In this document: one piece after another, positions 1 to 64,000 of the stretch
Numbering within the stretch: the stretch's first letter is position 1
Layout of the letters: every line of letters begins with the position of its first letter
Sequence record: MK234886
Origin: Escherichia phage AnYang
DNA length: 64,000 nt
Reading direction: 5' to 3' (one strand)
Program-made: the position numbers and the translations under genes
Notes under the pieces: model-generated
What the model saw: only the letters and a program-made list of their open reading frames with translations
Told to the model about the DNA's origin: nothing
The model's database searches: none

Positions 1-130
1 CGAACATCTGTGCTTTAAAATTATTCCATGAACCTTGGTCGGCAATGAAATCCCAATCAGAATTTTCGATATACTTACTTTCAATCAGACCAGCATGGTG
101 CAGTGCACGAGAACCAATAACTAACATCAT
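1..130 (-). CDS. hypothetical protein, 5' part only (3' end lies beyond window start)
   Basis: ATG at 128-130 (minus) with GAGGAAA RBS upstream; reading frame MMLVIGSRALHHAGLIESKY... stays open to position 1. Confidence 0.4.
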   Translation of the reverse strand, partial: MMLVIGSRALHHAGLIESKYIENSDWDFIADQGSWNNFKAQMF

Positions 131-149
131 AATATTTTCCTCAGTAAAC

Positions 150-389
150 TTAAATTTCGGCAACATAAGTATTATGCAATTCCCACATATCATCGGAATT
201 ACTCTCAACGATAGGAATTATCTCATTAGAGATTTCTTCTGCATAAGGGTCATTGATACAATGGGCATCTTCAAAACGAACACCGTAATCAGACTTCTTA
301 TAAGCAAAGCCATAAATCTTTTTAAACTTGGCACGAGTAATGCGTACCGGTTCATTAGACTTATCGGACATCGGAGCGTAATACCACAT
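150..389 (-). CDS. hypothetical small protein (79 aa)
   Basis: ORF track; GAGGAG RBS 5 nt upstream of ATG; early promoter-like element immediately upstream. Confidence 0.55.
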   Translation of the reverse strand: MWYYAPMSDKSNEPVRITRAKFKKIYGFAYKKSDYGVRFEDAHCINDPYAEEISNEIIPIVESNSDDMWELHNTYVAEI

Positions 390-416
390 ATGTTCTCCTC
401 ATGTTTGTGTAGGGTA

Positions 417-445
417 ATAGTAACACGTATTTTTAGAGTTGTACA
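417..445 (-). promoter_or_regulatory. sigma70-type early promoter (TGTACA-N17-TACTAT, TG-extended) on minus strand
   Basis: hexamers read on minus strand; -10/leader/RBS module near-identical to the one at 56099-56158. Confidence 0.45.
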
Positions 446-762
446 TCACTTCTGCAATATTCTAAAAATAATTTATCGTTGTCTACCGTATCCCAACGAC
501 GCCAAGATGGATTCCAGACCAGAGCGTTGTCACCACAATCATTGAGCTTAAAATGGTCGTAGTACATAGCTATACGTTTAGTCTCGTCGCCAGAGAACCC
601 CAGTATAGGCTCACCGTGGGTATGATACATATGATGGTGCATTGAGAGGTCGCATTTGTAAAACATCTCACGTTTACCACGAACGAACAAGAAGGCTTGC
701 CCATTCATATAGAATTCTTTATCTGTTTTCAAAAGATATTTGAATACTGAATCTTTATGCAT
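433..762 (-). CDS. hypothetical His-rich protein (SMHHHMYHTHGEP); ORF track start 783, start 762 preferred
   Basis: internal ATG at 762 has AGGAGG RBS with 4-5 nt spacer; ATG at 783 has weaker signal. Confidence 0.5.
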   Translation of the reverse strand: MHKDSVFKYLLKTDKEFYMNGQAFLFVRGKREMFYKCDLSMHHHMYHTHGEPILGFSGDETKRIAMYYDHFKLNDCGDNALVWNPSWRRWDTVDNDKLFLEYCRSDVQL

Positions 763-792
763 AAGTCCTCCTATCACATCCATGTGGTTAAA

Positions 793-1020
793 TTATTTTC
801 CTAACGAAACACGAGTAGGTTTTTTACCAAAATAGTCCTCATAAGAACCATCTAAACGACCCGCTTTAGACCGACAATATGAATCGTACTTTTTGTAATA
901 AGTCATCTCAGTATTATAACGTGGGTGTCTATCAGCCATAATAATACTTAGTGGCCAACCTTTGGCATAATCGCGAAGACCATTTATTTTACGAATGTAT
1001 CGTTTTTTCAATTTTAGCAT
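793..1020 (-). CDS. hypothetical basic protein (75 aa)
   Basis: ORF track; start ATG overlaps last codon and stop of upstream paralog E (ATGCTAA), translational coupling. Confidence 0.5.
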   Translation of the reverse strand: MLKLKKRYIRKINGLRDYAKGWPLSIIMADRHPRYNTEMTYYKKYDSYCRSKAGRLDGSYEDYFGKKPTRVSLGK

Positions 1021-1238
1021 GAGCTTGGGTACCAGATTTTACCATCGGAACGAGCAACGAAGGTGCGACCAGCTTCTTCACCATAACAAGAGCTATTCAG
1101 CCAATCTTCGAGACGAACTTCACCGTCATAATCATCGAGCTCAACGCCAAAATCCTGAGCAGAAGCCATATCTTTTACTTTCTTATACAGTGCAGCCAGT
1201 TCAAGTGCAGCTTTTTCTAATTCATTAATATCAGTCAT
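1014..1238 (-). CDS. small acidic protein, paralog E of C-terminal W-x-S-S-Cys family (74 aa; also internal WLNSSC)
   Basis: internal ATG at 1238 with GGTGA RBS overlapping stop of paralog D; ends ...GKIWYPSSC. Confidence 0.6.
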   Translation of the reverse strand: MTDINELEKAALELAALYKKVKDMASAQDFGVELDDYDGEVRLEDWLNSSCYGEEAGRTFVARSDGKIWYPSSC

Positions 1239-1248
1239 TTTTATCACC

Positions 1249-1458
1249 TTAGCAAGACATAGAGGAGCTAAACCAGAAACCTTCACCTTCTGGAATACCG
1301 TAATCATCACGGGCCCATTCGTAATCATCATATTCCGGACTAGAAGCTGGAATATATTCTTCGCCACCAGCGTGGAAGTGTTGACCTGTTTCGTCAGCCA
1401 CGGACTGGCCTTTACGTACTAATTCACGGATTTGTTTTTCAATTTCATCAATAGTCAT
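1249..1458 (-). CDS. small acidic protein, paralog D (69 aa), ends GFWFSSSMSC
   Basis: ORF track; AAGGAAA RBS overlapping stop codon of paralog C. Confidence 0.6.
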   Translation of the reverse strand: MTIDEIEKQIRELVRKGQSVADETGQHFHAGGEEYIPASSPEYDDYEWARDDYGIPEGEGFWFSSSMSC

Positions 1459-1467
1459 TTTATTTCC

Positions 1468-1665
1468 TTAGCATTCGTAAGAGGAGGACACCCAAGAGGT
1501 ACCACTAATAGTAATACAACCGTTATAAAGCGTGATATGTCGTTCTAGGTCACGAACACCATCGATATAGATATCAGCTTCTTCGCGTTCTTCTTTACAA
1601 ATCTGGATAACGTTTTCAATAGCTGCGGCTGCAGTACGGATTGCACAATCTAGTTCACGAGACAT
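1468..1665 (-). CDS. small acidic protein, paralog C (65 aa), ends TSWVSSSYEC
   Basis: ORF track; AAGGAA RBS overlapping stop codon of paralog B. Confidence 0.6.
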   Translation of the reverse strand: MSRELDCAIRTAAAAIENVIQICKEEREEADIYIDGVRDLERHITLYNGCITISGTSWVSSSYEC

Positions 1666-1674
1666 AATAATTCC

Positions 1675-1956
1675 TTAACATTCAGAAGAAGAGGACACCC
1701 ATCCACCATTTTCTAGGCTGGTGGTGTAATCATGTTGGTTTACAATAGCGTACTGAGCTTCACCGTATTCTTCCCAGTGGGCAAGGTCGGCTTTCAGGGC
1801 GCCAGGAGAATAATAGTCACCGCCCATACCGCGAGCAGGGTATATATTAAAATGAGTCTCATATTTGTTAGCAATTTCCTCAGCACGACGAATAGCTTTA
1901 TGAATATCATTTACTGCTTCAGCCAGCTCTTTATTTTTACGGTAATCATTCATCAT
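1675..1956 (-). CDS. small acidic protein, paralog B (93 aa), ends GGWVSSSSEC
   Basis: ORF track; AAGGAAA RBS overlapping stop codon of paralog A; shares KYG/GDY core with paralog A. Confidence 0.6.
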   Translation of the reverse strand: MMNDYRKNKELAEAVNDIHKAIRRAEEIANKYETHFNIYPARGMGGDYYSPGALKADLAHWEEYGEAQYAIVNQHDYTTSLENGGWVSSSSEC

Positions 1957-1965
1957 AGCGTTTCC

Positions 1966-2256
1966 TTAGCACATTGCCGAAGAGGAGACCCAAGCACCGA
2001 CTGTAACGACACCGTTTTCAACTTCACCGCCATTGTTTTCAATTTCATCTTTAAACCACTGGGAGCATTCATAACCGACAGGATAATATGTACGGCCTGA
2101 ACCATAATCACCTGTACCGAATTGGATACCATACTTATCGGCAATAGCTTCACATTCATGTTCGATGGTATTCACTTTATTCAGAAGAGCATAGATAGCC
2201 TTTTCTGCAGATTTCTCATCATTGTGTTCTGGGATTTCAATTTCAATTTTATTCAT
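1966..2256 (-). CDS. small acidic protein, paralog A (96 aa), ends GAWVSSSAMC
   Basis: ORF track; ATGA start/stop overlap with upstream membrane protein gene. Confidence 0.6.
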   Translation of the reverse strand: MNKIEIEIPEHNDEKSAEKAIYALLNKVNTIEHECEAIADKYGIQFGTGDYGSGRTYYPVGYECSQWFKDEIENNGGEVENGVVTVGAWVSSSAMC

Positions 2257-2606
2257 GATTTACATTCCTTAATAAAGGTTTCAAGGTCATTACGATTGGT
2301 TTGTTTTACATACTCATTATAATTAGCCATCGATACAGCATATCTCTTACGGATGGGAGCATTCAAAGCATTTGTATGGCAAATATCATACACTACAGGG
2401 ATAAAATAAGCCACGACAGCCGGAGCGATTATCATATAGAAACCCATCTCAATAGGTGTGACTCCTTCGATTACAGCCATAACCACGGTCATTACCAGGC
2501 CAATTAGGCCGCCAAGCATGGCTGTAACAATCCCTAATAATAAATTGGCACCAATATCATATTCAGCCAATTGATAAACATGTGATGAAAGACTAGGCCG
2601 CTCCAT
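2253..2606 (-). CDS. small membrane protein, two predicted TM helices (117 aa; ORF track start 2780, internal ATG 2606 preferred)
   Basis: hydrophobic stretches GANLLLGIVTAMLGGLIGLVMTVVMAV and GFYMIIAPAVVAYFIPVV; AGAGG RBS before ATG 2606. Confidence 0.45.
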   Translation of the reverse strand: MERPSLSSHVYQLAEYDIGANLLLGIVTAMLGGLIGLVMTVVMAVIEGVTPIEMGFYMIIAPAVVAYFIPVVYDICHTNALNAPIRKRYAVSMANYNEYVKQTNRNDLETFIKECKS

Positions 2607-3135
2607 TTTGAACCTCTTTAGCGTATTCGCGACATTCAGCAATAAAACGATTAAGCTTCCGTTGTTGTTTTCGAATCTCTGATGTATACTCATTAGCCAA
2701 AATAATAAGCTCATCTTTATCGTAATTTTTAATATCCGAATAACTCGGGCGGCGGTCGACCATACCAAAGTGGTCACCATTTTCTAACATCAAATAGCAT
2801 ACTAAATGGTAATCATCGTCAGCATCAACAAGCTGTTTACAATCACTTGGTTCATTTAAAGCGTATACTGAATAGCATAATCCAGCGAATTCCACTCGTT
2901 GAATACCTAGATTTAAGTCAATAATTTCTAAAGCTTCTGCAAAAGAAAGGTCCTCAGCTAAAGCAAAGATAAAAGGTAATTTGCTAGTGTATCCACGGCT
3001 ATTTGTTCGACTTAAGAAATCATTGGAATAACCTAAGTCTTGGCGAATTCTATAAAGAACTGAATTAGTTTCATGGGAAAGACCACTATGCTTAAACCAG
3101 TCAATATTTGATATCAGGTCGTCATATAAACTCAT
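2593..3135 (-). CDS. hypothetical protein (180 aa)
   Basis: ORF track; GGAGAGGAG RBS upstream of ATG. Confidence 0.5.
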   Translation of the reverse strand: MSLYDDLISNIDWFKHSGLSHETNSVLYRIRQDLGYSNDFLSRTNSRGYTSKLPFIFALAEDLSFAEALEIIDLNLGIQRVEFAGLCYSVYALNEPSDCKQLVDADDDYHLVCYLMLENGDHFGMVDRRPSYSDIKNYDKDELIILANEYTSEIRKQQRKLNRFIAECREYAKEVQNGAA

Positions 3136-3158
3136 AATATTCTCCTCTCCTCCAAATA

Positions 3159-3176
3159 GGGAGACCGAAGTCTCCC
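3159..3176 (-). terminator. stem-loop GGGAGAC-UUCG-GUCUCCC (minus strand)
   Basis: perfect 7-bp inverted repeat with UUCG tetraloop directly downstream of 3184-3777 gene; same hairpin at 4674-4689 and 41242-41259. Confidence 0.5.
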
Positions 3177-3183
3177 AGTAACA

Positions 3184-3777
3184 TTACTTAAGTGAATTAA
3201 TGTAGTCGTCGATATCGGCAGAAGTCGTATCCATTCCAACTTGTGGGCCTTTAAACGTTTCTACACGCAGCAGGGTATCTTCAATATCAATCTTAGTCAG
3301 TGCAGCGATTTCAACAACATCATCGGCAGTAGCAATACCAAGGGCAGCCATATTGCGAGTTTCACGGATGTACTCGAGCTTAACGGCCAGTTCCTGACGA
3401 GAGTCATCAAGTTCCTTGACCTTCAGTTTAATTTCATTACGCATTTCGATATAATCATCGGCCTTCTTACGAAGCTGAGTAGCTGTACGACGATAAAGGA
3501 GGCCAAGTTTAGCATGTACCTGGACATCAGCACCTTCGGCAATCAGTTTACGAATTTCACGTTCTTTAGAAGCGGCAAGCTGGTCTTTTTCATTAGCCAA
3601 CGCACGAATACGTTTTTCTTCATTCACAGACTTAACATGAGCGGTCTGGAGTTCAGTAATTTTATCAATCAGGGTAGAAGCAGCTTTGGTGTATTGGTCT
3701 TCGATTGACAGGTTCTGAGCCATTGCAGTACCCAGTTTAGAACGGATGAATTCAACGATTTTCTTTAAAGTGTTCAT
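3184..3777 (-). CDS. hypothetical coiled-coil protein (197 aa)
   Basis: ORF track; AAGGAAA RBS; heptad-rich charged sequence. Confidence 0.55.
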
Positions 3778-3819
3778 AGTATTTCCTTCAGTTGATTAAG
3801 ATTTATAATCCATGAGGAC

Positions 3820-3848
3820 ATTATACCCTGTCCTCTGAGGTTTGTAAA
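3820..3848 (-). promoter_or_regulatory. sigma70-type early promoter TTTACA-N17-TATAAT with overlapping stem-loop GAGGACA...TGTCCTC
   Basis: hexamers and inverted repeat read on minus strand upstream of 3184-3777 gene. Confidence 0.5.
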
Positions 3849-3852
3849 TATT

Positions 3853-4251
3853 TTATTTCATTTTTGCGAGGCAAATTTCATTGGCTTCCCATTGAGCTTG
3901 CTTAATAATAGCTTTGGATACAGGAACCCTTTGGCCATAAGTTTTTGACGTTGAGAGAACAATATGTTTGTTTGCTTCATTATGCCAGCCCCATGATTTT
4001 TCGCCATGAGTACCTTTAACTACAGCTGACACCTCAACAGAGCAACCACCATCAGAAATCTTGGTTTCGACAATCCATTCATTTCTTTCGACGGCTTCAA
4101 GTTCTAATCTAGTTTTTTCTTCATACATAGCGGCCCAATCAGTTTTTGCCAAGTTGAAAGTAAGAGCTTTCTCCAATTCTTTGGCAGCTTTTTGTTGTTC
4201 AGGCGTTAATGAATTATACAACTCTTGCATTTCTTTATCTTCGATATTCAT
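3853..4251 (-). CDS. hypothetical protein (132 aa)
   Basis: ORF track; GAGGAG RBS. Confidence 0.5.
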   Translation of the reverse strand: MNIEDKEMQELYNSLTPEQQKAAKELEKALTFNLAKTDWAAMYEEKTRLELEAVERNEWIVETKISDGGCSVEVSAVVKGTHGEKSWGWHNEANKHIVLSTSKTYGQRVPVSKAIIKQAQWEANEICLAKMK

Positions 4252-4276
4252 TATGTTCTCCTCAAATTACGGGCTC

Positions 4277-4306
4277 ATAATATCTTAATCATGAGCCCGT
4301 GTAAAC
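4277..4306 (-). promoter_or_regulatory. early promoter GTTTACA-N17-TATTAT with stem-loop CGGGCTCAT...ATGAGCCCG
   Basis: read on minus strand upstream of 3853-4251 gene. Confidence 0.45.
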
Positions 4307-4308
4307 AA

Positions 4309-4572
4309 TTATTTCATATTATTGAAATAATCTTCCGCATCAAAATCGTTATCATGATAAACTTTGGTAGACAATTTAGCATAACCTTCAGCTGAGAACA
4401 TATTAATCACAACCTTAATTGTATACCATTGTCCATCATCATTACCCATTACTGCGTAAGTTTCAAATATAGGATGGTCATCACCTATAACCTTAATATC
4501 GTTAACAGTAGCACCAAATTCTTCAGGAACGCATTTCATAAAGAAATTAAACAATTCACCATAATTATCCAT
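4309..4572 (-). CDS. hypothetical protein (87 aa; ORF track start 4587 is GTG, ATG at 4572 preferred)
   Basis: AAGGAGAG RBS upstream of ATG 4572. Confidence 0.5.
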   Translation of the reverse strand: MDNYGELFNFFMKCVPEEFGATVNDIKVIGDDHPIFETYAVMGNDDGQWYTIKVVINMFSAEGYAKLSTKVYHDNDFDAEDYFNNMK

Positions 4573-4607
4573 TTTACTCTCCTTCACTCTGTTGTTTTGA
4601 TAGGTCT

Positions 4608-4636
4608 ATAGTATCATGTTTAAAGGAGGTGTAAAC
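4608..4636 (-). promoter_or_regulatory. early promoter GTTTAC-N17-TACTAT (TG-extended)
   Basis: read on minus strand; member of repeated TGATACTATAGRCCTATCAAAAC module. Confidence 0.5.
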
Positions 4637-4673
4637 AACTTTGTGAAATTATTTTTAGTCTAACCCCCAAAAA

Positions 4674-4689
4674 GGAGACCGAAGTCTCC
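4674..4689 (-). terminator. rho-independent terminator GGAGAC-UUCG-GUCUCC + U-run (minus strand)
   Basis: hairpin followed by TTTTTGGGGG on minus strand, downstream of 4695-5303 gene. Confidence 0.55.
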
Positions 4690-4694
4690 TTTCA

Positions 4695-5303
4695 TTATTT
4701 ACGAGTCTTTTCGAACTGGGCTGCGTCACCTGCAAGGCGGCCGGCTTGGCGAAGTTTGTTATTGATTTCTTCGCGCATAGGCTGGGTATACTTAAGGCCT
4801 TCAACCGTCAGATAGAGACGATACAGGTCTGGGGTATCCAGGTTGTTAATGTGTTGACCATTACGAAGAGCGTTGAATTCACGAACAAGGTGTTTAGTTT
4901 CAGATTCGATTTCAGAAACTAAAGAAGCCAGTTGGTTATATTTTTTAACTATAGTGCTGGTGTCAAACTTGATTTTAGGTTTAGGAGCTTCTTTTACAGG
5001 TTCTGGTTTAGGCGTCGGTTTCGGTGTTGCAACTTTGGGCTGAGCCGCAGGTTTAGCAACAGGAGCTTTAGTAGGTTTAGTAGCGCCACCAGCTACGATA
5101 TCTTTAAAAGCTTTGGAAGCTTTGTAATATTCTTTCTGGTTACTGGTGTCGAGCCCATACATATCATAGACGTTTTTAAAGAATTCGGTGGTGGTTTTAG
5201 TCCCAGAAATTTTATCATAAGCTGCTTGCCACATATCTTTAGTCATGCGAACGCCGGCTTCACTCAGAATGCTTTCGTTCAAAAATTCATTGTAAGTTTT
5301 CAT
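4695..5303 (-). CDS. internal-protein-like (IPIII-like) packaged protein with N-terminal capsid-targeting-type leader MKTYNEFLNES and Lys/Pro-rich centre
   Basis: leader resembles T4 IP CTS MKTYQEFIAE; late promoter TATAAATA upstream; 202 aa. Confidence 0.55.
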   Translation of the reverse strand: MKTYNEFLNESILSEAGVRMTKDMWQAAYDKISGTKTTTEFFKNVYDMYGLDTSNQKEYYKASKAFKDIVAGGATKPTKAPVAKPAAQPKVATPKPTPKPEPVKEAPKPKIKFDTSTIVKKYNQLASLVSEIESETKHLVREFNALRNGQHINNLDTPDLYRLYLTVEGLKYTQPMREEINNKLRQAGRLAGDAAQFEKTRK

Positions 5304-5331
5304 TGGTATTTCCTAAGTTAATTAACTTATC

Positions 5332-5339
5332 TATTTATA
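5332..5339 (-). promoter_or_regulatory. T4-type late promoter TATAAATA (minus strand)
   Basis: exact TATAAATA about 30 nt upstream of ATG 5303, leader AACTTAGGAAATA. Confidence 0.55.
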
Positions 5340-5345
5340 CAAAAA

Positions 5346-5365
5346 GCCCAACCTTTCGGAAGGGC
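5346..5365 (-). terminator. hairpin GCCCUUCCGAAAGGUUGGGC + U-run (minus strand)
   Basis: inverted repeat followed by TTTTTG on minus strand, downstream of 5372-5926 gene. Confidence 0.5.
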
Positions 5366-5371
5366 TGTAAA

Positions 5372-5926
5372 TCAGTTCTTATAGAATCGGAACGGGTTTA
5401 CGTGGAAGGCTAACATAGCCTTAGGGATTTTACGAGACAAAAGACTCTTAAGTTTCCAACCACAGTACACGCGAAGGTAAAAGGTAATACCTCCAACCTT
5501 AAGATAAGGAACCGAAGCAAAAACTCCCCATGCGTCATCATTCCACATCCATAGCCACCCGTGATGAGCTTTATCAGGGGAACCTGATTCCACATCAGGA
5601 TTACCGCGATAATGGAATTCTGAGCTACAATCACGTCCGAGTTTATGGTAAGCAAAGTTATAAGCTTTATTTCGCCATAGCCAAGCTACTCTCTGGAGAT
5701 AAACGCCAAAAGGTAGTTTTCTGATTTTAGCCCAACGTTTAATGTGACCTTTATCACCGTCAATTGGATTATCGTATGTCATCATCCAATCAAAGCCATA
5801 TGGTAATTTACCGGTCTTTTTATTGTGGAAAGGGACTACAAAAGGTGCAAGGATAACAGCCAGAACCATAGAGATAAAATCTAGAGGGACCAACAGAACC
5901 CAACTCAAATATTTTAAAAGTTTCAT
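5372..5926 (-). CDS. hypothetical membrane-anchored Trp-rich protein (184 aa), late-expressed
   Basis: N-terminal hydrophobic helix WVLLVPLDFISMVLAVILAPFVV; TATAAATA late promoter and AGGAAA RBS upstream. Confidence 0.55.
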   Translation of the reverse strand: MKLLKYLSWVLLVPLDFISMVLAVILAPFVVPFHNKKTGKLPYGFDWMMTYDNPIDGDKGHIKRWAKIRKLPFGVYLQRVAWLWRNKAYNFAYHKLGRDCSSEFHYRGNPDVESGSPDKAHHGWLWMWNDDAWGVFASVPYLKVGGITFYLRVYCGWKLKSLLSRKIPKAMLAFHVNPFRFYKN

Positions 5927-5952
5927 ATTATTTCCTAAGTTAGTTTACTACA

Positions 5953-5960
5953 TATTTATA
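5953..5960 (-). promoter_or_regulatory. T4-type late promoter TATAAATA (minus strand)
   Basis: exact TATAAATA about 27 nt upstream of ATG 5926. Confidence 0.55.
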
Positions 5961-5967
5961 CAAAAAA

Positions 5968-5989
5968 GGCCCGACCTTTCGGAAGGGCC
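5968..5989 (-). terminator. hairpin GGCCCUUCCGAAAGGUCGGGCC + U-run (minus strand)
   Basis: inverted repeat followed by TTTTTTG; third copy of same element at 47703-47725. Confidence 0.5.
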
Positions 5990-5995
5990 TTTAAC

Positions 5996-6225
5996 CTAGG
6001 GTAACCTTGTCGGGGTTCCACCTGCTAGGCAAGTGTTCGGTGCGCCGTTTCAGCTGTGATATAAGGGACTTTAAGAGGAACTCATGTACGCCTTAAAGTC
6101 GGGTCTTATTCAGGGAACTTCAGTCCGACGACTTACCGGTAGCGACCCGGTTTCTTGTTTGTTGCGCCGGTGAATGCTGGTAATCAGTCTTCATACGACG
6201 GCTTGACTATATAATAGTCTTCATT
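5996..6225 (-). ncRNA. candidate small stable RNA(s) adjacent to tRNA-Arg (positional analogue of T4 RNA C/D)
   Basis: 230 nt with no ORF over 25 codons and no RBS, between tRNA-Arg and a terminator; no canonical tRNA T-loop found. Confidence 0.25.
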
Positions 6226-6300
6226 TGGTATCCCGCCCTGGGATCGAACCAGGACCGCAAACTTAGAAGGATCGTATGCTATCCATTACACCAGCGGGAC
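6226..6300 (-). tRNA. tRNA-Arg (anticodon UCU), CCA encoded
   Basis: 75 nt cloverleaf read on minus strand: 7-bp acceptor stem, T-arm CCUGG-UUCGAUC-CCAGG, anticodon loop CUUCUAA. Confidence 0.85.
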
Positions 6301-6305
6301 GTAAT

Positions 6306-6971
6306 TCAAAATTTTATTTTACGGCCTTTATTCCAACCTTCAGGAATAATATCCGTTTTGTTAATACGTTTAGAAACTTTTTCTTCTAAAGAATGAATCC
6401 ACATTTTTCCATATCCGGAATTATTTTCACCTTGTTGGTGTTTATTTCTGGCGTGAGATTCTTTCATTTTATTTTTGGTTTCATCTGAATGGGTCTTACC
6501 CAAGAAAGATTTAGTATTTGAAAATTTCTCTCTATACTTAGGATTATCCCAAAGTTGTTTAAACCTTTCTGAACCCATTTTACGATATTTTTCTTTAAGG
6601 TCTGGGTCGTTCTCAAATCTGGTTTTAAAAGCGGCAACTCCTTTTAAGGAAGCTTCTTTCTTTTTATCTAAATATTCTTCAGTGTTTAAATGGTCCCAAC
6701 CACCTTCACCGCCTAATTTCAAATTATAAACATCGGGGCGCTTTAAAAACTCTTCAGTCACAATATTCTTTTCTGACTCAAACATAGAGATTTTATCGTC
6801 AAAGAACTCTAATATTTCTTTAGAGAAATTTTCTATACCGTATTTGGCCTGGGCCCTTTTCAAGAGTTTACCGGAACCAAAATATGCATCATTCAAATTT
6901 TCGGTTGAATGGGCTCCTATATAGATTTTATTATTAATTTTGTTTGTTATTTTATAAGTGTAATGGAACAT
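6306..6971 (-). CDS. segB: GIY-YIG homing endonuclease, SegB-like (221 aa)
   Basis: N-terminal YTYKITNKINNKIYIGA motif; sits between two tRNA genes as segB does in T4; AGGAGA RBS. Confidence 0.75.
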   Translation of the reverse strand: MFHYTYKITNKINNKIYIGAHSTENLNDAYFGSGKLLKRAQAKYGIENFSKEILEFFDDKISMFESEKNIVTEEFLKRPDVYNLKLGGEGGWDHLNTEEYLDKKKEASLKGVAAFKTRFENDPDLKEKYRKMGSERFKQLWDNPKYREKFSNTKSFLGKTHSDETKNKMKESHARNKHQQGENNSGYGKMWIHSLEEKVSKRINKTDIIPEGWNKGRKIKF

Positions 6972-7012
6972 AAATATCTCCTATTTCTAAGAGTATTTAT
7001 GTTCTCAAAATA

Positions 7013-7083
7013 TGGCCCTGGGTGGAATCGAACCACCATCCAGCGATTATGAGTCGCTCGCTTGACCGTCCAGCTACAGGGCC
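7013..7083 (-). tRNA. tRNA with CAU anticodon (Ile2/Met type), CCA not encoded
   Basis: cloverleaf on minus strand: acceptor GGCCCUG/CAGGGCC, anticodon stem-loop GCGA-CUCAUAA-UCGC, T-arm GGUGG-UUCGAUU-CCACC. Confidence 0.8.
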
Positions 7084-7088
7084 TTAAT

Positions 7089-7355
7089 TTAAATTACAAA
7101 TCCAGCAGGAGCATTATCATCTTTAGCCATGTGCTGAATTGTATGATAAGTCATTTCTTCAGGAGCAACCAGATAAGCCGCAGCGTTAACTAGTGGAATT
7201 ATTTTTGGTTTAGCGAATGTGCTATCGGCAATTGCCATAAAGGGCTCGCCGTCGGTCTCAACTTCACCAAATTGGCATTCATATGAAATAGAACAACGTT
7301 TGGTAGTTGTTGTCTTGGTTTCCGGGTCATAAAAAGCTAATTTTAATACTAACAT
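7089..7355 (-). CDS. hypothetical protein (88 aa; ORF track start 7361 is GTG)
   Basis: ATG 7355 preceded by GAGGTG RBS. Confidence 0.45.
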   Translation of the reverse strand: MLVLKLAFYDPETKTTTTKRCSISYECQFGEVETDGEPFMAIADSTFAKPKIIPLVNAAAYLVAPEEMTYHTIQHMAKDDNAPAGFVI

Positions 7356-7393
7356 AAACACCTCAAATAAAATTAAGTAAAGTAAGTTTGATT

Positions 7394-7439
7394 AATAGAC
7401 CTTGTCTATTATGAAAGGTTCTTTGAGGGAAGAACCTTT
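7394..7439. other. two adjacent hairpins (AATAGAC-ctt-GTCTATT and AAAGGTTC-N10-GAACCTTT)
   Basis: inverted repeats in the 130-nt spacer between two minus-strand genes. Confidence 0.35.
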
Positions 7440-7484
7440 GGTAATAGAGGGTATTAATGATAGAGTAATAATATCACATAATTC

Positions 7485-7769
7485 TTAAAGCATATTAATG
7501 TAATCAAGTTTAATAGAAGCAATCTTCAAAGGATTTTTAAAGATGTCATATTCGACCAATCCATTTTCAGTTGCGGTATAAAAAGTAAAGTTAACAGAAT
7601 TATAACGATGGCTGTTAACTTTGAGTTTAACATCGCTTGAACTACGGCCAATATTAACCTGTTGAACATCAAGCACAGCATCTTTGCCATAATTGCGAAT
7701 CAACAACTCAGCTGCAACCTGGTCTGAATTATAGCCATTCTCTGGATTAGTAACCTTAACGTATAGCAT
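7485..7769 (-). CDS. hypothetical protein (94 aa)
   Basis: ORF track; ATG immediately follows stop of upstream gene (TAAATG). Confidence 0.5.
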   Translation of the reverse strand: MLYVKVTNPENGYNSDQVAAELLIRNYGKDAVLDVQQVNIGRSSSDVKLKVNSHRYNSVNFTFYTATENGLVEYDIFKNPLKIASIKLDYINML

Positions 7770-8171
7770 TTAACCCTCGTCTACAATGGTGTGGGTGTTG
7801 GCATTAACAATTTGCCACCAGTCAAAACGATTAGACCCATAAAGAGGCTTATTCTCGTTTTCTTTAATAATATCACGCAGTTCATCTTCAGAGAATGCTT
7901 TAGCGATTAAATCAGTATATCCACCACGTGGATAATAGTTGTCACCCGCGAACAAAAGGAAATTTACCTTTCCAGAAGGAATATATGCTTCCTTAGGATA
8001 CTTGTTTCCTGCATGGTCTAACACTTCAATATAACGATAAGGGATATCAGTACTTTCAACCCATTGCCAAGCCGCAGCAGGAGAGTCAAAAGCATCTACA
8101 CCTAAACGGTTATCTTCATCTTTAGACGGATTATTTTCATAATCCGCATATACATAATATTCAACGTTCAT
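7770..8171 (-). CDS. hypothetical protein (133 aa)
   Basis: ORF track; AAAGGTGA RBS; TAATG overlap with upstream gene. Confidence 0.5.
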   Translation of the reverse strand: MNVEYYVYADYENNPSKDEDNRLGVDAFDSPAAAWQWVESTDIPYRYIEVLDHAGNKYPKEAYIPSGKVNFLLFAGDNYYPRGGYTDLIAKAFSEDELRDIIKENENKPLYGSNRFDWWQIVNANTHTIVDEG

Positions 8172-8356
8172 TATTCACCTTTAGAGATTTTATCCATAAC
8201 AAAAGAGATTGAACCAATTAAAAATGCCACTACTAAAGAGATTATATTCTCGGAAGTTGAAAGCATATCGAGCATGAATCCTGCAAACATACTAAAGCCA
8301 AAAGCAGTAACGGCGGCCAGTGCAGTAACATTTCTAATTAATTCGCAACGTTTCAT
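8171..8356 (-). CDS. small hydrophobic membrane protein (61 aa; ORF track start 8368 is TTG)
   Basis: ATG 8356 with GGAGA RBS; two hydrophobic segments. Confidence 0.45.
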   Translation of the reverse strand: MKRCELIRNVTALAAVTAFGFSMFAGFMLDMLSTSENIISLVVAFLIGSISFVMDKISKGE

Positions 8357-8392
8357 TTTATTCTCCAATCACTCATTTGTTTTGATAGGGCT

Positions 8393-8421
8393 ATAGTATC
8401 ACCACTAGAGCCCGTTGTAAA
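8393..8421 (-). promoter_or_regulatory. early promoter TTTACA-N17-TACTAT with stem-loop
   Basis: read on minus strand upstream of 8171-8356 gene. Confidence 0.5.
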
Positions 8422-8424
8422 CAA

Positions 8425-8697
8425 TTATTTTAGATAAATTGCATACTTTTTATAACCAGCCGTTTCGTGACGCAGTCCTTTTTCATTAGCAAAACGTTCA
8501 ATATTGTTAATTTGATTCTGGTCAAGTTCTGAAGTATCAAAAACAAAAAAGTTTCGCTTATTGCCTAAAGTTACATGATTAGTCAAATCAATGTTATAGA
8601 GATGATTTATATTATCAATCATGGTCTTAACAGATTTGTTAATTTTTACTTCTTCATTAAGAACAGATTCAGCGATAAATTCTTGATAAGTTTTCAT
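8425..8697 (-). CDS. internal-protein-like small protein with capsid-targeting leader MKTYQEFIAES (90 aa)
   Basis: N-terminus matches T4 IP capsid-targeting consensus MKTYQEFIAE; sits next to 57B as ipI does in T4. Confidence 0.55.
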   Translation of the reverse strand: MKTYQEFIAESVLNEEVKINKSVKTMIDNINHLYNIDLTNHVTLGNKRNFFVFDTSELDQNQINNIERFANEKGLRHETAGYKKYAIYLK

Positions 8698-8698
8698 T

Positions 8699-8920
8699 TT
8701 ATTCTACGCCAGCGGCTTTCAAAAGTTTTTTAAGATTGGCGGTGCCTTGAGCAGAAAATGTGACCTTGCCGCCTTTTTCGCTGATGCTCCCAGTCAATTT
8801 AGCAAGTTTATCACTAGAGACTTTTTTAAAATCAGCCAATGTACCGTCAAAGGTTTTTGTAACAACCGGCAGTTGGTCATGTTTTTTAGCTTCTGTAATA
8901 AATTCTTGATAAGCTTTCAT
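8699..8920 (-). CDS. internal-protein-like small protein with leader MKAYQEFITEA (73 aa)
   Basis: CTS-like N-terminus; GGAAA RBS; tightly coupled to downstream IP-like ORF. Confidence 0.55.
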   Translation of the reverse strand: MKAYQEFITEAKKHDQLPVVTKTFDGTLADFKKVSSDKLAKLTGSISEKGGKVTFSAQGTANLKKLLKAAGVE

Positions 8921-8957
8921 TTTGATTTCCGTTTGGTTAGTTTGTTTTGATAGGTCT

Positions 8958-8986
8958 ATAGTATCACGCCTATAGACCTTGTAAAC
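8958..8986 (-). promoter_or_regulatory. early promoter GTTTAC-N17-TACTAT with perfect 10-bp stem-loop AGGTCTATAG...CTATAGACCT
   Basis: read on minus strand upstream of IP-like genes. Confidence 0.55.
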
Positions 8987-8998
8987 ACCTTTTTTAAA

Positions 8999-9676
<678 letters not shown>

Positions 9677-9684
<8 letters not shown>

Positions 9685-10438
9685 TTTTATTTCCTAATAA
9701 TTTATCAATAGTAGTGTATAGTTCAGAAAGAGTGCCGTTATTTTCAACAACAACGTCACCAGGTAAAATTGGTAGACCCGCTTCAGTGATGTGCGAGTCT
9801 TGTACTTGACCGGTTTCAGAGCGAACTACATGAATAATCGTAGCACCCATCGCTCTGAGCGAATCAATTTCGTGTGTTTGACGAACATCAGGTACGACAT
9901 AGTATTTCGCATCAGAGTATATTTTATCAAAATAGTCTAAAGCGAACAACTTAACCCAATACATCTTATCAAATTGGTTAACAATAATATCAGTCCCAAG
10001 GGTCTGCATGAGACGACGTACTGACCAATTGTTATTTTTATTTATTACTTCAAACAGTTGGTCTTTTGTTTCTTCAGACAGATACTGGACTGGGGTAAGA
10101 CCATAATGATATGCGGTACGAACGTCCATTCCTGGAATAGGAAGGATATTATTCAGTTTGACAATAGCATTTTCAAAGATATCAACCACATCATATGGTT
10201 TTAAAGGAAGGATTTCTTCACGGTCGTAACCGATACCTTCAAAACAGTTGAAATCCAGTTTAGGCATATAACTACGGTCGAATACAGGGTCATCAGAGAT
10301 GTATTCATAGGCTTCAGCCAGATACTTTTTAATAGGACCTGCGAGCTGAAATTTTACCGAATCCATATTTTCGATTACATAGTTAGCAACGGTATCCTTA
10401 CCGCTACGTTTGATTCCTACAATTGATATTAGTTTCAT
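9677..10438 (-). CDS. 1: gp1 deoxynucleoside monophosphate kinase
   Basis: P-loop GIKRSGKDT at N-terminus; 253 aa; synteny. Confidence 0.85.
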
Positions 10439-11028
10439 TATTTTCTCATAGATGGATGCATAGACATACGAGCCACACGTTGTTCGGCATACGAATCAAT
10501 TTGTGGACGACCTGTAACTATTGTACCATCTATTTCTACAGCAAACGATTTGAAGTTGAATGTTGCTGTAGCGATTATCGCAGGGTCAGAATCTTCTTTA
10601 TACGAATACTGGATTTCCGAGAGGTCGGATGGCCAACCACCGTAGTAATGAATGCTCATTACTATTTTCTGTTTGTTATTATCAAGGATATGGAGGGTAA
10701 TTGCTTCAGGTAAGCCTTTAGGATGCCAAGCTTCGGATTCGTGGGTTACATAGTTGTTTAATGACAACATCCACTTATAAACGTCAAGCCATGATTTCAA
10801 TTCACGGTCCACAAGAAAGTTCACAATCAATGGGTCGAATTCTACTGTAGAACCTGGCAGCTTAGCACGATGTATGCCCTGGGTCGATCCTGGGACGTCT
10901 GAGATCGGAATATGGATACCAGGTAGTGTTACATCTTGTACGTTCAATTTGAATGACTGTGTCATTCCTGAGTCACTAACCTCTAAGATAAAGTTGGTGG
11001 TGTTAGTTTGGTTAAATAAACCGTTCAT
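10438..11028 (-). CDS. 3: gp3 tail completion / sheath stabiliser
   Basis: synteny 1-3-2-4; AGGAA RBS; TAATG overlap with gene 1. Confidence 0.65.
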   Translation of the reverse strand: MNGLFNQTNTTNFILEVSDSGMTQSFKLNVQDVTLPGIHIPISDVPGSTQGIHRAKLPGSTVEFDPLIVNFLVDRELKSWLDVYKWMLSLNNYVTHESEAWHPKGLPEAITLHILDNNKQKIVMSIHYYGGWPSDLSEIQYSYKEDSDPAIIATATFNFKSFAVEIDGTIVTGRPQIDSYAEQRVARMSMHPSMRK

Positions 11029-11041
11029 AGGATTCCTATAT

Positions 11042-11067
11042 TGCTTAAATCCCGGACAGGGTATAAT
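11042..11067 (+). promoter_or_regulatory. promoter-like element on plus strand (TGCTTAA MotA-box-like, 13-nt spacer, TATAAT) antisense to genes 2 and 3
   Basis: core GGACAGGGTATAATG is the same as in the minus-strand promoter at 3820-3835 but in opposite orientation. Confidence 0.3.
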
Positions 11068-11110
11068 GGTCCTAGGTCTGTTCCATTCAATAACTGGCCG
11101 GGATAATAGA

Positions 11111-11947
11111 TTATGAATTCTTCCATACTTTCTGAGCTGAGTAACGCTTGCCTTTAGACATGAACTGTTGGAGAGGCATCATGACCACATTAGCCCAATC
11201 AGCAGGTTTTATCTCTACTAAAGGTCCTTTAATATTTCCTGGGATATAGGCCTTAATCATAACGTCTGCGCCAGCGAATCCTTTTACCTTACTCCAATCG
11301 ATTTTTAATTTAGTCGAGTTGGTAATGGTAGGTGTACTCGCGTATTGCTTCAGCAATTCTTCTAGAAATTGTTGGCGTGCTTTAGGCGGGATATAGTGTA
11401 GGTTCAGCCCATACATTAAATTATGCTTACCTAACCCAAGATAAATGATTAAAGGATATTTGTCCCAGTATGGCAGGGTATCCTTGTGTTTAGCGTCATA
11501 GATATAAGCATAAAGCTTACCGGGTTGTGGTTTAGATACCTGGTGTCCACGAATTCCTTTCTTTAATGTTTCTGTAAACCATTTAGCTGATTTATTGTTT
11601 ACAGCAGCGCCTTCGTTAGCAATCTTATCACGAATACTCTTTCTAAAACTATTCACCAAAATTAATTGACGTTCGGCTTTGGTTAATTTATTGCCAGGTT
11701 TCTTCTGAAGTTTTTCAACCTGTACAGCAGTTTTAATTCGACTCGAGTATCGAGACATCGCAGATGTAAAGCTAGAATACTTAATGCCTTTATCTTCAGC
11801 GAATTTCTTAGCCGAGACACCTTTAGCCTTAGCTTTGGCATATTCAACACCTAAAGCTATCCATTGTTGTTCTGAACGGGTAGGCTTAGAACCTTTTGTG
11901 GTTTCAGTAGCCTCATTGATGTAGGAAAATATACTCATCCTTTCCAT
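11111..11947 (-). CDS. 2: gp2 DNA end-protector protein
   Basis: 278 aa, synteny. Confidence 0.65.
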
Positions 11948-12384
11948 CCTAATTTTTTCAGTGAATGTTCGGTAATCAATCTAAAGGTGATACCCATTTT
12001 ATCTGCAGTAGCTTTAGCTGCTTTCCACTTATCGGTATTAACAGACCAAGTATAGTGTTCGTTGATATATCTCTTTTTAGCAGCCGTAGTCATTTTAACA
12101 GGCACCGCAGGAGCATGGGTTTCTTTAAAAGGTTTGACTTCAAAAAAGAATTGTTGGCCTGTATCAAATTTAACCCAGAAGTCCATAAAATATCGTCTTT
12201 TCTTTCCTTCGGCATTGCAAAAGTATGGGATAACCACCTCTTCTGAATTCCACTGGACTACATTAGGATGGTTGTCAAGCCAACGCATAAACCATGCTTC
12301 CCAAGAGGAACGATATTGGATTTTCTTCCAGTCACCTTTATATTTTTGTAAGTTTGTAGGTTTAAATTTCCCTGAGTAAGCCAT
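11935..12384 (-). CDS. 4: gp4 head completion protein (150 aa; ORF track start 12456, ATG 12384 preferred)
   Basis: GGAGG RBS upstream of ATG 12384; late promoter at 12411-12418; 150 aa as in T4. Confidence 0.7.
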
Positions 12385-12395
12385 AGTTGCCTCCT

Positions 12396-12403
12396 TATAA
12401 ATA
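12396..12403 (+). promoter_or_regulatory. late promoter TATAAATA for gene 53
   Basis: exact TATAAATA about 28 nt upstream of ATG 12431. Confidence 0.6.
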
Positions 12404-12410
12404 TTAATAT

Positions 12411-12418
12411 TATTTATA
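12411..12418 (-). promoter_or_regulatory. late promoter TATAAATA (minus strand) for gene 4
   Basis: reverse complement TATTTATA on plus strand, 27 nt from ATG 12384. Confidence 0.55.
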
Positions 12419-12430
12419 CTCGGAGGCCCT

Positions 12431-13033
12431 ATGCTCTTCTCATTTTTCGATCCCATCGATTACGAATCAAAAACAGTCAAGCCAGATTCGGGCTCATTAA
12501 CAAATGCCGATGTACTGAGCGTGCCGATGACTGATATATTTAGAAATTATAAAGAATATTTTGATAAAGTGGCTAAAAACTATACACTAAAGACTTATTA
12601 TATCAACGGGGCCCCTCGTCCGGAAGAATTGGCCAATCAACTTTATGGTAACGTTCAGTTATACTGGGTTTTATTGATGTGTAACAATATCTATGACCCT
12701 TATTATGGTTGGATTACAGGTCAAGAAGCAGCCTACCAAGCGGCAATCCAAAGATATTCTACTGCAGGCGGTAATCAAGTTCTTTATCACGTTAATGAAA
12801 AGGGTGAGAAATTCTGGAATCTTGTTAATACTCCAGAAAACCCGTATACTTGGTATGATAAAGGCGATACAGAAAAACGTTATCCTCAATATGAGGGCCC
12901 TTTGGCTGCAGTAGATATTTATGAGGATGCTATTCGTAAAAATGAATATAAGCGCGAAATAAAGATTGTAGACCCTAATGATATTGAGTCCTTTATTTCT
13001 GCCCTTATTCGCGAAATGGAGAAAGCCCTCTAA
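12431..13033 (+). CDS. 53: gp53 baseplate wedge protein
   Basis: 200 aa; divergent from gene 4, directly upstream of gene 5. Confidence 0.7.
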   Translation: MLFSFFDPIDYESKTVKPDSGSLTNADVLSVPMTDIFRNYKEYFDKVAKNYTLKTYYINGAPRPEELANQLYGNVQLYWVLLMCNNIYDPYYGWITGQEAAYQAAIQRYSTAGGNQVLYHVNEKGEKFWNLVNTPENPYTWYDKGDTEKRYPQYEGPLAAVDIYEDAIRKNEYKREIKIVDPNDIESFISALIREMEKAL

Positions 13034-14775
13034 TGATTAACATGTCTGATAATGTAAGTTGGTTCGTCGGTGTAGTTGAAGACCGAATGGACCCGCTCAA
13101 ACAAGGCCGAGTACGCGTACGTGTATGGGGTATGCATCCCTATGAAAAAGTTCAAGGCCCTGTAAAAGGCCTTCGTACAGAAGATTTACCATGGATGTCG
13201 GTATTAATGCCTACATCTTCTGCCTCTGTTTCTGGTATACAAACCGCCATGACTGGTATGGTCCCGGGTACACAAGTTTATGGTCACTTTCTTGATAAGT
13301 GGAAATTAAACGGACTTGTCCTTGGTACATACGGTTCTGCTTCAAAACAAAAAGCGAATCCTAATGAAGGTTTTAGTGACCCAACAGGCCAATATCCACT
13401 TTATTTAGGTAACGATGCTGCTGCACTAAACCGAGGTGGTGAAGTTGGATATGATGCAACTTCTAACGTAATACAGGATGCAAACACCGATGTAGGTATT
13501 AATCCTGATGGTTTAGATTTAAGTCAAGTCAAGCCTGACGATAATCCTAATTTCACAATAGAAAACATGCTTCATCGTGATGAGGGTCTTCGTCTTAAAG
13601 TATATTGGGACACTGAAGGATATCCTACTATAGGTATAGGTCACCTTATTACGCCACAACCTATTAGAGATATGAACCAGATAAACAAAATATTATCTAA
13701 TCAGGTAGGACGGGAAGTTAAAGGTAACCCTGGTGCAATATCAATGGACGAGGCTTCTAAATTATTTCAAGAAGACCTTAAAAAAGTCCAAAACGATATA
13801 GGCAGGCATAGTGTTGTAGGTCCTGTTTACAATAAAGAAAACCGTTCAAGACAAATGGCTCTTGAAAACATGGCTTTCCAAATGGGATTAGGTGGATTGG
13901 CTAAATTCCGTGGAATGCTTAGTGCAATGTTAATAGGCGATTATAAAAAGGCATTTGAAGAAGCTCGTAATTCAGTGTGGTTTAACCAAACTAAAGGACG
14001 TGCATCAAGGGTATCAATGATTATCCTTACAGGTAATATGGAATCATACGGTATTATGGCCCCTAAAGAAAGGTCATTTAAAGGGCGTTCGTATAGAATG
14101 ATTCAAACCTTTGCGGCCCCTACAAATTCTGACCCGGCCGATCCGTGGACCCCAGAAGACACAAGGATTCTTTTTAAAGAACCTGATTCTAGTTATAAAG
14201 GTGAGTACCCATATGTCCAAACCATGCAAACTGAAGGTGGACACGTCCAAGAATTTGATAACACCCCAGGGCAAGAACGTTATCGTTTAATCCATCCAAC
14301 CGGTAGTTATGAAGAAGTTGCTCCTGATGGTCGCAAAACTTCTAAGACGGTAGCCGATGGGTATTATATGACCCAAGGCGATTCTAATACTTATGTTGGT
14401 GGTAATAATAAAGTCAACATAGGTGGTGATGAAACCTATTATAATATGGCAAACGTGCGCCGTCAAACTGATGGGTCTGAAAGCATCCATATTCGTGGTA
14501 ATGAAACCAAAACGGTAGAAGGTGACGGAACCCTTATTGTTAAAGGGAACGTTACGGTTATTGTTGAAGGCAATGCAGATATAACTGTTAAAGGTGATGC
14601 AAAAACACTAGTTGAAGGCAATCACGACTATACCGTAAATGGAAACGTTAAATGGTCTGTAAACGGAAACGTTGATATGACTGTTGCCGGTAATTGGTCT
14701 GAAACTATGTCAACCATGAGTTCTATCGCATCAGGTCAATATACTATTGATGGTTCGAGGATTGACATTGGCTAA
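13033..14775 (+). CDS. 5: gp5 baseplate central spike with tail lysozyme domain
   Basis: T4-lysozyme-like segment EGLRLKVYWDTEGYPTIGIGHL; C-terminal VxGxxxxx beta-helix repeats (IVKGNVTVIVEGNADITVKGDAKTLVEGN); 580 aa. Confidence 0.95.
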   Translation: MINMSDNVSWFVGVVEDRMDPLKQGRVRVRVWGMHPYEKVQGPVKGLRTEDLPWMSVLMPTSSASVSGIQTAMTGMVPGTQVYGHFLDKWKLNGLVLGTYGSASKQKANPNEGFSDPTGQYPLYLGNDAAALNRGGEVGYDATSNVIQDANTDVGINPDGLDLSQVKPDDNPNFTIENMLHRDEGLRLKVYWDTEGYPTIGIGHLITPQPIRDMNQINKILSNQVGREVKGNPGAISMDEASKLFQEDLKKVQNDIGRHSVVGPVYNKENRSRQMALENMAFQMGLGGLAKFRGMLSAMLIGDYKKAFEEARNSVWFNQTKGRASRVSMIILTGNMESYGIMAPKERSFKGRSYRMIQTFAAPTNSDPADPWTPEDTRILFKEPDSSYKGEYPYVQTMQTEGGHVQEFDNTPGQERYRLIHPTGSYEEVAPDGRKTSKTVADGYYMTQGDSNTYVGGNNKVNIGGDETYYNMANVRRQTDGSESIHIRGNETKTVEGDGTLIVKGNVTVIVEGNADITVKGDAKTLVEGNHDYTVNGNVKWSVNGNVDMTVAGNWSETMSTMSSIASGQYTIDGSRIDIG

Positions 14776-14809
14776 TATTTTACCTATGAGCACAGATTTA
14801 GGAGACTCC

Positions 14810-15307
14810 ATGGAAGGGGCCTCAATCGATGTTACGTTTACTGCTCAATTAGAAACAAACGAAACATTAGTTGAAATAAATATAACAGAATATGAGCCTA
14901 CAGAAGGCATTATTGTCGATGGAGCCCATTTATATGGAACCTACGAATCGGTATTTGGATTCTCTGAGGATGCATTAAAATACCGATTAAACGATGAATT
15001 TAAAACTGCCGGTTCATGGAAAGATTTACCAGAGGACGAGAGCACTCAATTATACCTCTGGAAAGCCCCTAGCAATCTCCAGAAGACTTTTTCTTATACT
15101 GTCACATTAATCTATGACTTTCAGGAAGAGACGTCAGGAGGTGATACAGGGAGCTCAGGAGGGAGTAATTCTAGAGCCGGTAACGAAACAGACCCTCCTC
15201 CAGCACCAGTAAGAAAAACCCTTACTAAGGTTTATACCAAGGTTATAGTGGGTAATTGGAGCAAATGGGCTAACCAATTAAGAGAATACGTATATGCGAG
15301 GCCATAA
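14810..15307 (+). CDS. hypothetical protein in gp5.1 position (ORF track start 14747 is TTG; ATG 14810 with AGGAGA RBS preferred)
   Basis: ORF between gene 5 and 5.4; Gly/Ser-rich C-terminus. Confidence 0.45.
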
Positions 15308-15600
15308 TGTCAGGCTTAAGTTACAACCAATGCGTAACGGCAGGTCATGAAGCATGGCCTCCTACAGTAATAAATGCCACCCAAGGTAAAGTATTTACGG
15401 GCGGTATTCCTGTATTAGTTGCAGGAGACCCTATTACAGAACATACAGAAATTAAAAAACCATATGAAACCCACGGTGGGGTAACCCAACCTAGAACATC
15501 AAAGGTATATGTTACAGGCAAAAAGGCTGTCCAGATGGCAGACCCTATTTCATGCGGAGATACAGTCGCACAAGCCTCATCCAAAGTATTCATAAAATAG
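15307..15600 (+). CDS. 5.4: gp5.4 PAAR-repeat spike tip protein (97 aa)
   Basis: 97 aa with VAGDPI and CGD PAAR-like motifs, directly after gene 5 region. Confidence 0.85.
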
Positions 15601-15608
15601 GAATTAAA

Positions 15609-17567
15609 ATGGCTACTCCTACGAATTACCAATTAACAAGAACCGTTAACGCTATCCCAAAAGTATTTGTGGGAGCTACGTTTGAAGAAATTAAAAAGAA
15701 TATTATAGACTGGCTTTCTAGCCAGGACGAATTTAAGGATTATGATTTCGTTGGTTCTCGAATGAATATCCTTATTGATATGCTTGCTTATAATACCCTT
15801 TATATGCAACAATTTGCTAACACAGCTTTATACGAATCTTTTATAGGAACCGCAAACCTTCGTTCTTCGGTTGTCCAGGCTGCACAAGATAATGGATATC
15901 TTCCTAGTTCTAAATCAGCGGCAAAAACCACCGTAATGCTTACGTGTACTCAAGCCCTTAATGAAAAGAATATTCGTATTCCAAGAGGCACTAAATTCTT
16001 AGCTTATGCCCGTGATACATCCGCCGATCCATATTCTTTTGTGACGACCGATAACGTTATTGCAGTGCGTGATGTTAATAACCAGTATTGGCCTATTGTT
16101 TCTCTGGCTCAAGGACGTATTATTCGTACCGAACTTAAATACGACCCTAAAACTCCTATTCTTATTCGTGACCCGGATATTGATAGACAAGAAGTTAAAC
16201 TTTATGTTGATGGCGCGGAATGGATTAACTGGACCAACAAATCAATGGTTCACGCTGGTAGCACCTCTACCATTTACTATATGCGCGAAACCGTAGATGG
16301 TAATACTGAATTCTTCTTTGGTGAGGGTGAAGCCGAGAAATCTGTTGCAGGTGGAGTATTAGAAGCTAATTATATTGGCGGTCTAAAACCTGTTAAAGAT
16401 TCTACCATTGTTATAGAATACCTTCGTACCGATGGTGAAGTTGCAAACGGTGCGGTTGACTTCAGTTATGCCGACTCCTTGGCTTATATTACTGTAGAAA
16501 AAATTACTGAAAACTATAACGATGACCCTGATTATGTTGGTGCCGATGGTGGTGGTGACCCTGAAGATATTGAACGAATCCGTGAATTAGCTGTAGTTAA
16601 ACGTGAAGCCCAGATGCGTGCTGTAACAGGAACCGACTACGATACATTCGTGTCCGAACGTTTTGGTTCTATTGTACAAGCAGTACAAACCTTTACAGAC
16701 CCAAATAAACCAGGTTATGCTTTTGTCACCATTAAACCTAAATCAGGGCTATATTTGACAGCAGTCCAACGTGAAGATATCCAAGACTACCTAAAAGAAT
16801 TTAACTTAGCCCCTATTACCGCTTCTGTTATTTCTCCCGATTATTTGTTCTTAAAGCATAAAATTAAGGTGTCGTATGCCTTGAATAAATTACAGGAATC
16901 TGAACAGTGGTTATCGGCTCAAATTCTTTCTCAGATAGACCGTTATTATATTAACGAAGTAGAAATTTTTAACCACGGGTTCGCCAAGTCAAAAATGCTG
17001 ACTTATATTGATAATGCTGACCATAGTATTTTAGGCTCCTCTGCTACCATAACAATGGTTCGTGAGGTATTGAACTTTTTCAAAACCCCTGAATCAGGTA
17101 TTAAATACTATAATCAATACACTAACCGTTCTGTGGTTTCTAGTGAATTTGAGTTTGTCCCTACTATCGTTTCTGAAGACAGTCCTGCATATAATGTCAG
17201 AATTGCTGCTACAGATAAAGACGAACGTGGTGATGGTAAAATTGTTATTGGGCCTTTCCGTCCAGGAGATGTAATTGAAAACCAATATATTAAACCATAT
17301 ACAGGAAATGACTTTGATAAAATGCCTGCTCCTGCAGACCAATCCGTTTATTACGTTATAGGTGAAATTGATTATTATTCAGATTTCATTTTCTGGGACA
17401 TTGCGGCTATAGGTTTAACGTCCGATCGTTTTGAAGTTCAATCTATAGAACTTTATGCGGGACCTGACCAAGATAACATCTTTACAAAAGACGGTTCGTT
17501 AATCGTATTTGAAGATGACCTCCGCCCTCAATACACGACCATTGAATTAGAACCTATTACAATATAA
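15609..17567 (+). CDS. 6: gp6 baseplate wedge protein
   Basis: ATG 15609 with RBS; about 652 aa; synteny. Confidence 0.8.
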   Translation: MATPTNYQLTRTVNAIPKVFVGATFEEIKKNIIDWLSSQDEFKDYDFVGSRMNILIDMLAYNTLYMQQFANTALYESFIGTANLRSSVVQAAQDNGYLPSSKSAAKTTVMLTCTQALNEKNIRIPRGTKFLAYARDTSADPYSFVTTDNVIAVRDVNNQYWPIVSLAQGRIIRTELKYDPKTPILIRDPDIDRQEVKLYVDGAEWINWTNKSMVHAGSTSTIYYMRETVDGNTEFFFGEGEAEKSVAGGVLEANYIGGLKPVKDSTIVIEYLRTDGEVANGAVDFSYADSLAYITVEKITENYNDDPDYVGADGGGDPEDIERIRELAVVKREAQMRAVTGTDYDTFVSERFGSIVQAVQTFTDPNKPGYAFVTIKPKSGLYLTAVQREDIQDYLKEFNLAPITASVISPDYLFLKHKIKVSYALNKLQESEQWLSAQILSQIDRYYINEVEIFNHGFAKSKMLTYIDNADHSILGSSATITMVREVLNFFKTPESGIKYYNQYTNRSVVSSEFEFVPTIVSEDSPAYNVRIAATDKDERGDGKIVIGPFRPGDVIENQYIKPYTGNDFDKMPAPADQSVYYVIGEIDYYSDFIFWDIAAIGLTSDRFEVQSIELYAGPDQDNIFTKDGSLIVFEDDLRPQYTTIELEPITI

Positions 17568-17595
17568 GCCTCTTAGGAGGCTTTGAGGAGATTTA

Positions 17596-20500
17596 ATGTC
17601 TGTGCAAGCGCCTTCCGTTACTAGTTTGAGAATTGATAAACTCTCGGCTAACCATGTAAGTATTCTTTGGGATGACGTAGGCGCCAATTTCTATTATTTC
17701 GTAGAACTGGCCCAAACCAAGGATGCGGGTGAATCTATACCCGATGATAAGTTATTTTGGAGAAATTTAGGTTACACCCCGAACAATAACTGGTTCGAAG
17801 AAAGATTTATTTCTCCTAATTCGTTTTATAAAATGCGTGTCGCTGTAGCTGCTCAAGGATTTGAACAATCCGACTGGGTTTATACAGAAGAATTCGAGAC
17901 ATTTTCTACTAACGCATATACCTTCGAGCATATGCGTGAATTCACTTTATCCAATAAATTCATTGAAGAAAAATTTACCAAAAATAACCAGAGTTACGTG
18001 GATTTTAATAGCGACGCTATTATGGCCTCTATGATGACCGAAGATTTTACTTGGACTCCGGCATATTCACACCTTTCTTCAATTTCCAATTATGTATTAA
18101 AGGCCGACCGCTTCCATGAGATTCAAGGAAGTATCCAAGCCGTTTGTAAAGACCCTAATCGTTCTATTTTAATGGAGCTTGGTGGTGTACTTTACCTTTT
18201 AGAAAGATTCCAGAACACCGCTAAGGTATCTAACGATAAGGCCCAGAACTGGCATTATATCCGTTTGTTTAATGATAGAGTAGGTAATCCGGTTTCACGT
18301 ACGGCTCATTATCAAACAGACACAACAACTTATGTTCTAGGGTATGACCGTATATTTTACGGACGTAAATCAAGTGATATTCGTTGGTCTGCTGATGATG
18401 TACGTTTTAGCTCACAAGACGTGACATTTGCCAAAATTGGTAGTGATATCGATTTGGACTTCGAAATCGAAATTTTCGGTTCTTATGCCCGTTTACCATT
18501 AGCTATTTCTACTATCGCAGAAGCTATGTGTGCTTCGGATGATTTTATTTACGTTGCAGCCCGAGACAGAGTTTACAAAGCAAAAACTACTGATGCCCCT
18601 ATTGATACCGACCCAGGCTCTCCTACTTACGGTGAGAAAATATTTGAAAGTGGCTATTCGACCATAACCGGTAATCCTAAAGCGGTTTGTTATAAATTGG
18701 ATTCTATTCAAGGAAATACCTTTGCCTTAATTACGGGTGAAGTTAAAGAAGAAAGAATGGACCCTACTAAAGAAGAAAATGTGGTTGATTCTGAATCTAA
18801 AGGTGTTTATTGGTTGGATGTTGAAACTGATACATGGACCCGAGTATTTGGTAATACTGTAGAAGAGAGACGTCGTATTGAGCATGGCTATACTAGCATG
18901 TCTACCGATGGCGAAGAAATATTCTTTAGCTCAAGTAACTTCAAATATGAAGTAGAAGTTGATAACGAATTACCTTTAGAATACCCTATTGTGGCCTCAG
19001 CGGTAAAATATGTTAAGGATGAACAGTGGATTCACGATAAACATTATCTGATGATGAGCTTTAGAGCTAACAGTAAATCAGATTTTAAAGAATTCAAACC
19101 CGGTCGAATGGCTTATTATGCTGAACCGTTCTTTAGTTGGTCTAGACGCGACGGGACCCGTTCTTGGATTACCACAAGTAATCATGCAATGGTTGTTTAT
19201 AATGATGCCTTATACCAGAAAATTATTGATTTAAACAGCGGTTCTTCTCCTGAACGTATTATTCGTGAAATTTGGGATAAAGGCTTTTGTACCGTAACAT
19301 GCCCTAATATCGAATTCAATGGATTTAAAAAATACTCTTCAGGTATAATGATTCACAAATCATCAGGTGAATTGGTTGGATATTTCGAGTTCGACTACCG
19401 AGTTCGAGATGAAGTTAGAATAATCTGGAAGCCTAAAGAAATAATGTTTACGGCTGAACTTCAAAACCAAGAGCATGAAATTCCATGGACCCCTAAAGAG
19501 GAAACCGGTGAACAAGACCCTGATTTGCGTCCTTTATTGGTTAAAATGGTTCCTGATAGTTATTTGCTTCAAGATTCTAACTTTGAAAAATTCTGCGAAT
19601 ATTATCTCCAGTTTATTAGTGATGGCTCCGGCACCCATTATAATAATCTATTAAATCTTATTCGTAACCAATATCCTAGAGAAGAAGATGCCTGGGAATA
19701 CTTATGGTCTGAAATCTATAAACGCAATATCTATTTGTCTAAAGAAAAACGCGACGAAGTAGTTCGTTTCTTCCAAGCAAGACAATCGGATTTCTGGTCT
19801 ACAAAAGGTACCGAAGCTTCATATAAATTCCTGTTTAAATTGCTTTATAACGAAGATGTTGAAATTGACATCGAGTCCAAGAACTCGATTGAATATGATA
19901 TCATCGTAGAATCCGACAATATCAGTGAAGATATCGTAGGCCAAACGATTTATACCCCTACAGGAAGAAGTAATGTTACTTATATAGAACGAAATTACAA
20001 AGATGGTAAATTGCAATGGCGTTTAACCATTCACAATCTTTTAGGCCGTTTTATAGTTGGACAAGAGATTAAATCTGAACGCACCTCATTTAAAGGTATG
20101 ATAGTGCAGGGTGTACGCGGTAAAGAATTGTTAAGTAACAATATCGATTATATTAACCGTAACCGTTCTTATTATGTTATGACTATTAAATCCAACCTCC
20201 CTACTTCTCGATACCGTAATGACGTGTTGAGATTTGTCCACCCTGTAGGATTTGGTTTTATAGGTATTACGTTGCTTTCTATGTTTGTTAATGTTGGTTT
20301 GACATTAAAGCACACGGAAACCATTATTAATATACTTAAGAACTATAAGTGGGACTCAGGTCTTCCGTCCGAGTGGTACGATAGAGTTGCTGTAATCGGA
20401 TTTGATGGTAATATAGAAAGAGACCCTAGAACAGGACTTCCGGTTTATAACGTTGGGCCTAAAGCAGGCGAACCGTTCCCTATTCCTGATGGTTATGATG

Positions 20501-20688
20501 CAGAAAATGATTTCTCTGTATTCCAAGGTCAATTACCTCATGAACGTATTAAAAAGCATAGTCCTTTATTTGACCAAAGTGCAGTAACATTTTCAAAATG
20601 GCGTGCTTTAGTTGATGACAGACTTAAAGCTGATATTGGAAACCCTAGAGACCCGCAAGACCCAACTCAGGTAAAAATTGATGATTAA
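17596..20688 (+). CDS. 7: gp7 baseplate wedge protein (1030 aa)
   Basis: length and synteny. Confidence 0.8.
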   Translation: MSVQAPSVTSLRIDKLSANHVSILWDDVGANFYYFVELAQTKDAGESIPDDKLFWRNLGYTPNNNWFEERFISPNSFYKMRVAVAAQGFEQSDWVYTEEFETFSTNAYTFEHMREFTLSNKFIEEKFTKNNQSYVDFNSDAIMASMMTEDFTWTPAYSHLSSISNYVLKADRFHEIQGSIQAVCKDPNRSILMELGGVLYLLERFQNTAKVSNDKAQNWHYIRLFNDRVGNPVSRTAHYQTDTTTYVLGYDRIFYGRKSSDIRWSADDVRFSSQDVTFAKIGSDIDLDFEIEIFGSYARLPLAISTIAEAMCASDDFIYVAARDRVYKAKTTDAPIDTDPGSPTYGEKIFESGYSTITGNPKAVCYKLDSIQGNTFALITGEVKEERMDPTKEENVVDSESKGVYWLDVETDTWTRVFGNTVEERRRIEHGYTSMSTDGEEIFFSSSNFKYEVEVDNELPLEYPIVASAVKYVKDEQWIHDKHYLMMSFRANSKSDFKEFKPGRMAYYAEPFFSWSRRDGTRSWITTSNHAMVVYNDALYQKIIDLNSGSSPERIIREIWDKGFCTVTCPNIEFNGFKKYSSGIMIHKSSGELVGYFEFDYRVRDEVRIIWKPKEIMFTAELQNQEHEIPWTPKEETGEQDPDLRPLLVKMVPDSYLLQDSNFEKFCEYYLQFISDGSGTHYNNLLNLIRNQYPREEDAWEYLWSEIYKRNIYLSKEKRDEVVRFFQARQSDFWSTKGTEASYKFLFKLLYNEDVEIDIESKNSIEYDIIVESDNISEDIVGQTIYTPTGRSNVTYIERNYKDGKLQWRLTIHNLLGRFIVGQEIKSERTSFKGMIVQGVRGKELLSNNIDYINRNRSYYVMTIKSNLPTSRYRNDVLRFVHPVGFGFIGITLLSMFVNVGLTLKHTETIINILKNYKWDSGLPSEWYDRVAVIGFDGNIERDPRTGLPVYNVGPKAGEPFPIPDGYDAENDFSVFQGQLPHERIKKHSPLFDQSAVTFSKWRALVDDRLKADIGNPRDPQDPTQVKIDD

Positions 20689-21685
20689 TTCAACAGTAAT
20701 ATACCGTTCTATTGTTACTTCTAAATTTAGAACGGAAAAGATGTATAACTTTTACAGAACAATCGGTGATGGTGAAGACCAGAACACAATGTATGTATCT
20801 TTCGGGAGAGCCCAACCATGGGCTCCTAACGAAAACGACCCAGGCTTTGCTCCACCTTATCCTGTAGATGATTCTGAGGGCGTAGAAGACGTCTGGACAA
20901 ACATGATGGGTTGTGTTAAGGTTTATAAGAGTATGTTGGATTGTGTTGTTCCTCGCAAAGACTGGGGCGATACCTCTTATCCTAACCCTTTCACTTTCCA
21001 AATCGGTGAAATTGTAGTGGCTAACAGCCAACCTCAAAACCGTACTGATGTTGGTGCAGGTTGGATGGTTTATCGTTGTGTAGACGTGCCTGAATCAGGA
21101 GCATGTTCTATTTTGTCCCTTGATAATAAAACCGAGTGTATTAAACTTGGTGGTAAATGGACTGCTAACGTTCCTTCAGTTAAAGCCCCGGCCGGACAAG
21201 GCGATACGGAAGGTATGGTAGACACCGGTGACGGTTACCTTTGGGAATATCTTTATGAGATTCCACCTGATGTAAGTATCAACCGTTGTACTAATGAATA
21301 TATTGTAGTACCATGGCCAGAAGAAATTGCCGAAGACCCTGAACGTTGGGGATACGAGAATAACCTTACTTGGCAGCAAGACGATTATGGGTTAATTTAT
21401 CGTATTAAAGGCAATACTATTCGTTTTAAAGCATTCTTAGATTCGGTTTATTTCCCTGAATTTAGTCTGCCTGGTAACAAAGGGTTTAGACAGCTTTCGA
21501 TAATTTCTAACCCATTAAAAGCTAAAGCTCACCCATCCGATCCGATCATTAAAGCTGAAAAAGAGTACTATGATGTTATAGACCTCTCCCGCCATTCAGG
21601 TGAAATGATTTATATGGAAAACCGTCCTCCGGTTATTCGTTCCATGGACCAAACAGAAGAAATTAACATTATCTTCGAATTCTAA
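20681..21685 (+). CDS. 8: gp8 baseplate wedge protein
   Basis: ATG 20681 (track start 20678 is TTG); matches T4 gp8 as I recall it, e.g. FRTEKM, RCTNEYIVVPWPEE, MENRPP. Confidence 0.85.
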   Translation: MINSTVIYRSIVTSKFRTEKMYNFYRTIGDGEDQNTMYVSFGRAQPWAPNENDPGFAPPYPVDDSEGVEDVWTNMMGCVKVYKSMLDCVVPRKDWGDTSYPNPFTFQIGEIVVANSQPQNRTDVGAGWMVYRCVDVPESGACSILSLDNKTECIKLGGKWTANVPSVKAPAGQGDTEGMVDTGDGYLWEYLYEIPPDVSINRCTNEYIVVPWPEEIAEDPERWGYENNLTWQQDDYGLIYRIKGNTIRFKAFLDSVYFPEFSLPGNKGFRQLSIISNPLKAKAHPSDPIIKAEKEYYDVIDLSRHSGEMIYMENRPPVIRSMDQTEEINIIFEF

Positions 21686-21688
21686 TAA

Positions 21689-21702
21689 GGGCCGCAAGGC
21701 CC
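21689..21702 (+). terminator. hairpin GGGCCGCAAGGCCC after gene 8
   Basis: perfect stem with GCAA loop followed by TTTCGGGGG. Confidence 0.5.
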
Positions 21703-21711
21703 TTTCGGGGG

Positions 21712-21719
21712 TATAAATA
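21712..21719 (+). promoter_or_regulatory. late promoter TATAAATA for gene 9
   Basis: exact consensus about 27 nt upstream of ATG 21746. Confidence 0.6.
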
Positions 21720-21745
21720 CATTATATCAATAATGAGGCATACCT

Positions 21746-22606
21746 ATGATTAAGCAAACTGGTAAGTTACTAATTGACGTCGGTGAGATTGGTAATGCCA
21801 GCACCGGCGACATCTTATATGACGGCGGTGTTAAACTGAACACCGACTTAAACAACATCTATAATACTTTTGGTGACCAACGTAAAGCAGCCCTTACAGG
21901 TGAAACTACCGGTCAAAAATTACATGCCACTGGATACTATCAAAAATTCGGTGATACTGACCAAGCGGGTTCTGTTGATTTAGGCTCTTTGGTGGATATC
22001 GATGCTTCTACCGGTTCTATAGTTTTAACAACTGTAAAAGGGGCTGTGGGTGAAGGTATTGAAATAATTAACTCTAACGGAAGCATTTCAGCTACTAACT
22101 ATCTTGAAATCCGTATATTGGATTCATTTTTAAATCACCCTACATCAACCTTAAGAATAGTAACTCCTTATACTCGAGTTCTTTTATGGTGTGTAAGTGA
22201 TATAAATGGTATAGCTGTATGGGATTATTCTATTGAGAGTATGTTTGGTGACAAACGAGTACCATTAAATAGAACATATAACATTTCTAACGTACCTAGA
22301 GATATCCCAGTGGTTTTTTCAGGTCAATATTCTTTAGTTAAGCTTTTAGTTACGGCAGTAAATGCCAATGAAACCATTTATAAAGCTTCTGAATATCTTT
22401 TGTTTATGGATAACCAAGCTAAAAAAATATATTCTACGGAATACGCTGTTATCCGTCGTGGACAAGCCACTGATGAAGACGAAATTTACAATCTCGATTT
22501 TAAATTTGATACATCCAACTATATAGTGGCTACGGCATCATCTGAAATCCCTATGAGATTGGCAATTAAAGTCGTAGATACCCAAACTATTGGAGTCCCA
22601 GTATAA
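21746..22606 (+). CDS. 9: gp9 baseplate wedge / long tail fibre socket
   Basis: 286 aa; matches T4 gp9 as I recall it, e.g. IDTGEIGNASTGDIL, WNYSIESMFG. Confidence 0.85.
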   Translation: MIKQTGKLLIDVGEIGNASTGDILYDGGVKLNTDLNNIYNTFGDQRKAALTGETTGQKLHATGYYQKFGDTDQAGSVDLGSLVDIDASTGSIVLTTVKGAVGEGIEIINSNGSISATNYLEIRILDSFLNHPTSTLRIVTPYTRVLLWCVSDINGIAVWDYSIESMFGDKRVPLNRTYNISNVPRDIPVVFSGQYSLVKLLVTAVNANETIYKASEYLLFMDNQAKKIYSTEYAVIRRGQATDEDEIYNLDFKFDTSNYIVATASSEIPMRLAIKVVDTQTIGVPV

Positions 22607-24417
22607 TGAAACAAGAATTAAAAATCGGCCAGGCCGTTGACGATGGCTCCGGAGATTACCTGCGCGCAGGTGGTCTAAAAATCAATAATAACTTTAATGA
22701 GTTATATTATCAATTAGGTGATGGAGATAATCCACACGCTGCTGGTGCCTGGAAACAATATTCTACTGCAGACGGTCCTTTACTTAATGCCGTTATGGGT
22801 CATAGCTATACATTGAATACTCAAGGTGGAAGGATTAACGTTCAACTTCCTAAAGGCACCCCATCAGAATATAACTTTGTAATTCGTTTACGTGACGTTT
22901 ATTCCTCTTGGCAAGCTAACCCTGTGACTATTATACCGGCCCCAGGCGATACAATTAAAGGTTCCGCTGTACAGGTTGAAATAGCTCGTAATTTTGCTGA
23001 CCTTGAACTTGTTTACTGTGCCCCAGGACGTTGGGAATATGTTGAGAACAAACAAGTTAACCGTATCCCAAATAACGACCTCGCTACTGTAGCAACTAAA
23101 CAGTTTATTGCCACTGAAGGCCAGACCGATTTCTTGGATATTTTCCCAGGTCTAACCTATAATATTTCAAGTCTTAGCGTTATCCAACGTGGTAACAACT
23201 TGTTCTACGGTGTGGATGATGTATTTGATGAAGCTACTTCTGAGTTTGGTAGCCCAGGCGCAAACCCGGGTGAATTAGTTGAATTGAACGGTAAAGATAT
23301 CCGTTTGAAATATCCTTGTGAAGCTGGCGATACGGTAATTATTAAATCATATAACGATGGATTGGCCCAATGGCGTAGTTCTTATAATCGTCGCGATATT
23401 ACTATTTTAGATAGAACCCTGACCCATGAAACCACAGTTAATGGTTCTAAAGTAGTATTAGACCTTTCTACCGTACAGACTATTACATCAGCAGAATTAA
23501 ACGTTTCTCCTACAAGCCCTATTAACCCTAATGCTTGCCAGGTAATGCTTAACAGTACTTTATTGCATCAAGCTGGTACTGCAGGGTTCCCTGCTTTCTA
23601 TTGTGAAGGTGTTGATACGGATGATGCAGGCCTTTGTGCAGATTCTGGTGGTGTATGGACCCAATCTAAATCTGATTATATTTTGAATATAGCAGATGAC
23701 GATAAAATCGAGTCATTTGAATTTGGACGTAAACTGGAACATGGTGATATCCTTACTGTAATTTGGTATAATAACGATATCGGTACCACTATGACTATTG
23801 ACGAGATTTTAGATACTACAAATGATATCTACATTTCTCAAGGTCCTTCGGTATCTTTGACTGGCCAGGTTCGTATTACTGATGTGGATAATCCATTTTC
23901 TCCTAACTTTGAACCTGTAGCAGAATCTGAAGTTTCTATTAATACGGCAGCAGTGATGTTTGATTTGTTCCATCCTATCGGAACCATTTATGAGAACACC
24001 GTGAACCCTAATAACCCTGCAACTTATATGGGTATGGGTAGCTGGAAACGTCTATCTGATAGTTTCCTTGTAGGTTGGTCTCCGGATGCTGACTCGTTGT
24101 TCAATGCGAACAATAATGATTTAGACTCTGGTGGTGCTCCTAAATCTACTGCAGGCGGTACAGGTGGTTCTCATAATATTTCCATTAAATATGAAAACGT
24201 TCCTGAACTTAATACAGACGACAATGTATTAGTTGCTGATGATAATGGTCCTATTGTTATTGGTGGATGTTTGGTAGACCCGGATGCCCAAGGCCCGGCT
24301 TATACAAAATATCGTGAAGATAAAGCTACTATAAACAAACAGCAATCTACAACGCCTATTCCTATTGATACTTTGCCTCCATATACAACCGTTTATCGCT
24401 GGGTGAGGATTGCGTAA
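22606..24417 (+). CDS. 10: gp10 baseplate wedge protein
   Basis: 603 aa, synteny, TAATG coupling with gene 9. Confidence 0.8.
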   Translation: MKQELKIGQAVDDGSGDYLRAGGLKINNNFNELYYQLGDGDNPHAAGAWKQYSTADGPLLNAVMGHSYTLNTQGGRINVQLPKGTPSEYNFVIRLRDVYSSWQANPVTIIPAPGDTIKGSAVQVEIARNFADLELVYCAPGRWEYVENKQVNRIPNNDLATVATKQFIATEGQTDFLDIFPGLTYNISSLSVIQRGNNLFYGVDDVFDEATSEFGSPGANPGELVELNGKDIRLKYPCEAGDTVIIKSYNDGLAQWRSSYNRRDITILDRTLTHETTVNGSKVVLDLSTVQTITSAELNVSPTSPINPNACQVMLNSTLLHQAGTAGFPAFYCEGVDTDDAGLCADSGGVWTQSKSDYILNIADDDKIESFEFGRKLEHGDILTVIWYNNDIGTTMTIDEILDTTNDIYISQGPSVSLTGQVRITDVDNPFSPNFEPVAESEVSINTAAVMFDLFHPIGTIYENTVNPNNPATYMGMGSWKRLSDSFLVGWSPDADSLFNANNNDLDSGGAPKSTAGGTGGSHNISIKYENVPELNTDDNVLVADDNGPIVIGGCLVDPDAQGPAYTKYREDKATINKQQSTTPIPIDTLPPYTTVYRWVRIA

Positions 24418-25082
24418 TGACTTTAACAGAAATGAAAAGCGGGTTAAAATCCCGCCTTGCCGACTTTTTAGAATTTTCTTTTACAACTAATCAACCTGCC
24501 GCAGTGGCAGGTCAACGCCCTATTGGTGGTCCATCGGCAAACCAAACCCAAAAAGGCGTTTATTATCCTACAGTCCAAAGTGCTATTGATGATATTGCTT
24601 TCCGTGCAGAACTTCCTGTCAATGCGGTGGTAACTACTACTGAAAACAGAGCACCTGGCTTTATTCAACAATCAGATAAATTAACTTTCTCCGGCTCCAT
24701 TTCTTCCGGTGGCGAATTAGGCGATACGGTTATTATTAAGGTATTCGGTTTGCCTGTTGAAGTTATTGTAGGTGATTCTTCGGTCCTGGTTGCTTCTAAA
24801 GTTAACGATGCTTTTATAAGCGCTATTGCCGATAGTTATATTTTGGCAGAAACGTCTATTGACCCTCTAGACCAGTCTACTTTAAACATTAAATATAACG
24901 ACTACCAAAACCATATTTTTGAGCCATTTAAACAAGCAGGATGCACCATTTCTCAGACCATAGTTCAAGAGCCTCGTGCAGGTTATGGATACTGGGAATA
25001 TTTAGGTTCTACTACAGAATCTATGACAGGTGGAACCGTAAATGGAACAACAACCTTATATCACTATAAGCGAGTAAGTTAA
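24417..25082 (+). CDS. 11: gp11 baseplate wedge / short tail fibre attachment
   Basis: 221 aa, synteny. Confidence 0.8.
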   Translation: MTLTEMKSGLKSRLADFLEFSFTTNQPAAVAGQRPIGGPSANQTQKGVYYPTVQSAIDDIAFRAELPVNAVVTTTENRAPGFIQQSDKLTFSGSISSGGELGDTVIIKVFGLPVEVIVGDSSVLVASKVNDAFISAIADSYILAETSIDPLDQSTLNIKYNDYQNHIFEPFKQAGCTISQTIVQEPRAGYGYWEYLGSTTESMTGGTVNGTTTLYHYKRVS

Positions 25083-26614
25083 TGTCTACAAATACACTAA
25101 AACACATAAGTGATAAATCAGAATTTAAAACATTCGACCCTACCGGGTCGAATTTTGACCCCTCTATTACTAATGTCCAGGATGCATTGGCGTCTATTTC
25201 CGCTATAGGTGTTACAGGTAATATACCTTCGGCTTCTGAAACAGAACAGGGTATTATTAGATTAGCGACCCAACAAGAAGTTATTGATGGTACTGATACT
25301 TTCTCTGCGGTAACTCCGGCCACTTTAAAAGGTCGTTTAGATATTCCTACTCAAGCAACAGAAACTTATGTGGGTATCACCCGTTATGCCACTAATGCTG
25401 AAGCCATTGCCGGAACAGAAACCCAGGCTGCAATCGTAGCATCGTCTTTGAAAGCTACTATAGATTATACATTCACCAATCGTTTAGCCACAGAGAACAC
25501 TACAGGCGTACTCAAGATTTCAACCCTGCCTGCTGCTCTAGCAGGTACAGACGATACGACGGCAATGACACCTCTGAAAACCGCTCAGGCAATTGGTGCC
25601 GCTACATCCGCATTACCGACTTATGCCAGTGCTACTCAAACTACTGAGGGTATTGTTAGAATCGCAACAAATGCTGAAGTGGCAAATGGTACATTGACCA
25701 ACGGTGTAGCGATTTCTCCTTCCGGGTTAAAATCTTTAACTTCTACCCAAGGACGAGCAGGTATTATTAGATTAGCCACCCCGCAAGAAGCTTCTGCCGG
25801 CAGCGATTCCAATATAGCTTTATCTCCTTCAACTCTTCTTTCTCGTACTGGCACTACCGGAAGGTTGGGTGTTGTTAAATTATCGACTACGGTCGGTTCT
25901 GGTGATGGTAATACGGCATTGGCATATAATGCTAACGTTATTTCTACCACAGGTGGCACCATTAATGGTACTTTAAACGTTAATGGTACTTTACGTCGCA
26001 ATGGGCGTGATGTTGTTACTATCGACCAATTAAAAGATTCTGTCCCTATCGGTACTATTGTTATGTGGGGAGGCCAGATTAATAATATTCCTGCGGGTTG
26101 GGCTGTTTGTGATGGCGGTAACTCCGGTGAACAAGGATTCCGAAATGTAGTTGGTAGTAAATGGGGTTCAACCGGAGCACGTCCTGACTTCCGTGGATTA
26201 TATCCTAGAGGCGCAAACCAGACTAATGATGGTGGATTAAAAGAATGGGACGCTAACGTCAGAATTAGAGATGCTAAAGGTAATGATGCTAAAGGTAAAC
26301 CTAAATTAGGTGTAGGCTGTGGTTCATATGGTCACGGCACTGTACAAGCCCAGCAACTTCGTTTCCATAAACACGCCGGCGGCTTTGGTGAACACGACAA
26401 TGCGGGTGCATTTGGTAATACCGTTCGTTCTAATTTTGCCGGCACTCGTAAAGGCCTGGACTGGGATAACCGTTCTTACTTTACAAACGAAGGATACGAA
26501 ATTGATGGTTCAGGTTCACGAGATTCAAGAACTACTCTAAACAGTGAAGGGTTAATTGGTAACGAAAACCGTCCTTGGACTATGTCCATCCTATTCATTA
26601 TTAAAGTTGCTTAA
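25082..26614 (+). CDS. 12: gp12 short tail fibre
   Basis: 510 aa, repetitive Thr/Ala-rich fibrous region, synteny. Confidence 0.8.
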   Translation: MSTNTLKHISDKSEFKTFDPTGSNFDPSITNVQDALASISAIGVTGNIPSASETEQGIIRLATQQEVIDGTDTFSAVTPATLKGRLDIPTQATETYVGITRYATNAEAIAGTETQAAIVASSLKATIDYTFTNRLATENTTGVLKISTLPAALAGTDDTTAMTPLKTAQAIGAATSALPTYASATQTTEGIVRIATNAEVANGTLTNGVAISPSGLKSLTSTQGRAGIIRLATPQEASAGSDSNIALSPSTLLSRTGTTGRLGVVKLSTTVGSGDGNTALAYNANVISTTGGTINGTLNVNGTLRRNGRDVVTIDQLKDSVPIGTIVMWGGQINNIPAGWAVCDGGNSGEQGFRNVVGSKWGSTGARPDFRGLYPRGANQTNDGGLKEWDANVRIRDAKGNDAKGKPKLGVGCGSYGHGTVQAQQLRFHKHAGGFGEHDNAGAFGNTVRSNFAGTRKGLDWDNRSYFTNEGYEIDGSGSRDSRTTLNSEGLIGNENRPWTMSILFIIKVA

Positions 26615-26624
26615 GGAAATAAAA

Positions 26625-28169
26625 ATGATTGACAAACTGAGTATTAAAGAACTTCCGTTTGTCGATGGTGTACCCGATGCATCCCAAGAGCGTATCCGTT
26701 GGATACGCAATGGAGAATGTATTGAAGGAGCCACGACTAAATACGGTCACGACGGTAATTTGAATGCCCCTGCTTTAGGAGTACAAACCAACGTAGTTAG
26801 ATTAGAAGAAAACAGTATAGCTTCTAAAGACAAAATTAACGAGCTTGTGGATAACGTTAATTTGATTAATGAAGCCCTAGATATTTCTACTGATACAGGT
26901 GTTATTCAGCAAATTGAAAAGAACCGTGTCGATATACTGGCTGTGGATGAAAAGGCTTCCGAAACTAAACAAGAATTAGGTGACTTAACCGTTAATTTTA
27001 ATTTTTTAGAAGAAGATGTAGGTTATTATGACCCTTCTTTAGACGGCCCGTATCTCACTGTCAGAGAAAATATAAATCTTCTTAAATCTGAAATAGGTCA
27101 TTATGCGAACCAGGATATAAACAGCCAACCGCTTCCTCCAGGTGAAACTTCTGAAGCCACCGGCATGAAACGTCGCATTATGGATAATACCAGTGCTATT
27201 GTCGACCATTCACAACGTATAGATACCCTTGAAAAGAATTACGAAGATTCTGATGTAGGGCAGCTTGGGCTTAAGATTAACGAAATTCGTGAAGAACTTG
27301 GCCCTCATATCGATACCATAGGTAAACAACCGGCGTATACCAGGATTTCCACTCTTGAAACTGCTGCTGTAAGCTTTAACGAATCAATAGATTCTATCAA
27401 AACCAGTATAGGTTTTAATAAAGGCCCTATTGATACAAGAGTAACCACGCTGGAAACTAAAACTTCCACTTTAGAAAACACTGTTAATAACGGTTTGACC
27501 CCTAGAGTTACTGCAGTGGAAACCGCTATCGGTGCAGCAGATACCCCTACTTCTATTAACGGTAGATTAGGTGGCTTACGTACTGATGTTAACGAACTAA
27601 AAACTATAGTAGGTGCTAGTTCATCCGAAGGGCTTCGTTTCCAGATTTCTGATATTGACCGTAAAATTGGTGCCGATGTAAGTCCGGCTGCAGGAACAAT
27701 TAATAAACGTCTGAATGACCTTACGACTCAAGGTAATACTTCAGCCTCTACTATTCAGGACTTGCAGGCCGAAATTGGTAATAACCAAACGGGTATTAAA
27801 GGGTCTATTCTTAAAATTACCAACCAAATTGAAGGAACAAACCCTAACGGTAGTACTGTAGAAGAACGAGGGTTAATAAACTCTGTTAAAGGCCTTGAAG
27901 CTCAAATGCCTACTAAATTGGGTGACGCCCCTGCTGATGGTAAATTATACGGACGCAAAGATGCGGCTTGGGCTGAAATCCTTGGCACTACAGAAATTGA
28001 TACAGTCAAAGCTTCTTTATTGGTGGCTGAAGGTAAAATCACTGCACTAGAAACTGAGTTGGCTAAACGCCCTCCTGTTGCTCCTGTGGCTGACGGACTT
28101 CCGTATGTTCTGGTTAATAACGCATGGGTACTATTGTCAGATTTTGTGACTTTAAACCCAGCACCATAA
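26625..28169 (+). CDS. wac: fibritin (whisker/neck fibre), ATG 26625 (ORF track start 26556)
   Basis: N-terminus MIDKLSIKELPFVDGVPDA resembles T4 fibritin start; coiled-coil body; foldon-like C-terminus YVLVNNAWVLLSDF. Confidence 0.85.
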   Translation: MIDKLSIKELPFVDGVPDASQERIRWIRNGECIEGATTKYGHDGNLNAPALGVQTNVVRLEENSIASKDKINELVDNVNLINEALDISTDTGVIQQIEKNRVDILAVDEKASETKQELGDLTVNFNFLEEDVGYYDPSLDGPYLTVRENINLLKSEIGHYANQDINSQPLPPGETSEATGMKRRIMDNTSAIVDHSQRIDTLEKNYEDSDVGQLGLKINEIREELGPHIDTIGKQPAYTRISTLETAAVSFNESIDSIKTSIGFNKGPIDTRVTTLETKTSTLENTVNNGLTPRVTAVETAIGAADTPTSINGRLGGLRTDVNELKTIVGASSSEGLRFQISDIDRKIGADVSPAAGTINKRLNDLTTQGNTSASTIQDLQAEIGNNQTGIKGSILKITNQIEGTNPNGSTVEERGLINSVKGLEAQMPTKLGDAPADGKLYGRKDAAWAEILGTTEIDTVKASLLVAEGKITALETELAKRPPVAPVADGLPYVLVNNAWVLLSDFVTLNPAP

Positions 28170-28174
28170 TAAAA

Positions 28175-28186
28175 GGGCTTCGGCCC
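28175..28186 (+). terminator. rho-independent terminator GGGC-UUCG-GCCC + U7
   Basis: hairpin with UUCG tetraloop followed by TTTTTTT after wac. Confidence 0.6.
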
Positions 28187-28195
28187 TTTTTTTGC

Positions 28196-28203
28196 TATAA
28201 ATA
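28196..28203 (+). promoter_or_regulatory. late promoter TATAAATA for gene 13
   Basis: exact consensus about 22 nt upstream of ATG 28225. Confidence 0.6.
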
Positions 28204-28224
28204 CGGTTATTAGAGGAATAAAAC

Positions 28225-29157
28225 ATGGCAAGCGAATCATTTAACCCTAAGCAACTCAAGGACGCTATCCTGCGCCGCCTGGGTGCGCCGATTACAAATA
28301 TTGAAGTAACTACAGACCAAGTATACGATTGCATCCAGCGGGCCCTAGAGCTCTACGGTGAGTATCATTATAACGGGTATAACAAAGGTTATCAGGCTTT
28401 TTATATCGGTCATGATGATGAAGAAAAATTCCGTAATGGAGTGTTTGACCTTAAAGGACGTAATATATTTGCAGTGACACAAATTTTGAGAACTAACGTG
28501 GGTTCTTTAACATCTATGGACGGGCAAGCAACTTATCCATGGTTTACTGATTTTGTATTAGGCTTAGCAGGTATTAATGGCGGGTTAGGGTCTTCGTGTA
28601 ACAGTTTTGGACCTAATGCCTTCGGCGCCGACCTTGGTTATTTTACCCAGTTAATGCAATATCGTTCTATGATGCAGGACCTTTTGGTTCCACTACCTGA
28701 TTATTGGTATAACGACGCCACCGAACAGTTGAAGGTAATGGGTAACTTTGTTAAAGGCGATTTTATTGTAATTGAAGTTTATACTCGCTCTTTTAATGGA
28801 GTGGATTCTATGGTAGGAAATACTGTAGGATATGGTTATGCTTCAGCTTGTGGTGAAGATGCATGGAGCCCGGGTGCTGTTTGGGATAACCCGTCACGTC
28901 GTATTTCTGGTATGCGTGTAGGTGAGGACCTTGGTCTTCAAGATGGTGCATATAATAACCGTTGGGTTAAAGATTATGCTACTGCATTGGTTAAAGAAGT
29001 CAATGGTAATATTTTGGCCAAACACCAAGGCATGCAACTTGCAGGTGGAACCACTGTAGATGGTATTCGATTGATTGAAGAGGCTCGTTTAGAAAAAGAA
29101 CGTCTTCGTGAAGAATTAGATTTGCTCGACCCACCAACACCTATTTTAATTGGATAA
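28225..29157 (+). CDS. 13: gp13 neck protein
   Basis: 310 aa, synteny. Confidence 0.8.
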
Positions 29158-29159
29158 TT

Positions 29160-29933
29160 ATGGCTACTTTCGATTCGAGTTTATTCGCTAAGCTAGAAGA
29201 TAATACTGGCTATGCTAATACGAACGAAACTGAAATAATGAACCCTTTCGTCAACTTTTACAAGCATGAGAATACCCAAACATTGGCTGATGCTTTAGTT
29301 GCTGAGTCTATCCAGATGCGTGGTATTGAGCTTTATTATATACCACGTGAATATGTTAAACCGGACCAGCTATTTGGCGAAGACCTTCAGAACAAATTTA
29401 CTAAAGCCTGGAAGTTTGCAGGATATTTGGATTCCTTTGAAGGTTATTCAGGTGACAATACTTATTTCAGTAAGTTCGGTATGATGGTTAATGATGAAGT
29501 AACAATCACAATTAACCCTAACCTTTTTAAACATCAATGCAATGGCACTGAACCCGTTTCAGGCGACTTGATTTATTTCCCAATGGACAACAGCCTATTT
29601 GAAATTAACTGGGTTCAACCTTACGACCCGTTCTATCAAGTGGGTGCTAACGTCCAGCGTCGAATCACTGCTACCAAGTTCATTTACAACGGTGAAGAAC
29701 TTCGTCCTGAATTACAGAGAAATGAAGGTATTAATATTCCTGAGTTTAGTGAGCTTGATTTAATGCCTGTTAAGAATATCGACGGATTAGCTGATATCTC
29801 CGACATTCAATACGAAGAGGTCAATGAGATTAATGCTGAAGCGGCGGAATTCGTACATCCTTATGTTGTAATTAATGGACGAGGAGAAGATGCTCCTCCT
29901 ACAGCATTTGATGATGCTTTTTTAGATGATTAA
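29160..29933 (+). CDS. 14: gp14 neck protein
   Basis: 257 aa, synteny. Confidence 0.8.
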
Positions 29934-29971
29934 ATAATACATGGCGCATGGTGCGCCATTTAGGAGGTTTG

Positions 29972-30834
29972 ATGTTTGGACATTGGTATAATAGTTCGCT
30001 ACGTCGCTATATTGTTTTGATGGGTGATTTATTTTCCCATGTTCAAGTAGCACGTCAAAGAGAAGATACAGGGCTTAAATTTATTAAAGTTCCTATCACG
30101 TATGCTTCTAAAGAAAGATTTATGGCAAATTTGGGTAAATGGACTGCTGTTCAAAATATTCCAAACCCTAATATGTCTCCTAAAGAACGAGCTGAACAAA
30201 AAGCTAAAGTGGAAACAGTTCTTCCACGTATGAACCTTCAAATGGTCGATATGCTTTATAACTCACAATACAAAACAGCTCTTCAGAACAGAACCCAAAT
30301 TCAATTTGAGAATGGTGACCCGAGAAAACGAGTTAGCCAATATTCTCCTACTCCGGTTAAAATGATTTTCGAACTGGGTATTTACACTAGAACCCAAGAT
30401 GATATGTTCCAAATTGTGGAACAGATTATGCCTTATTTCCAACCTCATTTTAATACAACAATCACTGAACTCTATACAAACGAGATTAAATTTGACCGCG
30501 ATATTCGTATTGTGTTCCAGTCTATTGCAATGGACGAACAATTAGAAGGTGATACCACTTCACGTCGTCGTTTAGAATGGTCTATGATGTTTGAGGTTAA
30601 CGGGTGGTTATATCCTCCTGTGAAAGAAATGGAAGGCGAAATTAAAACCATTTATCTTGATTTCTTTGCTAACTCAAAGGAACTCGCTCCTGAAGGTAAT
30701 TTCGAATCGGTTGATAGCGAAGTGGTTCCGAGAGGTGTAGAACAAACAGAATGGGACGGAAGTTCCGTTCAAACATATTCACAAGATATTCCAGTGCCTG
30801 TCGAGCCAGCGCCTCCAGCCCCAAGGAGAAACCC

Positions 30835-30838
<4 letters not shown>
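29972..30838 (+). CDS. 15: gp15 tail sheath stabiliser / tail completion (ATG 29972 with AGGAGG RBS; ORF track start 29948)
   Basis: N-terminus [13 protein letters not shown] resembles T4 gp15 start; 288 aa. Confidence 0.85.
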
Positions 30839-33148
<2,310 letters not shown>

Positions 33149-33177
33149 ACAATAAAGCATAACCAAGAGGATTCAAA

Positions 33178-35160
33178 ATGTCTTTATTATCACCGGGCAT
33201 TGAGCTCAAAGAAACGTCCGTACAGAGTACTGTCGTTCGTAACGCAACGGGTCGTGCAGCGCTGGTTGGTAAATTCCAGTGGGGCCCTGCTTTCCAGGTA
33301 ACTCAAATTACTAACGAAGTTGAACTGGTGGATTTGTTTGGAGGTCCTAACAACGAAGTGGCAGATTATTTTATGTCTGGTATGAACTTCCTCCAGTATG
33401 GTAATGACCTTCGTACAGTTCGTGTTGTTAACCGTGAATTCGCTAAAAACGCATCTCCTATTGCAGGCAATATCGAAACCACTATTACTACGGCTGGTTC
33501 TAACTATGCAGTAGGCGATAAAATCAATATTAAATACAACCAAACCGTTGTTGAATCTGAAGGTCGTGTGACTTCTGTAGATACGGATGGTAAAATTCTT
33601 TCCGTGTTTATCCCATCAGCAAAAATTATTGCTTATGCACGTTCTTTAAACCAGTATCCTACCCTGGGTCCGGCTTGGACTGCTGAAGTAACTTCCGCTT
33701 CTTCTGGTGTTTCCGGTACTATTACCGTAGGTAAAATTGTTACGGATTCTGGTATTCTGTTGACTGAAGCAGAGAACAGTGAAGAAGCTATTACTTCCTT
33801 GGAATTCCAAGCATCTCTTAAACAGTTTGCTATGCCAGGCGTAGTTGCTCTTTATCCGGGTGAAATTGGTTCTACTTTGGAAGTTGAAATTGTTTCTAAA
33901 GCAGCTTATGATGCCGGTTCTACTAAAATGTTGGATATTTATCCAAATGGTGGTTCCCGTGCTTCTATTGCCAAGGCAGTATTTAACTACGGCCCACAAA
34001 CAGATGACCAATACGCAATTATTGTTCGTCGTGATGGCGCTATCGTAGAATCCGTCGTACTTTCCACCAAAGAAGGTGAAAAAGACGTTTACGGTAATAA
34101 CATTTATCTCGACGACTATTTCGCTAAAGGTACTTCTAACTATATTTTTGCTACCTCTTTGAACTGGCCTAAAGGCTTCAGTGGTATCATTAATCTGATG
34201 GGTGGTGTTTCTGCCAACGATAAAGTTACCGCAGGCGATTTGATGCAAGGTTGGGATTTGTTTGCCGATCGCGAAGCCCTCCATATTAACCTTTTGATTG
34301 CTGGTGCTGTTGCCGGTGAAGGTGATGAAGTTGCTTCTACCGTCCAGAAACACGTTGTTAGTATTGCTGATGAACGTCAGGATTGCTTAGCCTTTATTTC
34401 TCCTCCTAAGGGTCTTTTGGTTAACGTTCCATTGACTCGCGCAGTAGATAACCTTATTGACTGGCGTACCGGTGCAGGTACTTTCGATGCCAACAATATG
34501 AACATTAGCACCACTTATGCTGCTATTGACGGTAACTATAAATATCAGTATGACAAATATAATGACGTAAACCGTTGGGTGCCTCTGGCAGCCGATATGG
34601 CCGGTTTGTGTGCACGTACAGATGATGTTTCTCAGCCTTGGATGTCTCCGGCTGGTTATAACCGTGGTCAGATTCTTAACGTTCTGAAATTGGCAATTGA
34701 ACCACGCCAAGCTCAACGTGACCGCATGTACCAAGAAGCTATTAACCCAGTTGTCGGTTTTGCTGGTGGTGATGGTTTCGTATTGTTTGGTGATAAGACT
34801 GCAACTAAAGTTCCATCTCCGATGGACCATATTAACGTTCGCCGTCTGTTCAACATGCTTAAGAAAAATATCGGTGATGCCTCTAAATATAAACTGTTTG
34901 AATTGAACGACAACTTCACTCGTTCAAGCTTCCGTATGGAAGTTTCTCAGTACTTAGATGGTATTAAGGCACTTGGTGGGATTTATGAAGGACGTGTGGT
35001 TTGTGATACTACAGTGAACACCCCTGCGGTTATCGACCGTAATGAGTTTATTGCTAATATCTACGTTAAACCTTCTCGTTCTATTAACTACATCACGTTG
35101 AACTTCGTTGCAACGAGCACTGGTGCTGATTTTGATGAATTGATTGGACCTTTAGTATAA
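33178..35160 (+). CDS. 18: gp18 tail sheath protein
   Basis: 660 aa, synteny. Confidence 0.9.
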   Translation: MSLLSPGIELKETSVQSTVVRNATGRAALVGKFQWGPAFQVTQITNEVELVDLFGGPNNEVADYFMSGMNFLQYGNDLRTVRVVNREFAKNASPIAGNIETTITTAGSNYAVGDKINIKYNQTVVESEGRVTSVDTDGKILSVFIPSAKIIAYARSLNQYPTLGPAWTAEVTSASSGVSGTITVGKIVTDSGILLTEAENSEEAITSLEFQASLKQFAMPGVVALYPGEIGSTLEVEIVSKAAYDAGSTKMLDIYPNGGSRASIAKAVFNYGPQTDDQYAIIVRRDGAIVESVVLSTKEGEKDVYGNNIYLDDYFAKGTSNYIFATSLNWPKGFSGIINLMGGVSANDKVTAGDLMQGWDLFADREALHINLLIAGAVAGEGDEVASTVQKHVVSIADERQDCLAFISPPKGLLVNVPLTRAVDNLIDWRTGAGTFDANNMNISTTYAAIDGNYKYQYDKYNDVNRWVPLAADMAGLCARTDDVSQPWMSPAGYNRGQILNVLKLAIEPRQAQRDRMYQEAINPVVGFAGGDGFVLFGDKTATKVPSPMDHINVRRLFNMLKKNIGDASKYKLFELNDNFTRSSFRMEVSQYLDGIKALGGIYEGRVVCDTTVNTPAVIDRNEFIANIYVKPSRSINYITLNFVATSTGADFDELIGPLV

Positions 35161-35285
35161 TCTATTATCCCAGGCTGTAATATAAAGAACCTAAAACCAT
35201 TATACCATGTGTTTGGTTACAGCGTACATCACGTAGAATTGCGCCTGGGACTGATTATTCTTTAGGAATATGATTTATCAACTGT

Positions 35286-35293
35286 TATAAATA
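35286..35293 (+). promoter_or_regulatory. late promoter TATAAATA for gene 19, followed by leader hairpin GTTCCTGG-tgtgt-CCAGGAAC (35307-35327)
   Basis: consensus plus perfect 8-bp inverted repeat in 5' leader. Confidence 0.55.
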
Positions 35294-35345
35294 AATTAAT
35301 CAGAACGTTCCTGGTGTGTCCAGGAACTGACTTATGAGGCATCCC

Positions 35346-35837
35346 ATGGAGTTGACAGATATCACTCGTGCATTTGAGTCAGGTGACTTTGCACGCCCTA
35401 ACCTTTTCGAAGTGGAAATTCCATTTCTCGGTAAAAACTTTAGCTTTAAATGTAAAGCAGCACCTATGCCGGCAGGCATTGTAGAAAAAGTACCGGTTGG
35501 CTACATGAACCGTAAAATTAACGTAGCTGGTGACCGTACGTTTGATGATTGGACTATTACCATTTATAACGATGATGCACATGACACTCGTCAAGCAATT
35601 GTTGATTGGCAGAATCTCTGTCATGGTATGACCAATGAAATTACGGGTGCAGCACCTGCAGAATATAAGAAACAAGCAGTAGTTCGCCAGTTCCATCGTG
35701 ACGGCAAGACTGTGACCAAAGAAGTTACAATTTACGGCTTATGGCCTACTAACGTTGGTGAAGTCCAGATGGATTGGGACAGTAACAACGAAGTTGAAAC
35801 GTTTGAAAGTACGTTCGCTATCGATTGGTGGGAATGA
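35346..35837 (+). CDS. 19: gp19 tail tube protein (ATG 35346; ORF track start 35334)
   Basis: 163 aa from ATG 35346; N-terminus ...TRAFESGDFARPNLF resembles T4 gp19. Confidence 0.9.
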   Translation: MELTDITRAFESGDFARPNLFEVEIPFLGKNFSFKCKAAPMPAGIVEKVPVGYMNRKINVAGDRTFDDWTITIYNDDAHDTRQAIVDWQNLCHGMTNEITGAAPAEYKKQAVVRQFHRDGKTVTKEVTIYGLWPTNVGEVQMDWDSNNEVETFESTFAIDWWE

Positions 35838-35838
35838 G

Positions 35839-35846
35839 TATAAATA
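35839..35846 (+). promoter_or_regulatory. late promoter TATAAATA for gene 20, followed by hairpin AAGGAGC-UUCG-GCUCCUU (35855-35872)
   Basis: consensus directly after gene 19 stop; UUCG hairpin in leader. Confidence 0.55.
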
Positions 35847-35894
35847 GAATTATCAAGGAGCTTCGGCTCCTTATCCCATTCATCGGAGACTCTA

Positions 35895-37469
35895 ATGGCA
35901 AACTTTAATACAATATTAAGTTTTCTTAAGCCATGGGCTAATGAAGACGAAAAAGAATATAAACAACAAATTAATAACAATTTAGAGTCTGTCACCGCAC
36001 CTAAGCTTGATGATGGCGCTCGCGAAATTGAGACGCAAGAGCAAAATATTCCTTATAATGCTCTTATGCAACAGATGTTTGGTAGTAATGAGCCTGAAGT
36101 TAAAAATACCAGGGAACTTATTGATACCTACCGTAATTTAATGAATAACTATGAAGTCGACAACGCCGTACAGGAAATTGTGTCTGACGCTATTGTCTAT
36201 GAGGATGATAAAGAAGTAGTTGCATTGAATTTAGACGGGACAGAATTTAGTCAAGCAATTAAAGATAAAATCTTGGCCGAATTCAGTGAAGTTTTAAACC
36301 TTTTAAATTTCCAACGTAAAGGCACCGACCATTTCCAACGCTGGTATGTAGACTCAAGAATTTTCTTTCATAAAATTATAAACCCTAAAAAAATGAAAGA
36401 GGGCGTACAAGAGCTTCGTCGCTTAGACCCACGCCAAGTCCAATATATTCGTGAAATCGTTACACGTATGGAAGACGGTGTTAAAATTGTAGACGGATAT
36501 CGTGAGTTTTTCGTTTACGACACAGGTCATGAAAGCTATTGCGCAGATGGACGCGTTTATTCAGCCGGGACTAAAGTTAAAATTCCTCGTGCTGCTGTGG
36601 TTTATGCCCATTCAGGATTATTAGATTGTTGTGGTAAAAACATCATTGGCTATTTGCAACGTGCTATTAAGCCTGCAAACCAGCTTAAATTGATGGAAGA
36701 CGCAATGGTCATTTACCGTATTACCCGTGCTCCTGACCGTCGGGTGTTTTATATCGATACAGGTAATATGCCTTCACGTAAGGCTGCAGCACAAATGCAA
36801 CATATCATGAACACGATGAAAAACCGTGTAGTATATGATGCTTCGACAGGTAAAATTAAAAACCAACAACACAATATGTCCATGACTGAAGACTATTGGT
36901 TGCAACGTCGTGACGGTAAAGCGGTTACAGAAGTTGATACAATGCCAGGTGCTACTGGTATGAGTGATATGGATGACGTTCTTTATTTCCGCACAGCACT
37001 TTATCGTGCGCTGCGTGTTCCTGAATCACGTATCCCTAGCGAGTCTAATTCTGGTGTTATGTTTGATGCCGGTACAGCAATCACTCGTGACGAATTAAAA
37101 TTCTCTAAATGGATTCGTCAACTACAAAACAAATTTGAAGAAATTTTCCTAGACCCGTTAAAAACCAACCTCATTCTTAAAAAGATTATTACAGAAGATG
37201 AGTGGGAAAAGGAAATAAATAATATTAAAGTTACGTTTAACCGTGATAGCTATTTCAGTGAAATGAAAGATGCTGAAATCATGGAACGCAGAATCAATAT
37301 GCTAACGATGGCTGAACCATTTATTGGTAAGTACATTTCACATCAAACGGCTATGAAAGATTTCCTCCAAATGACTGACGAAGAAATTAATCAAGAAGCT
37401 AAGCAAATTGAAGAAGAGTCTAAAGAGGCTCGTTTCCAAAACCCAGATGAAGAAGAAGAGGATTTCTAA
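35895..37469 (+). CDS. 20: gp20 portal protein
   Basis: 524 aa, synteny. Confidence 0.9.
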
Positions 37470-37735
37470 TGGAAGATTTAATCGAAGCTATTAAATCAAA
37501 CGACCTCGTAGCAGTTCGTAAAGCAGCAGCCCCGCTTATCGAATCTCGAGTAGCCGCTTTGATTGAAGCCCGTAAAGCAGAAATTGCTCGCTCCGTTATG
37601 ATTGAAGGCGAAGAAGCTGACGAAGATGACGAAGACGAAGATAAAGACGAAAAATCCGATAAAGCAGATAAGAAAGACAAAAAAGAATCTGACGATGCGG
37701 ATGAAGGTGATGATGACGACGAGGACGACGAATAA
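37469..37735 (+). CDS. 67: gp67 prohead core protein (acidic)
   Basis: 88 aa with poly-acidic C-terminus; synteny 20-67-68-21. Confidence 0.75.
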
Positions 37736-38163
37736 TGTTCCTTATCCCTGATGATTACGAATTAACTCTAGAAAGCGTAGAGGCCAAAATTCCAGAAGCA
37801 CAGGGACGTTTTGCTGCTCTTTCTGAAGCGCTCGAGAAAAGCGATATAAATAATCTTGTAGAGAACATGATTGCTGAAGGCGATATCGAATGTGCTATCG
37901 CTCTTGGTTCTTTAAATGAATCAATGGCTCTTAACGAATTTATCGTTAAACACGTTTCCTCTAAAGGTGTGCTTACTCGTACTAAAGATATTAAAACCCG
38001 TCAACGTAACGCATTCCAAACGACCGGGTTATCTAAAGCAAAGCGCCGTCAGATTGCTCGCAAAGCATCTAAAACCAAACGTGCTAATCCATCTACTCAA
38101 GTGCGTGCTGAACGTAAGCGTAAGAAAGCCCGTTCTAAACGTAAAGCTTTTGGACTTAACTAA
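37735..38163 (+). CDS. 68: gp68 prohead core protein
   Basis: 142 aa, basic C-terminus, synteny. Confidence 0.75.
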
Positions 38164-38798
38164 TGAAACCTGAATTGCTCATCGAACATTGGGGACAACC
38201 AGGTGAAATTATCGATGGGGTTCCTATGTTGGAATCTCATGATGGAAAAAATTCTGGGCTTGCTCCCGGCCTTTATATAGAAGGCATTTTCATGCAAGCA
38301 GAGGTAGTTAACCGTAATAAACGCCTTTACCCAAAACCTATTTTGGAAAAAGCCGTTGCCGATTATATGGCAGAACAGGTTGCTACTAAACAAGCTTTAG
38401 GAGAATTAAACCACCCACCTCGTGCTAACGTTGACCCTATGCAAGCCGCTATTATTATTGAAGATATGTGGTGGAAAGGTAATGATGTTTATGGACGCGC
38501 ACGTATCATCGAAGGTGACCATGGCCCAGGTGATAAACTAGCTGCAAATATCCGTGCCGGTTGGGTTCCTGGTGTTAGTTCTCGTGGTCTTGGTTCTTTA
38601 ACCGAAACCAACAAAGGATATAAGCGTGTAAACGAAGGTTATAAATTAACCGTCGGTGTTGATGCAGTATGGGGACCATCTGCTCCTGATGCTTATGTAA
38701 CTCCAAAGCAAATTACAGAATCACAAACGGTAGAAACCGATACCAGTGCCGATGACGCCTTTATGGCTCTCGCAGAGGCCATGAAAAAAGCGTTATAA
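38163..38798 (+). CDS. 21: gp21 prohead core protease
   Basis: 211 aa, synteny. Confidence 0.85.
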   Translation: MKPELLIEHWGQPGEIIDGVPMLESHDGKNSGLAPGLYIEGIFMQAEVVNRNKRLYPKPILEKAVADYMAEQVATKQALGELNHPPRANVDPMQAAIIIEDMWWKGNDVYGRARIIEGDHGPGDKLAANIRAGWVPGVSSRGLGSLTETNKGYKRVNEGYKLTVGVDAVWGPSAPDAYVTPKQITESQTVETDTSADDAFMALAEAMKKAL

Positions 38799-38801
38799 AT
38801 A
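38794..38801 (+). promoter_or_regulatory. late promoter TATAAATA for gene 22
   Basis: exact consensus overlapping gene 21 stop, 28 nt upstream of ATG 38829. Confidence 0.5.
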
Positions 38802-38828
38802 TTATTATCTAAACAACAGGACTACAAA

Positions 38829-39644
38829 ATGCTTAAAGAACAACTGATCGCCGAAGCACAGAATATTGATGCTTCCGTTGCTCTTGACAGTATTTTCGAA
38901 TCAGTTAATATTTCTCCGGAAGCAAAAGAAACTTTCGGCACTGTATTCGAAGCTACCGTCAAGCAACACGCCGTGAAACTGGCTGAATCTCACATCGCTA
39001 AAATCGCTGAAAAAGCGGAAGAAGAAGTCGAGAAAAATAAAGAAGAAGCTGAAGAAAAAGCCGATAAGAAAATCCAAGAAGCTGCCGGTCGTTTCCTTGA
39101 CCACGTTGCTAAAGAATGGATGGCTGAAAACCAGCTGGCTGTTGATAAAGGTATTAAAGCCGAACTGTTCGAATCCATGTTGATGGGTATGAAAGAACTG
39201 TTTGTTGAACACAATGTGGTTGTTCCAGAAGAAGCAGTAGATGTTGTTGCTGAAATGGAAGAAGAACTCCAAGAGCAGAAAGATGAAACCGCTCGTCTGT
39301 TCGAAGAAGTTGGTAAGCGCGACGCGTATATTAATTACGTACAGCGTGAAGTTGCTGTTACGGAAGCAACTAAAGACCTGACTGAATCTCAAAAAGAAAA
39401 AGTTAGTTCTCTGGTAGAAGGCATGGATTATTCCGATGCATTCGGTAAAAAAATTGGCGCTATTGTTGAAATGGTTAAAGGTCAGTCTGACGTTGAAAAC
39501 CCAATCACCGAAGCCGCTATAAATAAAAATGTAGACGATGCTGCGGCACTGAATTACATTTCAGAAGCAGTTGAAGAAAAAGGCGCTAAGCCTACCCTGT
39601 CCTTCGCGGACCTGTCTGCAATCGCAGCATCACGAATTTCTTAA
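38829..39644 (+). CDS. 22: gp22 prohead scaffold core protein
   Basis: 271 aa, Glu/Lys-rich coiled coil, synteny. Confidence 0.8.
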   Translation: MLKEQLIAEAQNIDASVALDSIFESVNISPEAKETFGTVFEATVKQHAVKLAESHIAKIAEKAEEEVEKNKEEAEEKADKKIQEAAGRFLDHVAKEWMAENQLAVDKGIKAELFESMLMGMKELFVEHNVVVPEEAVDVVAEMEEELQEQKDETARLFEEVGKRDAYINYVQREVAVTEATKDLTESQKEKVSSLVEGMDYSDAFGKKIGAIVEMVKGQSDVENPITEAAINKNVDDAAALNYISEAVEEKGAKPTLSFADLSAIAASRIS

Positions 39645-39665
39645 TTTAATAAGGTTATACAACAC

Positions 39666-41225
39666 ATGAAAAAGAATGCATTAGTTCAAAAATGGTCCGC
39701 TCTGCTGGAAAACGAAGCCCTTCCTGAAATCGTGGGTGCTTCTAAACAAGCTATCATCGCTAAAATTTTCGAAAATCAGGAACAAGACATCCTGACTGCC
39801 CCGGAATACCGTGATGAAAAAATCTCCGAAGCATTTGGTTCTTTCCTGACCGAAGCTGAAATTGGTGGTGACCACGGTTATGATGCTACCAATATCGCAG
39901 CTGGCCAGACTTCTGGTGCTGTAACTCAGATTGGGCCGGCAGTAATGGGTATGGTTCGTCGTGCTATTCCTCATCTGATTGCTTTTGATATTTGTGGTGT
40001 TCAGCCTCTGAATAACCCTACCGGCCAGGTATTTGCCCTTCGTGCAGTTTATGGTAAAGACCCTATCGCTTCTGGCGCTAAAGAAGCTTTCCATCCGATG
40101 TATTCTCCAGACGCTATGTTCTCTGGTCAGGGTGCTGCTGAATCTTTCGAAGCACTGGCTGCAAGCAAAGTTCTGGAAGTTGGTAAAATTTATTCTCACT
40201 TCTTCGAAGCTACCGGTGCTGCACACTTCCAGGCTGTTGAAGCTGTAACCGTTGATGCAGGCGCTACTGATGCCGCTAAACTGGATGCTGCTGTTACCGC
40301 GTTGATTGAAGCTGGTAAGTTGGCTGAATTGGCTGAAGGTATGGCTACTTCTATCGCTGAACTTCAGGAAGGCTTTAACGGTTCTACCGATAACCCGTGG
40401 AACGAAATGGGCTTCCGCATCGACAAACAAGTTATCGAAGCTAAATCCCGTCAGCTGAAAGCAAGCTACTCTATCGAACTGGCACAGGACCTTCGTGCAG
40501 TACACGGTATGGATGCAGATGCTGAACTGTCCGGTATCCTTGCTACCGAAATTATGCTCGAAATCAACCGTGAAGTTATCGATTGGATTAACTACTCTGC
40601 ACAGGTTGGTAAATCTGGTATGACCAACACCGTTGGCGCTAAAGCTGGTGTGTTTGACTTCCAGGACCCGATTGATATCCGTGGTGCTCGTTGGGCCGGT
40701 GAGAGCTTTAAAGCCCTTCTGTTCCAGATTGATAAAGAAGCAGCCGAAATCGCTCGTCAGACCGGTCGTGGTGCTGGTAACTTCATCATCGCTTCCCGTA
40801 ACGTAGTTAACGTACTGGCTGCAGTTGATACTTCTGTAAGTTATGCAGCTCAAGGTCTGGGTCAAGGTTTCAACGTTGACACAACCAAAGCAGTATTTGC
40901 CGGTGTTCTTGGTGGTAAATATCGCGTTTACATCGACCAGTATGCACGTTCCGATTACTTCACCATCGGTTATAAAGGCGCTAACGAAATGGACGCAGGT
41001 ATCTACTATGCTCCGTACGTTGCACTGACCCCGCTGCGTGGTTCCGATCCGAAGAACTTCCAACCGGTAATGGGCTTCAAAACTCGTTACGGTATCGGTA
41101 TCAACCCGTTCGCTGACCCGTCTGCACAGGCTCCTACCAAACGTATTCAGAGCGGTATGCCTGACATCGTTAACAGCCTTGGTCTGAATGGTTACTTCCG
41201 TCGCGTATATGTTAAAGGTATCTAA
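39666..41225 (+). CDS. 23: gp23 major capsid protein
   Basis: 519 aa, synteny 22-23-24. Confidence 0.95.
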   Translation: MKKNALVQKWSALLENEALPEIVGASKQAIIAKIFENQEQDILTAPEYRDEKISEAFGSFLTEAEIGGDHGYDATNIAAGQTSGAVTQIGPAVMGMVRRAIPHLIAFDICGVQPLNNPTGQVFALRAVYGKDPIASGAKEAFHPMYSPDAMFSGQGAAESFEALAASKVLEVGKIYSHFFEATGAAHFQAVEAVTVDAGATDAAKLDAAVTALIEAGKLAELAEGMATSIAELQEGFNGSTDNPWNEMGFRIDKQVIEAKSRQLKASYSIELAQDLRAVHGMDADAELSGILATEIMLEINREVIDWINYSAQVGKSGMTNTVGAKAGVFDFQDPIDIRGARWAGESFKALLFQIDKEAAEIARQTGRGAGNFIIASRNVVNVLAAVDTSVSYAAQGLGQGFNVDTTKAVFAGVLGGKYRVYIDQYARSDYFTIGYKGANEMDAGIYYAPYVALTPLRGSDPKNFQPVMGFKTRYGIGINPFADPSAQAPTKRIQSGMPDIVNSLGLNGYFRRVYVKGI

Positions 41226-41241
41226 GATATAACCTTATTAT

Positions 41242-41259
41242 GGGAGACTTCGGTCTCCC
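41242..41259 (+). terminator. rho-independent terminator GGGAGAC-UUCG-GUCUCCC after gene 23
   Basis: perfect hairpin with UUCG loop followed by T-rich tract. Confidence 0.6.
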
Positions 41260-41274
41260 ATTCTTGTTTCTGTA

Positions 41275-41541
41275 CTATGCAATCTTAACTCGTCGATTGA
41301 TGATATCACGGAAGTCAATACGATTTTCTTGGATTTTCAGCCAGTTACCAGATTTGTCTTTGGTATGGGTAGAGTATTCACCGTTCCACCAGAAGTCAGT
41401 TTCATAAGCTAGGGCTTCGTATTTCTTAACCAATGCATTAACTGCATTACCGTTAGGATTGGTACCAAATTTTTCTACCAGAGCTTTGATGTCTTTGTCA
41501 AGGTTAGAAAGCGTGGTACGGATAAAGTTTAATTTGTTCAT
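41275..41541 (-). CDS. hypothetical protein (88 aa) in the position occupied by segD in T4
   Basis: ATG 41541 with GAGGAG RBS; early promoter upstream; no GIY-YIG motif. Confidence 0.5.
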   Translation of the reverse strand: MNKLNFIRTTLSNLDKDIKALVEKFGTNPNGNAVNALVKKYEALAYETDFWWNGEYSTHTKDKSGNWLKIQENRIDFRDIINRRVKIA

Positions 41542-41570
41542 TTTTAATCTCCTCATGTTTTGATAGGTCT

Positions 41571-41599
41571 ATAGTAACACGACGCTTTTTGTGTGTAAA
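41571..41599 (-). promoter_or_regulatory. early promoter GTTTACA-N17-TACTAT (minus strand)
   Basis: same repeated module as 4608-4636 and 8958-8986. Confidence 0.45.
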
Positions 41600-41606
41600 C
41601 CACTTT

Positions 41607-41614
41607 TATAAATA
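41607..41614 (+). promoter_or_regulatory. late promoter TATAAATA for gene 24
   Basis: exact consensus about 30 nt upstream of ATG 41644. Confidence 0.55.
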
Positions 41615-41643
41615 AAATTATATTCTCAATAAGGAAAATAGCA

Positions 41644-42924
41644 ATGGCTAAAATTAACGACCTTTTAAAAGAGTCGACCACTACTTCGAGTTCTTCGATT
41701 GGTCGTCCAAATTTAGTAGCTTTAACCAGAGCTACGACCAAACTGATTTATACCGACCTTGTAGCTCAGCAGCGTACTAACCAACCTTTGGCTGCTCTAT
41801 ATGGTATCAAATATCTTACAGAAAAAAACGAATTATCTTTCCAGACAGGTGCTACTTATTCTGGTGCAGTATCCGCTAAAGACCGTGCCTCTATCCCAGT
41901 TTTCACTGCAGGTGCTGTTTACGCTAAAGATGATTTGTTCCAATTTGAAAACGTAGTTTATAAAGCTTTGGTAGCAACACCATTTGCAGGTGCTACTGGC
42001 GATGAATACGAACAACTTCAAGAAGCTATTGTTAAGTTGACTATTCGTATTATGTCCGAAGCCGCACTGACTGAGCGTTTTGAAGGCCTCCAGGATGTAG
42101 ATGTTTCTGAAGCCAAATTCGTCGTTAATAAATGGAACGCTCCAGTTAAATCCCGTAAGTTGAAGAGTACTGTTACTGTAGAACTGGCTCAAGACCTCGA
42201 AGCAAATGGTTTCGATGCCCCTAATTTCTTGGAAGACCTCCTGGCTACTGAAATGGCTGATGAAATCAACAAAGATATTCTTCAGTCCCTGGTTACGGTT
42301 TCCAAGCGTTATAAAGTTGAAGGTTTGTGTGATGACGGCTTAATTGACCTGAGTTATGCTAACTCACCGGAAGCTTCTCGCAAGCTTTATGAAATAGTTT
42401 GTGAAATGGTTTCTCATATCCAGCGCGCAACCTCTTATACAGCAACTTATGTAGTAGCGAGTACTCGCGTAGCCGCTGTTCTGGCTGGTTCTGGCTGGTT
42501 AAGACATACCCCACAGAACGATAAATATCTTTCTGCAAATGCATACGGATTCCTGGAAAATGGTTTGCCAGTGTATTGTGATACCAACACGCCAATTGAT
42601 TATGTTACTGTAGGTGTTAAAGAGGAATTTGGTGGGAAAGAAGCGGTAGGTTCTTTGTTCTATGCGCCGTATACAGAAGGCCTTGATTTGGCTGACCCTG
42701 AACATGTGGGTACATTTAAAGTGGTCGTTGACCCTGAAAGCCTGCAACCATCTATTGCATTAATGGTTCGTTATGCACTGGCTGCTAACCCTTATACGGT
42801 TACTTCTGATGATAAACAAGCCCGTATTATTGATGCGACTAATATGGATTTGATGGCGGGACGTTCTGATATGTCCGTATTGCTTGGTGTGAAACTTCCT
42901 AAAGTTTTGACTGAATTAAACTAA
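41644..42924 (+). CDS. 24: gp24 capsid vertex protein
   Basis: 426 aa, synteny after gene 23. Confidence 0.9.
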   Translation: MAKINDLLKESTTTSSSSIGRPNLVALTRATTKLIYTDLVAQQRTNQPLAALYGIKYLTEKNELSFQTGATYSGAVSAKDRASIPVFTAGAVYAKDDLFQFENVVYKALVATPFAGATGDEYEQLQEAIVKLTIRIMSEAALTERFEGLQDVDVSEAKFVVNKWNAPVKSRKLKSTVTVELAQDLEANGFDAPNFLEDLLATEMADEINKDILQSLVTVSKRYKVEGLCDDGLIDLSYANSPEASRKLYEIVCEMVSHIQRATSYTATYVVASTRVAAVLAGSGWLRHTPQNDKYLSANAYGFLENGLPVYCDTNTPIDYVTVGVKEEFGGKEAVGSLFYAPYTEGLDLADPEHVGTFKVVVDPESLQPSIALMVRYALAANPYTVTSDDKQARIIDATNMDLMAGRSDMSVLLGVKLPKVLTELN

Positions 42925-42930
42925 CAAAAA

Positions 42931-42946
42931 GGGACCTCACGGTCCC
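42931..42946. terminator. bidirectional hairpin GGGACC-UCAC-GGUCCC flanked by A-run and U-run
   Basis: between convergent genes 24 and rnlB. Confidence 0.6.
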
Positions 42947-42954
42947 TTTATCAT

Positions 42955-43962
42955 TTATTTGGATACTAGTTCAATCCAAACATGTCTTAATGTTTCTTTT
43001 ACAGACTCGATGAGTTGCTTTTTAACTTCAACAGGATTTTCAGCGTCAGTTAATTCTAATTCTTCACGGGCGGCTTCTTCTAAGATATCTTGGACTGTCA
43101 AGCCCATTACCTTTCCGAAATCCTTTTTAGATACTTCGCCAATCTTACTGATGACATTGTTAATGCGGTTAACAGTCACATAATCGGTGAATTGCCACAT
43201 CAAATCCATATCGTCTTGGGATAAAACTACCGCAGTCTTGATAGGCTTATCGGACTTTTTCTTCTCGCTGAATTTAGAGTTCTTACATTTAATCGCTACG
43301 CGATTTCCGTTTGGAAGCCAGGTAGGAATATCAGGTTTAAGTACAAAGCCTTCGGCTGTAAATACTTTACCTTCTACCTTAGGAATAAAGTCTGTCGAGT
43401 TTGCAATAGTTAGGCCAGCGTTATCCACTGCAAAATTATAATCAGGAATAACTGAATCAAAGTCGTTAGGTAATTTAATAAGGTCTTCAAAGCTACCGGT
43501 GGCCAGACATGGAGCTACCTTAAACTTATGGATAATACAGAAGGCTTCCATCAATGTATCGGTTAGAACAGATTCTGAGCCATCTTCCTTAGTAACTCGG
43601 ATATCGAACACATAAAAGTCTTTATCGCCGTAGTCCACATTCTTCTGGATACCTGTCCCAGCGAATTCGCCATAAATCTGGTACGACTGATAATTAATCG
43701 ATTCAATTAGATGTTGAACAGATTTAATAGAATCGGCATAGTTCTTAAGTACAATTTCATAACCATAGAAATCTTCAGCAGGGAGGATAGGGCCAGTGCG
43801 CTTGGCGCATGTGACTGCGTCACGTTCTATGATTAAACTAAAGTTGGTTCCATGAATCTTCTCACGTGCCACCCATTCACCACCGGTCAAACCATTAGTA
43901 CGGAGTTTTTCGATAAACTTACTGTTGTAGTGGTTTTCGAGACTGCTATATTTCTTGAACAT
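42955..43962 (-). CDS. rnlB: RNA ligase 2
   Basis: 335 aa; nucleotidyltransferase motif [13 protein letters not shown]; N-terminus [20 protein letters not shown] matches T4 Rnl2 as I recall it. Confidence 0.9.
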
Positions 43963-44076
43963 AAATCACCATAATAAATATAATTAAATAGAAGAGCTAG
44001 TAGTCTTCTGTCACCAAGCCAAATGGTTTAACGGAAGGACCTAGACCCATTATAACACACCTAAATTTAAAGCATA

Positions 44077-44286
44077 TTACTTTGAACCAGAACGCGCTTT
44101 GCGCCGAACCTTGTTGTTCAATCTTTTACGATAAACAACCTTTTCTTTCGCTTTAAATTTGGCCTTGGCTTGTTCTACATCAACCCATGCTTTGGCCATG
44201 TCCTTAGCGGTCCCGCCCATTTTTTTAGCAATTTCTATAAAATTCAACCCAGATTCGTGTAAAAAATGTACTTTAACCTTATCCAT
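44077..44286 (-). CDS. small basic protein with helix-turn-helix-like segment (ORF track start 44325)
   Basis: ESGLNFIEIAKKMGGTAKDMAKAWV followed by Lys/Arg-rich tail; start uncertain. Confidence 0.4.
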   Translation of the reverse strand: MDKVKVHFLHESGLNFIEIAKKMGGTAKDMAKAWVDVEQAKAKFKAKEKVVYRKRLNNKVRRKARSGSK

Positions 44287-44389
44287 AACAATTCTCTCGT
44301 TGAGTTGGTAAACCCATCTTAACATAGGATTTTTAACTTGTAAACAGGAATTTTGTACTTTAATGCAAAATGGGCCTTGCGGCCCATAA

Positions 44390-45238
44390 TTAGTAAACGT
44401 AATCGTATATAATACCAGCTTCTAAAGCGGTGCGATGAATAATTCGACCATTACGAGATTCTTGTACATCAACCTCTGGATAGTCGGTAATCATTTTTTG
44501 AAGTGTGTATCGGTGCAAATAATACGGGCTATCCGGGCTATCAGTTTTCCAGTCTTGCCCAGCAAGAGTCATTTTCTGAATTTCGTCCATAACCCACCAA
44601 CCGCACCAAATATAAGCTGAATTACGTACTGGCAATGGATGTACATAAGGTAATTCGCCATCTGGAACTGGTGCGACTTTAGCCGTGACTGTTACATTAC
44701 CGGTTTTGGTAACGGTTGCAGGGTTATAATCAGTCGCCGAAACCACAACAGAAACTTCAATAACCTGTGAACCTTCAGCGCTTGTATCGATTGCTAGAGT
44801 ATCCGTGGTGCCAACTACAGGAGAACCGTCTTTCTTCCAAGAATAGGCAAAAGTAGCTCCACTCGGTGCGCCGACGACATCCGCTTTAAAAGAGGCCGGG
44901 GTGTCTTCCGGAACATTAATTGATTCTGGGGTTAATGTCACAGAAACACCAGTCATTGTTTTATTCTGGATAGTTAAAGTTGTTTCGGCTTCAGCTGTTT
45001 CTGGTTCGCCATCCGCCGGTGTAGTTGTTGCAACAACTTTAATAGTCTTGCTGCCTGCTGGACCAACTGCGACATAATCCATTGCTGCAGTCACAGAAGA
45101 TTGAGGAACACCATCAACGGTCCAGACAAATGATTCGGTACCTTCAGCTGCAGCACCGGAACCGGTCGCAGTGAAATTGGTTGTTGCTCCAATAACGGCC
45201 GTAGCCGCCAAAGGAGCAATAGTTACGGTATAAGCCAT
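44390..45238 (-). CDS. hoc: Hoc-like capsid decoration protein with Ig-like repeats (282 aa)
   Basis: Thr/Val/Ala-rich beta-strand repeats then conserved C-terminal domain; position between rnlB and inh. Confidence 0.7.
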   Translation of the reverse strand: MAYTVTIAPLAATAVIGATTNFTATGSGAAAEGTESFVWTVDGVPQSSVTAAMDYVAVGPAGSKTIKVVATTTPADGEPETAEAETTLTIQNKTMTGVSVTLTPESINVPEDTPASFKADVVGAPSGATFAYSWKKDGSPVVGTTDTLAIDTSAEGSQVIEVSVVVSATDYNPATVTKTGNVTVTAKVAPVPDGELPYVHPLPVRNSAYIWCGWWVMDEIQKMTLAGQDWKTDSPDSPYYLHRYTLQKMITDYPEVDVQESRNGRIIHRTALEAGIIYDYVY

Positions 45239-45247
45239 AATAAACCC

Positions 45248-45919
45248 TTATTTTAAAGTGACAAAAGATGAGTTACGAGTTTCTCGTATTAGAACAGACC
45301 CATTACGATTGATGTAATAAATCAAGCTGAATAGTGTTTGGTGTGCAGTAGGATGTTGGAAAGCAGTTGGACGTTCTTTCCAATCCGGGGTCTCAGAAAT
45401 CCATTGATAAATCCACCAAGGAACGGTGCAATAGCCAGGGTTCTTACCGATAAGCAAAAGATTAGGACTGAAGTTTTCAGGTAAAGAGAATACAGGTTTT
45501 TCCAATTCAACAACCTTGGCTACAGCTTCTTTGAATTTCTCTTCGTCAAACGGAACATCCTCTTCAATAATCTCTACCTTAGGATGTTCGGCTACCTCAA
45601 CGACTTCAACAACTGCCTCAGGAGCATCGAACAACAGGGTTGCTTCTTCTTTAGCAGGTTCAACACCATCAATAAATTCATTAGAACCTGTAAGTTCGTC
45701 GGCAGCATCAATCAAATCAGAAATGGACAACCCTTCGGTTTCCGGAAGTGGTTCGTCGGCCAAGGCTTTAAGACCTTCAGTGATATCGATAATCAAATTA
45801 TCAAACGAACGGGTTTTCTTAAGTTTTAAACCGAACTGTTCGCCGTATTCGATTAACTTAGCTTTAGCTTCTTTTTTATCTTCGAGTGCACGAAGCTCTT
45901 CAATATATTGAGTATCCAT
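45248..45919 (-). CDS. inh: Inh-like protein (inhibitor of prohead protease)
   Basis: 223 aa, acidic N-terminal half, position between hoc and uvsW. Confidence 0.55.
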   Translation of the reverse strand: MDTQYIEELRALEDKKEAKAKLIEYGEQFGLKLKKTRSFDNLIIDITEGLKALADEPLPETEGLSISDLIDAADELTGSNEFIDGVEPAKEEATLLFDAPEAVVEVVEVAEHPKVEIIEEDVPFDEEKFKEAVAKVVELEKPVFSLPENFSPNLLLIGKNPGYCTVPWWIYQWISETPDWKERPTAFQHPTAHQTLFSLIYYINRNGSVLIRETRNSSFVTLK

Positions 45920-45974
45920 AATTAGTCTCTTGTTGGTGTATAAATATAACTATATTTATAACTGAGAATTACTT

Positions 45975-47471
45975 ATGCAAATTCAAGTACATTTTGATAA
46001 TTTTAGTCATGTTCGTATTGAATGCGATGAATCTACATTCTACGAACTCAGAGACTATTTTAGCTTTGAAGCTGATGGATATAAATTCAACCCTAAATTT
46101 CGTTATGGGCAATGGGATGGTCGTATTCGTCTTCTGGATTATAACCGTAAACTGCCTTATGGATTGGTCCCTCAAATTAAAAAGTTCGCTGAACAATTTG
46201 AATACTCTCTGTGGATTGACCCACGTATTCTTGAACAGGAAGATATTTCTCGTGAAGATTTTGACTCATGGGTAGCTTCTCAAGAAATTTATTCAGGGTC
46301 TACCAAGATTGAGCCTCATTGGTATCAGAATGAAGCCGTATACAACGGCCTGACAAAACGTCGCGCAATTCTGAATTTACCTACATCCGCAGGTAAATCA
46401 TTAATCCAGGCGCTCCTGAGTCGATATTACGTTGAGAACTATGAAGGTAAAATCCTTATTCTGGTTCCTACTACTGCACTTGTCGACCAGATGATTAATG
46501 ACTTCATCGATTATCGTCTGTTCCCTAAAGCAGCAATGCTTGGTATTCGTTCAGGTACTGCTCGTGATTCTGATGCAATGATTTACGTTTCGACTTATCA
46601 AACTGCTATTAAGCAACCTAAAGAATGGTTTGCTCAGTTTGGTATGTTTATGAACGACGAATGCCATTTGGCTACAGGTAAATCTATTTCTACTATCATC
46701 GAAGGCCTAACCAACTGTATGTTTAAATTTGGTTTGTCTGGTTCTTTAAAAGATGGTAAAGCTAATTTAATGCAATATATGGGTTTGTTTGGTGACGTGT
46801 TTAAACCTGTTTCCACCTCCCAATTGATGGAAGAAGGACAGGTTACAGACCTTAAAATCAACAGTATTTTCCTTCGATACCCAGACGAATTCACAGTTAA
46901 GATGAAAGGTAAAGATTACCAATCAGAAATTAAAGTCATTACTAAGGCTACTCGTCGTAATAAATGGGTTGCTAATTTAGCTGTTAAACTCGCTAAGAAA
47001 GAAGAGAACGTATTCCTGATGTTTAAAAACATCGAACACGGTAAAACTCTTTTTGAAATGGTTAAAGAGCAACATAAAGAAGTTTATTATGTATCAGGTG
47101 AAGTTAATACCGAAACGCGTAATGCTCTGAAAGTAATGGCGGAAAATGGTAAGGGTATTATTGTTGTGGCAAGTTATGGTGTGTTCTCTACTGGTATTTC
47201 CGTTAAGAACCTTCACCACGTTGTATTTGCTCATCCGGTAAAATCTAAAATCATTGTACTCCAGACAATTGGTCGTGTACTCCGTAAACATGCTTCTAAA
47301 TCAACAGCACAAGTATGGGATATCATCGACGACATGGGTGTTAAGCCTAAATCAGCTACGGCTAAAAAGAAATATGTTCATTTGAACTACGCCCTCAAAC
47401 ACGCTTTAGAACGTATTCAACGTTATGCTGATGAGAAATTTAATTACGTAATGAAACAGGTGGATTTATGA
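45975..47471 (+). CDS. uvsW: UvsW DNA/RNA helicase
   Basis: Walker A PTSAGKS, DEAH-like box DECH, 498 aa. Confidence 0.9.
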   Translation: MQIQVHFDNFSHVRIECDESTFYELRDYFSFEADGYKFNPKFRYGQWDGRIRLLDYNRKLPYGLVPQIKKFAEQFEYSLWIDPRILEQEDISREDFDSWVASQEIYSGSTKIEPHWYQNEAVYNGLTKRRAILNLPTSAGKSLIQALLSRYYVENYEGKILILVPTTALVDQMINDFIDYRLFPKAAMLGIRSGTARDSDAMIYVSTYQTAIKQPKEWFAQFGMFMNDECHLATGKSISTIIEGLTNCMFKFGLSGSLKDGKANLMQYMGLFGDVFKPVSTSQLMEEGQVTDLKINSIFLRYPDEFTVKMKGKDYQSEIKVITKATRRNKWVANLAVKLAKKEENVFLMFKNIEHGKTLFEMVKEQHKEVYYVSGEVNTETRNALKVMAENGKGIIVVASYGVFSTGISVKNLHHVVFAHPVKSKIIVLQTIGRVLRKHASKSTAQVWDIIDDMGVKPKSATAKKKYVHLNYALKHALERIQRYADEKFNYVMKQVDL

Positions 47472-47695
47472 AAACCTTTAAAGAAGTTATTCAGGAAGCA
47501 TCTATTGAAAGCTTCATGTCTAAAATTAGTTCTTGTCAGACCATGGACGGTCTGGAGGAATTGGAGAAGTATTACAAAACTCGTAGTAAGGAAGCCGAAC
47601 TTCGTGATTCGGATGATATTAGCGTGCGCGATGCATTGGCTGGTAAGAGAGCTGAATTGGAGTCGATGGACGACGAGGAAGAGGAAGATTTCTAA
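47468..47695 (+). CDS. uvsW.1: UvsW.1 small acidic protein
   Basis: 75 aa, ATGA overlap with uvsW stop. Confidence 0.7.
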   Translation: MKTFKEVIQEASIESFMSKISSCQTMDGLEELEKYYKTRSKEAELRDSDDISVRDALAGKRAELESMDDEEEEDF

Positions 47696-47702
47696 ACAAA
47701 AA

Positions 47703-47725
47703 GGGCCCAACCTTTCGGAAGGGCC
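47703..47725 (-). terminator. hairpin GGCCCUUCCGAAAGGUUGGGCCC + U-run (minus strand)
   Basis: third copy of the element at 5346 and 5968; T-run on minus strand. Confidence 0.5.
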
Positions 47726-47755
47726 AATAACCATAAAATGGCTATACACACTAGA

Positions 47756-47923
47756 CTAAATTAATAATTGGGTTTCGTTCAGCTGTTCTTCAGTGTTTTC
47801 CGTAACTGGCAAGCTTTGAACGTAATTATAGCATGGACCCGGGTGAACCGGACCTTTTTCTGTTTCAACAACCAATGCAGCATCGATTGGAGTTTTACAG
47901 ACAACGCAAATCTTATCTGACAT
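47756..47923 (-). CDS. small Cys-containing protein (55 aa), uvsY.-2 position
   Basis: not in ORF track (under 60 aa); ATG with AAGGAG RBS 6 nt upstream; CVVC...C pattern. Confidence 0.5.
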   Translation of the reverse strand: MSDKICVVCKTPIDAALVVETEKGPVHPGPCYNYVQSLPVTENTEEQLNETQLLI

Positions 47924-47951
47924 GATTGTCTCCTTAGTTTAACTTACATAT

Positions 47952-48050
47952 CTATTTATTACTTGCTAAAGCGGCATTAATGAATTCTTGGAGAAGTTTC
48001 ATCTTATCGGCATCTACTTTAATGGGTTTGGTATTTTTAGTACGTCTCAT
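47952..48050 (-). CDS. possible small basic protein (32 aa), uvsY.-1 position
   Basis: ATG overlaps uvsY stop (TAATG); very short. Confidence 0.3.
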   Translation of the reverse strand: MRRTKNTKPIKVDADKMKLLQEFINAALASNK

Positions 48051-48484
48051 TATTTACCTGCCTCAAATTGTCTCATCTCATGCATAGTCTTAAGGTTAAA
48101 ACCACGCGCCTTAATAGCATCAAGTGCCGAACTACAGAAGTCCTGTAATAAAGCCCAATACTGGATTGATGTATCGATTTTAATTACACTAGAATCTGCT
48201 GCCATAACAGTCTTTAATTCAGACTTCTCGTACTGGTCCATACAAACCTCATCACCAGGCTCTCCACGTCCCGTGTAGAAATCTAATCGCTTCTTAAGTG
48301 AGGTCTTTTTCTGGATTTCTAATCTCATTATTTCTTTCTTACAATTCGTATACAGTCTTAGCCATTTGCTGTGCAGCAAAACGTTGTTCTGTACTTCATA
48401 CTGTAAACGAGTCCCATCAATCTTCAAATCTTCATCCAAAGCATCTTGAAACGACTCTAATTTATATTCAATCTCTTTACTCAT
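48050..48484 (-). CDS. uvsY: UvsY recombination mediator (ATG 48484; ORF track start 48517)
   Basis: resembles T4 UvsY as I recall it, e.g. KIDTSIQYWALLQDFCSSALDAIKARGF; 144 aa. Confidence 0.9.
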   Translation of the reverse strand: MSKEIEYKLESFQDALDEDLKIDGTRLQYEVQNNVLLHSKWLRLYTNCKKEIMRLEIQKKTSLKKRLDFYTGRGEPGDEVCMDQYEKSELKTVMAADSSVIKIDTSIQYWALLQDFCSSALDAIKARGFNLKTMHEMRQFEAGK

Positions 48485-48542
48485 CGCATGTTTCCTGTGT
48501 AATAACCATAGGACCATTATACACTATTCATTTGAACAGCAA

Positions 48543-48932
48543 TTAGCCACTCTGGGAGAGCTGAATTCTAATTTGCTCTAATGTATCCGGGTCATCAACA
48601 ATACTAAACTGAACCGTCACTATAATCGAGTTGTCATCGTACACAGGGGTCACACCTACGGCCAGGGCAGAAATTCTAGGTTCGAAGTTCCGCACAGCGG
48701 AAACTATATTACGCTTAATGGTATCCGTGATTAATGGGGTGATATTTTCAAACAATTGGTTACTGATGTCGCAACCAAATTCCGGCATAAAAGGGCGTGA
48801 ACCTTTGCGAGTAGTAATAATGCCTAACAAACTATTTTTTACTGCACGAGCACCTGTAGCTTTAGCAACGTCTCTATTCCAAGACGTTCTCATCTCAGGG
48901 TCTAAATCCGAATACATTTTATTGATATTCAT
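48543..48932 (-). CDS. 25: gp25 baseplate wedge protein
   Basis: 129 aa, synteny. Confidence 0.8.
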   Translation of the reverse strand: MNINKMYSDLDPEMRTSWNRDVAKATGARAVKNSLLGIITTRKGSRPFMPEFGCDISNQLFENITPLITDTIKRNIVSAVRNFEPRISALAVGVTPVYDDNSIIVTVQFSIVDDPDTLEQIRIQLSQSG

Positions 48933-49555
48933 TACATCACCTTAAAGAACTCTTTAAGTCCCTCAATAACGTGGACGGTATGTTCACCACATTCACAAGA
49001 AATAGGTATGGCCAAAATAGGCTTAGGGGTAACTAGTGCATCATAAACTTCTTTTATATCTTTTTCTGTTATCACAGAATAAAGGTCATCAAGTTCGGCA
49101 TCGCTTAAATCGGAAAGAAAAAGCTTTTCGCCTGCGGAAGTTAAAATATAATCGATACACCCTGCGACCATCATAGCCCTATTTTTATCTTCAAAGAGTT
49201 TAGGGTATCTGAAAACAATTTTAAAGTTGCCAAAGTCTTTAATAACATCAGGCTCTTTACCTAATGTTGCGCGAGTTAGTGTCATAGGGACAACCTGTGA
49301 GCGACCACAACTACAAACCCACTCACGTTCTATATTCACTTCAGCTAATGAATGGGCCCACAGGTTTATCACCAGGAGCTCGGATTCTTGCTTGTTTAAA
49401 TCACGAGCATCTGTGCAATTCGAAATGAGTTCATTGATAAAGGACTCTATTCTGCCTTCTAATTTAGCTTGGAGCAAGTCCTTATACTCTCTGAGGGTAA
49501 ATGCTCTGCATTTTATGGTTTTGTTTTTAATTTTTACGTCAAAAGTATAATTCAT
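48932..49555 (-). CDS. 26: gp26 baseplate hub protein
   Basis: 207 aa, synteny, TAATG coupling to gene 25. Confidence 0.75.
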   Translation of the reverse strand: MNYTFDVKIKNKTIKCRAFTLREYKDLLQAKLEGRIESFINELISNCTDARDLNKQESELLVINLWAHSLAEVNIEREWVCSCGRSQVVPMTLTRATLGKEPDVIKDFGNFKIVFRYPKLFEDKNRAMMVAGCIDYILTSAGEKLFLSDLSDAELDDLYSVITEKDIKEVYDALVTPKPILAIPISCECGEHTVHVIEGLKEFFKVM

Positions 49556-49573
49556 TGTCTTCTCCTTTAAGCT

Positions 49574-49585
49574 TATTTATAAATA
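49574..49585. promoter_or_regulatory. overlapping divergent late promoters (palindrome TATTTATAAATA) for genes 26 (minus) and 51 (plus)
   Basis: TATAAATA readable on both strands within 12 nt between divergent genes. Confidence 0.5.
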
Positions 49586-49605
49586 CATCAATAAGAGGAC
49601 ACCCT

Positions 49606-50358
49606 ATGGCTAATATAGTACGTTGTGAAATGCCTGATGGAGTCCACCGATTTAAACCTTTTACAGTAGCTGATTATCGTGATTTTATTTTGATTCGAAA
49701 TGACATGAATAATAAATCACCTGAAGAGCAAAAACAAATTTTAGATGAGTTACTGGAAGAATACTTCGGTGAATATCCTATGTCATGGCGCCCGTATATG
49801 TTCATTGAACTTTACACGTCATCACTCGGCAAGACCAAAATTCCTATCCGATACACTTGCAGTAAGTGTGAAAAGGATAGACAAGTTTTATTCAATTTGA
49901 AACAGGCCAAGTTAGATAATCCCACAATTGAAGTGGCAGGCTTGAAGCTAACATTCAAATTTCCGGAAATAGAATATCAAGACAAATCTGAATTGATTTT
50001 GAACACCCTCCAAACCGTAGAAGATGAAAACGGAAAATATAATTGGACTGACCTTTCTGAAGAAGACCAATTAGCCGTAATAGATGCTATAGACTTATCC
50101 ACTTTAGAGGATATAGTCAAACAAACCAGCCCTATTAATTTCGAACTCAAATACGGATGTTGTAATCGTAGAACGATTGCGTATACCGATATTTTAGAGG
50201 TGTTTAAGCTTATAGTCAATCCGGATGAGATATTTTTATTTTACCAAATAAACCATTTATTGGTAAAGAACAATTATTCATTAGAAAGCATTATGCAGAT
50301 GATTCCAATCGAACGCGGTATTGCTTTGTCTTTGGTTGAAAAGGACCTTAAGAAATGA
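49606..50358 (+). CDS. 51: gp51 baseplate hub assembly protein (ATG 49606; ORF track start 49555)
   Basis: AAGAGGA RBS before ATG 49606; 250 aa; Cys pairs CSKC and CC. Confidence 0.7.
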
Positions 50359-51524
50359 GTTCAAAAACTATGCAACGTGAAGGTTTTCCTAATATTAGTA
50401 TACGCCTTTACGAAGATTATGACGCCTGGTTAGAGCATCGTTTTGTTGAACTAGGCGCGACATTTACCACTCTAACAATGCGAGATGGACTTTACGGTAG
50501 TAATGAAGGGTTGCTCCAGTTTTATGATGCAAAAAACCTTCATACTAAAATGGATGGCGAACAGATTATTCAAATTTCTGTTAAGAACGCTAACTCCGAG
50601 CGTACCCAATCAAGAATTTATGGAAGTAAACACTTTGCTGTAGGAGTGGATTCGAAGGGTGACAATATCATAACAATACAACTCGCCCCAATCCACTTTT
50701 TAGAAAATCTTAAATTCGGACGTATGTTCTTCCCTAGTGTTCAAGAAACATTAACAGAAATGATTGGTGTTATTTACCAAGACCGTCCACTTCTTGCACC
50801 TCCATTGAACGGAATAAACGTTTATGTTCCTAATGTTCCTTGGTGCGATTCAATGGACCGTTATATGGAATTTGTACGAGAAGTAGGTATGGCCGTTGAA
50901 TCTGATAAATTTGTATTTGTCTGGGAAGATATAGATGGTATTTCTATCATGGACTACGAATTTATGGTTAATCAAGAGCCAATTAATTTTGTGGTAGGTG
51001 AGCCACGTTTAATAGGCCAATACGTCCAAGATATGGACACTCCTATCGCATTTGATTTTGAATGGTTAACTAAAGCCAACCAGCATTCCAGAAAACCATA
51101 TGAAAACGCTACTGTATACGCCCACTCTTTCTTAGACAAAAATGCCACACGAATTACTTTTGGCGATGGGCAAAACAGTATATTGGTTTCTCGCTCCGGT
51201 GGATATTCTGATTATACCTACAGAAACGGATTTGAAGAAGCCGATAGATTAGTTACTATGGCCCAATACGATGGTTATGCCCATTGTAAGGTATACGGTA
51301 ACTTTGAACTAACTCCAGGCGATAAGATTAATTTCTATGACCCTAAAAACCAATTCCAATACGATTTTTATGTAGACGAAGTTATTCATGAAGTGAGTAA
51401 CAATACATCAATTACAAACCTTTATATGTTTACTAATGGTAAGCCTATTAAGATTGAAGAACCACCGAAGGTTAAAAATGAACTTAAAACTGATACTCCC
51501 GATCAAGAAAATAACGCTGGGTGA
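50355..51524 (+). CDS. 27: gp27 baseplate hub protein
   Basis: 389 aa, synteny. Confidence 0.8.
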
Positions 51525-52005
51525 CAAAGAGATTTCTATTCCTAAATTGGGTCTTAAACACCAGAAATTGGTTAAAGATGAAAAGGACCCTTACAAGGCT
51601 CTTCACATATTAATGAATTCCATTTATAAAGGTTTATCCGCGGCAGAGACCGATTTTGCCGCTCTCCACCTTTTAGAATTCAATGGAAGATTAAAAAGTA
51701 AAGTAACCAAAGACGGGTTTACTTATAACCTAAATGACCTTTATATCTGCCAGCGACTTGAATTCCAATTCCAAGGTAAAACGTTTAAATTTAAATCACA
51801 CGAACCATTTCAAACATTTGGACCTGTTGATAGTGTATTACAATCTCTTTACCTTGGTGATGATGTACCAGATTTTCTGGATATGCCTGCCTTTGTTGCT
51901 ACATGGGCCGACGATATAACTTCTACCATAGCTATCCCTGGTCCTAATGGTCCTATCAAAGGATTGCTTAAAATCATGGATATCTTAAATGAAGAACGAA
52001 TCTAA
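51478..52005 (+). CDS. 28: gp28 baseplate hub distal subunit (ATG 51478; ORF track start 51436)
   Basis: 175 aa from ATG 51478 with GAAGG RBS. Confidence 0.75.
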
Positions 52006-53725
52006 TCAGAATAGTTTTCGTCGCAATAAACTGATTGAAGAAATGGCTCCTCAGCGTCGTGCTGAGGCGCTAGCCCAAACTCAGAACGACGAATTAGGAA
52101 ATATATCAGATGTTTTATCCGATTCCCAGGCGGCGTCTGAATTGCTCTCTGAAGTGGTTGAGACAAAGTCTAATCAGATTATTAGTTCTGTAGACCGAGT
52201 AGATAAAAGCGTCCAAGATGTTGTCGCTGGAACAGAATTAACAGCCGAAGCCATATCAGAACAAACCCAACAATCTAAAGCTCTTTCGGATGCATTAAAC
52301 GAAAAGATTAGTAAGCTTTCTAATATGTTGGAGGCTAAATTTTCTGGTATTTCTATTCCACCGGAAGGGAGTTCATTAAAGGTTATTGAAGACTCTATTC
52401 CGGAAGAACCCAAGGCTGAAACTCCTAAAGTTCCTGCTGTTATTGAAGATATTCTCCCTCCGGAAGACAATAAACCTGACGCTGAATTTGTGCCTGAGCC
52501 TCCTAAAAATTCGGATGAAGGTAAAGAAGGTGATAAGTCTTCTCTTTCTGATAAAATTGAAGCCCTTACTAAAATAACTGAAAAGGGATTTAAAGCTTCC
52601 GTAAGTGTCGCTGATAGAATTTCAGGTATGCTTTTTAAGTATACTGTTACCGCTGCTGCTGAAGCTGCTAAACTCGCCGCAGGTTTAGTCCTTTTAATAT
52701 TTGGTATAGATGCCATTCGTGTATACTTCCAATATTTCATGGACCAATTCGAGTCAGGGTGGAAAGAATTTAACGATAAGTTTAAAGAGTGGGGACCTGT
52801 ACTTGAAGGATTAATGACATGGGCCAAGAATGCCGAAGCTATGTTTAGTGAAGGGAACTGGTTAGGTCTGGCCGAAGCCATTATTCGCGGTATGGTTAAT
52901 CTTACTAAAAATATGGCCCAGCTTTTAATGCTCGGTATTTCTAAGTTGATTTCTGCTATTTTAAGTAAAATACCTGGTATGGGTGAGTTGGCTGAAAACG
53001 TAGAGGCTTCCGCTTTAATGTCGTATCAACAAAATACCGGAGCCACTTTAGATGACGAAGACCAAACTAAAGTGGCCAAGTACCATGATAGACGTTCTGC
53101 TGAGGCTTTAGAAACAGCCGAGAAAATGAATAAGAAGTATAAGGGTAAACCTGAGCTTATAAACCAGGCAGAGAAATACGGTAATCTTACTAAAGAACAG
53201 GCTGACCAATTACGCGCGGGTGGAATTGACACAAGCTTCCGTGACCTCCCTGAAGAAGAACGTTTAGAGTATTTCAAGAAACGTGATAAAGCCCAGGCCG
53301 ATATTATTCGTTTGACCCAAACTGCCGATAATATAATGAAGCCTGATTCTAAAGATATCGAAAATGCTAAAGCATATAAAGCTGATATCGAGAAACAATT
53401 GGCTGACCCTATTATGGCTAAAGGTGGAGCACCGAAGGACCTTAATATCCAGCAATTACTTGATAAGATGAATAAATCTTTAGAGAAATTTAACGAAGCT
53501 GAAAAGCCTAAACCTGCTTCTGTAGCTGAATCCCCTGAAAATACCCAGGTTAAAAAGGTTGATGAGCAAATGAGAGCAAAGGAAAATGCTAAATATAGTC
53601 AGCAGGCTCCAACACAAATAAATCAGCAAACGAATATCAAGAAAACGAGTAAGACTAGTTATAATTTACCTCCACAGTCTTCTACTCCGGCTCCTGGTAT
53701 GCGTCAAGCTACTAAAGTTAATTAG
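51989..53725 (+). CDS. 29: gp29 tail tape measure / hub protein
   Basis: 578 aa, synteny. Confidence 0.8.
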   Translation: MKNESNQNSFRRNKLIEEMAPQRRAEALAQTQNDELGNISDVLSDSQAASELLSEVVETKSNQIISSVDRVDKSVQDVVAGTELTAEAISEQTQQSKALSDALNEKISKLSNMLEAKFSGISIPPEGSSLKVIEDSIPEEPKAETPKVPAVIEDILPPEDNKPDAEFVPEPPKNSDEGKEGDKSSLSDKIEALTKITEKGFKASVSVADRISGMLFKYTVTAAAEAAKLAAGLVLLIFGIDAIRVYFQYFMDQFESGWKEFNDKFKEWGPVLEGLMTWAKNAEAMFSEGNWLGLAEAIIRGMVNLTKNMAQLLMLGISKLISAILSKIPGMGELAENVEASALMSYQQNTGATLDDEDQTKVAKYHDRRSAEALETAEKMNKKYKGKPELINQAEKYGNLTKEQADQLRAGGIDTSFRDLPEEERLEYFKKRDKAQADIIRLTQTADNIMKPDSKDIENAKAYKADIEKQLADPIMAKGGAPKDLNIQQLLDKMNKSLEKFNEAEKPKPASVAESPENTQVKKVDEQMRAKENAKYSQQAPTQINQQTNIKKTSKTSYNLPPQSSTPAPGMRQATKVN

Positions 53726-53733
53726 GATTAATA

Positions 53734-54822
53734 ATGAAAGCAAAAGAACTTGACTTTGATGTAGCCTCCTTGTTTAAAGGAGGTTCAAAGACCTCCGCCG
53801 GGCAGTCTAAAGCTAAACCGATCCAAACTACAGTAACGGCCCAATACCCGGCAGAAAGGGCCTCCGGCAATGACACCTCTACAGATATGGTGTTAAGCGA
53901 TTTATATAAAAATGGCTTACTTTTTACGGCATATAATTTTAGCTCTCGTGTATCACCTGATTTGCGTAATGACCGATCAAGTCAAATGACTAAAAAGTTT
54001 TCAAAAGCCTCTAGTAAACTTACTGGTAATACCGGAGGATTCAGCGCGGTTAAAAACTTGTTCAGTAATAACTCTAAAGGAGTAAAATTTGACAACCAAG
54101 CTTTGGCAAATATTTTACTCCCACGTTCTAAATCTGACGTAGATTCGGTATCGCATAAATTTAATGATGTCGGTGAATCATTAATTACTAAAGGTGGTGG
54201 TACTGCTACAGGTATTTTAAGTAACATTGCAAGTACTGCTGTATTTGGTGCATTGGAATCTGTAACTAACGGCGTAATGGCTGATTCAGGTGAACAGATA
54301 TACACCACCGCCCGTAGTATGTACGCCGGCCCGGATAACCGTACTAAGGTATTCACTTGGGAAATGACTCCACGAAACGCTCAAGACCTTATCCAGATTA
54401 TTAAAATATACGAAATCTTTAATTACTATTCTTATGGTGAAACCGGCAACTCAGCCTTCGCTGGTGAATTAAAAGAGAAGATTGATACTTGGTATCGTTC
54501 TACGTTTAAAAAAGAAGCTATTGACAAGTTTGACGGTAAGCTATTAGTGGAAAGTATTACAAGCTTCCTTTCTAATGTTATTGTGGTAAGTAACCCGACC
54601 ATTTGGTATATCCGAAACTTTGGCGATAGCAGTTCATATGATGGTCGTGAAGATATTTTTGGCCCATGCCAAATCCAGAGTATACGATTTGATAAAACTC
54701 CGGACGGGCATTTTAACGGATTGGCTATTGCTCCTAACTTACCATCTACATTTAGTTTAGAAGTTACTTTCCGTGAAATCATTACTTTAAACCGTGGCTC
54801 ACTTTATACGGAAGGATTCTAA
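53734..54822 (+). CDS. 48: gp48 baseplate-tail tube junction protein
   Basis: 362 aa, synteny. Confidence 0.8.
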   Translation: MKAKELDFDVASLFKGGSKTSAGQSKAKPIQTTVTAQYPAERASGNDTSTDMVLSDLYKNGLLFTAYNFSSRVSPDLRNDRSSQMTKKFSKASSKLTGNTGGFSAVKNLFSNNSKGVKFDNQALANILLPRSKSDVDSVSHKFNDVGESLITKGGGTATGILSNIASTAVFGALESVTNGVMADSGEQIYTTARSMYAGPDNRTKVFTWEMTPRNAQDLIQIIKIYEIFNYYSYGETGNSAFAGELKEKIDTWYRSTFKKEAIDKFDGKLLVESITSFLSNVIVVSNPTIWYIRNFGDSSSYDGREDIFGPCQIQSIRFDKTPDGHFNGLAIAPNLPSTFSLEVTFREIITLNRGSLYTEGF

Positions 54823-55775
54823 TGTATACTTTACAAGAATTTCAGAATCAGGCAATTAATATTGACCTACAAAGGAATAACCTGTTTAGTGTAGTATTTG
54901 CTACAGTTCCTTCTTCTAAATCTCAAGCGCTCCTCGACCAGTTCGGTGGAGCTTTATTTAACAATATCCCATTGAATACCGATTTGTTTGGTATTACACA
55001 AGGAGAGTTGACCCAAGGTGTTACGACATTAGTGACAGCGGGCACTCAGAAGTTGATTCGTAAGTCAGGCATAAGTAAATATCTGATTGGAGCTATGTCA
55101 TCCAGGGTTGTGCAGAGCTTACTAGGAGAGTTTGAAGTAGGTACATATCTGATGGATTTTTTCAATATGGCTTATCCTACCGCAGGTCTTTTAGTCCACG
55201 CTGTTAAAATCCCGGATAATACTTTGAATTATGAAATGGATTTGAACCACAACTCGCCTAATATCAAAATTACCGGAAGAGAATATTCTCCTCTGGTATT
55301 AAGCTTCCGTATGGATTCTGAAGCTGCTAACTACCGTGCTTTTAATGATTGGGTCAATAGTGTTCAAGACCCTATCACACAATTAAGAGCATTACCTGAG
55401 GATGTTGAAGCTGACATTCAAGTCAACCTTCATTCTCGTAATGGATTACCCCATACAGTAGTAATGCTTAACGGGTGTGTTCCTGTGGGTGTTTCATCGC
55501 CTGAATTATCTTATGATGGCGATAACCAAATTGCTTCGTTTGATGTTACATTTGCTTATAGAAGTGTGCAGACGGGTGCAGTTGGTAAACAGGCTGCTTA
55601 TGAATGGCTGGAAGATAAAGTCCTTAAAGGAGTGGCGGGTATAAGTGAGAGTAATTCATTGAGTTCTTCAGTAGCTAAATTAAGCCGACTTTCAGGAGCT
55701 TCTAGTGGATTGACTGGATTGGTTAATACATTTGGTGGGCGTGCTATTAATAATGGAATATCGAGGTTGTTATAA
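54822..55775 (+). CDS. 54: gp54 baseplate tail tube initiator
   Basis: 317 aa, synteny, TAATG coupling. Confidence 0.8.
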   Translation: MYTLQEFQNQAINIDLQRNNLFSVVFATVPSSKSQALLDQFGGALFNNIPLNTDLFGITQGELTQGVTTLVTAGTQKLIRKSGISKYLIGAMSSRVVQSLLGEFEVGTYLMDFFNMAYPTAGLLVHAVKIPDNTLNYEMDLNHNSPNIKITGREYSPLVLSFRMDSEAANYRAFNDWVNSVQDPITQLRALPEDVEADIQVNLHSRNGLPHTVVMLNGCVPVGVSSPELSYDGDNQIASFDVTFAYRSVQTGAVGKQAAYEWLEDKVLKGVAGISESNSLSSSVAKLSRLSGASSGLTGLVNTFGGRAINNGISRLL

Positions 55776-55782
55776 CAAAAAA

Positions 55783-55800
55783 GGAGAGCGTATGCTCTCC
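55783..55800. terminator. bidirectional hairpin GGAGAGC-GUAU-GCUCUCC flanked by A6 and U-run
   Basis: between convergent gene 54 and minus-strand early ORF. Confidence 0.55.
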
Positions 55801-55810
55801 TTTAGGGGGT

Positions 55811-56101
55811 TTATTTACGGAACGAAATGAAACCTGCAGCAGTCATTAATGGTTGCTTTTTAACAAATACCGTAACTGAAATAGGAGCTTCGGATTCAAG
55901 CTGACCGGTCACTACACCATTAAAAATGTTTTCGGTTTGTTCCGGCTGAGAAAAGTTCTCAACAGGTCGGATATCAAATTGCTTATCTTCACCGAAAACT
56001 CGACGCAATTCATTACCAACTGCACTGTCAAACTCTTCGGAAGCAGGGATAACGTTTTCAACTACCAGTTCTTGACCGTTAAAGCGGAATGCAGATTTCA
56101 T
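55811..56101 (-). CDS. hypothetical protein (96 aa)
   Basis: ORF track; GAGGAG RBS; early promoter upstream. Confidence 0.5.
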   Translation of the reverse strand: MKSAFRFNGQELVVENVIPASEEFDSAVGNELRRVFGEDKQFDIRPVENFSQPEQTENIFNGVVTGQLESEAPISVTVFVKKQPLMTAAGFISFRK

Positions 56102-56129
56102 AATGTTCTCCTCATGTTTGTGTAAGGTA

Positions 56130-56158
56130 ATAGTACCACATCCTTGTGGTGTTGTAAA
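56130..56158 (-). promoter_or_regulatory. early promoter TTTACA-N17-TACTAT; -10/leader/RBS near-identical to 387-422
   Basis: plus-strand text ATGTTCTCCTCATGTTTGTGTARGGTAATAGTA shared with the 390-422 region. Confidence 0.5.
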
Positions 56159-58282
56159 CTACATTTTGAATTTATTTGGTAGAGCAGAGATATCCAAAGA
56201 TGCCGCTAAGATTTCCATAGCCTCGTTGCTTTCAGAAACAGATTCACTAACCAAGAACTGTTTAAAGCCATCCATCGGACGAACTTCACCGGTTTCCATC
56301 AAATGGTCGCCATCGTAAACAGATTCACTGAGCTCTGAAGGAGACATCACTGTAGCTTCCATAAGGTATTTGTGAGATACCCTATCATTCATAGCAAAAG
56401 CCGCTACTTTATCGACCTTCATCAATAATCCGCGCGGAAGGATAATTTCTGCTTCTTCAGCGTATTCTGTAAGGTCACCTGGAGCGATAACTTTAACTGC
56501 TTCAGCACCTCGAATAACCATACCAATTTCAGCAATTCTATCCGCAGGGCCTTCAGGTGCAATTGGATTACCAAACTCGTCTTCTTCCCATTCTACCTCT
56601 TCGTCATCGACTTCACCCACATCAGATGAACTACCACTAGCCAATTTAAACAACTCATCAGCGGAGGATAAAGAACCTTCACCACCAACAAAAACGGCTT
56701 GGTTGTCGAGGGCCATATAATTTTTACCGAATTCACCAAAGATGTTAGGTTTTAGTGAGGCAGATACAAAGTTCTTAAAGTAAAATGTTTTGTTATCAAT
56801 ATTATGGCGCAGAATTTTGTATGGCAAATCCTGACCACGATACAAAATAGTACCCTTAGGAAGTTTAATACCCTTAGTAAATGCTGAGTCTAAATCCTTA
56901 ATCAATTTAATAGCCGTTGTATTGTTTTCGGATTCAGGTTTACCTAAAAGGAATAAGTTCATAGGAGCATATTCAGCAGCGCAATATTCAATAATAGCAT
57001 TGCTTTCATCTTTGGTTAGGTCCTTAGGTTTAATGAGCTCACCTGAATAAGCATATGCATCACTAATAGAATCGTTAATTAGTTTATAAACGGCTTCCAT
57101 AGCGAAAGCAATTCGGGATGCTTTCTCTGAAGGGGAGCCTTTAAAACGGGTACTCAGGTTATTAACAATTTTCTTAATAATATCCAGACTATTGGTTGTA
57201 TTGATTTGCGAAAGGCCGCTTAAAAGTCTATCGACTTCTGTATTAAAAAATGCCATATTTTTAGAGTAAATTTCAAACCCTTGTTTATCTCTATTAGCAT
57301 AATTTAGTTTAAATTTACTATCAGTCATTAAAGCGTGCGTGAGAGCAATGGTGTATCTAAAGTTGGCAAGGTCCTCGCTCTTAGATTTAAACTGAGAAGC
57401 CTGGCGCATTTTGGTAATAGCACCTTTTTTAAAGTTCTGACTAATCTGCTCAATACCTTCGTTCTCAGGGCCTTCGGCAGTGTGAACCGGCACAGAAGCT
57501 TCAAACTCATTATAAACCTGCAATTCTTTAGGGGACAAAGTTTCAGGCTCAGCAGTAGAATACTGTGCGGCTGCTGCCATACGACGGGAAATCTTAGTAC
57601 GAGTAATAACAGCCTTATCAGTACGTTTCTCTTCAACCTTAGCAATACTTGCCGAGACGGCTTCGACCTTACTTACAGACTGACCTGTTTTCTTGGATAC
57701 ATAAACTTCGCCGACTTTAGAATCGACTTTGGTATAAAGGTCAGCATCAATTTCGGGCATACCTTTGATATCTTCAATATTAGTACCACGACGTACTAAA
57801 AGAACGTAGGTATGTTTACCACTGAATTGGAACATATCATCGACAACTTTAAACTTACCACCGGTACGGGCCATCGCCAAACGTGCCAATACCCGCTGAA
57901 CAGTAGGGCCTTTACCTTTCATTTTCTTGGTAGGAAAACGGAATAAAACCGCATCCATTTTAAGTTTGTTTACTTGTTCGTATGCAGTATCAAAAATGGT
58001 ATTCAGCGTACCGAGTGGATCGGTACCCAAACCACCTTTGAGTTCTGCCGGAGCGCCTTTAGCAGACAAACTCATTAAGATGACATGGACGTACTTATCG
58101 CCTGGCTTAACCATTTTAATAGCATCGCCTTCAGACGCGTATGAAACCATACGCGCCACTAAATTGTCATTACCAGGAGCATGAACCGCAAAAATCTGCG
58201 GTATGCCCGAGCCAGGTTTAAGATTTGTTACTGGGTAATTTTTTTTATCACTTTTATCAAAAACTTCGTTTAAATTTTCCAT
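56159..58282 (-). CDS. Alt-like ADP-ribosyltransferase paralog 1 (707 aa)
   Basis: N-terminal about 220 aa near-identical to paralog 2; C-terminal R-S-E motifs LYRGQ, FVSASL, EAEIILPRG. Confidence 0.85.
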   Translation of the reverse strand: MENLNEVFDKSDKKNYPVTNLKPGSGIPQIFAVHAPGNDNLVARMVSYASEGDAIKMVKPGDKYVHVILMSLSAKGAPAELKGGLGTDPLGTLNTIFDTAYEQVNKLKMDAVLFRFPTKKMKGKGPTVQRVLARLAMARTGGKFKVVDDMFQFSGKHTYVLLVRRGTNIEDIKGMPEIDADLYTKVDSKVGEVYVSKKTGQSVSKVEAVSASIAKVEEKRTDKAVITRTKISRRMAAAAQYSTAEPETLSPKELQVYNEFEASVPVHTAEGPENEGIEQISQNFKKGAITKMRQASQFKSKSEDLANFRYTIALTHALMTDSKFKLNYANRDKQGFEIYSKNMAFFNTEVDRLLSGLSQINTTNSLDIIKKIVNNLSTRFKGSPSEKASRIAFAMEAVYKLINDSISDAYAYSGELIKPKDLTKDESNAIIEYCAAEYAPMNLFLLGKPESENNTTAIKLIKDLDSAFTKGIKLPKGTILYRGQDLPYKILRHNIDNKTFYFKNFVSASLKPNIFGEFGKNYMALDNQAVFVGGEGSLSSADELFKLASGSSSDVGEVDDEEVEWEEDEFGNPIAPEGPADRIAEIGMVIRGAEAVKVIAPGDLTEYAEEAEIILPRGLLMKVDKVAAFAMNDRVSHKYLMEATVMSPSELSESVYDGDHLMETGEVRPMDGFKQFLVSESVSESNEAMEILAASLDISALPNKFKM

Positions 58283-58285
58283 TAT

Positions 58286-60331
58286 TTACCCTTGGATGAA
58301 TTTTTCTGGGATTTCGTCAAAATTAATACATGAAGCTAAAATAGGCATTATATCCACTTTGGTCGATTTGACAAATGAATCAAAAGACACAGGGTTGTCG
58401 GTCTCTGTTTCTACACCTTGGTAAACAACCAATTCGCCTGTTTCCATCAATGCATCACCATCATAGATAACCGCATTTTCTGCTAGTTGGTCTGTGGTCT
58501 GGATATCTGCTTCCAATAATTTGGTGTTGTAGTTTCCTTTATATGAAGCATCAGTAATTTTAGTAATCTTAACTGTAGTTCCACGTGGAAGAATAACCTC
58601 TTGTTCTGTTGGAGAACCTGACAATTCACCAGGCATAATTACGTTAATAGAGTCTGCACCAGAAATTTTCCAGCCGATGTTCATCATTGTATTTTCGGAA
58701 CTCGTCAGCATACTTGGAAGAACAATTTCATTATCGCCTTGGAAAGATGTCCCAGCGCGATAGTCTTGATGTACTGCTGCCATTGCGACGTTTGATACCC
58801 AGCCGCCAAAGATAATCGGCTTAAGGGACGTTGATACATAGTTCCTGAAATAAAACAATTTTGAGTGCTTGATTTTATCAAAAGTGTTAACATTTAAATA
58901 TTGGCCACGCCAAAGTGTAATATCAGGTGGCAATTTATGACCAATTTCAAATGCCGCATCCATATCATTAATTACTTCAATTACACGCTGACTATCAATG
59001 AATTCTGCATCCTCTTCATAATAATTACCCAACAAATAATTATTAACATCGGTATAATATTGGCCGCAATAAGAAGAAATAGCCTCACGCTGCTCATACT
59101 CAAATCGATTATCGCTATAACCTGCTGTAAAATGCATAAGACTTTCTGATGCTTCATTAGCAAAGTCGGTAACAGCAGCACTTATACGTTGAGCATACTC
59201 TTGTTCCCAAAGCTCTGCTGCATATTCTGACGCATCCATATTAGGAGGGGCCTCATTCATTTTTCTTTCGATAAATGCAGCTTTGCGAAGGTTAAGAATC
59301 TCTGCACATGATTCGGCAAAAATCTGCATCTGCTTCATACTGCCGACAGGAGCACGTTTAAGTTCACGATGCATACGGTTAAAAATTGGGTCAGAGTCTT
59401 CGACTCGAATTTCTTCTTTCCAAACACCATTTGCTCGCATAGCCGTATCTGCCGCGCGCATACGGTCCATAGTATTCGTTTCAGAAGGTCGAACAAAAAT
59501 TTCCAGTTCTTCATAATCATCGATAAGTTCTGCCGTAGCCGGTCGACTAAACTTAGCAGCTTCTGCATCAATTTCGTCCCAACCTTCCGGAACTTCATCT
59601 CGAGGAGAATATTGGGCTGCGGCTACAGCACGCCTAGAAATCTTGGTAGTAGTAATGACAGCCTTATCAGTACGTTTTTCTTCGACTGCCGCTATACTAG
59701 CAGATAGTGCTTCTATTTTGGTTACTGATTGGCCTGTTTTCTTAGAAACATAAACCTCACCAACTTTAGAATCGACTTTAGTATAAAGGTCAGCATCAAT
59801 TTCGGGCATACCTTTTATGTCCTCAATATTAGCTTGTTTACGAACCAGTAAAACATATGTATGTTTGCCTGTAAATTGATACAGGCCATCAACAACTTTA
59901 AACTTACCGCCAGTACGAGCCATAGCCAAACGAGCTAATACGCGCTGAATAGTGGGACCCTTACCTTTCATTTTCTTAGTAGGGAAACGGAAAAGAACTG
60001 CATCCATTTTAAGTTTATTTACTTGTTCATATACCGTATCGAAAATGGTATTCAATGTACCAAGTGGGTCAGAACCTAACCCACCTTTCAACTCGGCTGG
60101 GGTACCCTTAGCAGACAAACTCATCAAAATAACATGAACATATTTGTCGCCCGGCTTAACCATTTTAATAGCGTCTCCTTGAGACGCATAAGATACCATA
60201 CGAGCGACCAAGTTATCATTACCTGGTGCTTGGATAGAGAAAATCTGTGGAATACCGGAACCTGGTTTAAGATTTATTACTGGATAGTTTTTAGCGGAAT
60301 CACTATCAAAAACTTCGTTTAAATTTTCCAT
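58286..60331 (-). CDS. Alt-like ADP-ribosyltransferase paralog 2 (681 aa)
   Basis: motifs LWRGQ, YVSTSL, EQEVILPRG; 3 nt from paralog 1 start. Confidence 0.85.
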   Translation of the reverse strand: MENLNEVFDSDSAKNYPVINLKPGSGIPQIFSIQAPGNDNLVARMVSYASQGDAIKMVKPGDKYVHVILMSLSAKGTPAELKGGLGSDPLGTLNTIFDTVYEQVNKLKMDAVLFRFPTKKMKGKGPTIQRVLARLAMARTGGKFKVVDGLYQFTGKHTYVLLVRKQANIEDIKGMPEIDADLYTKVDSKVGEVYVSKKTGQSVTKIEALSASIAAVEEKRTDKAVITTTKISRRAVAAAQYSPRDEVPEGWDEIDAEAAKFSRPATAELIDDYEELEIFVRPSETNTMDRMRAADTAMRANGVWKEEIRVEDSDPIFNRMHRELKRAPVGSMKQMQIFAESCAEILNLRKAAFIERKMNEAPPNMDASEYAAELWEQEYAQRISAAVTDFANEASESLMHFTAGYSDNRFEYEQREAISSYCGQYYTDVNNYLLGNYYEEDAEFIDSQRVIEVINDMDAAFEIGHKLPPDITLWRGQYLNVNTFDKIKHSKLFYFRNYVSTSLKPIIFGGWVSNVAMAAVHQDYRAGTSFQGDNEIVLPSMLTSSENTMMNIGWKISGADSINVIMPGELSGSPTEQEVILPRGTTVKITKITDASYKGNYNTKLLEADIQTTDQLAENAVIYDGDALMETGELVVYQGVETETDNPVSFDSFVKSTKVDIMPILASCINFDEIPEKFIQG

Positions 60332-60334
60332 TAT

Positions 60335-62419
60335 TTACCCTTGGATGAATTTTTCTGGGATGTCATAGAGGTCTATGCATGAAGCCAAAAGAGACAGCAC
60401 ATCAACCCGTGTAGATTTAACAAATGAATCAAAAGATACGGGGCTTTCGGAAGTATCGAAATCATCTTGATATACGACCAACTCGCCGGTTTCCATTAGT
60501 ACGTCACCATCATACACCACAGATTCTTGAAGCTCATCTGTTGTCATAACTTCAGCTTGGATGAGTTTTGTATTATTAGATGTTCTTCCATCATTATTAG
60601 ACGCATCTGTTATTTTATTAACTTTGACCATTAATCCACGCGGTAGAATAACTTCAGCTTCAGTTGCTATTCCGAGATTTCCTGGATATACAACATTAAC
60701 TTTATGAGCCCCATCAATCGCCCATCCTATTTGAACTTTAACGTAATCAGGATTTTCTTTATATGCTCTTATTTCATTAGGATTAATAGTTATTCCTTCT
60801 TCATTTTTATCGACCGTCAATTCATTACGAACTTCCGGTTCTAAAAGACCGATACCGGCGTGCGTAACACCAAAACGACCAAAAATGATAGGAGTTAAAG
60901 AAGTAGATACAAAATTTCTGAAATAGAACACTTTATTTTTAACTAGTGCTTCGTATATAGGAGCAGTCATACTCTGTGCACGATAAACTGTGATGCCTTC
61001 TGGTATACGGTCGCCATTTTCGAAAGCAGAATCCAAATTATTAACTGCAGATTCGATATCTTTTTCACTCATAATCTCATAGTTCTGAGGATTGTAACGA
61101 CCTAAAAGAAGGTTATTTATATCGCCGTATCCAGAGCCACAATATTCTCTGATGCCACGCTTTTGTGATGGGGTGTATTTAGAACCCTCACGAGCAATAG
61201 TAATATCAATCATTGAACCACCACCCACACCAGCAAAACTATACACGCGTTTTTTAATGAATTTGGTCTTGGATGCTTTCCACTTGGACTCGGTCAATTC
61301 ATTCCAGAGGTCGTCAGGTTGGCCTTTACGAGTTTTGTTATGCGTAGCCAACCATTCGCCTTTGTATTCTTCGAAAACGGTATTAATAGCAGAGGCATAT
61401 TTTTCTAGAGCTTTAACAGATGTCAAAGGTTCGTTTTTGATGGCTGATAGGATTTTCTCTTTAATTTTCTCTTTGATTTCACCTATACCGTGAAGAGGAA
61501 ACATTTTATAATCGTAATGCAATTCTTCAGCAGTGCCTTCAGCTACTATATTAGCAACCTTATTTTTAGCCGCAGGAGAATTGTTATTAGTAACCATTTC
61601 CTGGGCCTCAGGGATTAATGGAGCTGTTGCAGGTTTATTAAAATCTACGGCATTTGCTTCATATTTCTTAAACAGTTCACTTTCATTACGATAAGATTCT
61701 AACGATTGACTTGCTGCAATGGCACGACGAGAAATCTTAGTCTTGGTTATAACCATTTTATCAGTGCGACGTTCTTCAACTTTAGCAATACTGCCGGCAA
61801 TAGCAGTTTCTTTAGTAACCTGCACACCTTCTTTTTTAGAAATATAAACTTCACCGACATCAGAATCTACCTTAGTATATAATTCAGCATTAATTCCTGG
61901 CATACCTTTGATATCTTCGATATCGGCCTGTTTACGAACTACTAGGATATAAGTATGCTTGCCTGTAAATTGGTACATAGCTGGAATTACTTTGAAGCGC
62001 CCACCAGTTTTTTGAGTTACTAAACGTTGGATAATTCTCTGGACAATAGGGCCTTGTCCTTTCATTTTCTTGGTAGGAAAACGGAACATCACGGCATCCA
62101 TACGAAGCTTTTTAACTTGTTCGAATACTGCGTCGAAAATGGTATTAATAGCATCAATAGGAGTGGGACCAAGGCCACCCTTAAGTTCGGCTGGAGTACC
62201 TTTAGCTGATAAACTCATCAAAATAACGTGGGCATATTTATCACCCAATTTAACTTGTTTAATGGCGTCGCCTTCAGAGGCATAGGATACCATACGAGCA
62301 ACCAATTGGGATTCTGCGTCGCCTATCTTCCAAATCTGGGGTACTTTAAGTTTAGGGTTCAAGTTTACTGTAGGCAGTGTGCCTTCGGACTCAAACACTT
62401 CATTTAATTGTTCGGTCAT
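60335..62419 (-). CDS. alt: Alt ADP-ribosyltransferase (694 aa), copy adjacent to gene 30
   Basis: motifs VYRAQ, FVSTSL, EAEVILPRG; AGAGGAA RBS. Confidence 0.85.
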   Translation of the reverse strand: MTEQLNEVFESEGTLPTVNLNPKLKVPQIWKIGDAESQLVARMVSYASEGDAIKQVKLGDKYAHVILMSLSAKGTPAELKGGLGPTPIDAINTIFDAVFEQVKKLRMDAVMFRFPTKKMKGQGPIVQRIIQRLVTQKTGGRFKVIPAMYQFTGKHTYILVVRKQADIEDIKGMPGINAELYTKVDSDVGEVYISKKEGVQVTKETAIAGSIAKVEERRTDKMVITKTKISRRAIAASQSLESYRNESELFKKYEANAVDFNKPATAPLIPEAQEMVTNNNSPAAKNKVANIVAEGTAEELHYDYKMFPLHGIGEIKEKIKEKILSAIKNEPLTSVKALEKYASAINTVFEEYKGEWLATHNKTRKGQPDDLWNELTESKWKASKTKFIKKRVYSFAGVGGGSMIDITIAREGSKYTPSQKRGIREYCGSGYGDINNLLLGRYNPQNYEIMSEKDIESAVNNLDSAFENGDRIPEGITVYRAQSMTAPIYEALVKNKVFYFRNFVSTSLTPIIFGRFGVTHAGIGLLEPEVRNELTVDKNEEGITINPNEIRAYKENPDYVKVQIGWAIDGAHKVNVVYPGNLGIATEAEVILPRGLMVKVNKITDASNNDGRTSNNTKLIQAEVMTTDELQESVVYDGDVLMETGELVVYQDDFDTSESPVSFDSFVKSTRVDVLSLLASCIDLYDIPEKFIQG

Positions 62420-62457
62420 AATAATTCCTCTTTAATAACCTTATTTATGCCAGAAAA

Positions 62458-62469
62458 GGCCCGAAGGCC
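62458..62469 (-). terminator. hairpin GGCC-UUCG-GGCC + U-run (minus strand); CATAAATA late-promoter-like box at 62442-62449
   Basis: read on minus strand between small ORF and alt. Confidence 0.5.
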
Positions 62470-62473
62470 TTTA

Positions 62474-62656
62474 TTAAAGTACTAACAGCGTACGGTATAC
62501 TTCAAATTTAGGACCCTTTTCATAGCGGTCAAAATTATCTTTAAAATCGGCGAACGCGATTTCATTTTCAAATTCAAGGACAATTTGGGACACTGCAGTG
62601 GAGACATCGCCACCTTCTTTATATCCAATAACCACGGTTTCTAAATAAGCTTTCAT
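62474..62656 (-). CDS. hypothetical small protein (60 aa from ATG 62656; ORF track start 62698 overlaps ligase)
   Basis: ATG directly after ligase stop (TAATATG); no separate RBS seen. Confidence 0.35.
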   Translation of the reverse strand: MKAYLETVVIGYKEGGDVSTAVSQIVLEFENEIAFADFKDNFDRYEKGPKFEVYRTLLVL

Positions 62657-62657
62657 A

Positions 62658-64000
62658 TTATAGTCCAGTTTGAGACCAATCACCGAATACATCTTCAAAT
62701 GTATCAGCTTCTGTTTTATCGAAACGCCAACCTTTAATGATTGGAAGGAAAATACCTACAGTATCAGTACGTCCTTTAGAATGAACCCAACCATTACATT
62801 CACAGTCAGCAATACGTCCAATCAACTTACCTTCACGAGCTTGTTTCATAAGAAGTTCACGGTCTAAATCAGGACGGTCTTCCAATGGAATCAATACCTT
62901 TTTACCTGATTTATCTTTCTTATGGGTAGTATCTTTAAAGCCTGAACCACAGTCACTTGTAATTCGACGACAACGCGATACCAATTCAACACCACCAAGT
63001 TTGTTAGGGTCCTTCGAGTGTTCATAATAACCTACCACTTCTAAAGCAATATCGATTACTTCTTTGAACTTGATAAGATTCTTAGAACGGCGGTTTTCCC
63101 AGTAGGAGTCCATGTTCTTAAGGATAATGCCTTCCAAACCTTGGTCGACATATTTCTTATAAACGACTTTAGCTTCTTCAAGATTATTAACCCACTGGTT
63201 TTCGATAGCTTCAACACGCGTTGTACCATGCAATACGACATTATGAGCAACCATAAGTTCTAAGGCAGTAAAGCGTACATCGTACTTATCGCCTTTAATT
63301 TTACCTTCGGAATATACGACATCTAATGGGACATAATCCCATGCCTGCAATACCATACCTGCTGCTTCGGTTGAAGTAATAGTTCCTTGAAGAGCTTTGT
63401 TAGCCAAGCCATTTGAAGTGGAACGATCGGCTACGGTTTGGAATTCCTTAGCTTTACTTAATTCAGGAAGTTCCTCATCAAACATACTAAACAAATCATT
63501 AGATGCTTTAGGTTCTACTTTAGGAGTATGGTAAACTAATTCGCCGTCAATCATAACACCATTAGGATGGCGTTGTCGAGCTTCTTCGGTCATAGCCATT
63601 AATTCGGCAGCCAAAAGATTAAGCCCTTGATATTCGTTACCACCACGAGTAAGGAATGTCACACCATCATTACGAACTTCAGCAAAACAACGAGCACCGT
63701 CAGCTTTTAATTGAGCAAACGCAGGCCATTTAATATTTTTCTTAATCAAATCTTCATCATAAGAACTAGCCAACATCTGTGGTTGTTCAGGGATTAAACC
63801 TTTCCAAACCTTGTTAGCAATAGAAATCGATGCACCGCATTCAAGGTCACGCATCATTACACGACGTAATACCTCCGCATCCGGGGCCTTAGCATCGGCA
63901 ATGATTTGAGCCAGTTCTTCAATAGCTGCATTACCCGTAATCTTACGAGTGGCTAATGTGAATTCAGCGAAATCAAGAAGGTCTTCAAGAGTAATCATAC
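62658..64000 (-). CDS. 30: ATP-dependent DNA ligase gp30, C-terminal about 447 aa (N-terminus beyond window end)
   Basis: adenylation motif KADGARC; segment LEDLLDFAEFTLATRKITGNAAIEEL resembles T4 ligase residues about 60-90; frame open to window edge. Confidence 0.9.
   Translation of the reverse strand, partial: MITLEDLLDFAEFTLATRKITGNAAIEELAQIIADAKAPDAEVLRRVMMRDLECGASISIANKVWKGLIPEQPQMLASSYDEDLIKKNIKWPAFAQLKADGARCFAEVRNDGVTFLTRGGNEYQGLNLLAAELMAMTEEARQRHPNGVMIDGELVYHTPKVEPKASNDLFSMFDEELPELSKAKEFQTVADRSTSNGLANKALQGTITSTEAAGMVLQAWDYVPLDVVYSEGKIKGDKYDVRFTALELMVAHNVVLHGTTRVEAIENQWVNNLEEAKVVYKKYVDQGLEGIILKNMDSYWENRRSKNLIKFKEVIDIALEVVGYYEHSKDPNKLGGVELVSRCRRITSDCGSGFKDTTHKKDKSGKKVLIPLEDRPDLDRELLMKQAREGKLIGRIADCECNGWVHSKGRTDTVGIFLPIIKGWRFDKTEADTFEDVFGDWSQTGL

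Follow-up and report, generated by a model that had tools for sequence, protein, structure and literature searches.

Two small open reading frames (ORFs) lie next to each other on the minus strand of the window, the 64,000-nucleotide stretch of the Escherichia phage AnYang sequence (MK234886) analysed here, and almost certainly encode the known T-even internal proteins Ip8 and Ip9 (Table 1). According to the ORF list of the window, a single nucleotide separates the stop of ip8 from the start of ip9. The gene 57B is the conserved upstream neighbour of ip8 and anchors the locus; beyond it, upstream, are 57A (Pfam GP57), an ORF at the position of gene 1, and ORFs at the positions of genes 3 and 2. 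The gene downstream of ip9 carries the name trna.4 in the annotations of phages IME08, VR5 and JS98, and is followed by trna.3- and trna.2-like ORFs. A genome with T-even internal proteins is expected to encode gp21 and gp22 as well, and both are found within the window, together with the portal gp20, gp23 and gp24. The region from 7700 to 9700 has matches in 295 phage records, and is 96% identical to the Dhakaviruses IME341 and IME08. The window belongs to Dhakavirus and is JS98/IME08-like.

Table 1. Features of the ip8-ip9 locus and related features elsewhere in the window.
Feature	Position	Strand	Description and evidence
Third leader-bearing protein, 202 aa	4695..5303	-	MKTYNEFLNE followed by S; second internal-protein locus; PHROG 2280, E = 5.6e-60
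trna.4-like small membrane protein	8171..8368	-	Conserved downstream neighbour of ip9; PHROG 1692, E = 3.9e-33
Second promoter and stem-loop copy	8377..8424	-	Fold -16.3 kcal/mol, z = -3.9
ip9 ORF	8425..8697	-	90-aa precursor, begins MKTYQEFIAESVLN; leader MKTYQEFIAE at 8668-8697
ip8 ORF	8699..8920	-	73-aa precursor, begins MKAYQEFITEAKKH; leader MKAYQEFITE at 8891-8920
T4-type early promoter with overlapping hairpin	8942..8990	-	TTTACA-16-TACTAT with TG; 10-bp hairpin at 8952-8979; promoter scan, repeat family D1; fold -17.2 kcal/mol, z = -5.2
57B, Acb1 anti-CBASS phosphodiesterase family	8999..9454	-	Pfam PF23474 (Acb1), E = 8.4e-59; synteny with T4
gp21 prohead core serine protease	38163..38798	+	Pfam Peptidase_S77, E = 6.4e-103
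gp22 scaffolding core protein	38829..39644	+	Pfam T4_CASP, E = 6e-90

The names ip8 and ip9 date from 1994, and both genes are annotated in near-identical phages; the assignment made here is a re-identification of known genes and describes no new system. The 90-aa gene is annotated in IME08 as 'Ip9, similar to RB15 and K3 Ip9', and VR5 annotates the same adjoining pair as ip8 and ip9. Profile matches agree: Ip8 falls into PHROG 8765 ('internal virion protein', E = 1.8e-24) and Ip9 into PHROG 7673 ('internal head protein', E = 3.5e-56). The mature body of Ip8 shares 84% identity with RB15 Ip8 and is 100% identical to the copy in phage UGJNEcP3, while Ip9 shares 78% identity with RB15 Ip9 (Q38376) and 98.8% with copies in IME08, LHE83 and other phages. 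The similarity extends over the full length of each body, placing Ip8 in the RB15 Ip8 family and Ip9 in the RB15 Ip9 family. Of the deposited phage genomes, 191 carry the Ip9 body. With cut-offs of 60% identity and 80% coverage of the body, Ip8 is present in 106, half of which are Klebsiella phages.

Both proteins begin with a leader of the MKTYQEFIAE type, as expected of T-even internal proteins. The Ip9 leader is identical to residues 1-10 of T4 IPIII (10/10), whose N-terminus reads MKTYQEFIAE/ASVV (a slash marks the cleavage position), and the Ip8 leader matches it at 8 of 10 residues. Each leader ends in the gp21 cleavage motif, defined from the literature as summarised in PMC9026906 as I/L-x-E plus a small residue, which takes the form I-T-E/A in Ip8 and I-A-E/S in Ip9. 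Predicted mature Ip8 thus starts at Ala11 (AKKHDQLPVVTK) and predicted mature Ip9 at Ser11 (SVLNEEVK). The initial annotation had read the two N-termini as T4-type capsid-targeting leaders, a reading to which the I-x-E motif in both lends support. It had also matched MKTYQEFIAE to the T4 capsid-targeting sequence in the context of ipI; the match itself stands, but the leader is of the IPII/IPIII type, and T4 IPI has a different one of its own, 19 residues long (MKTFKEFTSTTTPVSTITE/A).

In alignments of 16 Ip9 and 14 Ip8 relatives, leader residues M1, K2, F7, I8 and E10 never change and position 4 is occupied by Y, F or H, while the residues directly past the predicted cut vary in both families. 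As far as the summary in PMC9026906 relates, residues 4 and 7 of the IPIII leader serve targeting, residues 8 and 10 serve processing, and the ten-residue leader suffices to package and cleave foreign proteins (Mullaney & Black 1996). The invariant residues of Ip8 and Ip9 fit the determinants as mapped in that account. The two leader-coding regions are also 86% identical in DNA over 36 nt (repeat family D5); because of this, the similarity of the two leader regions, as judged from their sequences, is no chance event. A six-frame scan of the window detected one further true leader of this type, at 5303 (-), which belongs to the third leader-bearing protein in Table 1. A look-alike at 47468 (+), MKTFKEVIQEAS, is part of UvsW.1 (Pfam, E = 4.8e-25) and not of an internal protein.

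The pair is flanked at both ends by an early promoter lying over an inverted repeat, which is the structure of a PeSL-like boundary. The element spans ~45 nt and reads GTTTACA-N16/17-TACTAT on the coding strand, with a TG extension; in the two copies next to the pair, hairpins of 9-10 bp overlap the spacer and the -10 box. The hexamers TTTACA and TACTAT, with spacers of 16 and 17 nt, fit the T4/PST promoter consensus TTTACW-N17-TAYWAT (PMC4122927). One copy is the sole promoter-like element upstream of ip8-ip9 and forms the left cassette boundary; the other lies between ip9 and the trna.4-like gene, and forms the right one. At a third copy in the second internal-protein locus (4592-4661), the promoter is present and the hairpin is not significant. 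The same element occurs 5' of T4 ipI and T4 trna.4, and of each of RB15 ip5, ip9, ip7, ip8 and trna.4. The window has no such element between ip8 and ip9, and with a gap of one nucleotide the two genes therefore form a single unit.

The late promoter TATAAATA is absent from the coding strand between 8920 and 12411, so that head assembly would have to draw on protein made early or on transcription that reads through from upstream. The third leader-bearing gene, unlike ip8 and ip9, has this late promoter at 5332-5339. The sequence read directly 5' of T4 ipI, which has the same early element, likewise lacks a late promoter consensus. According to the account given by Arbiol et al. (PMC2839356), Repoila et al. 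saw 'PeSL-like' sequences at both internal-protein (IP) loci. The number of known IP variants exceeds 30, and it may be the PeSL-like elements that restrict their shuffling to the two loci (Arbiol et al., PMC2839356).

The T4 order 57B-ipI-trna.4 shows that ip8-ip9 occupies the ipI slot, and the assignment to an IPI-equivalent locus made in the initial annotation holds on this synteny. The slot is a variable IP locus, syntenic with T4 ipI and with the ip5-ip9-ip7-ip8 array of RB15. Its hypervariability, proposed at the same time, is evident from a survey of 39 loci (36 around 57B homologues in IMG/VR, together with the window, T4 and RB15), in which leader-bearing ORFs, mostly downstream of 57B, were listed per locus and their bodies clustered. 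About 21 unrelated leader-bearing body families were found, with 0-3 per genome. Ip9 is the commonest body (13 of the 39 loci). Ip8 was detected by the scan in six, with at least the RB15 and IME281 copies missed. The order of Ip8 directly followed by Ip9 occurs at five loci, those of the window, QL01, IME341, vB_EcoM_005 and VR5. The two are not an obligate pair, since each is found without the other: eight surveyed loci have Ip9 without Ip8, and in Klebsiella phage Mineola the slot is filled by Ip8 alone. The JS98 locus has neither. ip8 and ip9 are thus independent cassettes.

Predicted mature Ip8 has 63 aa (6.6 kDa, pI 9.9, 12 K+R) and predicted mature Ip9 has 80 aa (9.4 kDa, pI 8.0, 11 basic and 10 acidic residues); for comparison, mature T4 IPI has 76 aa (8.0 kDa, pI 9.0). 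By sequence comparison, neither body is related to the other or to IPI. Their mutual unrelatedness, which the initial annotation had stated, is seen both in BLASTP, where the alignment of Ip8 and Ip9 is limited to residues 1-19, and in hhalign, where the two family profiles align over no more than their ~34 N-terminal columns. In BLASTP against T4 IPI, Ip9 gave no match past the leader and Ip8 gave none at all.

AlphaFold2 models built from the family alignments have a mean pLDDT of 80 for Ip9 (leader helix, then helix-strand-strand-helix-strand-strand) and 77 for Ip8 (leader helix, then strand, short helix, two strands and helix). Both proteins are thus predicted to be compact alpha/beta domains rather than disordered polycations. 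In Pfam, Ip9 has no family and Ip8 has sub-threshold matches only (DUF7412, E = 0.023, confined to the leader). PADLOC returned nothing for either protein, a PDB sequence search with the family profiles gave nothing below E = 0.2, and Foldseek of Ip8 against BFVD retrieved its own family only. No sequence or fold similarity of Ip8 or Ip9 to the proven GmrSD inhibitors Ip1, Ip2 and Ip3 was found. Structure prediction and family searches, which the initial annotation had named as a check, have therefore yielded compact models and no clue to activity. A literature search found no virion proteomics report on Ip8 or Ip9.

The Ip9 body also occurs outside T4-like phages. In tblastn searches it was found at 44-52% identity in a 72-aa ORF of the Guernseyvirinae siphovirus M01 (WKW35322; PHROG 7673, E = 2e-25) and in a 74-aa ORF of the Seuratvirus KS_A3 (WZL04117; E = 6e-21), and at ~33% identity in residues ~678-737 of a 755-aa Kuttervirus protein (E = 2e-8). 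In-frame stops lie 10-14 codons upstream of the M01 and KS_A3 ORFs, which therefore have no hidden leader. A profile search of 1.84 billion representative proteins returned 19 clusters at E ≤ 0.001, of which 18 appear to be true members after exclusion of P0048, a 340-aa repeat protein; a T4-type leader is present in some members and absent from others. In an alignment of 19 diverse Ip9-domain members, an Arg within an N-I-E-R motif and a Gly are invariant. Tentatively, and with slightly less than even confidence, we regard the Ip9 body as a member of a wider small-domain family of ~65 residues with the predicted order helix-strand-strand-helix-strand-strand. No description of such a family was found in Pfam or in the literature consulted for Ip9.

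On this reading, phages deploy the Ip9 domain in three ways. T4-like phages tag it with a T4 leader, putatively for injection. Guernseyvirinae and Seuratvirus siphoviruses have it untagged, as an early-region gene of its own. In Ackermannviridae it sits close to the C-terminus of a protein of 755-861 aa, which itself starts with a leader-like sequence. This distribution suggests that IP loci recruit pre-existing cytoplasmic effectors by means of a ten-residue tag. With the domain present in siphoviruses and Ackermannviridae, its target seems relevant to phages other than T-even phages, which suggests that it may not be specific to T-even DNA. If so, Ip9 would act on an enterobacterial factor that is widespread, and not on a T-even-specific restriction enzyme. 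What is new here is modest, and consists only of this wider distribution of the Ip9 domain outside T4-like phages.

The functions of the T4 internal proteins provide the frame for interpreting Ip8 and Ip9. IPI is loaded via the scaffolding core, processed by gp21, and inhibits GmrSD of E. coli CT596 (PMC3012670). IPIII is required for infection of ECOR17 and is active without its leader when expressed in the host (Srikant et al., PMC9391042). For Ip2 and Ip3 the targets are two more GmrSD systems, which are highly diverged, and each protein inhibits strictly its own (Silas et al. 2025, PMC12373910), so that T4 Ip1, Ip2 and Ip3 each block one distinct GmrSD type IV restriction enzyme (PMC12373910). 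Variants of a single immune system are the proposed targets of proteins from both Ip loci (Silas et al., PMC12373910). The same authors synthesised 15 GmrSD groups and found five new systems active against T-even phages, beyond the three known (PMC12373910). Ten ip genes showed no new inhibition of the new active systems (Silas et al., PMC12373910). For ip4-ip10, including ip8 and ip9, there was no reproducible inhibition of active GmrSD variants, and an apparent effect of ip8 on the CLS_018/019 doublet system was not reproduced (PMC12373910, Supplementary Fig. 9). In view of this negative panel, Ip8 and Ip9 are not filed here as GmrSD inhibitors, and by analogy they may act in this manner on further GmrSD variants. 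The proposal in the initial annotation that they are candidate injected anti-defence effectors accords with the published state of knowledge, which includes one negative GmrSD test (Silas et al. 2025, PMC12373910).

Taken together, Ip8 and Ip9 are probably leader-tagged, injected anti-defence effectors encoded by a two-gene unit in the ipI slot. The T4-type early promoter within the stem-loop element, which is visible in the sequence, would transcribe ip8-ip9. The ten-residue leader would dock each precursor on the gp22 prohead core, as can be expected from the experiments with T4 IPIII. gp21 would then cut after Glu10, leaving mature Ip8 (63 aa, basic) and mature Ip9 (80 aa) among the packaged DNA, and both would be injected along with it. 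That the two proteins are packaged and cleaved is very probable. By analogy with T4, each may then disable a first-response defence of the host before any phage gene is expressed, and such an anti-defence role is somewhat favoured. Should a target be named on the same analogy, it would most readily be a further variant of modification-dependent (type IV, GmrSD-like) nuclease, comparable with those blocked by T4 Ip1, Ip2 and Ip3, although a GmrSD-type enzyme is for both proteins a doubtful assignment. The conserved boundary repeats and the conserved leader DNA could provide homology for cassette exchange between phages.

The injected effectors could also have a target that is not a type IV enzyme, such as another immune system, a host nuclease, a competing phage, or some other early barrier or host factor. 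This is possible but tentative. The negative GmrSD panel for ip8 and ip9 (PMC12373910) points towards it, as do the leaderless homologues of the Ip9 body in a Guernseyvirinae siphovirus and a Seuratvirus, the domain within the 755-aa Kuttervirus protein, and the Arg of the NIER motif and the Gly that remain invariant across the 18 credible clusters. The neighbouring Acb1 gene is consistent with it too, being a counter-defence against a different system that is already in the region. However, all three internal proteins with known targets act on GmrSD (PMC12373910), and GmrSD diversity is large while few active variants were in the published panel (PMC12373910). The target in phages carrying the Ip9 domain may itself be a modification-dependent nuclease.

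A role confined to the virion, in which small basic proteins neutralise DNA charge or assist packaging or ejection and have no specific host target, is unlikely. Mature Ip8 would suit it, being strongly basic (12 K+R in 63 residues), and lysines of T4 internal proteins touch DNA phosphates and may speed packaging (PMC3012670). But mature Ip9 is near neutral, both proteins are predicted to be compact folded domains, and generic charge leaves unexplained why ~21 unrelated bodies are rapidly exchanged at one locus. JS98 does without both proteins, and the T4 internal proteins are non-essential, all three with specific targets (PMC12373910). It is more improbable still that the leaders are vestigial and the proteins ordinary early cytoplasmic ones that are not packaged: the pair has an early-type promoter only, with no late promoter, and the leaderless Ip9 homologues are early-region genes in siphoviruses, but the targeting and cleavage residues are invariant in both families while residues past the cut vary, the leader is conserved between ip8 and ip9 even in DNA, and the same promoter element, with no late consensus just upstream, precedes T4 ipI, whose product is proven to be packaged.

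If Ip8 and Ip9 are injected anti-defence effectors, their targets are of wider interest, as internal proteins are the first phage products in the host cytoplasm. The carriers of Ip8 and Ip9 include phages of Klebsiella, Salmonella, Shigella and E. coli of a kind employed in therapy. Knowing the targets would account for some of the host range of such phages and would be likely to bring new variants of defence systems to light. The leaderless homologues offer a concrete route to the target of Ip9.

Compared with known systems, the locus most resembles that of RB15, which has the same two protein families, the same kind of leader, the same slot between 57B and trna.4, and the same promoter and stem-loop elements. 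RB15, however, carries four cassettes (ip5-ip9-ip7-ip8), each with its own promoter element, whereas the window has two genes only, in the order ip8-ip9, with a 1-nt gap and one shared upstream element. This arrangement is common to VR5, QL01, vB_EcoM_005 and IME341. T4 IPI shares with the pair its slot, the flanking promoter and stem-loop elements and a similar mature size (76 aa), but it differs in having a leader of 19 residues instead of 10, an unrelated body, a proven target and a solved structure. T4 IPIII and IPII have the leader MKTYQEFIAE, identical to that of Ip9 and differing at two positions from that of Ip8; they are encoded at the other locus, and have larger, unrelated bodies and known targets (GmrSD from ECOR17 and ECOR21). 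The boundary elements resemble the PeSL cassettes of T4-type phages (Arbiol 2010; Comeau 2014), in which an early promoter over a stem-loop flanks variable genes in hyperplastic regions, and which are proposed mediators of modular shuffling. Relative to the PeSLs of RB49 and phi1, the elements of the IP loci are analogues and not homologues (Arbiol et al., PMC2839356), being based on the T4 early promoter and having weaker, AT-richer stems (PMC2839356).

A third leader-bearing gene of the window is located in the second internal-protein locus and, unlike ip8 and ip9, has its own TATAAATA late promoter at 5332–5339. The module of hairpin and late promoter has a second copy in the window at 5952–5988. 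Another ORF, immediately 3′ of uvsW, has a leader-like start but was ruled out as an internal protein, as it encodes UvsW.1 (PF11637); it is a false positive when internal proteins are scanned by motif only.

Features of the window and of the compared loci (window coordinates unless a phage is named)
Feature	Location	Strand	Details
Third leader-bearing protein	4695–5303	-	202 aa; MKTYNEFLNE/S (predicted cut before S); PHROG 2280, function unknown
Terminator-like hairpin	~5345–5365		Near the late promoter of the 4695–5303 gene
tRNA-Arg	6226–6300		One flank of homing endonuclease
Homing endonuclease	6306–6971	-	221 aa; PHROG 314, E=1.4e-47
tRNA-Met	7013–7083		Other flank of homing endonuclease
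Gene 57B	8999–9454	-	Anti-CBASS nuclease family; Pfam E=8e-59
UvsW.1	47468–47695	+	75 aa; N-terminus MKTFKEVIQEAS; Pfam E=4.8e-25
gp085	Kuttervirus aagejoakim		755 aa; N-terminus MAIPSFLNFLEES; Ip9-like domain within
gp086	Kuttervirus aagejoakim		N-terminus MKPFIEYFKEQAA; annotation note names Dickeya virus Limestone ‘unknown structural protein’
gp087	Kuttervirus aagejoakim		57 aa; N-terminus MKGFPDFLKEAKV
JS98 gap	EF469154 (L003), locus 3157–3806		97-aa ORF; N-terminus MKTYQEFIKESTDL; observed in L005, the IMG/VR copy
IME08 gap	L001, locus 3504–4010		ip8, without annotation

Three successive genes with N-termini resembling the T4 leader are found in Salmonella Kuttervirus aagejoakim (NC_049503, record 74277–77369; locus L044, 973–4065). 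Given these starts in gp085, gp086 and gp087, Ackermannviridae may use a head-targeting leader related to that of T4.

P0035, a 77-aa protein from the Ip9 profile search, is Ip7-like in its N-terminal part (AILRSLAKNGVEVSASDFKKGSSEMFISITKGSKAKIKSS) and Ip9-like in its C-terminal 35 residues (FDENQFNNIQRFANDKGLRHEPGGYKKYAIYLK), and from its sequence looks like a chimera of the two. If so, recombination would be possible within internal-protein bodies too, besides at cassette boundaries. In the internal-protein slot of the deposited JS98 and IME08 records, annotation gaps hide leader-bearing ORFs.

The minus strand at 1014–2256 carries tandem small ORFs of 65–117 aa, all of which have a similar motif at the C-terminus, W-V/F-S-S-S-x-x-C (e.g., GGWVSSSSEC, GAWVSSSAMC, TSWVSSSYEC, and GFWFSSSMSC). 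Two PHROGs of unknown function match members of the run: PHROG 899, through its C-terminal part, matches three ORFs, and PHROG 4882 matches one. Judged by these similarities, the run looks like a paralogous array.

Since 57B encodes a full-length Acb1, a known counter-defence gene adjoins the internal-protein cassette. The homing endonuclease gene interrupts the tRNA cluster where T4 carries segB. The cluster comprises two tRNAs in the window, compared with three in IME08 and JS98 and eight in T4.

Follow-up and report, generated by a model that had tools for sequence, protein, structure and literature searches.

The window analysed here was a stretch of 64,000 nt from Escherichia phage AnYang (MK234886). 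A region of about 2.1 kb around the junction of genes 2 and 3 was 93–97.5% identical to Dhakavirus phages, e.g., IME341, IME08, and Bp7, and the window phage is a Dhakavirus (JS98/IME08-like T4-type phage). Gene 1 (dNMP kinase, 9677–10438), gene 3 (tail completion and sheath stabilizer, 10438–11028, start codon 11026–11028), and gene 2 (DNA end protector, 11111–11947, stop codon TAA 11111–11113) are all read from the minus strand. Gene 4 lies beyond gene 2, also on the minus strand, and is followed by genes 53 and 5 on the plus strand. The start codon of gene 3 and the stop codon of gene 2 are separated by a spacer of 82 nt (11029–11110). Pfam searches gave no match for gp2, gp3, or the homing endonuclease that some relatives carry at this junction.

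The late promoter motif TATAAATA was matched at 12411–12418 on the minus strand, the sole match on that strand between 9000 and 14000, from where it would serve a 4-2-3 operon. Another match at 12396–12403 on the plus strand would serve genes 53 and 5, and the two late promoters stand back to back between genes 4 and 53. The spacer contained no TATAAATA on either strand. Since the late promoters at 12418 (−) and 12396 (+) were the sole ones nearby, genes 4, 2, and 3 were taken to form one late operon, which makes the gap at 11029–11110 intercistronic.

The longest ORF of gene 4 (start 12456) begins upstream of the late promoter of the gene itself; the true start is therefore probably the ATG at 12384, which gives a 450-nt CDS as annotated in relatives. 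A terminator-like hairpin with a T-run was seen at 12478–12496 (−), inside the 5' portion of gene 53 and a little upstream of the late promoter of gene 4, and it could stop early counter-clockwise transcripts ahead of the late 4-2-3 operon.

The translation initiation region of gene 3 (11026–11040, minus strand) comprises the SD AGGA (11034–11037) and the AUG (11026–11028) inside a small 6-bp hairpin, and it abuts a MotA-box-like sequence on the opposite strand. At the gene 2 side of the spacer lies the conserved block GATAATAGATTA (11102–11113, plus strand), which takes in the gene 2 stop codon; TAATCTATTATC was invariant or nearly so across the alignments. An intrinsic terminator scan of the spacer detected none on either strand. 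A sense sigma-70 promoter for genes 3 and 1 (TTGAAT-16-CATTAT) was considered and rejected, with a score of 8/12 and with neither spacing nor sequence conserved across lineages. According to the published promoter tables, gene 1 has its own middle promoter in T4 (P1, 75393; PMC2988021) and in RB69 (Pm:78672; PMC1524935).

A middle-promoter-like element in the gene 2-3 spacer

On the plus strand of the spacer, the MotA-box-like sequence TATTGCTTAA (11039–11048, GCTT core 11043–11046), a match to the consensus, is followed by a promoter spacer of 13 nt (11049–11061) and by the sigma-70 −10 hexamer TATAAT (11062–11067), which lies inside GGACAGGGTATAATGGTCC (11054–11072). This layout in the 82-nt gap is the one that the sequence-only reading had described, and it was confirmed. 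The 13-nt spacer is fixed in length and free in sequence, and it also forms one arm of an inverted repeat. The predicted transcription start, 7 nt past the −10 hexamer, would be A11074 on the plus strand.

The T4 middle-promoter box is given as (a/t)(a/t)(a/t)TGCTTtA and the whole promoter as (a/t)3TGCTTtA-N11-13-TAtaaT in the published consensus (PMC2988021; PMC1524935), with 12 ± 1 bp from the MotA box to the −10 element (PMC2988021). The window box reads TAT-TGCTT-AA, its sole mismatch being the A at the weakly conserved t/c position, and a TATAAT stands 13 bp after the box. Like T4 MotA/AsiA middle promoters (e.g., P1, PuvsX, and PrnlB), the element has a TGCTT box near −30, no −35, and a perfect sigma-70 −10, here 13 bp downstream of the box. 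The pattern TGCTT-N14-16-TATAAT was met 3 times on the two strands of the 64 kb, where chance predicts 0.29, and none of 100 shuffles reached 3. Calculated from this window-wide expectation, the chance of such a match in the 82-nt gap is on the order of 1e-4.

One of the three matches, TGCTTTAAATTTAGGTGTGTTATAAT at 44049–44074 (−), was located in the gap upstream of the RNA ligase 2 (rnlB) ortholog (42955–43962) and had the same N15 geometry as the gene 2-3 element. PrnlB is an identified T4 middle promoter at the corresponding position (PMC2988021), and TGCTTTAAATTTAGGTGTGTTATAAT is likely its ortholog. With such a copy of equal geometry, the window phage appears to use the T4 box with N15 geometry. 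No match to MotA or AsiA was found by tblastn within the 64-kb window; motA and asiA would be expected elsewhere in the genome by synteny. The Dhakavirus relatives IME281 and KIT01, which are 93–94% identical at the locus, encode MotA homologs with about 50% identity to T4 MotA.

The element does not lie upstream of a middle gene; it is directed antisense into late gene 2, and the nearest genes ahead of it in its own orientation, 53 and 5, start only after 1.36 kb and have their own late promoter. It thus differs from the catalogued T4 middle promoters in being clockwise, in pointing antisense into a late gene, and in that its activity is predicted. Lying upstream of a co-oriented middle gene is usual for middle promoters and is not defining, P34i being an exception. 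P34i, which lies inside late gene 34, and PuvsY are middle promoters that, like the window element, stand in or next to late-gene territory (PMC2988021).

The sequence-only reading had also equated the core of the element with that of a minus-strand early promoter at 3820–3835. The 15-mer GGACAGGGTATAATG was present in exactly two window copies, 11054–11068 (+) and 3819–3833 (−), where about 0.11 chance matches are expected even with 2 mismatches allowed. The similarity ended at the edges of the 15-mer, and in close relatives the spacer carried AGACAGTGTATAATG, which differs at 2 of the 15 positions; because of this difference, the identity was judged to be a coincidence of this genome, and the proposed tie between the two promoters was given up. 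The limit of 15 nt and the differences in the relatives' spacer copy also ruled out a cassette common to the two sites. No dispersed promoter-hairpin repeat was found, the 15-mer having just two copies and no extension. PeSL (promoter-early stem-loop) cassettes of RB49-type phages combine a promoter and a stem-loop in a short intergenic module. Unlike them, the window element is single-copy, of the middle and not the early type, and vertically conserved at one locus, and the Krischvirus Phi1 is without it. The promoter at 3812–3855 (−) is of the early type (TTTACA-17-TATAAT), and lies upstream of a minus-strand gene starting near 3779. A perfect hairpin of 6 bp (GAGGAC / GTCCTC) carries the −10 hexamer of this promoter in its loop.

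The T4 copy of the gene 2-3 element, TAATGCTTTA-TAACTGTTGGTGG-TATAATGGGTCTAAG, was located at 75965–75993 of NC_000866 (plus strand). It is a full consensus match (TAATGCTTTA-N13-TATAAT) and also has an extended −10 (TGn). The rule that the start lies 7 nt after the −10 reproduced the mapped T4 P1 start (75393) exactly, and by this rule the T4 start is predicted at 76000 (+). Fifty-eight T4 middle promoters have been identified, and Table 1 of that catalogue passes from P1 (75393) to PrnlB (109763) with none near 76000 (PMC2988021); the searches behind it were aimed mostly at early and middle regions. In T4 gene 3, a strong match to a sigma-70-like promoter (TTGACA-18-TATTAT with TG, 11/12) was seen on the plus strand at 75573–75602 of NC_000866, also clockwise and antisense.

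For RB69, Nolan et al. 2006 listed an HMM-predicted middle promoter, Pm:79256, on the plus strand with a score of 16.3 (Additional file 4), one of just 5 of 32 RB69 HMM predictions on that strand (PMC1524935). In RB69, the gap between these genes runs from the gene 3 end at 79250 to the gene 2 start at 79353; Pm:79256 falls inside it and is therefore orthologous to the window element, which it resembles in gap, strand, and form (CGCTTTA-N12-TATAAT). It appears in Nolan et al. as a table coordinate, and the table carries no discussion of its orientation, conservation, or meaning. The RB69 ortholog was accordingly predicted in 2006; set against these published tables, the T4 copy is uncatalogued. 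A literature search retrieved neither a description of an antisense promoter at genes 2/3 nor a discussion of the orientation and conservation of the element.

In T4, the reference system for phage transcription, the catalogue of middle promoters is regarded as nearly complete and its members as almost all counter-clockwise. If the element is active, an uncatalogued clockwise middle promoter of consensus quality, conserved in several genera and directed into a late gene, would bring a defined antisense transcript into the T4 programme. The MotA-dependent, 'middle' score of gene 2 in unstranded RNA-seq, in an operon whose other members score as late, would then have a simple explanation too. 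For annotation of Dhakavirus and Tevenvirinae genomes, it would be a regulatory element ignored by gene callers.

Conservation of the element and the gene-sense hairpin

Gene 2-3 junctions were gathered from 10 and 23 IMG/VR loci (overlapping sets), and GenBank junctions of T4, RB69, Shf125875, STP4-a, COW86c, an Acinetobacter phage, Phi1, PWKp16, AS4, Fraggle, and Muldoon were added. Thirteen lineages were aligned on the −10 element, among them T4, RB69/Mosigvirus, Gelderlandvirus, an Erwinia phage, an Acinetobacter phage, and five Dhakavirus-related clades. The columns conserved in at least 80% of the lineages were GCTT, TATAAT, and GGT-CTA just downstream. The GCTT core was present in 12/13 lineages, and TATAAT was identical in 12/13, the remaining one having TACAAT. 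The distance from TGCTT to TATAAT was N15 in 12/13 lineages and N14 in Mosigvirus (box to −10 spacer 12 bp), and the bases in between varied freely. Variants of the box were CGCTT and the GCTG of the Acinetobacter phage, whose MotA is very divergent. TACAAT, CGCTT, and GCTG all sit at positions where middle promoters tolerate change.

The box stands upstream of the gene 3 SD in T4 and Dhakavirus and between that SD and the annotated start in STP4-a and COW86c; despite this shifted place, the distance from the box to the −10 was unchanged. The distance to the −10 is therefore better kept than the position in the gene 3 leader. Conserved blocks with a free spacer in between make a pattern typical of a two-block promoter, which would be harder to obtain from a gene 3 leader signal. 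The promoter-critical bases were kept across genera with gp3 proteins just 47–55% identical, while neighbouring bases had turned over. GGTnCTAG just after the −10 and the block GATAATAG were also conserved, and the promoter alone does not explain this.

The element was absent where the gene 2 stop overlaps the gene 3 start (the Klebsiella-type loci L029 and L031-33 and the Marfavirus PWKp16), in Aeromonas phage AS4 and Serratia phage Muldoon, and in Phi1 (Krischvirus) and Fraggle, where synteny is broken. Several MotA-encoding lineages (L029, L031-33, and PWKp16) were without the spacer altogether, so the element is dispensable.

On the minus (gene-sense) strand, a stem-loop with arms at 11094–11104 and 11049–11059 encloses the conserved block CTAGGACCATTATA; this inverted repeat has arms of 11 nt that are 91% complementary. 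The GGAC/GTCC hairpin pointed out earlier from the sequence has 4 bp only, and the real inverted repeat is this 11-nt pair. After the stem come UUUAAGCAAUAU on the sense strand and AAUAGAUUAUG on the plus strand, neither forming a terminator U-tract. Every lineage with the spacer had a stable hairpin soon after the gene 2 stop (z-scores −1.3 to −5.8), with stem sequence and register varying among lineages. The hairpin stands ahead of the ACCATTATA block in T4, Mosigvirus, Gelderlandvirus, and COW86c, and around it in Dhakavirus. Owing to the differing registers of the stems, RNAalifold found no structure common to 11 spacers. These are recurrent, lineage-specific hairpins, and no strict covariation is claimed. 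An Rfam search of the spacer gave no family (best hit snoU6-53, 13.6 bits, E = 4.9, at noise level), and most of the lineage hairpins were without a U-tract.

The hairpin is treated here as a separate feature that overlaps the promoter element. G.U pairs in L018 and STP4-a are compatible with the gene-sense strand only. One Dhakavirus arm is the promoter spacer, which would be untranscribed from the plus strand, so the stem belongs to the 4-2-3 mRNA (or to DNA) and not to the antisense RNA. In Serratia phage Muldoon (L050 611–656), a hairpin with a U-run in the gene 2-3 spacer is annotated as a terminator, and the antisense promoter motif is absent; this suggests that the hairpin after gene 2 is an older or more general feature. 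T4 hairpins that are intercistronic or sequester ribosome-binding sites (genes e, soc, I-TevI, 25, and 38) resemble it as stable hairpins upstream of a ribosome-binding site in polycistronic late mRNA (PMC3014915). The window hairpin differs from the sequestering type in that its main stem lies off the gene 3 SD and AUG and no late promoter lies inside it.

The conserved blocks could instead act on the gene-sense late mRNA, with the promoter likeness on the opposite strand being incidental. The hairpin after gene 2, the single-stranded ACCAUUAUA, and AAGCA before the gene 3 ribosome-binding site would then make up an intercistronic signal. Such a signal might terminate transcription in part, might be a site for RNA processing or stability, or might fix the gp2:gp3 ratio by controlling translation. 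The stable hairpin right after gene 2 in every spacer-bearing lineage (z to −5.8), G.U pairs that fit the sense strand only, a Dhakavirus stem arm that could not fold in the antisense RNA, the Muldoon hairpin, the conservation of GGTnCTAG and GATAATAG outside the promoter hexamers, and T4 reads about 9-fold lower in gene 3 than in gene 2 (see below) all agree with this reading. The scarcity of U-tracts, the RNAalifold result, and the Rfam result speak against it, and in the sense orientation there is no TATAAATA late promoter in the spacer, TTGAAT-16-CATTAT being the only, weak, sigma-70 candidate. Nor does it explain why precisely GCTT-N15-TATAAT survives in the most distant copies (L034, STP4-a, and COW86c), or why AAGCA shifts relative to the SD and yet keeps a constant distance to ATTATA. 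As a replacement for the promoter, a signal in the sense mRNA is unlikely; the promoter and sense-mRNA readings are compatible with each other.

RNA over gene 2 in T4 and the proposed antisense transcript

T4 RNA at 5 min was compared between wild type, a motA amber mutant, and a dksA-deletion host with the read counts of Patterson-West et al. 2018 (Table S1, PMC6024815). Mean reads (wild type; motA amber) and the fold in the dksA-deletion host were 17598; 372 and 0.66-fold for gene 1, 131; 25 and 0.66-fold for gene 3, 1208; 61 and 0.65-fold for gene 2, 527; 22 and 0.11-fold for gene 4, 597; 14 and 0.085-fold for gene 53, 729; 62 and 0.20-fold for gene 5, and 504; 11 and 0.14-fold for gene 5.1 (PMC6024815). 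Gene 2 reads thus fell to 0.046-fold in the motA amber mutant, a 22-fold drop; the library was stranded and its counting mode is unstated, and these reads are not assigned to a strand (PMC6024815). In the dksA-deletion host, gene 2 stayed at a level like that of the middle genes 1, 57A, and 57B (0.62-fold for the last two), and the late genes stood lower, with 4, 53, 5, and 5.1 at 0.09–0.20-fold; transcription from middle promoters (Pm) was little affected by DksA, and late RNAs were low at 5 min without it (PMC6024815). Per kb, reads in that host were calculated as about 825 for gene 2, 104 for gene 4, and 147 for gene 3, and in wild-type T4 reads fell about 9-fold from gene 2 to gene 3. In the time course of Wolfram-Schauerte et al. 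2022 (Table S2), where counting followed the featureCounts defaults and was hence unstranded, the RNA of gene 2 fell into the 'middle' class and that of genes 3, 4, 53, and 5 into the 'late' class.

Gene 2 of T4 is therefore an island of MotA-dependent, DksA-insensitive, middle-like RNA, unlike genes 3, 4, 53, and 5, and this RNA may come from either strand. It fits an antisense RNA from the spacer. A sense RNA confined to gene 2, running from about 45 nt upstream of gene 2 to the spacer hairpin, fits the sharp drop at both borders equally well, which counts against taking these data for the antisense promoter alone. No consensus MotA-type promoter was found on the gene-sense strand of T4 between 75955 and 77371. 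The sole sense candidate ahead of gene 2 in T4, a weak one (GCTG-N12-TAAAAT at 76943), was rejected: it falls within the coding sequence of gp4 and is not retained in the window.

Genes 38 and/or t of T4 (NC_000866 159649–160877) are late genes and yet were 'early' or rose in the motA amber mutant (PMC6024815; PMC9697503), behaviour described as unexpected in PMC6024815. It would be explained if antisense RNA reading through from the neighbouring early asiA/motA region had been counted without regard to strand, by analogy with the account considered for gene 2.

The element is probably a functional MotA/AsiA-type middle promoter, conserved across Tevenvirinae, that is directed antisense into gene 2 and overlaps a sense-strand hairpin. 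The antisense promoter put forward in the sequence-only reading is in this sense supported, by the conserved critical bases and spacing, the RB69 HMM prediction, and, indirectly, the T4 RNA-seq, which fall short of proof. The motif, its geometry, its conservation, and the motA genes of close relatives are observations; that the promoter is active in vivo, where its transcript starts, how long this RNA is, and what it does are predictions. At middle times, host RNA polymerase with AsiA-remodelled sigma-70 would bind TATAAT at 11062–11067, and the TGCTT box, with its centre close to −30, would be occupied by MotA. From a start close to A11074, the polymerase would proceed clockwise and read the 3' part of late gene 2 in the antisense direction or, in endonuclease-carrying relatives, would enter the homing endonuclease gene. 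The antisense RNA so made would most likely be non-coding and a few hundred nucleotides long. The search for a terminator of this RNA found none, and a small ORF on it (14 codons from 11113) was rejected, since the ATG is missing from T4 at the corresponding place. The antisense RNA would oppose premature or excess expression of the distal late 4-2-3 operon, either by base-pairing with the sense transcript or through head-on interference. On the gene-sense strand, the same stretch of the 4-2-3 late mRNA would fold into an intercistronic hairpin a short way ahead of the ribosome-binding site of gene 3.

The transcript could serve as an antisense brake on the distal late operon, could act through transcriptional interference, or, less likely, could be an R-loop primer. 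That T4 and its relatives share a conserved, unrecognised middle-phase antisense RNA against late gene 2 with a dedicated regulatory role is a tentative and rather doubtful proposal. Such a role might consist in silencing gp2 and the distal 4-2-3 operon until late times or in priming replication from an R-loop.

Homing endonuclease insertions and other readings

T4 ori(uvsY) and ori(34) are MotA-dependent middle promoters at which a persistent R-loop primes leading-strand synthesis; in the pairs P34i/ori(34) and PuvsY/ori(uvsY) the promoter has an origin role, and its transcript is not primarily an mRNA. A real promoter at the gene 2-3 junction whose transcript primed DNA replication in the same way would have comparable architecture, being a consensus middle promoter in late-gene territory that does not serve a downstream middle gene, and the T4 record places oriE at 79355, about 3.3 kb away. 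The annotated oriE lies elsewhere, however, and fires in the opposite direction. Unlike ori(34) and ori(uvsY), the junction has no mapped origin and no evident DNA-unwinding element downstream; the stretch that follows the promoter shows no unusual A+T richness, and part of it is a G+C-containing hairpin. As several lineages are also without the element, an origin function is improbable.

In C6 (L001 1212–1766) and dhabil (L002 1212–1862), a homing endonuclease gene stands between gene 2 and the spacer. It is 651 nt as annotated in dhabil, and C6 annotates a shorter CDS of 555 nt. The insertion point corresponds to window position 11110/11111, at the gene 2 stop codon, with a TAATG overlap, immediately beyond TAATCTATTATC, and the 82-nt spacer is intact downstream of the endonuclease gene. 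Matches in two pieces suggest the same insertion in 04086 and SHP1. In such phages the predicted antisense RNA would cross the endonuclease gene first, and a 651-nt insertion between promoter and gene 2 in viable relatives argues against an essential antisense role specific to gene 2.

Since the spacer is intact beside the endonuclease gene, the element is not a scar of that insertion. The suggestion of the sequence-only reading that it might be the relic of a cassette insertion was abandoned, the element being conserved from Acinetobacter phages to T4 and the cassette adjoining it without replacing it. A non-functional relic of whatever kind, be it an old cassette or homing-endonuclease scar or a chance look-alike of the 3819–3833 core, is very improbable: the hot spot for homing endonucleases at this junction, the lineages without any spacer, and the exact 15-mer shared with another window promoter would suit it, but a scar would decay evenly, while here the promoter-critical bases were kept as their neighbours turned over, the 15-mer identity ended at 15 nt and was missing in close relatives, and the endonuclease gene inserted beside the element and left it intact. 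A Seg-like endonuclease gene precedes gene 2 in STP4-a, and the junctions around gene 2 form a hot spot for mobile genes of this kind.

Follow-up and report, generated by a model that had tools for sequence, protein, structure and literature searches.

What does it mean that nearly the same promoter, leader and ribosome site stand before two small genes about 55 kb apart in a T4-like phage? The 64,000-nucleotide stretch analyzed here (the window) comes from Escherichia phage AnYang (MK234886), a Dhakavirus, that is, a JS98/IME08-like T4-type coliphage, with 94–97% nucleotide identity to IME08, IME281 and other Dhakaviruses. A preliminary description had treated the two sequences, here called modules A and B, as a duplicated module. 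The repeat is real, but the duplication is no isolated event: among about 45 early-gene units, one other pair is still more alike. Modules A and B very probably both belong to a family of immediate-early expression units of this phage, with a shared leader variant that was copied between units.

Extent of the A/B repeat

The 40-nt sequence quoted for module B is found exactly as given at 56101–56140. Its counterpart in module A is also present, at 388–427 rather than 389–428, and a short copy of the ribosome site, ATGTTCTCCTCA, lies at 4253–4264 rather than 4251–4262; the earlier coordinates of these two were thus 1–2 nt off. The two 40-mers are identical at 35 of 40 positions in an ungapped comparison counted by eye. 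Aligned from −10 hexamer to ATG, with one 1-nt gap, the modules agree in 35 of 37 columns, and the identity includes an exact 22-mer (TACACAAACATGAGGAGAACAT) and an exact 10-mer. A 33-nt pattern built on this stretch matches twice in the window and never in 100 dinucleotide-preserving shuffles. Independently, a repeat finder placed 390–458, 56103–56171 and 41544–41612 in one family (D6).

The two modules are direct repeats on the minus strand, each running up to and including the start codon of a minus-strand ORF. The parts had been named correctly at the outset as start codon, GAGGAG ribosome site, leader and −10 box. Near-identity is confined to the −10 box, the leader, the Shine–Dalgarno site and the ATG, and the −35 box and spacer are alike only at the level of the promoter consensus. 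A crossover between A and B would delete 55.7 kb of essential late genes; no recombinant joining the two was seen.

Module B and the alt.-3 locus

Module B (56099–56159, minus strand) is a complete early expression unit before alt.-3, as judged from the sequence, a promoter scan, the ORF list and orthologues. Its −35 box GTTTACA (56159–56153) overlaps the TAG stop codon (56161–56159) of the upstream alt gene. A TGn element (56138–56136) occupies the 3′ end of the 17-nt spacer and is followed by the −10 box TACTAT (56135–56130), a predicted transcription start at an A (56123), placed by the usual 7-nt distance, the Shine–Dalgarno sequence GAGGAG (56113–56108), and the ATG (56101–56099). The promoter scan returned TTTACA-17-TACTAT with an upstream TG. 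The extended −10 element reads TGG before TACTAT, and an A/T-rich tract, AAATAAATTCAAAATG, lies upstream. The module fills the entire 57-nt gap between alt and alt.-3. It is predicted to drive the alt.-3 ORF (55811–56101, minus strand), which encodes 96 residues of the DUF5498 family according to the ORF list and Pfam. A computationally predicted intrinsic terminator, a hairpin followed by a T-run (55780–55803, minus strand), closes the unit and lies back-to-back with the end of late gene 54.

Units orthologous to B are present in IME08, JS98, T2 and T4. In T4 and T2 the promoter occupies the same position at alt.-3, overlaps the upstream stop codon and is followed by a related leader, CTTAC...ACATGAGGA. 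In the T4 GenBank record, the alt/alt.-3 stretch carries no annotated promoter. Judged by sequence, B is an old resident promoter, ancestral at alt.-3. It is invariant in 36 records, and its flanks differ by 4–10%. The neighboring alt paralogues vary in copy number, and three of them stand beside B. One match to module B, in ESCO10, appeared from the product name 'endonuclease V' to be a transposed copy. This was rejected, as the gene sizes and order are those of the alt/alt.-3 locus and the product names look displaced.

The spacer of B contains an inverted repeat, ACCACA-AGGA-TGTGGT (56135–56150, minus strand), found by folding, whose 3′ arm is the extended −10 element (TGTGn). The 6-bp stem has a predicted energy of −6.9 kcal/mol (z −2.0), a stability that 11 of 200 shuffles also reach. 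Phages of Jiaodavirus, Winklervirus and Karamvirus keep the core CCACA-NGGA-TGTGGTA at other loci, and the T4 and T2 orthologues of B lack it. In an unbiased scan with GTTTAC-N10-GGATGTGGTA, structure and shared descent were confounded for the CCACA arm.

The same hairpin contains ACAAGGATGT, the core of the CsrA SELEX consensus RUACARGGAUGU. As a CsrA site this was not retained, one match against 0.28 expected not being significant alone. The motif that contains ACAAGGATGT is in phase with the −10 box, and this speaks for a role at the level of the promoter.

Module A and its locus

Module A (387–446, minus strand), defined from the sequence, the ORFs and the IME08 annotation, is predicted to drive a 79-residue ORF (150–389, minus strand) of the IME08 orf117/RB69 ORF135c family. 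Its weak −35 box, (A)TGTACA (446–440), lies inside the end of the upstream ORF, the TAA stop codon of which (435–433) falls within the spacer. The TGn element (425–423), the −10 box TACTAT (422–417), a putative transcription start at an A (410), GAGGAG (400–395), and the ATG (389–387) follow. With a poor −35 box (TGTACA) in coding sequence, A falls below the threshold of a simple promoter scan. It shares the geometry of B (TGTACA-17-TACTAT) and the extended −10 element (TGT before TACTAT), and its upstream A/T-rich tract is AAATTATTTTTAGAATATT. All Dhakavirus copies retain the G/ATGTACA −35 box, as does Gaprivervirus UPEC07.

The ORFs downstream of A and B are unrelated, as had been suspected. 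BLASTP gives no alignment between them at E ≤ 100, and the 79-residue ORF has neither a Pfam family nor homology to alt.-3. In Gaprivervirus and Mosigvirus the orthologue of the A gene has a majority-type leader; in Kanagawavirus it lacks a promoter. Among Dhakaviruses, A is not more conserved than its coding flanks and drifts equally fast, suggesting that selection on A at the nucleotide level is weak. Substitutions are tolerated at several leader positions, including the Shine–Dalgarno sequence, which is GAGGGG in dhaeg.

According to the IME08 annotation, module A is located in the small-ORF region that separates gene e from the tRNA genes. The gene after the A ORF has the ribosome-site module TGAGGAAAATATTATG (128–143, minus strand), identified in a five-genome alignment. 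JS98 and dhaeg have two direct copies of this 16-mer, one on either side of an additional 183-bp ORF that the window lacks. The indel probably arose by recombination at the repeated start modules.

A family of early expression units

A composite genome contains about 45 curated units of like geometry, nine of them in the window. All lie on the early (minus) strand, and each is followed by a Shine–Dalgarno site, an ATG and an ORF. Over the 990 possible pairs, identity from the −10 box to the ATG has a median of 63%, a 95th percentile of 81% and a 99th percentile of 89%. The A–B pair ranks second, and its identity thus exceeds that of a generic strong ribosome site plus −10 box, in line with the original suggestion. 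The other top-ranked pairs likewise precede unrelated ORFs. The −10 box is mostly TACTAT, and the start region is CCTATCAAC in most units and CCTTACAC in A and B.

The other members of the family described here also lie on the minus strand of the window. The short copy mentioned above belongs to a third unit (4249–4306; sequence and family listing) before the ORF at 3853–4251. It consists of GTTTACA, a 13-bp hairpin (CGGGCTCATGATT/AATATTATGAGCCCG; −21.5 kcal/mol, z −6.3) containing the −10 box TATTAT, and then TTTGAGGAGAACATAATG. Its GGAGAACATAA has one mismatch to the RegB/S1 consensus. The unit at 41539–41600 (repeat finder D6 and family listing), GTTTACA-N17-TACTAT followed by AGACCTATCAAAACATGAGGAGATTAAAAATG, combines a majority-type start region with the A/B-type ACATGAGGAGA. 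Three further members contain hairpins. In the unit at 8354–8422 the hairpin (GGGCTCTAG...CTATAGCCC; z −3.4) spans the spacer and the −10 box, and the ribosome site is a perfect GGAGAATAAAA. The unit at 8918–8986 (repeat finder D5) has a 10-bp hairpin (AGGTCTATAG...CTATAGACCT; z −5.2) that encloses the −10 box. The unit at 3775–3849 (family listing), ATTTACA-N17-TATAAT, has a hairpin GAGGAC...GTCCTC around the −10 box.

A different pairing characterizes a sizeable anti-SD class, in which the spacer just after the −35 box carries (A/T)TCTCC+N6 and pairs with the unit's own Shine–Dalgarno region, N6′+GGAGA, over 10–14 bp. The pairing shows apparent gene-specific covariation and is found in the units of regB, alc, IME08 7817 and other IME08 units, as well as in Karamvirus-type genomes. 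The window unit at 4570–4636 was assigned to this class by repeat finder D5 and spacer/SD complementarity; it is not among the 14 units of the anti-SD test. Its spacer, ACCTCCTT, is complementary to its own Shine–Dalgarno region, AAGGAGAG, with a duplex energy of −11.3 kcal/mol and its own leader as the best partner; the fold of the whole unit has a z of −1.0.

Modules A and B lack the anti-SD feature of their siblings, both in the duplex test and in longer folds. Module A has no stem-loop (z +0.75). No structure emerges when longer stretches of RNA around A and B are folded (z ~0), which argues against a riboswitch-like or SD-masking element. Rfam detects only two tRNAs in the window and no family for the shared leader.

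RegB/S1 target-like sites

The RegB/S1 target is a single-stranded 11-nt sequence, GG^AGRAYARAA, at which the phage nuclease RegB, assisted by ribosomal protein S1, cuts early mRNAs within minutes (Durand 2006 PMC1702504; Uzan & Miller 2010 PMC3014915). In T4 sites, GGAG is the Shine–Dalgarno sequence of an early gene and is followed by an A-rich heptamer, with GGAGAAUAAAA as the optimum (PMC1702504; PMC3014915). C is largely excluded from the A-rich part (Durand 2006 PMC1702504).

The same arrangement, GGAG followed by an A-rich heptamer in a predicted single-stranded context, is found here. Of the 45 ribosome sites, 9 match GGAGRAYARAA perfectly and 18 have at most one mismatch. GGAG starts 9–11 nt 5′ of the ATG in well-matched ribosome sites, mostly 10 (9 in module A), and positions 5, 6, 8, and 11 are A in 20–27 of 29 units. 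Over the whole window the motif is not enriched (10 found, 10.9 expected). The apparent RegB signal is positional, residing at early ribosome sites.

Unlike the T4 sites, A (GGAGAACAUAU) and B (GGAGAACAUUA) each match the consensus at 9 of 11 positions and carry a C at position 7. Both have the consensus A at positions 6 and 8, but only B has it at position 11. IME08 has an annotated regB gene, some 7 kb before the window begins, and cleavage of the sites is a prediction.

The leader precedes unrelated genes

In IMG/VR Dhakavirus-type contigs, the exact 22-mer shared by A and B precedes four different genes: the orf117-like gene, alt.-3, alc (in VR5), and an 88-residue ORF on two metagenome contigs. 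A 2-nt variant precedes CC31p108 in Karamvirus CC31, and a related leader precedes CHI14 gp108. The A/B-type leader is thus found before at least five unrelated genes in several Tevenvirinae genera, and nearly identical 29-nt sequences precede unrelated genes in at least three genera. The notion of a portable cassette holds in this sense: one leader serves several genes, and orthologous genes can differ in their leaders.

The alc locus gives the most direct comparison. The −35 box and spacer of alc are identical in VR5, JS98, IME08, IME341, and phage 005. VR5 has the A/B-type leader, whereas the other four have another leader. The VR5 alc unit shares 32 consecutive nucleotides with VR5's own B unit (L011) and with B of the window. 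Its leader differs from those of the four relatives at 11 of 47 aligned columns, and all changes are toward the B sequence; the binomial probability of at least 11 differences in 36 sites at a background of 12% is ~0.0025. In a sliding-window comparison with IME08, the leader patch alone stands out, and no clear break marks a recombination junction at the promoter (80–97% identity on both sides).

These data bear on purely vertical descent under purifying selection, in which A and B would be old paralogous promoters that never exchanged sequence and the leader would be one of few optima. This reading is improbable, if less so than the other alternatives. The invariance of B between divergent flanks is in its favor, and the CTTACAC start region is common in Karamvirus-type promoters and may be a repeatedly reached optimum. 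The one-directional changes and long identity of the VR5 alc leader argue against it, as do the unrelated leaders of orthologous A genes in other genera and the drift of A at the rate of its flanks, a sign that A is not strongly constrained.

Slightly less probable still is a dedicated cis-regulatory RNA operator, recognized by a specific phage or host RNA-binding protein beyond RegB/S1 in a small set of co-regulated genes. Such an operator would fit the 29 nt shared across genera and the strict conservation of B. However, the leader has no significant secondary structure and no Rfam family, module A tolerates leader substitutions even in its Shine–Dalgarno sequence, and the A/B sequence grades continuously into the majority leader type.

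Chance or convergence, by which any strong ribosome site after a good −10 box would look this similar, is very unlikely. Consensus elements are common to all early units, the median identity is already 63%, and the GAGGAGAACA-type ribosome site recurs in many of them. Against this stand the rank of the pair, the result with the 33-nt pattern and the recurrence of the exact 22-mer on other genes in other genomes; moreover, the identity spans the non-consensus TACC.TACACAAACAT, unlike the majority AGACCTATCAAC. A remnant of segmental duplication, with a gene and its upstream region copied and the ORFs diverged beyond recognition, is the least credible explanation: tandem gene duplication did occur nearby, at alt, but the A and B ORFs belong to different families, the similarity breaks off precisely at the ATG and weakens upstream of the −10 box, and orthologues of each ORF have different leaders in other genera.

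Proposed origin and function of the A/B units

The preferred reading, two members of an early-unit family with an exchanged leader variant, comprises three layers. A T4-type early promoter (A/T-rich upstream tract, GTTTACA-type −35 box, 16–17-nt spacer and TGn-TAYTAT) would recruit the host σ70 RNA polymerase. The transcript would begin near (C)TTACAC with a G-poor, unstructured 5′ leader of about 22 nt. A start region GAGGAG-AAYAnn-ATG (N6/7 to the ATG) would provide a strong Shine–Dalgarno site that resembles a RegB/S1 target. The expected effect is a burst of small-ORF synthesis immediately upon infection and then a rapid shut-off.

One shared leader variant is the best explanation for why A and B are more alike than the family background. 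Short-patch homologous recombination or gene conversion may have carried the variant from one paralogous regulatory region to another, the mechanism and direction being inferred, and selection on promoter escape, on translation and possibly on RegB recognition may then have maintained it. B would be the old resident at alt.-3, and A would most likely have gained the variant before the Dhakaviruses radiated. At the level of sequence, shared descent of paralogous promoters and later gene conversion are not formally separable. Transcription start sites, promoter activity, and RegB cleavage are likewise predicted from the DNA.

Comparison with known systems

The kind of element to which A and B belong has already been described, as T4 early promoters and as PeSLs. 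T4 early promoters have extra consensus beyond UP/−35/TGn/−10 (Hinton 2010 PMC2988021), and RB69 has 57 predicted early promoters, many before novel ORFs (Nolan 2006 PMC1524935). The units here resemble the T4 'uber' class in GTTTAC at −36 to −31, a GT-rich/TGn extended −10 element, a TAnnnT −10 box, an A-rich upstream tract, a C-rich −3 to −1, and a location 5′ of early genes or novel ORFs in dozens of copies per genome. Both A and B combine a −35 box, a 16–18-nt spacer and TAnnnT, with the weaker −35 box in A, and have the extended −10 element, the A/T-rich upstream tract and the early-strand location. They differ from the T4 promoters in that the −10 box is mostly TACTAT instead of TATAAT, the start region is strongly conserved, and the promoters are predicted.

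A PeSL consists of a stop codon, an AT-rich tract, an early promoter, a stem-loop, a Shine–Dalgarno sequence, and an ATG (Arbiol 2010 PMC2839356; Comeau 2014 PMC4122927). PeSLs have been catalogued in RB49/phi1, T4/PST and KVP40/nt-1, with only 'PeSL-like sequences' near gene 43 in JS98 (PMC2839356; PMC4122927). In RB49, the crossovers of PeSL mini-circles were mapped between the −10 box and the ATG (Arbiol 2010 PMC2839356), the same region that A and B share. The layout is also the same, with stop codon, AT-rich tract, promoter, Shine–Dalgarno sequence, and start codon of A and B in one short segment that is repeated before small unrelated early ORFs, mostly in hyperplastic regions. Exchange and indels at the modules are indicated, by comparison of genomes, by the ORF indel beside A, the VR5 alc leader and the varying alt copy number at B.

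Stem-loops between or over the −35 and −10 boxes occur here too, in the units whose 5′ ends are at 4306, 8422, 8986, and 3849, and weakly in B. They are strong in the first three (z −3.4 to −6.3), whereas B has its weak 6-bp stem and A none. Unlike the near-perfect TTGACA promoters of RB49, the promoters here are of the T4 GTTTAC type. The leader data fit the published concept of the PeSL as a mobile regulatory cassette (Arbiol 2010; Comeau 2014), as far as comparative evidence reaches.

The anti-SD siblings of A and B have other parallels. In T4 e, soc, 49, and I-TevI, a hairpin with an internal late promoter sequesters the Shine–Dalgarno sequence (reviewed in PMC3014915), and anti-SD 'insulation' is known from σ54 promoters (bioRxiv 10.1101/086108). 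As in the T4 genes, the 5′ arm of the sibling units lies upstream of their own start site and the 3′ arm is the Shine–Dalgarno sequence. The internal promoter is late in the T4 genes but early here, with the 5′ arm in the −35/−10 spacer.

Implications for early gene expression

Tentatively, the stem-loops of the early-promoter family could act as translational insulators rather than mainly as terminators, with A and B as the 'open' version. Read-through mRNA would then be untranslatable and RegB-resistant at the ORF, and only transcripts from a unit's own promoter would have an accessible ribosome site and be expressed. A and B would be translated from any transcript, and exchange of the A/B leader among genes would amount to a functional choice between insulated and open expression. 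If real, the covariation of spacer and Shine–Dalgarno sequence would bring early promoters, as well as late ones, under translational control of the T4 lysozyme type and give the 'stem-loop' part of PeSLs a new interpretation.

The conspicuous long-range repeat is ordinary regulatory architecture of a T4-like genome and in itself matters little. What it yields is a clean annotation of the early promoters, leaders and probable RegB sites of one Dhakavirus; the genus is used in phage-therapy collections. The VR5 alc leader and the ORF indel at the 16-nt repeat add independent examples, from outside RB49, of repeated promoter/ribosome-site modules marking where small early genes have been gained, lost or re-wired.

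Architecture of modules A and B

The repeat consists of two early units on the minus strand. Module B (56099-56159) precedes alt.-3 (55811..56101, DUF5498), and module A (387-446) precedes a 79-aa ORF (150..389) resembling orf117 of IME08; both end at the ATG of a minus-strand ORF. Between the -10 hexamer and the ATG, 35 of 37 aligned columns are identical, and the two modules share an exact 22-mer, TACACAAACATGAGGAGAACAT. A 33-nt pattern matches twice in the window and never in 100 shuffles. The repeat strings quoted in the preliminary description are all found in the window; its position for the second copy (56101-56140) is exact, and those for the first and third are off by 1-2 nt. The repeat is real and non-random, and was rightly read there as an expression cassette. 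Comparison of the two downstream ORFs bears out that they are unrelated, and the third, shorter copy is indeed a ribosome site, that of unit 4249-4306. The A/B repeat observation stands.

The -35 box of B, GTTTACA, overlaps the TAG stop codon of alt; that of A reads ATGTACA. Both spacers are 17 nt long, and that of A contains the TAA of the upstream ORF. The extended -10 and -10 box are TGG-TACTAT in B and TGT-TACTAT in A, followed by the discriminators TACCTT and TACCCT and the leaders ACACAAACATGAGGAGAACATT-ATG and ACACAAACATGAGGAGAACAT-ATG, respectively. A simple sigma-70 scan detects B (TTTACA-17-TACTAT with TG) but not A, which has the weaker -35 box. The alt.-3 unit ends in a terminator at 55780-55803.

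On folding, both leaders are unstructured, A contains no stem-loop, and the B spacer forms only a weak 6-bp hairpin (ACCACA-AGGA-TGTGGT, z -2). Rfam has no match at A or B. The B-type core CCACA-NGGA-TGTGGTA is found at several loci in other genera and is missing from the T4 and T2 orthologues. The loop region of the B hairpin (56138-56147, minus strand), ACAAGGAUGU, equals the core of the CsrA SELEX consensus RUACARGGAUGU; one match against 0.28 expected is not significant alone. Many family spacers nevertheless have GGA(U/A/C)G at about -20.

A family of early units

A scan for the A/B geometry, followed by a Shine-Dalgarno sequence, an ATG and an ORF, was run over the window and the rest of an IME08 genome. 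It gave 49 candidate units, or 45 after four dubious ones were dropped. All 45 lie on the early strand, nine of them in the window. A and B are members of this large family, not a single duplication. The consensus comprises GTTTAC(A/T), TA(C/T)TAT and, between them, a spacer with (G/A)TG(A/T) at its 3' end; the start region reads AGACCTATCAAC in the majority of units but TACCYTACAC in A and B, and the 3' end is (T)GAGGAGAAYAnnATG. The A-B pair ranks second of 990 pairs (94.6% identity; median 63%, 99th percentile 89%), and the remaining top-ranked pairs also sit before non-homologous ORFs.

Units 4306, 8422 and 8986 carry strong hairpins across the spacer and -10 box, as do subclasses of the promoter-early stem-loop (PeSL) cassettes of T4-type phages. 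Separately, unit 3775-3849 (minus strand) and IME08 units 40608 and 139596 have a common leader, GG(T/C)CCT(A/C)(C/T)GGATTATAA(A/C). This leader contains a sequence close to the T4 late promoter TATAAATA; the three may thus be dual early/late units.

Relation to T4 early promoters and RegB sites

T4 early promoters are UP/-35/TGn/-10 promoters with further consensus regions (Hinton 2010, PMC2988021), and RB69 has 57 predicted ones, many ahead of novel ORFs (Nolan 2006, PMC1524935). In both T2 and T4, alt.-3 is preceded by a promoter in the identical position, which likewise overlaps the upstream stop codon and has a related leader; B is therefore ancestral at this locus.

The stretch from Shine-Dalgarno to ATG fits the target of the phage nuclease RegB with S1, GG^AGRAYARAA (Durand 2006, PMC1702504; Uzan & Miller 2010, PMC3014915). 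The fit is perfect in 9 of 45 units and within one mismatch in 18. The GGAG of well-matched units begins 9-11 nt before the ATG, most commonly 10. A and B have two mismatches each, and RegB may plausibly cleave them.

Complementarity between spacer and Shine-Dalgarno region

About 10 of the 45 units have, directly 3' of the -35 box, a spacer segment complementary to the Shine-Dalgarno region of the same unit (permutation p = 0.004). The complementary spacer takes the form (A/T)TCTCC+N6, with gene-specific covariation. A pattern search fixing only GTTTACWTCTCC-N9-TGNTAYTAT matched, in other genera, units with 10-14-bp spacer:Shine-Dalgarno duplexes. In 14 distinct units, pairing was scored between the six unconstrained bases that follow TCTCC and the six that precede GGAG: 4.9/6 positions pair within a unit and 2.7/6 across units, and 0 of 20,000 permutations reached the within-unit value.

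This class includes 4570-4636 (minus strand) in the window, units with -35 boxes at IME08 positions 57435 (regB), 48804, 7817, 169764, 140884 (alc) and 133588, and loci L118, L119, L124, L125, L126, L133 and L136 from related phages. A and B lie outside it. Only in read-through transcripts would the pairing hide the ribosome site. The same logic is known, with late promoters, from T4 genes e, soc, 49 and I-TevI; the promoters here are early.

Genomic setting

Megablast assigns the window to the genus Dhakavirus (JS98/IME08-like T4-type coliphages), with 94-97% identity to IME08, IME341, IME281 and others. Small ORFs and tRNAs occupy positions 1-10.5 kb, downstream of gene e; late structural genes fill the middle on the plus strand; and alt.-3, the alt genes and gene 30 lie at 55.8-64 kb on the minus strand. 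The regB gene annotated in IME08 falls just outside the window.

Three tandem alt paralogues (RNA polymerase ADP-ribosyltransferase) lie at 56159-58282, 58286-60331 and 60335-62419 (minus strand), with 67-82% identity over repeat blocks and spacings of 2049 and 2094 nt. The IME08 annotation lists two, and about 2 kb of extra sequence is present in the alt region of some relatives. Product names appear displaced in the ESCO10 record (OM386655.1, L003), where the alt/alt.-3/gene 54 region is labelled hypothetical protein, endonuclease V and lysozyme; its genes were assigned by size and order.

Inside the tRNA cluster, a 221-aa ORF with a GIY-YIG domain (6306-6971, minus strand) is flanked by tRNA-Arg (6226-6300) and tRNA-Met (7013-7083). 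Its NUMOD3 motif is borderline, just under the Pfam cut-off, and its predicted product resembles a Seg-type homing endonuclease. IME08 has tRNA-Asn there instead, with three tRNAs adjacent. A repeat of about 45 nt (5329-5373, 5952-5996 and 47688-47732) contains a GC-rich hairpin with a TTCG loop (GGCCC.ACCTTTCGGAAGGGCC); its copies are probably shared terminator modules. Another of about 47 nt (1448-1494, 1655-1701 and 1946-1992), reading ...TTCCTTAGCA..GAGGAG/GACACCCA on the plus strand, lies at junctions of consecutive small minus-strand ORFs and represents either another repeated junction module or conserved ORF ends.

Probable exchange of leaders among related phages

Fourteen IMG/VR stretches contain the exact 22-mer, which precedes the orf117-like gene, alt.-3, alc (VR5 only) and an 88-aa accessory ORF with a GC hairpin upstream. 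In CC31 (Karamvirus) and CHI14 (Winklervirus) an almost identical leader follows a terminator hairpin and precedes a further, different gene. JS98, IME08, IME341 and phage 005 share one version of the alc leader; VR5 alc has their -35 box and spacer, but over 32 consecutive nucleotides it matches exactly the B units of both VR5 (L011) and the window. In Gaprivervirus and Mosigvirus the A-gene orthologues are preceded by majority-type leaders, and in Kanagawavirus they lack a promoter; module A is no more conserved than its flanks.

JS98 and dhaeg (L112, L113) possess an extra 183-bp ORF immediately downstream of the A gene, missing in the window. A ribosome-site module of 16 nt, TGAGGAAAATATTATG, flanks it as a direct repeat and occurs as a single copy in the window (128-143, minus strand). 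This arrangement indicates that recombination between repeated start modules has added or removed a gene. PeSLs are composite cassettes of early promoter, stem-loop and Shine-Dalgarno sequence that act as recombination sites and shuffle small ORFs (Arbiol 2010, PMC2839356; Comeau 2014, PMC4122927), with mini-circle crossovers located between the -10 box and the ATG (Arbiol 2010, PMC2839356). The distribution of leaders and the 183-bp ORF indel match this concept. An A-B recombinant is not expected, as it would lose the essential 55.7 kb that separates the two modules, and old paralogy and later conversion of the pair cannot be fully separated. The A/B repeat is an instance of the known T4-type early promoter/PeSL architecture, with a RegB-type ribosome site.

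What the first reader, a model, noticed from the sequence alone, without database searches (positions are those of the whole stretch)
56159..62419. Three tandem full-length Alt-like ADP-ribosyltransferase genes
Where the T4 map has one alt plus small alt.-1/-2/-3 ORFs, this window has three 681-707 aa paralogs. All keep the Arg / Ser-Thr-Ser / Glu-x-Glu signature (YRGQ or YRAQ; VSTSL or VSASL; E[AQ]E[IV]ILPRG). Paralogs 1 and 2 share a near-identical N-terminal 220 aa, whereas their central and catalytic regions diverge. T4 Alt is packaged in the head and injected with the DNA, so this triplication may provide three injected ARTs with different substrates.
Basis: partly seen in the sequence, partly recalled or inferred. 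Interest (0 to 1): 0.75.

Follow-up and report, generated by a model that had tools for sequence, protein, structure and literature searches.

The report
Three tandem Alt ADP-ribosyltransferase genes

Summary
There are three intact minus-strand ORFs: alt1 56159-58282 (707 aa), alt2 58286-60331 (681 aa) and alt3 60335-62419 (694 aa). Each matches the Alt family end to end and keeps the Arg / Ser-x-Ser / Glu-x-Glu active site.

It is not new. The window is a Dhakavirus (JS98-like) phage, 95.6% identical here to phage MX01. At least eight sequenced Dhakaviruses already carry three annotated alt genes. T-even relatives carry two, Pseudomonas phage PspYZU05 three, and T4's alt.-1/alt.-2 are annotated as remnants of a second copy.

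The copies are old and constrained. Between alt1 and alt2 N-domains dS is about 1.6, and ortholog dN/dS is 0.04-0.09. That excludes an artefact or neutral duplicates.

All three keep the N-terminal domain, both prohead-protease LxE sites mapped in T4 Alt, and the C-terminal propeptide. Co-packaging and injection are therefore likely, but unproven.

What I add is modularity. The central plus ART "warhead" (about aa 245-625) is swapped between genera and between array positions, while the N-domain and propeptide stay lineage-specific. alt3's ART is the RB14 type (94%), alt2's warhead the Gaprivervirus VR7 type, alt1's the RB14 Alt.-2 type. None is the characterised T4 type. Substrates remain unknown.

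The parts
60335..62419 (-). alt3, the first gene of the array (694 aa). Layout: N-domain aa 1-232, central helical region 233-418, ART domain 419-632 (R480, S505-T-S507, E587-A-E589), C-terminal propeptide 633-694. Predicted gp21 cuts lie after E7 (LNE|V) and E632 (LQE|S). The mature protein would be about 69.5 kDa with pI 8.9.
   Evidence: Its ART domain is 94% identical to Tequatrovirus RB14 Alt but its N-domain only 45-46%. It is 96-98% identical to the first alt of MX01, IME08 and Bp7.
58286..60331 (-). alt2, the middle gene (681 aa). Layout: N-domain 1-234, central 235-413, ART 414-618 (R475, S500-T-S502, E576-Q-E578), propeptide 619-681. Predicted cuts lie after E6 and E618 (LAE|N). The mature protein would be about 68.3 kDa with pI 5.3. 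It is present only in the three-copy Dhakaviruses.
   Evidence: The central plus ART region is at least 95% identical in 8 phages and about 81% identical to the Gaprivervirus (VR7, VR25, SP18 altB) Alt. The AF2 model has pLDDT 79 and pTM 0.71. The ART fold matches Vis, C3, CDTa and VIP2.
56159..58282 (-). alt1, the last gene of the array (707 aa). Layout: N-domain 1-234, central 235-420, ART 421-653 (R482, S507-A-S509, E610-A-E612) with an acidic insertion before ExE, propeptide 654-707. Predicted cuts lie after E6 and E653 (LSE|S). The mature protein would be about 71.3 kDa with pI 6.5.
   Evidence: It is 95-97% identical to JS98/IME08 altB and to the last alt of MX01 and KIT01. It is the RB14/OE5505 Alt.-2 type, at 48% overall identity.
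62441..62472 (-). Upstream control region of the array. It holds the hairpin AAGGCCUUCGGGCCUU (-10.2 kcal/mol), then CATAAATA, a 7/8 match to the T4 late promoter TATAAATA, 22 nt before the alt3 ATG, then the SD AAAGAGGAA.
   Evidence: T4, RB14 and OE5505 have the same hairpin followed by an exact TATAAATA at the same place. OE5505 annotates a terminator there. Nolan 2006 reports a conserved terminator upstream of alt.
60326..60337 (-). alt3-alt2 junction: CAA GGG TAA ATA ATG. The last codons of alt3 supply an AAGGG Shine-Dalgarno-like element 6 nt before the alt2 start. The spacer is 3 nt, which suggests translational coupling.
   Evidence: The same junction occurs in IME08 and KIT01, and near-identical ones in JS98 and Bp7; an analogous one (CAAGGATAAATCATG) occurs in RB14.
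58277..58288 (-). alt2-alt1 junction, identical in sequence to the alt3-alt2 junction.
55811..56101 (-). alt.-3 homologue (96 aa, DUF5498). It is a conserved downstream neighbour of the array and probably has its own promoter, GTTTACA-17-TACTAT, at 56158-56130.
55780..55803 (-). Intrinsic terminator that closes the alt/alt.-3 transcription unit. It lies between alt.-3 and the convergent gene 54.
   Evidence: 10-bp stem and T run. (-15.5 kcal/mol, z -6.5, 0 of 200 shuffles fold as well).

Best explanation
This is the alt locus of a Dhakavirus (JS98-like T-even relative) in its three-gene form. The three genes form one transcription unit. A late-promoter-like CATAAATA sits upstream of alt3, the genes are linked by 3-nt spacers, and each upstream stop region supplies the next gene's ribosome-binding site.

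Each product has four modules:
1. A lineage-specific N-terminal alpha/beta domain of about 235 aa.
2. A helical central region.
3. A C3/VIP2-type arginine-specific (R-S-ExE) ADP-ribosyltransferase domain.
4. A C-terminal propeptide of about 55-63 aa.

By analogy with T4 Alt, each is incorporated into the prohead core, trimmed by the gp21 prohead protease after an N-terminal LNE and a C-terminal LxE, kept in the mature head and injected with the DNA. There it would ADP-ribosylate host proteins within seconds of infection.

The three differ in the central plus ART 'warhead'. alt3 carries the RB14/T6-type Alt warhead, alt2 the Gaprivervirus VR7-type, and alt1 the Alt.-2 type. The phage would therefore inject three enzymes with probably different target sets.

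The array is built and varied by homologous recombination. The conserved N-domain and the propeptide/junction serve as arms, so warheads are exchanged between alleles, between array positions and between phage genera.

Shown here: gene integrity, motifs, purifying selection, mosaic structure, synteny and prevalence. Inferred: late expression, packaging, cleavage, injection, activity and substrate divergence.
For: Integrity and family membership.

Not an artefact or a recent duplicate:
- The same three-gene array occurs at 93-96% nucleotide identity in independently sequenced MX01, C6, fDHCT2 and QL01. KIT01, UGJNEcP3/4 and LHE83 also have three alt genes, but their first copy (alt3 position) carries a different warhead allele.
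- alt1 versus alt2 N-domains give dN 0.08 and dS 1.6.

All three are under purifying selection in every module, with ortholog dN/dS of 0.04-0.09.

Catalytic R, S-x-S and E-x-E are conserved. The ART fold and profile match Vis, C3, Iota, CDTa and VIP2.

Packaging and maturation signals:
- T4 Alt is cut at ITE-6 and LTE-619 (PMC5694885).
- The aligned positions here are LNE|V and LQE|S, LAE|N, LSE|S.
- Both Glu residues are invariant in 38 homologues.
- The C-terminal site falls in a low-confidence linker right after the ART domain in the AF2 model.

Operon signals.

Modular exchange:
- win_alt3 versus RB14 Alt: N 45-46%, ART 94% (ART dS 0.54, N-domain dS 2.6). The flanking gp48, gp54 and ligase are 61-68% identical.
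- win_alt3 versus JS98 altA: N 98%, propeptide 95%, central 36%, ART 61%. Breakpoints are sharp at about aa 240-255 and 615-630.
- RB14 Alt versus T4 Alt: N 99%, central 33%, ART 67%, propeptide 94%.
- win_alt2 versus VR7 Alt: N 39%, central 86%, ART 76%.
- Warhead combinations reassort within Dhakavirus: window/MX01, KIT01, IME08, JS98 and Bp7 all differ.
Against: There are no experimental data for any Dhakavirus Alt. Packaging, cleavage, injection and enzymatic activity are all extrapolated from T4 Alt, whose warhead type is not among the three here (best ART identity 64%).

The late promoter match is 7 of 8 (CATAAATA, not TATAAATA), and no transcript data exist.

T4 heads hold only about 40 Alt copies (PMC5694885). 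Three paralogues with similar N-domains might compete for the same sites, and one could dominate.

alt1 has S-A-S instead of S-T-S and a large acidic insertion in the ART domain. Its activity could differ in kind.

Different warheads need not mean different substrates. They could instead reflect escape from host inhibitors of one and the same activity.
Confidence: 0.6

Rival explanations
1. Only one copy (most plausibly alt3, the positional and closest sequence counterpart of Alt in other T-even phages) is the injected enzyme. The others are made late but act inside the producing cell or are poorly packaged, so they work more like ModA/ModB-type intracellular modifiers or as spare cassettes for recombination.
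For: Head capacity for Alt is limited, at about 40 copies in T4 (PMC5694885). Many Dhakaviruses do without alt2, and T4 has let its second copy decay to the alt.-1/alt.-2 fragments. Extra copies are therefore dispensable.
Against: All three keep the full N-domain, both LxE sites and the propeptide under strong purifying selection. dN/dS is 0.03-0.07 in the N-domain and 0-0.16 in the propeptide. That would be unnecessary for a purely intracellular enzyme, and ModA/ModB lack these modules. alt1 is the most conserved copy across Dhakavirus, at 95-97%.
Confidence: 0.2
2. The three copies are functionally redundant. They modify the same host targets (RNA polymerase alpha and others), and the diversity exists to evade host factors that recognise or inhibit a particular Alt variant, or simply to increase dosage.
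For: The ExE motif predicts arginine specificity for all three. [quoted passage not shown] Warhead swapping between genera is the pattern expected under an arms race.
Against: The central domains are essentially unrelated in sequence, at 15-22% identity. The loops before ExE differ (GNLGIAT, GELSGSPT, GDLTEYAE). Mature pI ranges from 5.3 to 8.9. Each type is conserved as a distinct lineage across genera, which is more than dosage would need.
Confidence: 0.2
3. Assembly artefact or very recent neutral duplication.
For: The inter-gene junctions are identical and the N-termini of alt1 and alt2 are similar.
Against: The copies differ at 18-28% of nucleotides even in the most similar segment, with dS 1.6. 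The catalytic regions are 32-39% identical. The same arrangement occurs in at least 8 independently sequenced phages. Ortholog dN/dS is 0.04-0.09.
Confidence: 0.01

Closest known systems
Bacteriophage T4 Alt (gpAlt, UniProt P12726), the head-packaged, injected NAD:arginine ADP-ribosyltransferase
   Same: The locus is the same, between gene 30/alt.1 and alt.-3/gene 54. So is the four-module layout, the R-S-ExE site, both gp21 LxE cleavage motifs, and the hairpin plus late-promoter element upstream.
   Different: Overall identity is only 32-48%. None of the three carries the T4-type warhead: the best ART identity is 64% and the central region 34%. There are three full genes here, where T4 has one plus the alt.-1/alt.-2 fragments.
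Three-gene alt arrays of Dhakavirus phages MX01, QL01, C6, fDHCT2, KIT01, UGJNEcP3/4 and LHE83 (GenBank/RefSeq annotation)
   Same: Gene order, lengths (707/681/694-695 aa) and junctions are the same. Identity to MX01 is 95.6% at nucleotide level and 97-99% at protein level.
   Different: This is only allelic variation. KIT01 and the UGJNEcP phages carry the JS98-type warhead in the first gene instead of the RB14 type.
Two-gene arrays: RB14/OE5505/T6 alt + alt.-2 (Tequatrovirus), JS98/JS10/IME08 alta + altb, Bp7 alt + alt', SP18 alta + altb
   Same: The design is the same tandem, translationally coupled one. alt3 matches RB14 Alt in the ART domain (94%). alt1 matches the Alt.-2 and altB types.
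   Different: These arrays lack the middle gene. Its warhead is otherwise carried by the only full-length Alt of VR7-type Gapriverviruses and by the second copy (altB) of SP18.
Pseudomonas phage PspYZU05 (Jiangsuvirus) three alt genes, and Aeromonas phage 31/44RR two full plus one partial
   Same: These are independent examples of 2-3 tandem Alt paralogues next to genes 54/48. Nolan 2006 noted the 44RR duplication.
   Different: In PspYZU05 each copy has its own terminator, TATAAATA promoter and SD, rather than 3-nt coupling. Its C-terminal propeptides lack the YDGDxLMETGE motif.
Polymorphic toxin / polyvalent injected-effector systems (Zhang et al. 2012 PMC3482391; Iyer et al. 2017 PMC5512222)
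   Same: A conserved delivery module is combined with recombining, fast-diversifying enzymatic heads. The effector is delivered with the invading DNA.
   Different: No immunity gene or stand-alone cassette reservoir was identified. The warheads are full tandem genes, not silent 3' cassettes. [quoted passage not shown]

Membership tests
T4 Alt family (PHROG 802; Pfam PF03496 plus the Alt N-terminal domain) | C-terminal R-S-E (C3/VIP2-clade) ADP-ribosyltransferase domain with Arg, Ser-x-Ser and Glu-x-Glu | tested here: met
   PF03496 gives E 8e-18 to 6.5e-36. The motif residues are located and are invariant in alignments. A profile finds C3, Iota, VIP2 and Certhrax in the PDB. Foldseek finds Vis, C3 and CDTa at E 2e-7 to 3e-5.
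T4 Alt family (PHROG 802; Pfam PF03496 plus the Alt N-terminal domain) | Alt-specific N-terminal domain of about 235 aa and full-length collinearity with Alt | tested here: met
   phrog_802 matches positions 1-2 to 674 of 674 in all three. The N-domain aligns with T4, RB14, Aeromonas and Pseudomonas phage Alts, with 17 invariant columns. Homologues carry precomputed PF26846 together with PF03496.
T4 Alt family (PHROG 802; Pfam PF03496 plus the Alt N-terminal domain) | Genomic position between DNA ligase (30)/alt.1 and alt.-3/gene 54, transcribed convergently with the baseplate genes | tested here: met
T4 Alt family (PHROG 802; Pfam PF03496 plus the Alt N-terminal domain) | Prohead-protease (gp21) processing sites: LxE near residue 6 and LxE about 60 residues from the C-terminus | tested here: met
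   The motifs are present at the aligned positions in all three. The T4 sites come from PMC5694885. Actual cleavage was not tested.
T4 Alt family (PHROG 802; Pfam PF03496 plus the Alt N-terminal domain) | Physical presence in the virion and injection with the DNA | not testable with these tools
   This needs virion proteomics or infection experiments. No such data for Dhakavirus turned up in the literature searches.
T4 Alt family (PHROG 802; Pfam PF03496 plus the Alt N-terminal domain) | [quoted passage not shown] | not testable with these tools
   This is a biochemical property, known only for the T4-type protein (PMC10468400; PMC9503650).
Strict orthologue of the characterised T4 Alt enzyme | Same warhead (central plus ART) type as T4 Alt | tested here: not met
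   The best match is alt3, with central 34% and ART 64% identity. alt2 gives 22/40% and alt1 18/39%. The T4-type warhead is found instead in Bp7 alt', at central 61% and ART 78%.
Polymorphic-toxin-like cassette system | Conserved delivery module with recombinationally exchanged enzymatic heads | tested here: met
   Domain-wise identity tables and sliding windows show sharp breakpoints at about aa 240-255 and 615-630.
Polymorphic-toxin-like cassette system | Cognate immunity gene next to each toxin head, and silent spare cassettes | tested here: not met
   There are no ORFs between the alt genes, only 3-nt spacers. The only neighbour is a single alt.-3, which is conserved whatever the warhead type.

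The most novel reading that the evidence does not exclude
The alt locus of T-even-like phages may be a combinatorial array of injected effectors. A lineage-specific head-delivery module (the N-domain plus the cleavable C-terminal propeptide) would double as recombination arms. Central plus ART warheads could then be shuffled between alleles, array positions and genera, and stacked up to three deep, presumably in an arms race with host targets or defences.

A further, weaker extension concerns the Alt N-domain fold. Foldseek finds it, with probability 1.00 but modest TM scores, at the N-terminus of large uncharacterised proteins of unrelated phages. Some of these are annotated with zeta-toxin or deaminase domains. 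At sequence level it also occurs in proteins with no detectable ART (P0184). The N-domain could therefore be a general capsid-delivery adaptor for diverse effectors.
Probability: 0.4. Interest if true: 0.55.

Novelty: already known. Interest (0 to 1): 0.3.

Why it matters
Alt is the textbook case of a phage enzyme delivered with the DNA to reprogramme the host at once. Only the T4 variant has been studied, and it is one of at least five warhead types. Many relatives inject, or at least encode, two or three different ones.

A three-copy Dhakavirus is a convenient natural system for asking what the non-T4 types modify. Candidates include RNA polymerase, translation factors, toxins such as MazF (from my own knowledge, not checked here), defence proteins, or possibly non-protein substrates.

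The modular layout defined here (N-domain, warhead, LxE, propeptide) also gives boundaries for engineering cargo into T4-like heads. As a finding from this window, however, it adds no new kind of element.

Tried and rejected
- Solved structure for Alt: none. phmmer with alt3 found 0 hits. A profile of the N-domain found 0 hits even at E<=10.
- Pfam and NCBIfam: nothing for the N-domain or central region in the local copies.
- N-domain-only HMM search of 1.84 billion proteins: the profile came out full length (641 positions) because the two full-length rows outweighed the fragments, so most weak hits were ART domains. Only a handful of N-domain-only hits could be examined.
- Internal TATAAATA inside alt3 (61121-61114): it codes for the conserved D-I-N-N and is absent at that site in RB14 and T4. 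I judged it a coding coincidence.
- Literature: searches for any experimental work on Dhakavirus or multi-copy Alt proteins found only annotation-level remarks.
- Assembly artefact, pseudogenes and recent duplication: rejected on dS, dN/dS and recurrence in independent genomes.

Full report
OBSERVATION

The window carries three uninterrupted ORFs on the minus strand at exactly the coordinates given:
- alt1, 56159-58282, 707 aa
- alt2, 58286-60331, 681 aa
- alt3, 60335-62419, 694 aa

They are transcribed in the order alt3, alt2, alt1. The spacers are 3 nt, and the two junctions are identical: TTCATCCAAGGGTAAATAATGGAAAAT. All three pass Pfam PF03496. All three match PHROG 802, 'Alt-like RNA polymerase ADP-ribosyltransferase', from the first to the last profile position.

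The catalytic Arg, Ser-x-Ser and Glu-x-Glu are present in each. These columns are invariant or nearly so in alignments of 7 and 38 homologues.

- alt2 reads WRGQ.
- The alt1/alt2 N-terminus is 88.8% identical over 242 aa, not near-identical, and only 72-82% identical at nucleotide level.

CONTEXT

The neighbours on the minus strand are DNA ligase (gene 30, cut by the window end) and alt.1 upstream, and alt.-3 downstream. Genes 54 and 48 converge from the plus strand. This is the T4 alt locus.

The DNA is 95.6% identical to Escherichia phage MX01, so the window comes from a Dhakavirus, the JS98 group.

IS IT NEW? NO.

- MX01, QL01, C6, fDHCT2, KIT01, UGJNEcP3/4 and LHE83 are already annotated with three Alt genes of the same lengths.
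- JS98, JS10, IME08, WG01 and Bp7 have two, named alta/altb or alt/alt'.
- The Tequatroviruses RB14 and OE5505 have two full genes, alt and alt.-2.
- Pseudomonas phage PspYZU05 has three, and Aeromonas phage 31 has two plus a fragment.
- The T4 record itself says that alt.-1 and alt.-2 'reflect an old duplication of the first part of gene alt'. I confirmed that they match residues 1-58 and 58-115 of the N-domain in two reading frames.
- Nolan et al. 2006 said the same and noted the full-length duplicate in 44RR (PMC1524935).
- A 2026 paper already proposes that two Alt paralogues expand the target range (PMC13600099).

In an evenly spaced sample of 60 of the 1,220 phage records that match alt3, 30 had two or more Alt-like places and 4 had three.

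REAL, OLD AND MAINTAINED

Between the two most similar segments, the alt1 and alt2 N-domains, dN is 0.08 and dS is 1.6. This is an ancient duplication under strong constraint, not an assembly artefact.

Against their orthologues in MX01, KIT01, IME08, JS98 and Bp7, each of the three has dN/dS of 0.04-0.09 overall and at most 0.16 in any module.

ANATOMY

An AlphaFold model of alt2, built on 38 homologues, has pLDDT 79 and pTM 0.71. It shows:
- an alpha/beta N-domain at about aa 15-200
- a helical linker and central helical region to about aa 410
- the ART domain at about aa 410-612
- low confidence at residues 1-13, in a loop at 528-545, at 618-622 and at 637-658

The ART domain matches Vis, C3, CDTa, Certhrax, VIP2 and Iota toxin. 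No Alt structure has been solved.

PACKAGING SIGNALS

Ali et al. 2017 showed by mass spectrometry that T4 Alt loses six N-terminal residues (cut at ITE-6) and 63 C-terminal residues (cut at LTE-619) through the gp21 prohead protease (PMC5694885).

At the aligned positions all three proteins have LNE|V at the N-terminus. Near the C-terminus alt3 has LQE|S, alt2 LAE|N and alt1 LSE|S. Both Glu residues are invariant in 38 homologues. In alt2 the C-terminal site sits in the disordered stretch 618-622.

The propeptide that follows is conserved, with YDGDxLMETGE and a terminal KF motif.

The predicted mature proteins are:
- alt1: 71.3 kDa, pI 6.5
- alt2: 68.3 kDa, pI 5.3
- alt3: 69.5 kDa, pI 8.9

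These features make co-packaging of all three the most likely reading, but nothing here proves it.

EXPRESSION SIGNALS

Upstream of alt3 lies a hairpin, AAGGCCUUCGGGCCUU (-10.2 kcal/mol). CATAAATA follows, 22 nt before the ATG, and then a strong SD. T4, RB14 and OE5505 have the same hairpin followed by an exact late-promoter TATAAATA.

The last codons of alt3 and alt2 (CAA GGG TAA) form an AAGGG element 6 nt before the next ATG. No terminator-like site lies at either inter-gene junction; the scan's only hit on the coding strand within the array is a weak 6-bp stem inside alt3.

alt.-3 has its own GTTTACA-17-TACTAT promoter-like site. A strong terminator closes the unit.

THE MAIN ADDITION: MODULAR EXCHANGE

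I computed identity module by module: N-domain, central region, ART domain and propeptide. All values below are percent amino-acid identity.

Pair | N | central | ART | propeptide | calls
win_alt3 vs RB14 Alt (different genus) | 45-46 | 66 | 94 | 53 | 33, 66
win_alt3 vs JS98 altA (same genus) | 98 | 36 | 61 | 95 | 33
RB14 Alt vs T4 Alt (same genus) | 99 | 33 | 67 | 94 | 66
win_alt2 vs VR7 Alt | 39 | 86 | 76 | 62 | 66
Bp7 alt' vs T4 Alt | 42 | 61 | 78 | 56 | 66
win_alt1 vs RB14 Alt.-2 | 44 | 46-47 | 56-58 | 67 | 33, 66

- For win_alt3 versus RB14 Alt, the flanking gp48, gp54 and ligase are 61-68% identical. ART dS is 0.54 against 2.6 for the N-domain.
- For win_alt3 versus JS98 altA, the flanks are 96-99% identical. 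Sliding windows put the breakpoints at about aa 240-255 and 615-630, that is, just after the KISRR motif and at the protease site.
- The alt2 warhead is the type carried by the only full-length Alt of most Gapriverviruses (e.g. VR7) and by the second copy (altB) of SP18.
- Bp7 alt' combines a Dhakavirus N-domain with a T4-type warhead.

Within Dhakavirus the combinations reassort:
- window and MX01: RB14 type, VR7 type, Alt.-2 type
- KIT01: JS98 type, VR7 type, Alt.-2 type
- IME08: RB14 type, Alt.-2 type
- JS98: JS98 type, Alt.-2 type
- Bp7: RB14 type, T4 type

So the delivery modules follow the phage lineage, while the warheads move horizontally. The 'triplication' is better described as three different warhead types stacked in one array. 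None of the three is the T4 type on which all the biochemistry was done.

MECHANISM, WITH ITS STATUS

Shown: gene integrity, motifs, selection, synteny, mosaicism and prevalence.

Inferred from T4: late transcription as one unit, coupled translation, incorporation into the prohead core, gp21 trimming at both ends, retention in the head, injection, and arginine ADP-ribosylation of host proteins.

Inferred from divergence only: different target sets. The central regions are 15-22% identical, the loops preceding ExE differ, and the charge differs.

The rivals cannot be excluded without experiments. They are that only one copy is injected, or that all hit the same targets and vary only to evade host factors.

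SIDE LEAD

Foldseek of the N-domain model against viral predicted structures found, beyond Alt proteins, hits with probability 1.00 (E 1e-8 to 1e-4, TM 0.45-0.65 on the query). They are large uncharacterised proteins of Dickeya, Erwinia, Vibrio, Aeromonas and Agrobacterium phages, including ones annotated with zeta-toxin or deaminase domains.

A profile search of 1.84 billion proteins found a few N-domain proteins with no detectable ART, for example P0184.

This hints that the N-domain is a general delivery adaptor. The evidence is thin.

VERDICT

The feature is already known and annotated. It is of moderate-to-low interest, mainly as a ready experimental system and for the module-swapping pattern.

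Noticed in passing
window 55811-56101 (-), promoter-like site 56158-56130, terminator 55803-55780: The alt.-3 homologue (96 aa, Pfam DUF5498, PHROG 1739) follows the array. It has its own GTTTACA-17-TACTAT promoter-like site and a strong terminator (-15.5 kcal/mol, z -6.5). In T4, C-terminal extension mutants of Alt.-3 escape the CmdTAC defence system (Vassallo et al. 2024, PMC11618068). The copy here has the wild-type length.
   Followed up: partly
window 62474-62698 (-): The alt.1 homologue lies between the ligase gene and the array. Its real start is probably Met15, giving 60 aa as annotated in MX01. It matches Pfam PF24647 'Phage blade protein' (E 9e-29). The listed TTG-start ORF overlaps the end of the ligase gene.
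   Followed up: no
window 62658-63998 (-): The gene 30 DNA ligase ORF is cut by the window end. It shows 446 aa here, against 507 aa in MX01, JS98 and KIT01.
   Followed up: no
window 61114-61121 (-), inside alt3: An exact T4 late-promoter octamer, TATAAATA, lies inside alt3, formed by the codons for D-I-N-N of the conserved YxDINN motif. It is also present in MX01 but not at that site in RB14 or T4. It is probably a coding coincidence.
   Followed up: partly
L003 (T4 GT7) 5056-5390: T4 alt.-1 and alt.-2 match residues 1-58 and 58-115 of the Alt N-domain in two different frames. They correspond to the separate 'unknown function' PHROGs 23015 and 15247, so those two families are fragments of a decayed second alt gene.
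   Followed up: yes
[not shown]
   Followed up: partly
BFVD hits and proteins P0177, P0184, P0173, P0179: The Alt N-domain fold or sequence occurs at the N-terminus of large proteins from unrelated phages. Some have non-ART or degenerate-ART C-terminal parts. Examples are P0184 (541 aa, no ART motif), an Atu_ph07 protein with a 'Zeta toxin domain', and a protein with a 'cytidine deaminase domain'.
   Followed up: partly
L008 (PspYZU05) 5940-6000, 7940-8000, 9930-9992: In PspYZU05 each of the three alt genes is preceded by its own hairpin terminator, an exact TATAAATA and an AAGGAG. This nearly identical ~60-nt cassette is repeated three times, in contrast to the 3-nt coupling in T-even and Dhakavirus arrays.
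   Followed up: no
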